Part shown: positions 1-13,819 of the stretch, one piece after another
Numbering within the stretch: position 1 is the first letter of the stretch
Layout: each line of letters starts with the position of its first letter
Source of the DNA: Thermoproteota archaeon
GTDB taxonomy: Archaea; Korarchaeota; Korarchaeia; B14-G2
Direction of reading: 5' to 3'
Length of the DNA stretch: 13,819 nt
Assembly: GCA_037917675.1 (NCBI GenBank)
Contig: JAVCBW010000038.1
Coordinates: 1 to 13,819, forward strand
The notes under the pieces: model-generated
Database searches by the model: none
What the model saw: the letters and a program-made list of their open reading frames with translations, nothing else
What the model was told of the DNA's origin: nothing
Position numbers and translations under genes: made by a program

Positions 1-36
1 CTCATCACTATACCCATCTAGTATTACAGCCCGCAA
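1..36 (-). CDS. 5' end (partial) of a probable archaeal radical SAM protein (COG1031-like N-terminus)
   Basis: Minus strand reads TTG-RAVILDGYSDE off the window edge, resembling the recalled family start 'ilDGYxDEPaGLGVPPY'. TTTTATA lies ~24 nt upstream, which fits a leaderless start. Only 12 codons are visible; an alternative in-frame ATG is at 54. Confidence 0.55.
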   Translation of the reverse strand, partial: MRAVILDGYSDE

Positions 37-59
37 CCCATAGCAGAGCCCCATGCCAC

Positions 60-66
60 TATAAAA
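60..66 (-). promoter_or_regulatory. TATA box for the leftward partial gene
   Basis: TTTTATA on the minus strand, ~24 nt before the TTG at 36. Confidence 0.5.
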
Positions 67-78
67 GCCCAGCTCCAG

Positions 79-107
79 ACCACATATGCTACTGAAGCAT
101 ATGTGGT
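79..107. repeat. Perfect 12-bp inverted repeat (hairpin, 5-nt loop)
   Basis: ACCACATATGCT (79-90), ACTGA, AGCATATGTGGT (96-107). Confidence 0.9.
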
Positions 108-139
108 ATATTGAGTGTAGATGGTATATTGAGTGTAGA
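104..139. repeat. 18-bp exact tandem duplication
   Basis: TGGTATATTGAGTGTAGA at 104-121 and 122-139. Confidence 0.95.
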
Positions 140-208
140 TCCAGCTGTGGTCTTAAAGAGGCTGAAGTAGCAGCTTTTATCTGCATGCTGACATGCAGGT
201 GATGGCTG

Positions 209-910
209 TCATGTGGTAGCTAAGCCTGATGCTAGCGGCTGGCAGAGCTCAGAGGCCAGCTGCAGATACCTAGACTCTCTCAGATCAGCCTCAAGTTCCC
301 TCAGAAACTGGAGCATGAACCTGTGTCTCCTCTCACCGGCTTCTCTGGCAGCTCTGGTATTCATGCTGCCAGCTATCTTGAGGAGCTTCTCATGGAAGTG
401 TGTTACAGCCGAAGTCTTCCTTCCTCTAGTGTACTCTCCAGGCTCCTCACCTAGAGCATGTATCTCCCTGGAGTCCTCTCCTGCCTTAGCGAACACCCTA
501 GCTATCCCTATAGCCCCTATGGCATCTAGCCTGTCAGCATCCTGCAAGATAGCTGACTCAAGGCTACTTGGCTTAGCTCTACTGCTGAATCTATGCTCTC
601 TTATAACGTCAGCAACCCTCTCAGCGAGCTCCCTGCTGTACCCAGCCTCCAGGAGAAGCCTATAGGCCTCCCTGGCCCCCTCCTCACCGTGATCTAGCCT
701 CTCATCAACCTCTCTACCATAAGATACATCATGTAAGACTGCTGCCAGAGCTAGCACCAGCTTATCTCCCCCCTCCCTCTCAGCTATAGCCATAGCATTC
801 CCTAGCACTCTAAGGGCATGGCTGAAGCCATGTGAAGTCAGCTTAGGATACCTCTCCATTGCTGCTGCAACAACCCTCCTGAACCTAGGGTCTCTCATGA
901 AGCCTAGCAT
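209..910 (-). CDS. HD-domain metal-dependent phosphohydrolase (YpgQ/YedJ-like)
   Basis: Motifs HGFSHALRV, LHD, DHGEEGA, EHRFS, QDADRLDAIGAIGIAR, HFHEKLL. Confidence 0.92.
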   Translation of the reverse strand: MLGFMRDPRFRRVVAAAMERYPKLTSHGFSHALRVLGNAMAIAEREGGDKLVLALAAVLHDVSYGREVDERLDHGEEGAREAYRLLLEAGYSRELAERVADVIREHRFSSRAKPSSLESAILQDADRLDAIGAIGIARVFAKAGEDSREIHALGEEPGEYTRGRKTSAVTHFHEKLLKIAGSMNTRAAREAGERRHRFMLQFLRELEADLRESRYLQLASELCQPLASGLATT

Positions 911-931
911 GTCTGCTACATGAGCCAGGTG

Positions 932-939
932 TATTTAAG
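932..939 (-). promoter_or_regulatory. TATA-like box for the HD hydrolase (leaderless)
   Basis: CTTAAATA on the minus strand ~22 nt upstream of ATG 910. Confidence 0.45.
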
Positions 940-958
940 CTATAAGCCCTAGGCTTTA

Positions 959-1060
959 GGGTTGCCACGAATGGGGATAAGAGCTATGACAAGCCTCTGA
1001 TGAACCCAAGAGAGGCTGAACCCGATGAACCCCAAGGCTTACCAAAACTATGTAAGCTAA
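959..1060 (+). ncRNA. Possible box C/D-like (K-loop) small RNA
   Basis: CTGATGA (997-1003), 12 nt, CTGA (1016-1019), CCGATGA (1022-1028). There is no canonical terminal D box. An AT-rich TATA-like stretch lies at 934-945. Confidence 0.3.
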
Positions 1061-1327
1061 ACCTCTCACTCTGGAGCATAGTGAAGGTAGCTGAGAGGCT
1101 GTGAGCGACTCCTCAAGTACACTGAAGGCTTCACATACAGGGGAGCCTAGAGGCTTTCACATCTTAAGCTCCAAAGCCAGGATGACTAGCATGTGGTGTG
1201 GTAGCTTTAACGCCTAGTGTACTCTAAGCTCTGAGGCTGGTTTGCTAGTTTTTGAACGCTGTAGCTCTCTGCTGTCTTGGTGGAGAAGAGCTATAACCAT
1301 CTAGCATACAGGTAGGTGGTGGTGTAG

Positions 1328-2095
1328 CTGACCTTAGACAAGACTACACTGCTGCTCTTCTCTGCTGCAAGCTCTCTGGTAGTCCTCTTCCTCCTTGCTC
1401 CTCTGGTGCTTACAGCTGTGACAGCAGACTATCGGCTTGTAGCTAGCTCAGTAGCTAGGAGGGAGGTTATGGAGTCCTTCGCCAACACGCTTGTGGCAGC
1501 ATCTCTATCAACTCTGCTTCTGGTAGCAGTAGGTGTCCCTCTGGCATACCTCCTGGCTAGATGCCAGTTCAAGGGGAGGCAGCTTGTGGAGGCCATAGTA
1601 GACCTCCCCTTAGCTCTGCCACATGCTGTAGCAGGAGTCCTGGTGATAGTAGCCTATGGGTCTAGAGCTCCTATAGGCTCACTGCTAGCTCAAGCTGGCT
1701 TAGCAATAGAAGACAGGCTAGCTGGAGTGGTCTTAGCGATGGCCTATGTTTCAGCTCCGTTCCTAATAGACTCAGCTAAAGACGGCTTCAAGTCCATAGA
1801 CCCTATGCTAGAGCATGTAGCCAGGACTCTAGGTGCAACACCTCTCAAGGTGTTTGCTTACATAAGCCTCCCTCTAGCTTGGAGGGGCATAGCTACTGGA
1901 GCTCTCCTGAGCTGGGCTAGAGCAATAAGCGAGGTTGGGGCCTTGCTCATTGTAGCATACTACCCGAAGACAGTGAACATCCTGGTAATAGAGTGGTTTA
2001 ACACCTATGGGCTAGCTTATGCGAAGGCCTTGACCATACCACTGCTAGCTCTATGCATACTAGTGTTCACCTTGATAAGGCTATCAGAGAGGTGA
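1328..2095 (+). CDS. modB: Molybdate/tungstate ABC transporter permease (ModB/WtpB)
   Basis: Motifs DLPLALPHAVAG, MAYVSAPF, EAA-like loop EHVARTLGA, LSWARAISEVGA, AYYP. The frame extends upstream of 1406 through a hydrophobic TM1 to a CTG at 1328 preceded by a GGTGGTG RBS. Confidence 0.92.
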   Translation: MTLDKTTLLLFSAASSLVVLFLLAPLVLTAVTADYRLVASSVARREVMESFANTLVAASLSTLLLVAVGVPLAYLLARCQFKGRQLVEAIVDLPLALPHAVAGVLVIVAYGSRAPIGSLLAQAGLAIEDRLAGVVLAMAYVSAPFLIDSAKDGFKSIDPMLEHVARTLGATPLKVFAYISLPLAWRGIATGALLSWARAISEVGALLIVAYYPKTVNILVIEWFNTYGLAYAKALTIPLLALCILVFTLIRLSER

Positions 2096-2099
2096 GAGC

Positions 2100-3158
2100 T
2101 TGATTAGGATAGAGGATCTCACCTTAGAACTAGGGGAGTTCAAGCTAGACGACATAACCCTAGAGGCTAGAGCAGGAGAGTACATGGTTGTAATGGGCCC
2201 AAGTGGAGCAGGGAAAACCCTGCTGCTCCACACGATAGCAGGAATATATAGGCCATCTAGAGGGAGAGTGTTCATAGCTGGCCGAGATGTGACAGCTGAC
2301 CCCCCAGAGAAGCGGCGTGTAGCTCTTGTTCCACAAGACTATGCGCTCTTCCCCCACATGACAGCATATGAGAACATAGCATTTGGCCTCATTCAGAGGA
2401 AGCTTCCTAGAGGCGAGGTAGATCAGAGGGTGAAGGACATAGCTGAGGTCCTTGGTGTCAAGCATCTCCTCCACAGGAAGCCAGCTACACTGAGTGGGGG
2501 AGAGCAGCAGAGGATAGCCTTAGCTAGAGCACTAGTCACTGACCCAGATGTGCTGCTGCTAGATGAGCCTACAGCAGCTCTAGACCCACCTCTGAGGGCA
2601 GAAGCTAGAAGGTACCTGAAGCAGCTACATGCAGAGCTAGAGTTCACAGCAGTACATGTCACACACAGCTTCACAGAGGCAGCTGAGCTAGCTGACAGAA
2701 TAGCTTTCATGAGGGAAGGCCGCATACTCCAGGCTGGAACCCTAGAGGAGATCCTCTATGCTCCAGCATCCCCCAAGATAGCAGAGTTCACAGGAGACAT
2801 AAACGCTTACAGGGCTAGGATGGTAGCTGACTTGGGGGGGCAAGCTGAAGTTGAGGTGGAAGGCATAAGGCTTAGAGCAGTCAAGGCACCAGGAGCACAG
2901 AGCAGAGGCATACTGGTCGTGAGGCCAGAAGACATCATAGTCTCAAGAGAGAAGCCAAGAGGCTTGAGTGCAAGGAACATGCTGCAGGCACGAGTAGAGG
3001 AAGTAGCTCAGAAGGGCCCCCTCTACCTGGTGTCCTCTAAGGCAGGCCAAATCAATGTCAAAGCCTACCTGACGAGGGCTTCGCTAGAGGAGCTGGAGGT
3101 AAAGCCAGGAGCCATGGTCTATCTCACATTCAAGGTGAGCAGCACAGTATACAGGTGA
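2100..3158 (+). CDS. modC: Molybdate/tungstate ABC transporter ATP-binding subunit with C-terminal TOBE regulatory domain (ModC/WtpC)
   Basis: Walker A GPSGAGKT, signature LSGGEQQR, Walker B LLLDEP, VTH switch, C-terminal SARN oxyanion-binding motif. AGGTGA RBS precedes the TTG. Confidence 0.93.
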   Translation: MIRIEDLTLELGEFKLDDITLEARAGEYMVVMGPSGAGKTLLLHTIAGIYRPSRGRVFIAGRDVTADPPEKRRVALVPQDYALFPHMTAYENIAFGLIQRKLPRGEVDQRVKDIAEVLGVKHLLHRKPATLSGGEQQRIALARALVTDPDVLLLDEPTAALDPPLRAEARRYLKQLHAELEFTAVHVTHSFTEAAELADRIAFMREGRILQAGTLEEILYAPASPKIAEFTGDINAYRARMVADLGGQAEVEVEGIRLRAVKAPGAQSRGILVVRPEDIIVSREKPRGLSARNMLQARVEEVAQKGPLYLVSSKAGQINVKAYLTRASLEELEVKPGAMVYLTFKVSSTVYR

Positions 3159-3160
3159 AG

Positions 3161-3994
3161 CTACCTCCTAAGCCTCACCTCTACCATGTGGTACCTGAAG
3201 CCAAGCCTCTCAGATGGCACGCCAGCTGCCAAAGCTAGGAGCTGAGTCAGGTAGAGGACTGGCAGCCTCCTGCTCCAGCCTCTCTGAGCTAGCTCAAGCT
3301 GCCTGAAGCAGGTTGGGCACACAACAACCATGCACTCTGCACCAGCATCCAGTGCGTTACTAAGCTTAAGCCTAGCCTGCTCGAGTGAAAGCTCTCTATC
3401 AGCCCTCCACACATAGTAGGCGCAGCAGAGCTCCTCACCCTCATAGGAGACTGGCTCAGCTCCTGCAGCTGAGACAAGCTCCCTGAGAGCCCTAGGGCTC
3501 TTTACATCATCATACTCAGGGAGCTCCTCATAGATGTGGCATCCCAGGTGGGTTGCAGCCTTCACCTCAACAGGCCTCTCGACAGCAGCCTTCACACCAT
3601 CCACTCCAACCTCCTCGTATAGCAGCCTGAGTATGCTCTCCACCCTAGCCCCCCCGCTATAGCTCCTGCCTACCGCACTCAGGTACCTGTTCACCTCCTC
3701 CCTCTTCTCTTCGCTTCCAAGCTCCCTCCAAGCTGAAAGCAAGCTCTTAGTGCACCCGCTGCACAGCGAGACCAGCTCTAGGCCAGCCTCCTCTGCGAGC
3801 GAGAGGTTTCTAGCTGCTAGCACAAGCCAGCTAACCTTGTCTAGGAGCTGCATGGACGATGGCTCAGGGCAGCATGAGAACCCGCTTAAGCTCACAGCCT
3901 CAATCCCAAGCTTCTCCAGCAGAAGCCTGGTAGCAGCCTCGAACTGTGGGTACCTAGCTGAGATCACACAGCCAGGGAAGATAAGCTTCCTCAT
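3161..3994 (-). CDS. hdrB: Heterodisulfide reductase subunit B-like protein (two CCG domains)
   Basis: Two complete non-cubane [4Fe-4S] motifs: C9, C41-C42, C78-x2-C81 and C152(H153), C190-C191, C226-x2-C229. AARNL motif present. ATGA overlap with the upstream gene. Confidence 0.9.
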   Translation of the reverse strand: MRKLIFPGCVISARYPQFEAATRLLLEKLGIEAVSLSGFSCCPEPSSMQLLDKVSWLVLAARNLSLAEEAGLELVSLCSGCTKSLLSAWRELGSEEKREEVNRYLSAVGRSYSGGARVESILRLLYEEVGVDGVKAAVERPVEVKAATHLGCHIYEELPEYDDVKSPRALRELVSAAGAEPVSYEGEELCCAYYVWRADRELSLEQARLKLSNALDAGAECMVVVCPTCFRQLELAQRGWSRRLPVLYLTQLLALAAGVPSERLGFRYHMVEVRLRR

Positions 3995-4773
3995 CTTCCC
4001 ACCCTCCTCAAGAGCCCAGTTTCCTCAAGAAGCCTCTTGACCTCCCCAGCACCGAAGTCTACCTCCTCAGCTAGCCCAAGCTCCCTCCTCCTTCGAGCTG
4101 AGGCTGTGGTGAACGGGATCCCACAGCCACTTTCAGCAACTGACCTCACAATCCCACTGAACATCTCCAGTATCCCTCTAAACCTATCGAGTGCAGCTGG
4201 CTTGAACTCAGGCTCAGCTTCAGCTCCCCTCGCGAGCCTCAGTAGCAGAGCAGGCTCCCTGACTTCAGCTGGAGGCTCCACCACGACACCAAGCTGGAGA
4301 GCTAGCCCACTAGCCACCATGAGAGCAGCTTCACGTGCAGCCTCCTCTTCGCTTCTAAACCTGAGTGCTCCAGTTGGGCATGCCTCGACACAGGCTGGTG
4401 GAAGCCCATCCTCTAGCCTACTAGGACACCTATCACACTTCAAGACGCCACCATCTCCAGGTGAGACAGCTGCAAATGGGCAGACCATCATACAAGACCT
4501 ACAGCCTATGCATAGCTCCCTATCGTACTCTACTATGTCACCAGCTCTCTTGAGAGCTCCAGTAGGACACACGACTACACACGGAGGGCTATCACAGTGC
4601 ATGCAGAGCACTGGGAGAGGGAGCATAGCTACAGGAACAACCTTGATCCTAGGCTTCACACGCTCAAGCATAGCTGAAGCAAGGCTTTTACCAGGAGAGT
4701 GCTCTACTGCGCAAGCTATCTCACAGCTCCTGCAGCCAGTACACCTCCATGGGTCTACATAAAGCATCTGCAC
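3991..4773 (-). CDS. CooF/DmsB-type 4x[4Fe-4S] polyferredoxin fused to an HdrC-like C-terminal tail
   Basis: 16 Cys in four cluster motifs; paralog of 5078-5686. The tail GIVRSVAESGCGIPF...RRRRELGL...EVKRLLEETGL resembles the HdrC C-terminus. Start placed at GTG 4773 (GGTGG RBS at 4780-4784) rather than 4827. Confidence 0.85.
   Translation of the reverse strand: MQMLYVDPWRCTGCRSCEIACAVEHSPGKSLASAMLERVKPRIKVVPVAMLPLPVLCMHCDSPPCVVVCPTGALKRAGDIVEYDRELCIGCRSCMMVCPFAAVSPGDGGVLKCDRCPSRLEDGLPPACVEACPTGALRFRSEEEAAREAALMVASGLALQLGVVVEPPAEVREPALLLRLARGAEAEPEFKPAALDRFRGILEMFSGIVRSVAESGCGIPFTTASARRRRELGLAEEVDFGAGEVKRLLEETGLLRRVGR
4358..4405 (-). repeat. Outer inverted repeat, copy 1 (48 bp; pairs with 5479-5526)
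   Basis: Reverse complement matches 5479-5526 at 47/48; encodes LPPACVEACPTGALRF. Confidence 0.95.
4697..4729 (-). repeat. Inner inverted repeat, copy 1 (33 bp; pairs with 5143-5175)
   Basis: Reverse complement GAGCTGTGAGATAGCTTGCGCAGTAGAGCACTC is identical to 5143-5175. Confidence 0.95.
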
Positions 4774-5010
4774 ATGAAGCCACCAACCCCCTATTCTGCC
4801 AAGCTTAATAACACTTATCTGCCACATGGCTCATAGCTTTAGACAAGAGCAGCGCTGCAAATCAGCCTGCACCTAGCAAGATGCCTCCGTTGCTGCTAGT
4901 AGCTTAACAGGTTTATCCCCACTTGCATCTGGGTGCTATGCTGATGGCAGTCTAAGCCCACTGCACTGGTGTCACATTTCTACAAAAAGTAACACTATCA
5001 GCTGACTTGG

Positions 5011-5029
5011 TTTAAGTACTTTACTTAAA
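5011..5029. promoter_or_regulatory. Palindromic operator or back-to-back TATA-like element in the divergent promoter
   Basis: TTTAAGTA-CTT-TACTTAAA, a perfect 8-bp inverted repeat. Confidence 0.5.
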
Positions 5030-5077
5030 GGGCACGAAACCTTTATCTGCCATACTTATTGGGGCTCTGGGGGGAAG

Positions 5078-5686
5078 TTGCCTGAGAGCATATCTCCTGA
5101 GTACCTGATATACATCGACTCATCTAGGTGTGTTGCATGCAAGAGCTGTGAGATAGCTTGCGCAGTAGAGCACTCCGAGTCGAAAACGCTTATTTCAGCT
5201 ATATTCGAGGCTCCTAAGCCTAGGCCTAGGGTCAAGGTCGTTGTAGCAGCTACACTCACGGTTCCAATAAGATGCATGCACTGTGATCCAGCACCATGCA
5301 TAGAGGTCTGTCCGACAAAGGCCATGTATAGGGTAGAAGAAGGATATGTGCTATCTGACCCAGTTAAGTGTATAGGGTGTAGGGCATGCCTGATAGCATG
5401 TCCATTCGGCCACCCAGCTTACAGCCGTGAGCTTAAGGTCATAAAGTGTGACCACTGTATAGAGAGGCTCAGACAAGAGCTTCCACCAGCCTGTGTCGAG
5501 GCATGCCCGACTGGAGCACTCAGGTTCGGTAGAGCTGAGGAGCTTCTCCTTGAGGTCAAGGAGAAGAAGGCTGCTGAGCTGGTCACCGGGGTTGTGAGCC
5601 CAGGTGTGGCTTACGCTAAGCCACCTGAGAAGCCCTCCCCCCTATCTATGATTAAGGAGATGTATGAGCCTGTGAGGTGGACTTAG
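5078..5686 (+). CDS. cooF: CO dehydrogenase-associated iron-sulfur protein CooF (4x[4Fe-4S])
   Basis: 16 Cys: CxxCxxCxxxC, CxxCx4CxxxCP, CxxCxxCxxxCP, CxxC..CxxxCP. The stop codon directly abuts the cooS ATG. Confidence 0.9.
   Translation: MPESISPEYLIYIDSSRCVACKSCEIACAVEHSESKTLISAIFEAPKPRPRVKVVVAATLTVPIRCMHCDPAPCIEVCPTKAMYRVEEGYVLSDPVKCIGCRACLIACPFGHPAYSRELKVIKCDHCIERLRQELPPACVEACPTGALRFGRAEELLLEVKEKKAAELVTGVVSPGVAYAKPPEKPSPLSMIKEMYEPVRWT
5143..5175 (+). repeat. Inner inverted repeat, copy 2 (33 bp)
   Basis: 33/33 identical to the reverse complement of 4697-4729; encodes SCEIACAVEHS. Confidence 0.95.
5479..5526 (+). repeat. Outer inverted repeat, copy 2 (48 bp)
   Basis: 47/48 identical to the reverse complement of 4358-4405; the single mismatch at 5509 is synonymous. 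Confidence 0.95.
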
Positions 5687-7615
5687 ATGGCTGCTGAAAG
5701 GATCTATGAGAGGCTCATGAAGGTCTCTCGAAGAGAGTTCTATGAGGGAGTCTCGATAGACCCTACTGTAGCCCCCCTCCTTGAGAAAGCTGAGAGAGAT
5801 AAGGTTGAGATAGCCTGGCATAGGTATCTGGCTCAGCAGCCTCAGTGTGGCTTCGGCCTACTTGGGGTATGCTGTAGGAACTGCAACATGGGCCCATGTA
5901 GGATAGATCCATTTGGATACGGCCCCTCCAAGGGGACGTGTGGAGCTACAGCAGACACCATAGTAGCTAGGAACCTCATGAGAGCTCTTGCAGCTGGAGC
6001 AGCAGCACACAGCGACCATGCTCGTGACATAGTTAAGGTCTTCAAGGGGATCCCAGAGGGCTGGGCTAAGGGATATACGATAAAGGACGAGGAGAAGCTG
6101 AGGAATGTGGCGAGGAGCCTAGGCATACAGGTTGAGGGCAGGGATGTCAAGGAGATAGCTCTAGATGTTGCCAAGATCCTTGAGATGGAGTTCGGGAAGC
6201 CAGGGGAAGACCCGCTTAAGCTGGCTGAAGCTCTAGCTCCAGAGAGGAGGAAGCGGGTCTGGAGGAAGATAGGGATAATGCCTAGGGCGATAGACAGGGA
6301 GGTGACAGAGATAATGCACAGGACACATATGGGAGTTGATGCAGATCCACTCAGCCTGATAGCTCAGGGGCTGAGGTGCGCCTTGGCAGATGGCTGGAGC
6401 GGCTCAATGATGGCTACGCTGCTAAGTGACATAATGTTCGGGACTCCAAAGCCTCTGAGGTCAGCAGCAAACCTAGGGGTTCTCAGGGAGAAGGCAGTCA
6501 ACATACTCGTACACGGGCACAACCCTGTGCTCTCCATGAAGATAGCTGAGGCAGCAGAGGACCCTGAGCTAGTGGAGCTAGCGAGGAAGCTGGGTGCAGA
6601 GGAGGGGATAAACGTAGTAGGCATGTGCTGCACAGGAAACGAGGTTCTCATGAGGCTTGGGATCCCGGTAGCAGGGAACATGCTCCAGCAGGAGCTAGCT
6701 ATAGTAACGGGAGCACTAGAAGCTGTTGTAGTAGACTACCAGTGTATAATGCCAGCTATAGTAGACGTGGCATCATGCTACCACACTAAGGTCATCACAA
6801 CAGAGCCTAAGGCACACATCCCTGGTGCAGTGCACATAGAGTTCGAGCCAGAGCATGCAGACGAGGTGGCGAAGAAGATAGTCAGGGTGGCAGTAGAGAA
6901 CTTCCCCAATAGGGTGAAGGAGAAGGTGCAGATACCTGAGGAGAAGATGGAGCTGACAGCAGGGTTCAGCGTGGAAGCCATACTAGAGGCTCTAGGTGGG
7001 ACGCTGGAGCCTCTAGCAAAAGCCCTGAAGGAGGGCAAGATAAAGGGTATAGCTGGTGTGGTAGGCTGTGTCAACCCTAAGGTAAGGCATGAGTACAGCC
7101 ATGTAACACTGACAAAGGAGCTCATAAAGAATGACATACTCGTCGTAGGGACAGGCTGCTGGGCTATAACAATGGGTAAGCATGGCCTGCTGAGGCCTGA
7201 AGCAGCTGAGCTAGCAGGCCCAGGCCTAAGGGAGATATGCAAAGCTCTAGGAGTACCGCCATGCCTACACATGGGGAGCTGTGTAGACTGCTCAAGGATG
7301 CTCATAGCTCTAGGCGCGCTAGCAGACTACCTCGGAGTAGACATATCAGACTTACCGGCAGCAGGGTCAGCTCCAGAGTGGATGAGTGAGAAGGCAGTCT
7401 CAATAGGCGCCTACTTCGTGGCTACAGGGCTCCTAGTACACTTAGGCACAATACCACCAGTCCTAGGGAGCAAAGCTGTAGTAGAGATACTTACAAGCAA
7501 GGCAGAAGAGCTGGTAGGAGGAAAGTTCTACGTGGAGCCAGATCCAGTGAAGGCAGCACAGACCCTGATAGCACACATAAGGGAGAAGAGGAAGAAGCTA
7601 GGCTGGCCAGAGTAG
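5687..7615 (+). CDS. cooS: Anaerobic Ni,Fe carbon monoxide dehydrogenase catalytic subunit
   Basis: D/B-cluster QCGFGLLGVCCRNCNMGPC..TCGA; HSDH; C-cluster ligands HGHNP, MCCTGNE, DYQC, VVGC, TGC, MGSCVD; catalytic Lys in WMSEKA. Confidence 0.97.
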   Translation: MAAERIYERLMKVSRREFYEGVSIDPTVAPLLEKAERDKVEIAWHRYLAQQPQCGFGLLGVCCRNCNMGPCRIDPFGYGPSKGTCGATADTIVARNLMRALAAGAAAHSDHARDIVKVFKGIPEGWAKGYTIKDEEKLRNVARSLGIQVEGRDVKEIALDVAKILEMEFGKPGEDPLKLAEALAPERRKRVWRKIGIMPRAIDREVTEIMHRTHMGVDADPLSLIAQGLRCALADGWSGSMMATLLSDIMFGTPKPLRSAANLGVLREKAVNILVHGHNPVLSMKIAEAAEDPELVELARKLGAEEGINVVGMCCTGNEVLMRLGIPVAGNMLQQELAIVTGALEAVVVDYQCIMPAIVDVASCYHTKVITTEPKAHIPGAVHIEFEPEHADEVAKKIVRVAVENFPNRVKEKVQIPEEKMELTAGFSVEAILEALGGTLEPLAKALKEGKIKGIAGVVGCVNPKVRHEYSHVTLTKELIKNDILVVGTGCWAITMGKHGLLRPEAAELAGPGLREICKALGVPPCLHMGSCVDCSRMLIALGALADYLGVDISDLPAAGSAPEWMSEKAVSIGAYFVATGLLVHLGTIPPVLGSKAVVEILTSKAEELVGGKFYVEPDPVKAAQTLIAHIREKRKKLGWPE

Positions 7616-7619
7616 CCCA

Positions 7620-7635
7620 CCTTCCTCCTCTTTTT
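7620..7635 (+). terminator. Putative archaeal pyrimidine/oligo-T terminator after cooS
   Basis: CCTTCCTCCTCTTTTT just after the stop codon. Confidence 0.45.
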
Positions 7636-7997
7636 ATGACAGCACAACAGCCATGTAAGGCTGCTGAGAAGCTTAAGCCCACTGAGCCAGCTGGCTACAG
7701 AGCTTACGCCACTCTAGCCCTCTTGAACACAGCCTCAAGCACCTCCATTATACCTCTCTCAGCTTCCCCTCTTCCACCCTATATGCATCCTCTATGCTTA
7801 TCCTAGCATACTTGCGTCTACCCTAAGCTCAAGTAGATAGCTAAAAACGAAATTAATTCACTAGCTGCCATTATTGGAGGACATGACTTAGATGAGAGAA
7901 GTGTATTCTGCAGTTAAGGGAGCTCTTATGGCTGGAAGCTAGCTTGTTTGAGGTGAATGAGGTGAAGAGTACTAGTTGGTGTCAATGCAGTTAGCTC

Positions 7998-8420
7998 TTA
8001 GCTTTGCCTCAGCTTGTAGACTTTGCCTCTCATCTTCTCGCCATCCATTTTCTCTACAAGCCCAGCTTCCTCCAGCTCTCTGAGCTTCTTGGCTACTACT
8101 CTCCTTGATGCTGTTCCCCTCTCTCTTCTCAGCTGAGCTGTAAGCTGGCTTATGTTCATTGGGCCTAGCTTACCTAGCACTTCTATGATGTGTCTTGATA
8201 TGTCGCTTTTCCTCGCAGCTGGGTGCTCTGTGAGCTCCTTTACCCCTCCAATGAGCTCTACTAGCTGAGTGTATCTTGAGATCATCGCCTTGACTAGCCT
8301 GAGGGCTTCAGCTGCCTCAGTGACGCCAGCATCCTCGATGAGCTTCTCAATTCTCTCAACCCTCCTAGCTAGCTCATCTAGCTTTCTTTCCACACGATCT
8401 AATGCCTCCAATGAGGGCAC
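7998..8420 (-). CDS. Coiled-coil plus winged helix-turn-helix DNA-binding protein
   Basis: N-terminal heptad pattern (LDRVERKLDELARRVERIEKLI) and C-terminal wHTH (IIEVLGKLGPMNISQL..ASRRVVAKKLRELEEAGLVE..KVYKL). The true start may be TTG 8411 or GTG 8393. Confidence 0.8.
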   Translation of the reverse strand: MPSLEALDRVERKLDELARRVERIEKLIEDAGVTEAAEALRLVKAMISRYTQLVELIGGVKELTEHPAARKSDISRHIIEVLGKLGPMNISQLTAQLRRERGTASRRVVAKKLRELEEAGLVEKMDGEKMRGKVYKLRQS

Positions 8421-8649
8421 CTAGCATGGATAGGGTGGGCTTAGGGCCGACACATGCTTCAGCAAGCTCCTCAATACAGCTAACACCAGCCTTCCTAAGC
8501 TCACTTTCAGCAGCCCTCTTAGCTCTCCACCACTTCCACCTCATTTCAGCTAGCATGAGTAGCGCTATAGCAGCTAAGGGAGCCAGTAGGACAGCGAGCT
8601 CTATCATAGCTCTAAACGCCCCTATCAGCCTCCTCAGCCTAGCAGCCAC
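8374..8649 (-). CDS. Small membrane-associated hypothetical protein
   Basis: One hydrophobic segment followed by a basic/Trp patch (RWKWWRAKRAAESELRKAGV). The GTG start overlaps the upstream TAG by one base. Confidence 0.7.
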   Translation of the reverse strand: MAARLRRLIGAFRAMIELAVLLAPLAAIALLMLAEMRWKWWRAKRAAESELRKAGVSCIEELAEACVGPKPTLSMLGALIGGIRSCGKKAR

Positions 8650-8981
8650 TATTCCTCCTCTTCCTCTCTCCTCGCTCTACGCTCTCTCCTAGAGAACACT
8701 CCACGCAGGATTGCCATTGGGTTTATGAAGTTCTCTCTGACAAGCTGTAGTGCATCTTCCTCTGGAACACCGGCATCTGTGAGCTCCTTGTAGAAGGCTG
8801 CTATGGCTCTAGCTCTCTCCCTGGCTTGCTCAGGCGTGTATGTTAGGCTCATTAGCTCTCTTAGAGGCTCAACTACCTCCTTAAGGAGTGCTGGGACCTC
8901 ACTTCTGATCACAGAAAGCACTTCCCTAAGCTCCTCTACATCCCCCCTCCTAGCCCTTTCAAGCTCCTTCTCCTCACACAT
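8649..8981 (-). CDS. Hypothetical helical protein, first gene of a three-gene operon
   Basis: Native-looking codon usage and the segment AIAAFYKELTDAGVPEEDALQLVRE. Start placed at ATG 8981 after a GGTGGTG RBS rather than 9011. Confidence 0.75.
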   Translation of the reverse strand: MCEEKELERARRGDVEELREVLSVIRSEVPALLKEVVEPLRELMSLTYTPEQARERARAIAAFYKELTDAGVPEEDALQLVRENFINPMAILRGVFSRRERRARREEEEE

Positions 8982-8986
8982 CACAC

Positions 8987-9041
8987 CACCATGTGTTAGC
9001 ATGGTGTTCACAGTTAAATCTCTTATGTAAAAAAGTGAACA
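8987..9041. promoter_or_regulatory. Putative operators upstream of the wHTH operon
   Basis: CACCATG-N6-CATGGTG (8987-9006) and TGTTCAC-N23-GTGAACA (9005-9041) flanking an AT-rich core. Confidence 0.5.
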
Positions 9042-9313
9042 TGAGGCTGCTCACCTGCCTAGCTTCAGCTCTTCCTGGAATGGAGAAGCCTACTAGCTCA
9101 TGTATCAGCTAAGTTTGTCTAGGATAGCTGCCATAGAGCCAAGTAGGGTGGCTAGAGGTATTCAAGCACAGCATAGCAGTGCTCACAGGCTAGCTGCAGT
9201 TGAGCTGTTAGCATAGAGGCTTGTCCTAGATGGTGTCTGGAGGCTCTCTGCTACTTAGTGCTCCACTAGAAGTTGCCTATGTGCTCTGCCAGTAAAGCTT
9301 ATTCAGGGGGCTG

Positions 9314-11089
9314 ATGGGGGTGTTAGGGTCTAGCTTGAAAGGTAGGCTTCTGGTAGCTGTCCTCTTGACGCTTCTTGCTCTAGCGCCTCTAGCTGGTAGG
9401 AGGGTAGCTAGCAGAGGAGAGCACCTACCCTTCTCACTATACCACATTACTCCACTGAATAGGATCCTTTACCCTAGAGTTGCTGCGCCAGCTTTCTGTG
9501 AGGCTGGGGGGGCTCTGACAGTGTACGTTGGCTACATTGAGGGCGAAAAGCCTGCTAAGAGCACTGAGTGGAGCGGCAGCTTGGAGTCTATCCTCTATGG
9601 GAGCTATGAGCTAGAGAAGCTAGAGCAGAGCTTTGATGAGAGAGGCTTCTGGAGGATAGAGTTCAGGGTCCCTGATGAAGCTGAGGGCCTCTACAACCTG
9701 ACGCTTAGAGCTGAGGGCATGGTGTTCACTGAGCCAAACTGCATCAAGGTGTATAGGGAGTTTCCTAGCGAGCTCAGAGCTGGGGTGCTTACTGATAACC
9801 ACGTTGGCTTGAGGAGGCAGCTGAGATACAAGGTGAATAATGAGGTGTTTGAGGTTGTGCTTGCTACACTAGACTCCCTAGGCTTAGACCTGATAGTAGA
9901 CTGTGGTGACATCGTTGACGCTACAGCAGATGAGGAGCCATATAGGTATGTCTATGAGCTGATATCCCAGCTAGCTACGCCAATACTCTTCACAATGGGC
10001 AACAACGACTACTACACTATTGAAAAGGGGAGGTGGTGGTGGGAGAAGTACTTTACTCCACTGAGATGGAGTACGACGATAGGAAGATACCACTTCATCT
10101 CTCTAGACACAGATACAGGGAGAGTGACAGATGAGGCCTTGAGCTGGCTAGAGGAGGACATGGCTCTCAATAGGGACAAGAAGATAGTGCTCTTCTTCCA
10201 CTACCCATACTGGGATCCAAACCAGATATCACCTAACGCATATGAGAAGCTGCCTAAGCTCATAGAGGAGCATAATGTCATCCTAGTTCTGCTAGGGCAT
10301 AGGCACATAGATGAGGTCAGGAAGCCACCTGAGCTCCCTGCTCTGACAATAACAACTACAGCTACAGCAGCATCTCAGAGGTATCGTGGCTACCGCCTGC
10401 TCACCATCAAGAGTGAGCATGTAGAGTATACGCCTGAGAGCACACCCTATGAGAAGCTTGGAGTGAAGCTCCTCCAGAGGAGGGATGGAAGCTCAACAGG
10501 GGTGGCAGCCAAGGTGTGGAACAAGCTGGGTGAGCCAGCTACTCTAAGGATCCTAGTGAGGCTCAAGCCAGGACCACTTAAAGCTGAGGGAGCTGAAGCA
10601 AAGGCCGCGAGGGAGTCTAGGGGTGCTCTAGCTGCAGCTCTGGAGGTGAGCCTGCCACCAGGCTCAGAGAAGGTCATCAAAGCCTATACTATGGAGGACA
10701 AGGCTCCACCTAAAGTTGAGGTGCACCCTGATGAAGCTGAAGACTACATTTCACTAGACTACACTGCATCAGACATAGGCCTCGGTGTGCTAGAGGTTAC
10801 TGTGTACTACAGCCATGACAACAAGACATGGAATAGAGCTCAGGTTAAGGTTGTAGACGAATACCCTCTGCCGACAGCTCCGAAGGCTGAGAGAGTCTAC
10901 TATAAGGCTGAGGCAGTGGATGCAGCTGGAAACAAGGCTGTAGCATACGGGGTGTATGAGGCTAAGCCGCCGGCAGCTACATCGGAGATAGAGGAGAGGA
11001 AGGTGGCTCCAGCTTTAGGGCTTGTAGGTGCTGTTGTGGCTGCTGCAGCTATAGCTGTAGTCTTAGTCTTATGGAGGATGAGAAGGTGA
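9314..11089 (+). CDS. Secreted, C-terminally anchored calcineurin-like metallophosphoesterase (variant GNND motif)
   Basis: Signal peptide; motifs TDNH, CGD, GNND, FHYP, GHRH; beta-rich flanking domains; C-terminal TM helix plus RMRR. Confidence 0.85.
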   Translation: MGVLGSSLKGRLLVAVLLTLLALAPLAGRRVASRGEHLPFSLYHITPLNRILYPRVAAPAFCEAGGALTVYVGYIEGEKPAKSTEWSGSLESILYGSYELEKLEQSFDERGFWRIEFRVPDEAEGLYNLTLRAEGMVFTEPNCIKVYREFPSELRAGVLTDNHVGLRRQLRYKVNNEVFEVVLATLDSLGLDLIVDCGDIVDATADEEPYRYVYELISQLATPILFTMGNNDYYTIEKGRWWWEKYFTPLRWSTTIGRYHFISLDTDTGRVTDEALSWLEEDMALNRDKKIVLFFHYPYWDPNQISPNAYEKLPKLIEEHNVILVLLGHRHIDEVRKPPELPALTITTTATAASQRYRGYRLLTIKSEHVEYTPESTPYEKLGVKLLQRRDGSSTGVAAKVWNKLGEPATLRILVRLKPGPLKAEGAEAKAARESRGALAAALEVSLPPGSEKVIKAYTMEDKAPPKVEVHPDEAEDYISLDYTASDIGLGVLEVTVYYSHDNKTWNRAQVKVVDEYPLPTAPKAERVYYKAEAVDAAGNKAVAYGVYEAKPPAATSEIEERKVAPALGLVGAVVAAAAIAVVLVLWRMRR

Positions 11090-12807
11090 AGGCTAAGGTT
11101 GCAGTGCTCCTAGCAATCACCTTCATGTCCATTCTCGCAGTGAGCTGCCAGCCAGCTACTCCACTCAACAAGGTGTGGTGGCCTAGGCTAGGTTTCCCTG
11201 CTTTCGTGAAGCCGGGTGGCAACATAACCGTGGAGCTAGCTAGCATAGAGCCCCAGGCAATATACCTGGTCAACGAAACCCATAGGCTCAAGCTCAAAGT
11301 GAAGTCGAAGCATAGAGATGGCTGGCTGGCTAAGGCTGTAGCTGAGGTCCCAGTGGAGGCAGGTGAAGGCCTCTATAACCTTAGTGTGCTAGCTAGCAAT
11401 GGAGCATTCGAGGAGCCCCACTCAGTCTACGTCTATAAGGCCACTAGGATTCCATTCACCATATTCTGGATAACTGACACACACTATGATGTCAAGCCTG
11501 GAGCAGAGTACCTTAGGCTCATATTCAGGAAGTGGATTAGGATAGCAAACTTCCTGAAGCCAGACCTCATCGTCGTCACTGGGGACATCGTAAACAACCC
11601 GCCGGAGCACCTCTTTAAGTCAGTTTACAGAGAGCTACTAGAGCTAGAGGTTCCAGTCCTCTTGGTCCCAGGGAACCATGACTGGTCTAAGGAGGGATAC
11701 TTCATAAGGTACCTGTCTGTCTCAAACCGCTCTCTCACGATAGACTGGATCCACCTGGTTGCCCTAGACACGGGGCCAGGAGGCTTTCACGGCTGGCTCA
11801 CCGAGGAGCAGATGGACTGGCTAGAAGAGGACTTAGCTGCTCACAGTGGGTGCCCAGTTAAGCTGCTGCTCATGCATCACCCACTCTACCACATTGAGAA
11901 CAGGACTGGAGCAAGCTTGATGAGGCTAGCTGACATAGCTAGGAGATATAATGTTAGCTTGATCCTATCAGGGCACTCTCATGTCAACAAGGACATTATG
12001 GAGCCAGTACACTACCTGGTTGGGACAAGTGGCTTCAAGGGAGGGAAGCCTTACTCTGGCTTCTACCTCCTGAAGCTCACTCCACAGGGAGTAGACTACA
12101 AGATAAATGGCACATACAAGCCCATACCACACAGGGACTTCGAAGTCAAGCCTCTACAGAGGAACGCTGGTGAGAAGCCTGCTATAGCAGTCTATCTGAG
12201 GAACAGCTGGTGGTTCCCAGTCAAAGGCTACCTGAAGCTTAGGCTGAAGAAAGCTGGGAGGCAGCTTGAAGTAGAGGGAGGCAAGCTCACATCTCAGGTC
12301 AACGCTGGAAGCTACATGATAGCTGAGGTTGAGGTGAGGCTCAAGCCAGGAGAAGAGAAGCTGGTGAAAGCATGCTATGCTCAAGCACAGGACAGGCAGC
12401 CGCCCAAAGTGGTCGATGTAGGCTACAAGATCAGAGAGAGCCTGGCTGTAGCCATAGCAACCCTCACGATAACAGTAGAGGACGACTACCTCGGAGTTAG
12501 AGACGTGACAGTAGCCTACACAACAGATAACAAGACGTGGTCAGCTATGAAGCCAGTCTACATCTCACCAGACACCTACCAGGCAGTGATACAGGTACAA
12601 AAAGGCCCACCATACCTGACAGTAAAGGTGAGAGCAGAAGACCTAACTGGAAAGACTACAGAGAAAGCCATCACAATAAAGCTGCCAAAGCCACCAGAAG
12701 AGCAGAAGCCAGAAGAGAAGACCCCTCTAACGATAGTAGCCATAGCTACAGCTATGGCCGTAGCTATAGTAGCCATAGCCCTATACCTGGTAAGGAGGAG
12801 GCCATAA
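11086..12807 (+). CDS. Secreted, C-terminally anchored calcineurin-like metallophosphoesterase
   Basis: Signal peptide; motifs TDTH, TGD, GNHD, MHHP, GHSH; Pro/Glu/Lys linker, TM helix, RRR. Likely start GTG 11086 (GTGA overlap, GGAGG at 11073-11077); ATG 11071 is the alternative. Confidence 0.88.
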   Translation: MKAKVAVLLAITFMSILAVSCQPATPLNKVWWPRLGFPAFVKPGGNITVELASIEPQAIYLVNETHRLKLKVKSKHRDGWLAKAVAEVPVEAGEGLYNLSVLASNGAFEEPHSVYVYKATRIPFTIFWITDTHYDVKPGAEYLRLIFRKWIRIANFLKPDLIVVTGDIVNNPPEHLFKSVYRELLELEVPVLLVPGNHDWSKEGYFIRYLSVSNRSLTIDWIHLVALDTGPGGFHGWLTEEQMDWLEEDLAAHSGCPVKLLLMHHPLYHIENRTGASLMRLADIARRYNVSLILSGHSHVNKDIMEPVHYLVGTSGFKGGKPYSGFYLLKLTPQGVDYKINGTYKPIPHRDFEVKPLQRNAGEKPAIAVYLRNSWWFPVKGYLKLRLKKAGRQLEVEGGKLTSQVNAGSYMIAEVEVRLKPGEEKLVKACYAQAQDRQPPKVVDVGYKIRESLAVAIATLTITVEDDYLGVRDVTVAYTTDNKTWSAMKPVYISPDTYQAVIQVQKGPPYLTVKVRAEDLTGKTTEKAITIKLPKPPEEQKPEEKTPLTIVAIATAMAVAIVAIALYLVRRRP

Positions 12808-13172
12808 GCGCCTGCTACACCAGAGGTCTAATAGCTCTCCTAAAGCCAGTAGGGCTACAGCACATCTAGAAGGTCTATAGCTTATGTAGCTAGCTGCTGC
12901 CATAAGCGAAAAAGACGGTAGCTAGCTGAGAGCATAGAGCACAGCATAGGCTCTAGAGAGTGCTAGGAAACTAGATCTCAGAGCACCTTGTGCCTACTTT
13001 CATGAGCCTGATAGCAGAGCTCTCAGACAAGAGTAGCTCGAGGTCTAATGCATTGCATGTAGGAGGTCTACCGCATGCTCTAAGCTGATGGCATGAAGCT
13101 CACATAAGCTAGTAGCCTCCTTTGCTCCTGAAACCGCTATGTTTAGAAGCTGCCATAATAAGTGTGAGGGAA

Positions 13173-13180
13173 ATATAATA
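13173..13180 (+). promoter_or_regulatory. TATA box with purine-rich BRE
   Basis: GAGGGAA-ATATAATA ~22 nt before ATG 13202. Confidence 0.5.
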
Positions 13181-13201
13181 GCTGCCAGTAGGCTATATAA
13201 G

Positions 13202-13399
13202 ATGGAGACTGAGGCTAGGGAGATCCGTAGGAGGATGGCTGACTAGAGCTTCATTAGGAGGCAGCCTCCAAGGCTGAAGGCTACACTAGAATACTACATT
13301 GAGACTGGCGACTTGAGGAGAGCACAGAGGATAGCTGGAGTGAAGCTAGAGGAGTTTATAGACCTGATCAAGAGAGCTGGGATCCCAACAGGCCTCTAA
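13202..13399 (+). pseudogene. Small archaeal HTH-like protein gene (PaREP6-like/antitoxin-like) interrupted by an in-frame TAG
   Basis: METEAREIRRRMAD*SFIRRQPPRLKATLEYYIETGDLRRAQRIAGVKLEEFIDLIKRAGIPTGL, with TAG at 13244-13246. The family label is from recollection. Confidence 0.65.
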
Positions 13400-13440
13400 C
13401 GTAGTGGAAGCTAGCTGATAGGCTGTACTCATCCCAAGCT

Positions 13441-13645
13441 TGCTCTAGGATTATAGGCTCAAGTCGTGCCCCAATCCCTTGATGAGGTAGCTAAAAGTGG
13501 TGATAAGGTAGCTCTTAGGACCTACACCTCCTCTACGCCTCGTAAACATGCCTTCGGCTGCAGTTTCTGTTTTCATAGAGATACAGAGGGTAGGTGTGTT
13601 GATTAGTGGAGGCTTTGATTTCCCTGTGGTGCTTGCTGATGGGAG
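13441..13645 (+). pseudogene. Decayed fragment of a ThiI-like (PP-loop) tRNA sulfurtransferase gene
   Basis: With frameshifts, 13583-13642 reads TEGR..LISGGFDFPV..LM, resembling ThiI GTxGKVxxLxSGGxDSPVAAWLM. Weaker THUMP-like scraps lie upstream. Confidence 0.4.
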
Positions 13646-13819
13646 CCTTGTCAGGCCACCTAGTGGCTATCGGATCTAAGCCTCTAGATGTTGGGCTCTA
13701 GGCTGCTCCAAAAGCCCTACTAGAGGCATAAGCCCCAACGACGAGGAAGCAGCCATAGACAAAACCACATACATCCATGAAAGCATACCAGCTGTGAGCT
13801 CCAAGTTCTCCACCTGCTT

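What the first reader, a model, noticed from the sequence alone, without database searches (positions are those of the whole stretch)
3161..7615. Compact putative CO:(hetero)disulfide oxidoreductase: cooS-cooF divergent from cooF/hdrC-hybrid-hdrB, without HdrA
Seen: two translationally coupled two-gene operons diverge from a ~300-bp intergenic region, and all cluster ligands of CooS, both polyferredoxins and HdrB are intact. No acs/cdh, Ech/Coo hydrogenase, flavoprotein, hdrA or mvhD is in the window. Known: CooS normally passes electrons via CooF to a hydrogenase or FAD-NAD oxidoreductase, and HdrB normally receives them from HdrA via HdrC. Inference: an all Fe-S, non-bifurcating wire CO -> CooS -> CooF -> CooF/HdrC hybrid -> HdrB -> disulfide or polysulfide. 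I do not recall this architecture being described.
Basis: partly seen in the sequence, partly recalled or inferred. Interest (0 to 1): 0.85.

Follow-up and report, generated by a model that had tools for sequence, protein, structure and literature searches.

The report
CO dehydrogenase beside flavin-free Hdr-like reductase
An archaeal CO-oxidising enzyme sits back to back with an unusual two-protein relative of heterodisulfide reductase whose electron-wire subunit is a fusion of two known protein types, which suggests, but does not prove, a direct iron-sulfur route from CO to an unknown disulfide-like acceptor.

Summary
cooF-cooS (5078-7615, +) and a CooF-type polyferredoxin plus a 2xCCG HdrB-like gene (4773-3161, -) diverge from a 304-bp spacer. 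Each pair is translationally coupled and all expected Cys are present. The "CooF/HdrC hybrid" is real. Its orphan C-terminal tail has one relative among 1.84 billion representatives, yet it matches the C-terminal part of HdrC by profile (hhalign 93.5%). No HdrA lies on the contig, which is the whole window, but the genome has at least five hdrA paralogues elsewhere.

The HdrB-like protein falls in a small clade (SH-aLRT 98, 7 rows) whose partners are never HdrC or HdrA. They are CooF-like proteins plus this tail, fused or free, next to tungsten AOR or no obvious donor. A sister group joins the tail to a NuoC-like subunit of a NiFe hydrogenase.

The CooS linkage itself is seen only here, and probably in one ~90% relative. 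In 10 other genomes of the phylum, cooFS-cooC is instead followed by hdrA, and in the 7 read in full by mvhD-hdrC-hdrB as well.

The CO-to-HdrB wire is plausible. A CooF-hybrid complex prediction gave weak support. The wire is unproven and the acceptor is unknown (no mcrA, ComA or DsrC found). I class it as a new variant of a known kind.

The parts
5687..7615 (+). cooS, Ni-CODH catalytic subunit (642 aa)
   Evidence: TIGR01702 749.8 bits against a cut-off of 478. Best solved relative is 6t7j_B at 1022.9 bits, which is Thermococcus sp. AM4 CODH2 (PMC13703895 passages). The ATG directly follows the cooF stop.
5078..5686 (+). cooF, 4x[4Fe-4S] polyferredoxin (202 aa, TTG start)
   Evidence: Fer4_11 at 2e-20. 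16 invariant Cys in 24 sequences. 60-69% identical by tblastn to the CooF encoded upstream of cooS in eight loci of the phylum, 43% in L243.
4774..5077 (.). divergent intergenic region holding a 15-nt direct repeat (4810-4824 and 5038-5052)
   Evidence: 13 of 15 bases are identical. The 10-mer core occurs 7 times in the 1.78-Mb genome, 2 of them here, and the 15-mer pattern occurs only here. Its function is unknown.
4324..4773 (-). hybrid, N-terminal CooF-type 4-cluster domain (aa 1-150 of the 260-aa form; an alternative ATG at 4827 gives 278 aa)
   Evidence: Fer4_11 at 3.3e-18. 16 invariant Cys. 54% identical to the adjacent CooF. Model pLDDT 74-95 in 10-residue blocks over aa 1-150.
3991..4323 (-). 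hybrid, C-terminal linker and HdrC-type tail; the segment that aligns to HdrC aa 122-173 lies at about 4009-4167
   Evidence: No Pfam match. One relative (P0002) among 1.84 billion representatives. Profile match to the HdrC C-terminus at 93.5%. PDB top hits are HdrC chains. Low pLDDT as a monomer.
3161..3994 (-). HdrB-like 2xCCG protein (277 aa)
   Evidence: PF02754 twice. 5odc_B at E 1.4e-58. Ten invariant Cys. ATGA overlap with the hybrid stop. Sits in a clade of 7 rows with non-HdrC partners.

Best explanation
The locus encodes two modules.

(1) An ordinary monofunctional Ni-CODH, CooS, with its CooF.

(2) A two-subunit, flavin-free relative of the HdrBC catalytic core. In it the usual 2-cluster ferredoxin domain of HdrC has been replaced by a CooF-type 4-cluster domain. 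The C-terminal part of HdrC is kept and presumably clamps onto the HdrB-like subunit. That subunit keeps the ten Cys of the two non-cubane [4Fe-4S] clusters.

Most likely route: electrons from CO pass CooS -> CooF -> hybrid -> HdrB-like active site and reduce a disulfide-type acceptor, with no bifurcation and no energy conservation. This would serve as a redox-poising or thiol-regenerating route.

Shown here: gene anatomy, ligands, the hybrid nature, and the family-wide absence of HdrC and HdrA beside this HdrB clade.

Inferred: that the hybrid and the HdrB-like protein bind each other, that CooF feeds the hybrid, and that the acceptor is a disulfide. The identity of the acceptor is unknown.
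For: - Anatomy and ligands.
- The tail matches the HdrC C-terminal segment: hhalign 93.5%, E 2.2e-7, 52 columns. Four of the 5 PDB hits of the tail profile, and the best four, are HdrC chains at E 0.015-0.13.
- The same tail motif occurs fused to CooF-like proteins (L065, L144), as free 97-126-aa ORFs just upstream of the HdrB-like gene (L062, L063, L064, L161), and at the C-terminus of NuoC-like proteins (L066 and others).
- In the tree of 71 HdrB-like rows the window protein lies in an SH-aLRT 98 clade of 7 rows, none with HdrC.
- Of 80 genome loci, 70 have HdrC directly upstream. The 9 closest relatives (40-47% identity) have a CooF-like protein instead and no HdrA within 6 kb.
- Donor enzymes beside the module elsewhere are low-potential ones. 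Tungsten-type AOR with a CooF-like protein is divergently arranged, exactly as here (L062, L064). Group-4 NiFe hydrogenase is the other case.
- CO-Hdr gene linkage is common in the phylum: 10 of 14 CooS loci looked at.
- Complex prediction, hybrid aa 1-150 with CooF, gave weak support. Score 0.49, best of 3 controls 0.00. The mark was reached by 116 of 157 solved complexes and 2 of 215 mismatched pairs, but at 0.60 or under by only 18 of those 157 and by both mismatches that passed. The runs agree in at least 51% of contacts and the partner pLDDT is at least 76.
- Flank depths are equal on both sides of the junction in public contigs.
Against: - The cooS linkage of this module is unique so far. 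None of the 18 other loci with a CooF-like partner and none of the 6 other clade members has cooS nearby.
- No orthologue of the HdrB-like protein was found in the 42 other genomes of the phylum (best 41%).
- Divergent neighbours need not work together.
- The weak complex score may reflect memory of solved polyferredoxin chains (HycB3/HycB4 in 7qv7, AorA in 8c0z), and the two chains are paralogues.
- The genome has at least 5 hdrA paralogues, some without their own hdrBC.
- The HdrB-like protein scores below the HdrB equivalog cut-off, so the substrate may differ.
- mcrA, ComA and DsrC were not found.
- Dissipating about 380 mV without conservation (potentials recalled) is unusual for an energy-limited anaerobe.
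Confidence: 0.45

Rival explanations
1. The two operons are functionally independent neighbours. CooS-CooF reduces the general ferredoxin pool, or feeds an HdrA-MvhD-HdrCB complex encoded elsewhere, as the gene order of relatives suggests. The hybrid/HdrB-like pair is a ferredoxin-level reductase. It takes electrons from the pool or from another enzyme such as one of the five AOR paralogues.
For: - In 10 of 14 CooS loci of the phylum, cooFS-cooC is followed by hdrA, and in the 7 read in full by mvhD-hdrC-hdrB as well.
- The own genome keeps HdrA-MvhD-HdrC-HdrB on C21, and its HdrB groups with the CODH-linked ones (SH-aLRT 94, long branches).
- Other members of the hybrid/HdrB clade sit beside AOR or no donor at all.
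- The own genome has 5 AOR paralogues.
Against: - The hybrid N-domain is a CooF paralogue: 54% to the adjacent CooF against 31-38% to the AOR-linked CooF-like proteins.
- The divergent layout mirrors the AOR loci.
- A rare 15-nt repeat lies before both operons.
- The complex prediction gave weak support.
Confidence: 0.3
2. The hybrid/HdrB-like pair is the BC part of a bifurcating complex and docks onto one of the orphan HdrA(-MvhD) proteins encoded elsewhere. The system would then not be flavin-free.
For: At least 5 hdrA paralogues (C21, C43, C54 two to three copies, C57, C42), several with mvhD but no adjacent hdrBC (CCG map).
Against: - The ferredoxin domain of HdrC, which links HdrA to HdrB (PMC5861303 passages), is replaced by a different, 4-cluster fold.
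- No HdrA was found in the DNA held around any of the 6 other clade members or the 15 hydrogenase-linked members: up to 6-8 kb each side, less where the contig is shorter.
Confidence: 0.1
3. The CCG protein is not a disulfide reductase. The module may reduce another acceptor, or act on a protein-bound or CoA-linked sulfur compound, as other CCG proteins such as SdhE, GlcF and LutA have other roles.
For: - HdrB equivalog score is below the cut-off (221.8 against 345.15), and the second-best family is the MFR anchor SdhE at 133 bits.
- No mcrA, ComA or DsrC found.
- Relatives lie beside acyl-CoA enzymes, a 4HBT thioesterase or EamA transporters.
Against: All ten Cys of the two non-cubane clusters are kept, and the best solved relatives are all HdrB chains (E 1.4e-58 to 7.8e-41).
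Confidence: 0.15

Closest known systems
HdrBC core of MvhAGD-HdrABC (solved: 5odc, 8rvu)
   Same: The HdrB-like subunit has two CCG domains and ten cluster Cys. Its partner keeps the HdrC C-terminal segment. Gene order is C-like then B, translationally coupled.
   Different: There is no HdrA or MvhD in the locus. The 2x[4Fe-4S] Fer4_8/Fer4_17 domain of HdrC is replaced by a CooF-type 4x[4Fe-4S] Fer4_11 domain. HdrB scores below the equivalog cut-off. The organism has no mcrA that I could find.
CooS-CooF modules coupled to ECH hydrogenase or FAD-NAD(P) oxidoreductase (contexts listed in PMC6344411, passages seen)
   Same: cooF-cooS pair with CooS close to Thermococcus AM4 CODH2. Both classical contexts exist in the same phylum: L242 Mrp/complex-I-like and L243 Pyr_redox_2.
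   Different: Here the neighbour is neither a hydrogenase nor a flavoprotein but an all-Fe-S HdrBC-like pair on the opposite strand.
cooF-cooS-cooC-hdrA-mvhD::fd-hdrC-hdrB operon of phylum relatives
   Same: It links an orthologous CooFS (72-83% CooS identity) genetically to an Hdr-type reductase.
   Different: It contains HdrA and MvhD, a normal HdrC and a shorter CCG protein (243-254 aa, 26-30% identical to the window's), all on one strand and preceded by V4R and LysR-type regulators. Its CCG proteins form a separate, distant clade.
Polyferredoxin 'wires' of HDCR (HycB3/HycB4, 7qv7) and AOR (AorA, 8c0z)
   Same: These are the best solved relatives of the hybrid N-domain by sequence. Two CooF-type proteins in one locus could chain clusters in the same way (weak support).
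   Different: No filament is implied here, and the end of the chain is an HdrB-type site. That those proteins form wires is recalled, not tested.
HdrD of HdrDE (fused HdrC+HdrB, flavin-free)
   Same: Also a non-bifurcating HdrB-type site fed through Fe-S clusters only (recalled). HdrD-like fusions exist in the own genome (C42, C58).
   Different: Not fused, no cytochrome b partner on the contig, and a CooF-type instead of an HdrC-type cluster domain.

Membership tests
Ni-CODH catalytic subunit CooS (TIGR01702) | Full-length match above the curated cut-off | tested here: met
   749.8 bits against 478, model positions 2-620 of 621.
Ni-CODH catalytic subunit CooS (TIGR01702) | Cys/His ligands of the B, C and D clusters | tested here: met
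   All Cys/His motifs are identical to those of solved 6t7j_B in the printed alignment. Which residue binds which cluster is recalled.
CooF-type polyferredoxin (Fer4_11, four [4Fe-4S]) | Four Cys motifs, 16 Cys | tested here: met
   CooF: 16 invariant Cys. Hybrid N-domain: 16 invariant Cys.
HdrB (TIGR03288, CoB-CoM heterodisulfide reductase subunit B) | Score above the equivalog cut-off | tested here: not met
   221.8 bits against a cut-off of 345.15.
HdrB (TIGR03288, CoB-CoM heterodisulfide reductase subunit B) | Two CCG domains with 5+5 Cys for two non-cubane [4Fe-4S] clusters | tested here: met
   PF02754 twice. C9, 41, 42, 78, 81 and C152, 190, 191, 226, 229 are invariant and align with 5odc_B.
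HdrB (TIGR03288, CoB-CoM heterodisulfide reductase subunit B) | Encoded with HdrC and working with HdrA | tested here: not met
   The partner has only the HdrC tail. There is no HdrA on the contig. HdrA copies elsewhere are not excluded as partners.
HdrB (TIGR03288, CoB-CoM heterodisulfide reductase subunit B) | CoM-S-S-CoB available as substrate (methanogenic or alkanotrophic cofactor set) | tested here: not met
   mcrA TIGR03256 and ComA PF02679 were not found in the 92.7%-complete genome. Absence from an incomplete MAG is not proof.
HdrC | 2x[4Fe-4S] Fer4_8/Fer4_17 ferredoxin domain | tested here: not met
   The hybrid matches Fer4_11 and related models, not Fer4_8 or Fer4_17. The own HdrC copies match Fer4_8 and Fer4_17.
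HdrC | C-terminal segment following the ferredoxin domain | tested here: met
   hhalign 93.5%, aligned to HdrC aa 122-173 of 185. PDB HdrC chains are the top hits. That this segment holds HdrB in the solved complex is recalled.
CODH-FNOR and CODH-ECH systems | Flavoprotein, or membrane hydrogenase genes, next to cooFS | tested here: not met
   None among the 11 ORFs of the contig scanned.

The most novel reading that the evidence does not exclude
The HdrC-type tail is a portable docking peptide. It defines a family of flavin-free HdrB-type terminal reductase modules that plug into different low-potential oxidoreductases: Ni-CODH here, tungsten AOR in Nezhaarchaeales-like MAGs, and a soluble group-4 NiFe hydrogenase in Bathyarchaeia. 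In this archaeon the result would be a soluble, non-bifurcating CO:disulfide (or other thiol-redox) oxidoreductase. It would replace the HdrA-containing CODH-Hdr operon of its relatives.
Probability: 0.35. Interest if true: 0.8.

Novelty: new variant of a known kind. Interest (0 to 1): 0.62.

Why it matters
HdrB-type sites are known to be fed either through the bifurcating flavoprotein HdrA or through membrane-bound HdrE. A soluble, all-Fe-S feed from CODH, and by analogy from AOR and NiFe hydrogenase, would be a third way to use this ancient catalytic core.

It would also name a new physiological partner for monofunctional Ni-CODHs, most of which have no known function. The 50-residue docking tail would become a handle for finding such modules in genomes.

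The contrast with the cooFSC-hdrA-mvhD-hdrCB operon in relatives gives a natural pair for asking what bifurcation adds when the donor is already as reducing as CO.

Tried and rejected
- The search for related loci with the single CCG protein in genome contigs found no relative. The alignment was needed.
- The search of earlier findings was not open.
I therefore could not confirm that P0013 (CooF, 90%) and P0121 (CCG, 91%) lie on one 3925-bp contig. Only the equal contig length suggests it.
- The same-genus genome G004 is uninformative. Its cooS is cut by a contig end at aa 161, and neither cooF nor the hybrid is in the assembly.
- RNA evidence: no RNA holder listed, so expression and co-induction could not be addressed.
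- The two DNA holders are of nearly equal size and may be one data set, so I do not count them as independent.
- The monomer model of the hybrid gave a low-confidence tail (pLDDT 36-59), so no fold search of the tail was made.
- The tail profile found only 3 proteins of 41-175 aa at E<=0.001 in the word-indexed search. That search cannot see fused forms.
- A CorR-like regulator of the relatives was not found in the own genome with one query.
- An assembly chimera was considered. The public unitigs break at short inverted repeats between the paralogous cooF and hybrid genes (an exact 30-mer, 5479-5508 against 4405-4376). The flanks have equal depth (223 against 226, and 316 against 318), and any path through inverted repeats keeps the two flanks linked. 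I rejected the chimera as unlikely.
- Literature: six searches and passages of PMC6344411, PMC13056359, PMC6775978 and two bioRxiv preprints gave no description of this hybrid or of a cooFSC-hdrA operon. PMC6344411 only lists Hdr-like COGs among Wood-Ljungdahl-associated CODH contexts. Supplements were not read.


Full report
**1. What is in the sequence**

The window is a complete 13,819-bp contig (C4) of a 1.78-Mb archaeal MAG with 62 contigs, 92.7% complete.

ORF listing and family scans give four genes on the minus and plus strands:
- On the minus strand, a 277-aa protein with two CCG domains (3161-3994). Its best NCBIfam is HdrB TIGR03288 at 221.8 bits, below the cut-off of 345.15. Next is the MFR anchor SdhE at 133 bits.
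- Directly upstream of it, a polyferredoxin (3991-4827 as the longest ORF). Residues 22-165 match Fer4_11 and the DmsB/HydN/CooF kind of four-cluster protein. The last ~110 residues match nothing in Pfam.
- On the plus strand, CooF (5078-5686) and CooS (5687-7615; TIGR01702 at 749.8 bits, cut-off 478).

The public gene call for the polyferredoxin, and its only close relative, start at codon 19 (GTG at 4773, 260 aa).

The hybrid stop and the CCG start overlap as ATGA, and the cooF TAG abuts the cooS ATG.

All Cys ligands are present:
- 16 in CooF.
- 16 in the hybrid.
- Ten in the CCG protein, aligned with solved HdrB 5odc_B at E 1.4e-58.
- The CooS motifs are identical to those of 6t7j_B (1022.9 bits), which is Thermococcus sp. 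AM4 CODH2 (PMC13703895 passages). That enzyme is placed in clade E by PMC13056359 (passages).

The flanks are an HD hydrolase, WtpB/WtpC-like tungstate transporter genes, a MarR-like regulator, a 120-aa unknown and two metallophosphoesterases. None of the 11 ORFs scanned is a hydrogenase, flavoprotein, HdrA, MvhD or ACS gene.

**2. The hybrid**

The N-domain is a true CooF paralogue. It is 54% identical to the adjacent CooF and 47-54% identical to the CooF of relatives.

The word-indexed search gave 2815 CooF-like hits among 8000 scored. Of the 120 listed, only the self hit and P0002 (88%) cover the tail; all the others cover 49-76% of the query.

An exhaustive phmmer search with the 119-aa tail against 1.84 billion representatives found one protein, P0002.

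Even so, the tail carries a motif (S-G-x-x-x-P-x-[ST]...R-R-R-x-x-G-L) that I then found in other settings:
- in two other CooF-like::tail fusions (L065, L144);
- in free 97-126-aa ORFs just upstream of HdrB-like genes (L062, L063, L064, L161);
- at the C-terminus of 227-aa NuoC-like proteins (L066 and others).

A profile of ten such tails matches a profile of the three conventional HdrC proteins of this genome at 93.5% probability (E 2.2e-7) over HdrC residues 122-173 of 185. Against PDB sequences, the four best of its five hits are all HdrC chains (8rvv_C, 8rvu_c, 5odc_C, 9sfi_E; E 0.015-0.13), again over their C-terminal parts.

So 'CooF/HdrC hybrid' is correct. It is a CooF-type four-cluster domain joined to the C-terminal segment of HdrC. 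That this segment is what holds HdrB in the solved complex is my recollection of Wagner et al. 2017. The review passages I read say only that HdrC carries two [4Fe-4S] clusters and sits between HdrA and HdrB (PMC5861303).

As a monomer the tail models poorly (pLDDT 36-59, against 74-95 for the N-domain in 10-residue blocks over aa 1-150). This would fit a segment that folds on its partner but proves nothing.

**3. Relatives of the HdrB-like protein**

The closest relative is P0121 (91%, on a 3925-bp contig). The next ones are at most 49% identical.

Within the phylum (43 species genomes including this one) the best non-self match is 41%, no better than the genome's own paralogues. No orthologue was found there.

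From an alignment of 18 relatives I fetched 80 loci from species-representative genomes and 80 from metagenomes.

In the genome set:
- 70 of 80 have a conventional HdrC directly upstream, 43 of them with HdrA within 6 kb.
- 1 of 80 has no recognised partner.
- 9 of 80 have a CooF-like polyferredoxin instead. These are exactly the nine most similar (40-47% identity), and none has HdrC or HdrA in the locus.

In the metagenome set: 58 HdrC-type, 9 CooF-like-type, 12 cut by the contig edge and 1 without an upstream partner.

Pfam scans of the neighbours show three layouts:
- (a) An AOR-family tungsten enzyme plus a CooF-like protein on one strand, divergent from a tail ORF plus HdrB-like gene on the other (L062, L064). 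This is the same geometry as the window, with AOR in the place of CooS.
- (b) CooF-like, then NuoC-like::tail, then HdrB-like, then a group-4 NiFe large subunit, then NuoB-like::ferredoxin. HycI and HypF lie nearby at L066. There are 15 such loci, and the 5 from named genomes are labelled Bathyarchaeia/Bathyarchaeota.
- (c) Hybrid plus HdrB-like, or tail ORF plus HdrB-like with a CooF-like protein nearby, and no obvious donor (L065, L144, L063, L161).

A maximum-likelihood tree was built from 71 of 158 rows. The 87 left out were 11 rows of unknown context and 76 HdrC-type rows, of which every third was kept. The window protein falls in an SH-aLRT 98 clade of seven rows: two AOR-linked, two hybrids, two with a tail ORF, and the window. 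The hydrogenase-linked proteins form their own clade (100), and everything else has HdrC. The window row has a long branch (0.75) and an odd composition, so its exact place within that clade is unsure.

**4. Is the cooS linkage conserved?**

For this module, hardly.
- cooS is absent from all 18 other loci with a CooF-like partner and from the six other clade members.
- The only HdrB locus with a cooS nearby is L094, an HdrC-HdrB-cooS arrangement in a Methanomicula MAG.
- Indirect support comes from P0013. It is 90% identical to the window CooF and lies on a contig of 3925 bp, the same length as the contig of P0121.

At the level of 'CODH with Hdr' the linkage is strong. CooS orthologues (61-91%) occur in 19 of the 42 other genomes of the phylum. 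I looked at 14 of these loci:
- Ten have cooF-cooS-cooC followed by hdrA. In the seven read in full this continues with mvhD::ferredoxin, hdrC and a 243-254-aa CCG gene, and is preceded by V4R and LysR-type regulator genes.
- One has Mrp/complex-I-type membrane subunits (L242).
- One has a Pyr_redox_2 flavoprotein (L243).
- Two are cut by contig ends (G030, G004).
- Five further genomes with a CooS match were not examined.

The CCG proteins of the hdrA operon are only 26-30% identical to the window's and form a distant clade. The window organism therefore carries a different, flavin-free Hdr-like partner beside an orthologous CODH.

**5. The rest of the genome**

- mcrA, ComA and DsrC were not found.
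- CdhA (1173.9 bits), Fwd-like, Mer-like and Mtd genes are present. This looks like a non-methanogenic archaeon with the H4MPT Wood-Ljungdahl pathway.
- There are 11 CCG-domain ORFs. They include three conventional HdrB with HdrC, two TfrB-like fusions and several GlcF/HdrD-like proteins.
- There are at least five hdrA paralogues, several with mvhD and no adjacent hdrBC, one of them next to the cdh genes.
- A CooC-like gene lies on C1 (45%).

Hence 'without HdrA' is true of the locus and not of the cell.

**6. Mechanism**

The best-supported reading is a two-subunit HdrBC-like reductase whose electron entry has been rebuilt from a CooF-type domain, working without HdrA. Its position suggests it is fed by CooS through CooF.

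The single complex job tested the open link, hybrid aa 1-150 with CooF, and gave weak support:
- Score 0.49, best of three controls 0.00.
- The mark was reached by 116 of 157 solved complexes and 2 of 215 mismatched pairs, but at 0.60 or under by only 18 of those 157 and by both mismatches that passed.
- The runs agree in at least 51% of contacts, and the partner pLDDT is at least 76.
- The two chains are paralogues, and solved chains of such polyferredoxins exist (7qv7 HycB3/HycB4, 8c0z AorA). The score may therefore come from likeness to those.

A 15-nt direct repeat lies before both operons. It is unique in the genome, and its 10-mer core occurs 7 times in 1.78 Mb, twice here. It may be a shared control element. 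It is absent upstream of cooF in the relatives.

On recalled potentials (CO2/CO about -520 mV, CoM-S-S-CoB about -140 mV) the route would be strongly downhill and would conserve no energy. That fits thiol regeneration or redox poising better than energy metabolism. The acceptor is unknown. Neighbours of related modules (acyl-CoA enzymes, a thioesterase, EamA exporters) hint at a small thiol or CoA-linked compound, no more.

**7. Assembly**

Public unitigs covering the stretch break at four places. These are short inverted repeats between the paralogous cooF and hybrid genes. Depth is equal on both flanks, and no joint or loose end was reported. The adjacency is sound.

**8. Verdict**

The hybrid and the locus-level absence of HdrA are real, and comparative data make a flavin-free HdrB module credible. 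The CO-to-HdrB wire and the disulfide acceptor remain inference.

I found no description of this architecture in six literature searches. PMC6344411 lists Hdr-like COGs only among Wood-Ljungdahl-associated CODH contexts.

It is a new variant of known kinds (CODH-CooF modules and HdrBC cores), of real but not yet demonstrated interest.

Noticed in passing
L234-L239, L241 (full operon); L225, L230, L233 (start of hdrA only): In ten other genomes of the phylum cooF-cooS-cooC is followed by hdrA. In the seven read in full the operon runs V4R regulator, LysR-type regulator, cooF, cooS, cooC, hdrA, mvhD::ferredoxin, hdrC, then a short CCG protein. This looks like a CODH-fed HdrABC/MvhD complex. I found no description of it in my literature searches. 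The likeness of the two regulators to Thermococcus CorQR is recalled.
   Followed up: partly
Gene order is CooF-like, NuoC-like with an HdrC-type tail, HdrB-like, group-4 NiFe large subunit, NuoB-like::ferredoxin. No membrane subunits were seen in the stretch scanned, and HycI and HypF lie nearby at L066. This may be a soluble H2-linked HdrB-type reductase.
   Followed up: partly
L062:3010-6876 and L064:3034-6840: An AOR-family enzyme plus a CooF-like protein is divergent from a 100-126-aa tail ORF plus HdrB-like gene. Downstream lie 3-hydroxyacyl-CoA dehydrogenase, corrinoid adenosyltransferase, acyl-CoA synthetase and CoA-transferase genes. The geometry is the same as in the window, with AOR in place of CooS.
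   Followed up: partly
window 4810-4824 and 5038-5052: A 15-nt direct repeat (13 of 15 identical) lies before both divergent operons. Its 10-mer core occurs only 7 times in the whole genome. It may be a shared promoter or regulator site.
   Followed up: partly
window 5146-5508: The public unitig covering the middle of cooF has about 1.5 times the depth of its flanks in both runs (342 against 226, and 480 against 318). A second sequence in the sample may share this stretch. No second copy is in the assembled genome.
   Followed up: partly
window 9314-11089 and 11071-12807: Two paralogous ~580-590-aa metallophosphoesterases with hydrophobic N- and C-terminal stretches. The two genes overlap by 19 nt.
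   Followed up: no
window 12808-13819: About 1 kb at the contig end has no ORF of 50 aa or more, no tRNA, no Rfam match and no notable repeats.
   Followed up: partly
window 1406-3158: WtpB- and WtpC-like tungstate ABC transporter genes lie next to the HdrB-like gene. No binding-protein gene lies in the 934-1328 gap. The genome has five AOR paralogues that would need tungsten.
   Followed up: no
G000 contig C54, about 69188-75700: An hdrA-mvhD pair without hdrBC lies about 2 kb upstream of cdhA (ACDS alpha subunit).
   Followed up: no
L094:5491-8877: A Methanomicula MAG has hdrC-hdrB followed 160 bp later by a cooS (32% identical to the window's). This is the only cooS found near any of the 160 HdrB-like loci fetched.
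   Followed up: no

Follow-up and report, generated by a model that had tools for sequence, protein, structure and literature searches.

A CooF-type polyferredoxin with an HdrC-type C-terminal arm, encoded beside cooF-cooS in a korarchaeal genome

We have identified, in a contig assigned to a Thermoproteota archaeon of the class Korarchaeia, a gene encoding a CooF-type polyferredoxin that ends in the C-terminal arm of HdrC. The sequence under study (here, the window) is the whole 13.8-kb contig JAVCBW010000038.1 (13,819 nucleotides), and the genome to which it belongs is 92.7% complete. The fusion is real, and it appears to be a rare and previously undescribed form among the Hdr and CODH modules. 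Its product belongs to the CooF family but ends in a foreign segment, and is not an HdrC when judged by its ferredoxin domain. As a working model, we suggest that the chimera may be an HdrC substitute that wires CODH to HdrB without HdrA or bifurcation, a proposal for which we consider the case to be evenly poised.

Organization of the locus

The chimeric gene and hdrB are transcribed divergently (head-to-head) from cooF-cooS, and the features on which the argument draws are:

3161-3994, minus strand: divergent HdrB of 277 aa with two CCG domains (ten cluster cysteines and His153; E87S, K/R156E, and CCG192 to CCAYY).
3991-4773, minus strand: chimeric gene (260 aa) for a CooF-type polyferredoxin with an HdrC C-terminal arm, assigned from core identity, an HdrC-tail profile and the orthologue P0003/L056.
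3994-4200, minus strand: HdrC C-terminal arm, residues 192-260 (profile match to residues 204-258, at 4000-4164; predicted HdrB-binding surface, residues 197-258).
4201-4230, minus strand: short junction, residues 182-191, between the CooF-like and HdrC-like matches; coil in the model.
4231-4353, minus strand: CooF-type C-terminal helices, residues 141-181 (CooF C-terminal profile, 15-17 bits; low-confidence model).
4354-4773, minus strand: four-[4Fe-4S] core of CooF/HycB type, residues 1-140 (Pfam Fer4_11; 16 cysteines).
4969-4995, no strand: inverted repeat (7-13-7) conserved in both loci, a candidate shared operator.
5078-5686, plus strand: ordinary cooF, 202 aa, grouping with cooS-adjacent CooFs of related genomes.
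5687-7615, plus strand: cooS, the Ni-CODH catalytic subunit, 642 aa (TIGR01702, 749.8 bits; cut-off 478).

The chimeric ORF starts with GTG, with GGTGG six bases 5' of it, and its stop overlaps the hdrB start as ATGA in the window and as GTGA in L056. Motifs that we take to provide the cluster ligands are present in the cooS product, and a scan of the window ORFs recognized no further redox genes. The inverted repeat recurs at positions 1258-1284 of L056 within an intergenic region that has otherwise diverged, and a pattern built from these two sites has one exact match in the genome and one in L056. We regard the repeat as a candidate operator common to both divergent operons. A sigma-70 promoter scan of the sequence found nothing, the sigma-70 model being irrelevant to an archaeon. 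A 241-aa opposite-strand ORF (4037-4762) is unsupported as a real gene, the selection pattern fitting the minus frame. Elsewhere in the window, genes for an ABC permease and ATPase (1406-3158), presumably of the molybdate/tungstate type as judged by eye, end two bases from the hdrB stop and are the same neighbour in L056, and two overlapping tandem genes (9314-12807) encode calcineurin-like phosphoesterases of ~580 aa that seem to have signal segments and, at the C-terminus, membrane segments.

Reality and distribution of the fusion

The junction in the chimera is not an assembly artefact because L056 has the same architecture and because single contigs of two public runs span it. The orthologue at L056 (P0003) is 87-88% identical, and the order of cooS, cooF, chimera and hdrB is the same. 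Window positions 3000-4386 are covered by single contigs with zero differences in the two runs, either of which may be the source of the window. Nei-Gojobori dN/dS values from this one pair of loci are 0.10 for the core, 0.26 for residues 141-190, 0.12 for hdrB and 0.10 for cooF; the tail, at 0.24, evolves under purifying selection.

A search for the same domain architecture, which the initial annotation had proposed, returned P0003/L056 as one further locus with the same order relative to cooF-cooS. The architecture was found only at these two related loci, both divergent from cooF-cooS: no other holders were seen among the best 120 of 520 matches, among 80 metagenome loci (L056 aside), in 41-43 related genomes, or among the best 150 of 284 matches obtained from 1.84 billion representatives. 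A long match at another locus (L114) is an unrelated protein. In relatives, an ORF of ~370 aa occupies the place of the chimera upstream of cooF. The same-genus genome G004 carries no information on this point because its cooS is truncated by a contig end.

Eight further hdrB loci of the phylum (L229-L236), considered as candidate chimeras, instead have short HdrCs without the arm. Such proteins (~123-143 aa, with one called at 180) are encoded upstream of hdrB at these loci and at L044 and L055, and their existence implies that arm and ferredoxin domain are separable modules. Other unusual arrangements of hdrC were also seen. One protein of 442 aa (L163, 1595-2923) has a whole HdrC at its C-terminus, preceded by what we take, by eye, to be a receiver domain and a glycine-cleavage H-type domain. 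HdrC and HdrB are joined in one open frame at L159 (992-3835), where the arm continues straight into HdrB. A broken hdrC fragment in genome G006 (L051, 1540-1764) retains one cluster motif and a partial arm; it has an in-frame stop inside the match, and hdrB was not seen nearby.

The tail as an HdrC C-terminal arm

The initial annotation recognized a resemblance between the last ~65 residues and the C-terminus of HdrC. When the tail was searched by itself, Pfam, NCBIfam and the PDB sequences gave zero matches; the ESM Atlas returned no usable match to residues 140-260 and is uninformative, and a word search for additional HdrC tails recovered the query alone. A narrow profile of eight tail sequences, five of them near-identical rows with an insertion, also missed the chimera. 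The misses in Pfam, NCBIfam and the PDB and that of the narrow profile would fit a likeness that arose by chance or convergence, or a tail that repeats the C-terminal helices of CooF, as would the behaviour of MAFFT, which in mixed alignments set the HdrC tails against the end of CooF itself and thereby caused us to discard a composite CooF and HdrC-tail alignment. We regard this explanation as highly improbable and as already largely refuted by broader profiles. For the first of these, 80 GTDB HdrC loci were fetched and 79 used (a copy of the seed was left out); four of the 79 tails were discarded for length, and the remaining 75 do not include the chimera. This independent profile gives the chimera tail 19.1 bits and that of the orthologue 18.6 bits, whereas the reversed tail scores -1.3 bits and none of 5000 shuffles exceeds 8.7 bits. 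Among 6119 ORFs, the chimera obtains an E-value of 0.003 and ranks above one true divergent HdrC; with a 91-tail profile, the E-value is 1.5e-5. The profile comparison suggested for the last ~70 residues, made with hhalign, was likewise significant (probability 85-92.5%, E 6e-6 to 5e-7), and the best pairwise score between the tail and HdrC is 81, compared to at most 51 in 300 shuffles. Moreover, a profile of CooF C-termini gives the tail -2 bits, which excludes a repeat of the CooF C-terminus; the HdrC-tail profile has no match in 266 other CooF-like proteins, and the tail is encoded directly upstream of hdrB.

When the 70-aa tail was searched against 43 genomes of the phylum, only two other ORFs were found (E 1.3e-4 and 4.8e-3 per genome), both of them at the C-termini of two-cluster proteins in the order hdrA-hdrC-hdrB. 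In its own genome, two ordinary HdrCs take the first and fourth ranks among 6118 ORFs without reaching significance. The tail contains the helical arm motif G...R..LGL...EV..I...TG, with retention of Gly-216 (present in 89 of 91 HdrC tails) and of Arg-229 and Leu-234 (each in 91 of 91). A model of residues 185-260, computed with 30 HdrC tails in the alignment, has a pLDDT of 90, and the top seven PDB matches in Foldseek are all HdrC chains (TM 0.59-0.65, rmsd 1.6-2.3 Å over ~60 residues, E 0.025-0.22), the next being an unrelated match with a probability of 0.07. VIA-align also places two HdrC chains first among 48,161 (Z 6.9 and 5.8, rmsd 5.5 Å over 76 residues), a Z range that the tool calls common. 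These fold results are partly circular because the alignment held HdrC tails; the shuffle test is not. On the strength of the profile matches, we conclude that the tail (residues ~192-260) is a real HdrC C-terminal arm. One residue departs from the family: Cys-217 (window 4123-4125), which is kept in both copies and lies within the predicted HdrB interface, is cysteine in none of 91 HdrC tails, 68 of which have arginine.

As the initial annotation also held, the two-cluster domain of HdrC itself is absent. A profile of the HdrC core does not match the chimeric ORF, and none of the 11 TIGR03290 matches listed in the genome falls on its contig. The N-terminal two-[4Fe-4S] domain that defines HdrC is missing, therefore, from a gene that occupies the HdrC position beside hdrB. 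Efforts to trace the arm showed that the likeness of the tail to individual hdrCB loci goes together with that of HdrB (Spearman 0.36 for 83 of 91 loci; 0.50 for a thinned set of 25). No donor locus can be named, because two of five control HdrBs were correlated as well (0.60 and 0.45).

The CooF-type core and the junction

The four-cluster core of ~140 aa, which had been described as a paralogue of the neighbouring CooF, has four cluster motifs within residues 11-132, made up of 16 cysteines that are all invariant in a 40-sequence CooF alignment, and a HycB/NrfC-type fold characteristic of CooF. It is 53.9% identical to the adjacent CooF over 141 aa (47% over 185 aa), so that their relatedness is borne out. 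The nearest relatives are cooS-linked polyferredoxins, and cooS itself adjoins the locus, in divergent rather than common orientation. A whole-protein AlphaFold model, for which the alignment covered mainly the core, is poor (pLDDT 63); Foldseek matches to this low-confidence model are of HycB type, and HdrC is absent among the rows listed.

Less of the linker survives as it was first described. Its Ala/Pro/Glu-rich composition is confirmed (28 of the 55 residues at 141-195 are Ala, Glu or Pro), but most of it is CooF's own C-terminal segment: residues 133-~175 score 15-17 bits against a profile built from 86 CooF C-termini, partly through the common motif TGALRF, and helices at residues 142-160 and 169-181 are predicted in the low-confidence whole-protein model. 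Because of this match, the true junction is placed at residues ~182-191. Judged from sequence comparison, the chimera is a nearly whole CooF (residues 1-~181), a junction of about ten residues and an HdrC arm.

Identity to the core is much the same (47-54%) for every CODH-linked CooF of the class. In a tree of 52 rows, from which three long rows of the original 55 had been omitted, it occupies a long branch of its own outside the supported clade formed by the adjacent CooF and the cooS-linked CooFs of relatives; forcing core and adjacent CooF to be sisters in these 52 rows costs 16 log units (p-AU 0.052). The duplication of the neighbouring cooF that the initial annotation proposed as the origin of the core is neither rejected nor established by this value. 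The terminal motif MY..V.W, present in the neighbouring CooF and in 19 of 118 CooF-like matches, is absent from the chimera. These observations would suit an HdrC substitute that draws on another donor, serving as a general ferredoxin:disulfide oxidoreductase supplied by a soluble ferredoxin or another enzyme, with cooF-cooS a mere neighbour. CooF/HycB-type proteins serve many enzymes, and one hdrA in the genome, located beside cdh genes without adjoining hdrBC, exemplifies such a donor. The closest relatives of the chimera are, however, CODH-linked CooFs; the head-to-head order and the inverted repeat are maintained in both loci, and wiring from HdrA to HdrB, as outlined in PMC5861303, uses the HdrC clusters that are missing here. 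We consider a donor other than CODH to be rather unlikely, though it deserves to be kept in mind.

The HdrB partner and predicted docking

The adjacent HdrB has two CCG domains, the ten cluster cysteines and the catalytic histidine (His-153, equivalent to His-154 in PDB 5ODC). Its score of 221.8 bits is below the TIGR03288 cut-off of 345 bits, and the glycine-rich loop after the second CC and Glu-87 are missing. Position 87 is serine in both copies (glutamate in 67 of 92 others), position 156 is glutamate (lysine or arginine in 38 of 38 others), and both copies have CCAYY where 90 of 92 others have CCG (Gly-192). In a quick tree of 94 rows of HdrC-linked HdrBs, the branch of this protein is long (1.63 changes per column) and has no supported sister. 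Glu-87 and His-154 of HdrB, together with Tyr-81 of HdrC, have been proposed as a proton path in the solved Hdr, as far as this is set out in PMC13518236. Glu-87 is lost here, and its proposed partner Tyr-81 belongs to the missing HdrC domain. Since the active-site pocket is altered, catalysis or substrate may differ.

Such changes raise the idea that the complex forms but that HdrB has given up the reduction of small-molecule disulfides and has become a relay, an SdhE-like anchor or a sulfur-carrier enzyme in which the CooF wire ends. The long branch, the score below the cut-off, the three substitutions and the failure to find mcrA or comA in the 92.7% complete genome are all consistent with this. 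All ten cysteines and His-153 are nevertheless kept, the HdrB score exceeds that for SdhE (221.8 versus 133.1 bits), and two ordinary HdrBs of the genome also fall under the TIGR03288 cut-off. Loss of reductase function is unlikely in our view. Of the four HdrB genes in the genome, only that linked to the chimera has no ordinary hdrC upstream.

Complex prediction for the tail and HdrB gives a score of 0.73, as compared to 0.01 for the best control; this mark is attained in 116 of 157 solved complexes, against two of 215 mismatched pairs. At least 96% of contacts recur between runs, and the partner pLDDT is at least 75. The alignments included 30 tails from true HdrCs as well as 39 further HdrBs, and the HdrBC structure has been solved, so that prior exposure of the predictor to it may contribute; for these reasons, the result shows likeness and compatibility rather than binding. 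With that qualification, the anticipated contact between arm and adjacent HdrB is predicted, and the two features on which the initial annotation had staked its proposal, similarity of the tail to HdrC and predicted contact with HdrB, are both present.

The predicted arm contacts involve HdrB residues 9-62, 104-110, 197-199 and 263-268, mostly in the N-terminal CCG domain. A ligand of the proximal cluster is Cys-234 according to the part of 10.64898/2026.08.25.746951 available to us. We assign this cluster to the C-terminal domain, away from most of the predicted arm interface, and it would therefore be reached by something other than the arm, presumably the CooF core. The same geometry could be taken to mean that the arm is a tether only, which holds HdrB or competes with ordinary HdrC with no electron flow from core to HdrB, and that a ferredoxin domain of HdrC, encoded elsewhere, might operate in trans. 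The short arm-less HdrCs of relatives (8 of 8 loci fetched) fit this idea in that the modules are separable. A stand-alone arm-less HdrC was not found in the 92.7% complete genome, however, and the sixteen core cysteines and ten HdrB cysteines are under purifying selection. We judge a pure tether to be very unlikely.

Genomic context of the Hdr system

The genome encodes Fwd, Ftr, Mer and CdhA-E, three hdrC-hdrB pairs, three hdrA genes and three [NiFe]-hydrogenase large-subunit frames. On one contig (G000 C54), a single hdrA2 is flanked by two diverging hdrC-hdrB pairs beside fwdDBA and ftr (L216, 4665-13920), and an hdrA2-like gene and one for a FwdF-like polyferredoxin are located directly upstream of cdhA-E without adjoining hdrB or hdrC (L217, 7152-10887). 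For Korarchaeia with the Wood-Ljungdahl pathway, the sections of PMC10667645 available to us call the role of Hdr without Mcr unclear and suggest that other disulfides may be used.

A model for CO-driven disulfide reduction

In the reading that we prefer, the chimera substitutes for HdrC between CODH and HdrB. The HdrC arm, whose homology is established, is predicted to clamp onto the co-translated HdrB, and the four-cluster CooF core would replace the two-cluster domain of HdrC as the wire into the non-cubane clusters. Gene order and family suggest that CO oxidation at CooS would supply the electrons, directly or via the ordinary CooF, and that CooF and the chimera might form an eight-cluster tandem resembling HycB3/HycB4 of HDCR. 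The outcome would be a CO:disulfide oxidoreductase that does not bifurcate and leaves HdrA out of the path; with no flavin present, reduction of the disulfide by CO would be plain. The disulfide is probably not CoM-S-S-CoB. Direct reduction of a disulfide by CO would waste ~380 mV, a point against the model. The system might be an electron sink or a thiol-regenerating branch under CO that conserves no energy itself. Thiol-driven CO2 reduction is ruled out by the potentials because a bifurcating flavin is lacking. The gene may have originated when a member of the cooF family was fused into the 3' part of an hdrC that was paired with hdrB.

Substitution for HdrC is favoured by the homology, predicted fold and predicted docking of the arm, by the position of the gene, by the lack of an ordinary hdrC upstream of this hdrB, by retention of the 16 core and ten HdrB cysteines at low dN/dS, by the common gene order of both loci, and by the loss of Glu-87 from HdrB alongside that of the domain bearing Tyr-81. 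Against it, the CODH link comes from two related, non-independent loci; MY..V.W is absent, the core falls outside the group of the neighbouring CooF and the HdrB pocket is altered; and the predicted arm interface is mostly on the N-terminal CCG domain of HdrB, with a pLDDT of 63 for the whole protein. The fuller claim, that an undescribed CooS-CooF-chimera-HdrB complex couples CO oxidation directly to the reduction of a disulfide other than CoM-S-S-CoB while bypassing both HdrA and the HdrC ferredoxin domain, is possible but on the doubtful side.

Relation to known systems and significance

The chimera resembles HdrC of HdrABC (PDB 5ODC, 7BKB and 8RVU; TIGR03290) in its arm, by profile and predicted fold, in its position upstream of hdrB and in its predicted HdrB binding. 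It differs in having the four-cluster CooF core in place of the two-cluster domain, and hence no equivalents of Thr-79, Tyr-81 and Tyr-84, in the lack of hdrA at the locus and in the presence of Cys-217. Electrons in HdrABC pass from the HdrA flavin to HdrC and on to HdrB, in the outline given by PMC6019823 and PMC5861303. With CooF of monofunctional Ni-CODH clusters (CODH/ECH and CODH/FNOR, as covered in part by PMC6344411), the chimera shares the four-cluster core, the following helix and a location beside cooF-cooS; unlike these proteins, it is a second CooF-type copy with opposite transcription and an HdrC-arm end, and HdrB, in place of a hydrogenase or FNOR, is its presumed sink. The gene contexts summarized in PMC6344411 place CooF with ECH or FNOR, and Hdr-like genes with Wood-Ljungdahl CODH/ACS clusters.

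HycB3/HycB4 of HDCR (PDB 7QV7) and the AorA nanowire subunits belong to the same fold family, as judged by Foldseek with the low-confidence whole model. In HDCR and AOR, polyferredoxins are paired and C-terminal helices set the partners, according to the summary in 10.1101/2023.01.23.525143; the partner-binding end of the chimera, by contrast, is borrowed from an unrelated protein, and filaments are not indicated. HdrD, DsrK, TfrB, SdhE/F and other modules of HdrBC type likewise couple a CCG non-cubane module to a donor other than HdrA. In HdrD, DsrK and TfrB, an HdrC-like two-cluster domain precedes the CCG domains, whereas in the chimera-HdrB pair it has been replaced. DsrK is described as homologous to HdrBC in the available portion of 10.64898/2026.08.25.746951. 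We found no description of a CooF core joined to an HdrC arm in titles and the openings of abstracts, a search that stops short of most subscription papers and of supplements such as the context tables of PMC6344411.

Known soluble HdrBs are fed via the two clusters of HdrC, and the known outputs of CooF are hydrogenases or FNOR. The locus appears to link the CODH and Hdr systems through a domain swap and so offers a test of whether a ferredoxin foreign to HdrB can serve as its wire. Although its occurrence at two related loci limits its reach, the arrangement, if the model is true, would make the HdrC arm a portable docking module that plugs HdrB into a new donor. It would also open the way, through a flavin-free assay, to the true substrate of HdrB in archaea that lack Mcr, since CO-driven turnover of the chimera-HdrB pair, having no bifurcating flavin, would be a simple screen of disulfides. 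The finding bears in this way on the role of heterodisulfide reductases in archaea without Mcr, a matter raised in the sections of PMC10667645 cited above.

Follow-up and report, generated by a model that had tools for sequence, protein, structure and literature searches.

Two ferredoxin genes of the CooF type, inversely oriented, divergently transcribed and about 300 bp apart, share short blocks of nucleotide identity that are most probably the footprint of recurrent, short-tract and non-reciprocal ectopic gene conversion between the two inverted paralogs. Gene conversion had been offered as one alternative when the DNA was first read on its own, and it is now supported by the mosaic distribution of silent identity along the genes, by the lack of a corresponding constraint in orthologs and by silent co-variation between the paralogs in a sister lineage. 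Below we refer to the two ferredoxin genes as A and B, and to the whole stretch of DNA that was analysed as the window; the latter is a complete contig of 13,819 nt from a metagenome-assembled genome of 1.78 Mb in 62 contigs (49.7% GC, completeness 92.7%). The features on which the argument draws are the following, in the order of their coordinates:

3161..3994, minus strand: hdrB-like gene with two CCG domains (Pfam CCG 1.5e-26), 3' of ferredoxin A and in the same operon
3991..4773, minus strand: ferredoxin A, a predicted CooF-like four-cluster ferredoxin (Fer4_11 3.3e-18)
4358..4405, no strand: outer repeat, gene A arm, codons LPPACVEACPTGALRF, 47/48 match to 5479-5526
4591..4605, no strand: middle 15-nt match, gene A arm (CMHCD), 15/15 to 5273-5287
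4697..4729, no strand: inner repeat, gene A arm (SCEIACAVEHS), 33/33 to 5143-5175
4774..5077, no strand: spacer with the divergent promoters that separates A from B and aligns collinearly with contig L073 of the sister lineage
5078..5686, plus strand: ferredoxin B, predicted to be CooF, the iron-sulfur subunit gene (Fer4_11 2e-20), directly upstream of cooS
5143..5175, no strand: inner repeat, gene B arm, 33/33 to 4697-4729
5273..5287, no strand: middle 15-nt match, gene B arm, 15/15 to 4591-4605
5479..5526, no strand: outer repeat, gene B arm, 47/48 match to 4358-4405
5687..7615, plus strand: cooS, anaerobic CO dehydrogenase catalytic subunit (TIGR01702 749.8 bits, cut-off 478; Pfam Prismane 1.5e-187)

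The assignment of gene B as CooF is based on its four-cluster Fer4_11 architecture, its orthology to the CooF of relatives and its position adjoining cooS; its orthologs in another family of the same class share 62-70% identity and likewise adjoin cooS. Gene A is better described as CooF-like, since its predicted fold and its best matches are those of CooF but it has an hdrB-like neighbour, a C-terminal extension of about 110 aa and a long branch in the protein tree. Its start is likely the GTG at 4773, although the reading frame stays open to an ATG at 4827, and the database copy of the protein has 260 aa. The hdrB-like gene overlaps gene A by 4 nt and encodes a protein whose top match among 40 relatives is 41% identical; against NCBIfam TIGR03288 it scores 221.8 bits, under the cut-off of 345. 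The locus also shows a lineage-specific CooF-like/HdrB-like module beside cooFS, through which CO oxidation may be connected with an enzyme of the disulfide reductase type.

The inverted repeats themselves are precisely as the sequence-only reading had described them: all three pairs (33/33, 47/48 and 15/15) are present, in frame and codon-aligned in both ferredoxin genes, and the motif it had cited as a counter-example, CIGCR, does carry silent differences between A and B. With mismatches permitted the repeat arms grow longer, reaching 81 nt (78%) and 64 nt (89%), and each block occurs in exactly two copies in the 1.78 Mb genome. The middle 15-nt match alone is weak evidence.

The two proteins are 51% identical, and the extent of silent identity between their genes is well beyond what codon usage would produce. 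The aligned core comprises 149 codon pairs, 79 of which encode the same residue, 78 of these being degenerate. Identical codons are used at 56 of the 78 shared degenerate residues, compared to 33.5 expected from genome codon usage (P 7e-8) and 40.2 from the codon usage of cooS plus hdrB; synonymous shuffles within each gene give 34.9 +/- 3.8, and none of 20000 reaches 56. The longest exact runs are 33 and 30 nt. In sequences redrawn with the codon usage of the genome the longest run averages 12.6 nt, a run of at least 33 nt has a probability of 1.5e-4 and a second run of at least 30 nt appears in 0/20000 draws; among the within-gene shuffles the corresponding values are a fraction of 3e-4 and 0/20000. 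The same-codon fraction of the pair, 0.72 against a median of 0.46, ranks first among 261 paralog pairs of the same genome (35-75% amino acid identity, at least 120 aa aligned). The suggestion that codon bias might account for the blocks does not withstand these comparisons. Further diverged paralog pairs in this genome also have long exact runs, a hint of a genome-wide process.

Silent identity is distributed unevenly along the genes. In the 5' third (B 5102-5290) A and B use the same codon at 30 of 33 shared residues and in the 3' part (B 5479-5560) at 16 of 19, compared to 10 of 26 in the middle (B 5291-5478), which is the level of chance (Fisher tests against the middle: 4e-5 for the 5' third, 0.003 for the 3' part). 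The orthologs A-A2 and B-B2, where A2 and B2 denote the counterparts of A and B in the sister lineage, use the same codon at about 70% of shared residues in every region. Judged by these counts, the middle of the genes is saturated and free of exchange. The split between A and B, likewise judged from the middle, is much older than the split of the two lineages, because the middle has reached chance level (10/26) when the orthologs still stand at about 70%. Within the 5' third, codons with identical silent positions lie among codons for replaced residues, where A and B differ at two or three positions.

The sister lineage comes from a metagenome scan, which recovered one syntenic contig, L073 (3925 nt), the other 79 loci being at most 54% identical; it is collinear with window positions 2352-6254 at 85.4% nucleotide identity over 3.9 kb, and its genes follow the order and orientation of the window (cooS, B2, intergenic region, A2, hdrB-like gene, ABC ATPase). 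In the outer block A2 and B2 are identical over about 51 nt, and both carry TGC GTG in place of the TGT GTC common to A and B, a difference at two adjacent silent sites; when the lineages are compared, sites 5494 and 5497 in the outer arm of gene B change together with gene A. The sister genes also share a TGT in the inner block at a codon for which A and B share TGC, but the block is otherwise broken in L073, its exact run being down to 18 nt, and the middle 15-nt match is broken too. A2 and B2 share the same codon at 20/30 residues in the 5' third, 11/28 in the middle and 19/19 in the 3' part. On the comparison of two lineages, both represented by metagenome assemblies, the outer-block silent variants that are common to both paralogs within each lineage are best described as concerted evolution.

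The weight of this observation can be gauged in several ways. Four-way patterns over 462 core sites comprise 112 orthologous sites, seven concerted sites (A=B, A2=B2) and two sites with the alternative incongruent pattern; the seven against two correspond to a one-sided binomial probability of about 0.09, which is weak alone, and four of the seven are two-fold Cys codons, a class that is prone to parallel change. The 19/19 of A2 and B2 in the 3' part and the 30/33 of A and B in the 5' third both exceed the approximately 70% expected under decay alone since the split (rough binomials of about 0.001 and 0.004, assuming equal rates in the lineages). Singleton changes number 21 in the window lineage and 30 in the sister lineage, and the rates may therefore differ. 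In simulations of independent decay, two adjacent concerted codons arise in a 16-codon block with a probability of 0.006-0.023. The simplest account would be exchange both before and after the split of the two lineages, with no more than the 5' third and the final cluster motif affected.

Could gene A simply be a recent, lineage-specific duplicate of B whose protein has diverged fast, so that the blocks are unmutated remnants and no conversion is involved? The restricted distribution of A is compatible with this reading: among 5.8 billion clustered proteins its sole orthologous cluster is P0002 (88%), no ortholog was found in 40 relatives, and a scan of species-representative genomes (21 loci) returned nothing over 41% identity. 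An AU test does not reject a single clade of A, A2, B and B2 (p 0.107). A genome of the same genus (G001, 91% complete) contains no match to either A or B. Against it, the best matches of A in the 40 relatives are their CooF genes, at 48-57% identity, and A is no nearer to its own B at 51% than to the CooF of these other families; in the free protein tree A and B do not join, and A has a very long branch (3.35 changes per site) without a settled position within the CooF clade. The protein tree by itself does not date the duplication. The silent identity in the gene middle is at chance level compared to about 70% in orthologs, which speaks against a recent origin, and unmutated remnants would not co-vary between the paralogs after the lineages had split. 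We consider a recent duplication without conversion very improbable.

The sequence-only reading had placed more emphasis on the repeats as the crossover sites of a reversible inversion, that is, a phase-variation-like switch between the cooS and hdrB-like operons. Recombination in the inner pair would swap promoters and N-termini, and recombination in the outer pair would swap whole ferredoxin cores. The geometry is indeed suitable, as the in-frame inverted repeats lie on either side of the divergent promoter region, and such an event is mechanistically plausible on occasion: of the selected conversion events between the inversely oriented tuf genes of Salmonella, nearly half also involve an inversion (PMC5485169). 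This much of the proposal holds, as do its in-frame products, but the switch itself is without positive evidence. A Pfam scan of the 11 ORFs of the 13.8 kb window identified no recombinase, as the sequence-only reading had also stated. The two assemblies, the window and L073, have the same orientation, intergenic region included: between them this region is identical in 206/317 columns as it stands and in 123/329 columns when flipped. An orientation comparison among relatives, which had been proposed as a check, accordingly yields, for this one sister contig, collinearity over 3.9 kb and no flipped form. Gene B has a CooF-typical N-terminus in both lineages, and the inner repeat, of which the sister lineage retains a run of 18 nt, therefore is no conserved site. 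The 77 nt at the end of the window contig recur at the start of contig C36, which suggests an assembly at k=77; such an assembly would span both repeats (at most 48 nt) in the reported orientation.

Public Logan contigs speak neither for nor against inversion. The locus is covered in two runs from two studies (X1 and X2), with next to none of it in a third run of the same study. At k=31, the contigs on positions 3000-7000 end exactly at the repeats (3000-4386, 4388-4726, 4700-5172, 5146-5508 and 5479-7000); none of them crosses a repeat and no joints appear, and they therefore show neither orientation nor any minority form. We regard a reversible switch as highly improbable, and hold it equally doubtful that the identity islands also serve as crossover points, with a minority of cells carrying the inverted form in which the operons have swapped promoters and N-termini or cores. 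If it were true, it would represent a recombinase-free rewiring switch of electron flow, driven by homologous recombination, in a hyperthermophilic archaeon.

A further reading invokes selection on the nucleotide or RNA level, whereby one sense-strand element would be present in both mRNAs, perhaps as the binding target of a regulator that acts on the two. The identity of the outer block between the paralogs in both lineages speaks for such an element. We compared the blocks across 17 homolog loci from the genomes of relatives (14 clear CooF orthologs and three more distant genes), and silent changes occur inside the amino-acid-conserved blocks in all 17; CooF orthologs thus vary freely at these silent sites. 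By this comparison there is no general nucleotide constraint on the blocks, and the block identity is therefore a property of A and B in this genome alone. The inner block, moreover, is not kept in the sister lineage, a scan of positions 4300-5600 against Rfam gave no matches at E <= 1, and co-variation between paralogs would still require conversion as its mechanism, all of which makes an RNA-level explanation very hard to sustain.

Chance in combination with codon bias, or an assembly artefact, is barely credible: the blocks do lie on conserved Fe-S motifs, where amino acid identity already raises nucleotide identity, but codon bias is ruled out by the codon redraws, the within-gene shuffles and the genome-wide paralog control, and the assembly collapse that had been raised as a further alternative is ruled out by independent contigs from two runs of two studies, one run being perhaps the source sample of the window, in which both arms recur with unchanged blocks, and by the size of the repeats (at most 48 nt), which falls below the k of 77 that was probably used in assembly. 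Position 4387, in the gene A arm of the outer repeat, is a minor population variant in run X1.

Gene conversion, the reading we prefer, would operate as follows. Heteroduplex would form where similarity between the two genes persists, in the 5' third and at the last cluster-binding motif, and patches would be copied from one ferredoxin gene into the other. Selection would presumably remove those patches that alter paralog-specific residues, and the trace that remains visible would consist mostly of homogenised silent sites within conserved Fe-S motifs. The interleaving of silent and replaced codons in the 5' third weighs against this reading in so far as it demands that patches be very short or that selection filter them strongly; short patches combined with selection could explain why identical silent codons lie between deeply diverged ones. 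The molecular route may be RadA-type recombination followed by uncoordinated short-patch mismatch resolution, as in Sulfolobus. The genome encodes reverse gyrase and NucS/EndoMS, and MutS was not found in it at 92.7% completeness, a repair repertoire that by annotation matches the Sulfolobus acidocaldarius background.

The ferredoxin pair would hence offer a clean natural case of conversion tracts of about 15-50 nt in an uncultured hyperthermophilic archaeon, between paralogs whose proteins are only approximately 50% identical, and its pattern fits the short-patch mode, for which laboratory studies of Sulfolobus have so far been the main source. Patches of this kind can mislead phylogenies of Fe-S proteins and can break or misjoin metagenome assemblies.

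Concerted evolution of paralogs is a general phenomenon in prokaryotes, and a survey of it (PMC6053082) describes 26 genes whose paralogs resemble each other within a genome more closely than they resemble their orthologs, the same general behaviour as in the ferredoxin pair. The main text of this survey, supplements aside, contains no occurrence of ferredoxin, 4Fe-4S or carbon monoxide, and the A/B pair is apparently outside its 26 genes. A close parallel in arrangement is the tufA and tufB pair of Salmonella, inversely oriented paralogs on one chromosome that co-evolve by gene conversion (Hughes 2000, cited in PMC5485169) and between which the intervening DNA can invert (PMC5485169). The two tuf copies differ very little from end to end and lie far apart; the ferredoxins are 51% identical, lie about 300 bp from each other and have only short patches in common. 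An inversion between A and B would furthermore produce chimeric genes and swap the operon promoters, unlike in tuf, and the locus is known here in one orientation.

In the archaea, the mtrA-1 and mtrA-2 genes of methanogens have undergone long-lasting gene conversion (PMC4632066). They resemble the ferredoxins in being paralogs at one locus, of which one copy has an added domain and the shared domain is converted. As described there, however, the whole shared domain of mtrA evolves in concert across orders, whereas in A and B the exchange involves the 5' third and a block of ~50 nt and the middle of the domain escapes; the ferredoxin pair is also known from two close lineages only.

The fine mosaic of the ferredoxins matches the short-patch recombination of Sulfolobus acidocaldarius, a hyperthermophilic archaeon without MutSL in which conversion tracts are short and discontinuous, and in which single mismatches are resolved by uncoordinated short-patch excision, with the frequent separation of markers that lie within 20-30 nt of each other (PMC3367456). 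That work employed laboratory transformation of pyrE with marked donor DNA, whereas A and B are natural, diverged paralogs whose history is read from sequence, and their host belongs to a different, uncultured lineage. The A/B pair is, in this company, a new example of a known process.

The repeat block that holds position 4387 is polymorphic in the population, since a G>A substitution occurs there in a minority contig from sequencing run X1, at a word depth of 42.6 of 174.5; the substitution turns a GTC codon of gene A, the CooF-like ferredoxin gene, into GTT, and the position is homologous to 5497 in gene B, the divergently transcribed cooF, which is a concerted site (A=B, A2=B2). At 4800 the contigs of X1 and of X2, a run from a second study, both have T in place of the window's C, and at 5269 both have G in place of A; the window therefore represents a strain slightly unlike the dominant one in these runs. 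The change at 5269 replaces an Ile codon of gene B with Met, the residue present in the sister lineage and most orthologs, and the X2 contigs differ further at 5025, 5032 and 5036.

Exact nucleotide runs of at least 25 nt occur in 12 of the 261 diverged paralog pairs (35-75% amino acid identity) of the same genome, G000, and the longest, of 70-77 nt, lie in pairs with 41-54% protein identity. Patchy exchange between paralogs may be common in this organism.

Paralog pairs of G000 with exact runs (contig:position)
C23:~15121 and 15600
C44:10995 and 12194
C54:49239 and 50492
C54:28061 and C57:1
C3:2988 and C42:3600
C25:3735 and C43:17583

The 77-nt run abuts the start of a contig, and the assembly k may account for it. 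The final 77 nt of the window contig recur without a mismatch as the opening 77 nt of contig C36, which suggests that the two adjoin in the genome and that assembly was run with k = 77. This end (13547-13819) carries a repeat of ~260 nt with copies of 92-94% identity on four other contigs (C7, C22, C12 and C19), and three of these copies lie no more than ~350 nt from a contig end.

Further into the contig are two tandem genes with a 19-nt overlap and signal- or anchor-like ends; they appear to be a duplicated pair encoding phosphoesterases that are either secreted or membrane-bound.

9314-11089, metallophosphoesterase-domain gene
11071-12807, metallophosphoesterase-domain gene

Between genes A and B (4774-5077), comparison with the syntenic sister-lineage contig L073 reveals conserved stretches within an otherwise diverged region, and a TAACAC-containing motif lies close to the starts of both genes; all are candidates for promoter or regulator sites.

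~4775-4791, conserved stretch
~4800-4817, conserved stretch
~4968-5002, conserved stretch
~5033-5046, conserved stretch
5' of the gene B start, conserved G-run

The gene pair to which gene A belongs is lineage-specific.

3161-4773 (-), CooF-like/HdrB-like pair
L073 1487-3099, sister copy

In the large collection of proteins searched, a single cluster is orthologous to gene A. The hdrB-like gene has a top match of 41% identity among 40 relatives and three paralogs elsewhere in G000 (37-40% identity), and four relatives harbour a shorter CCG-domain match on the same contig as cooF, 6.5-7 kb from it.
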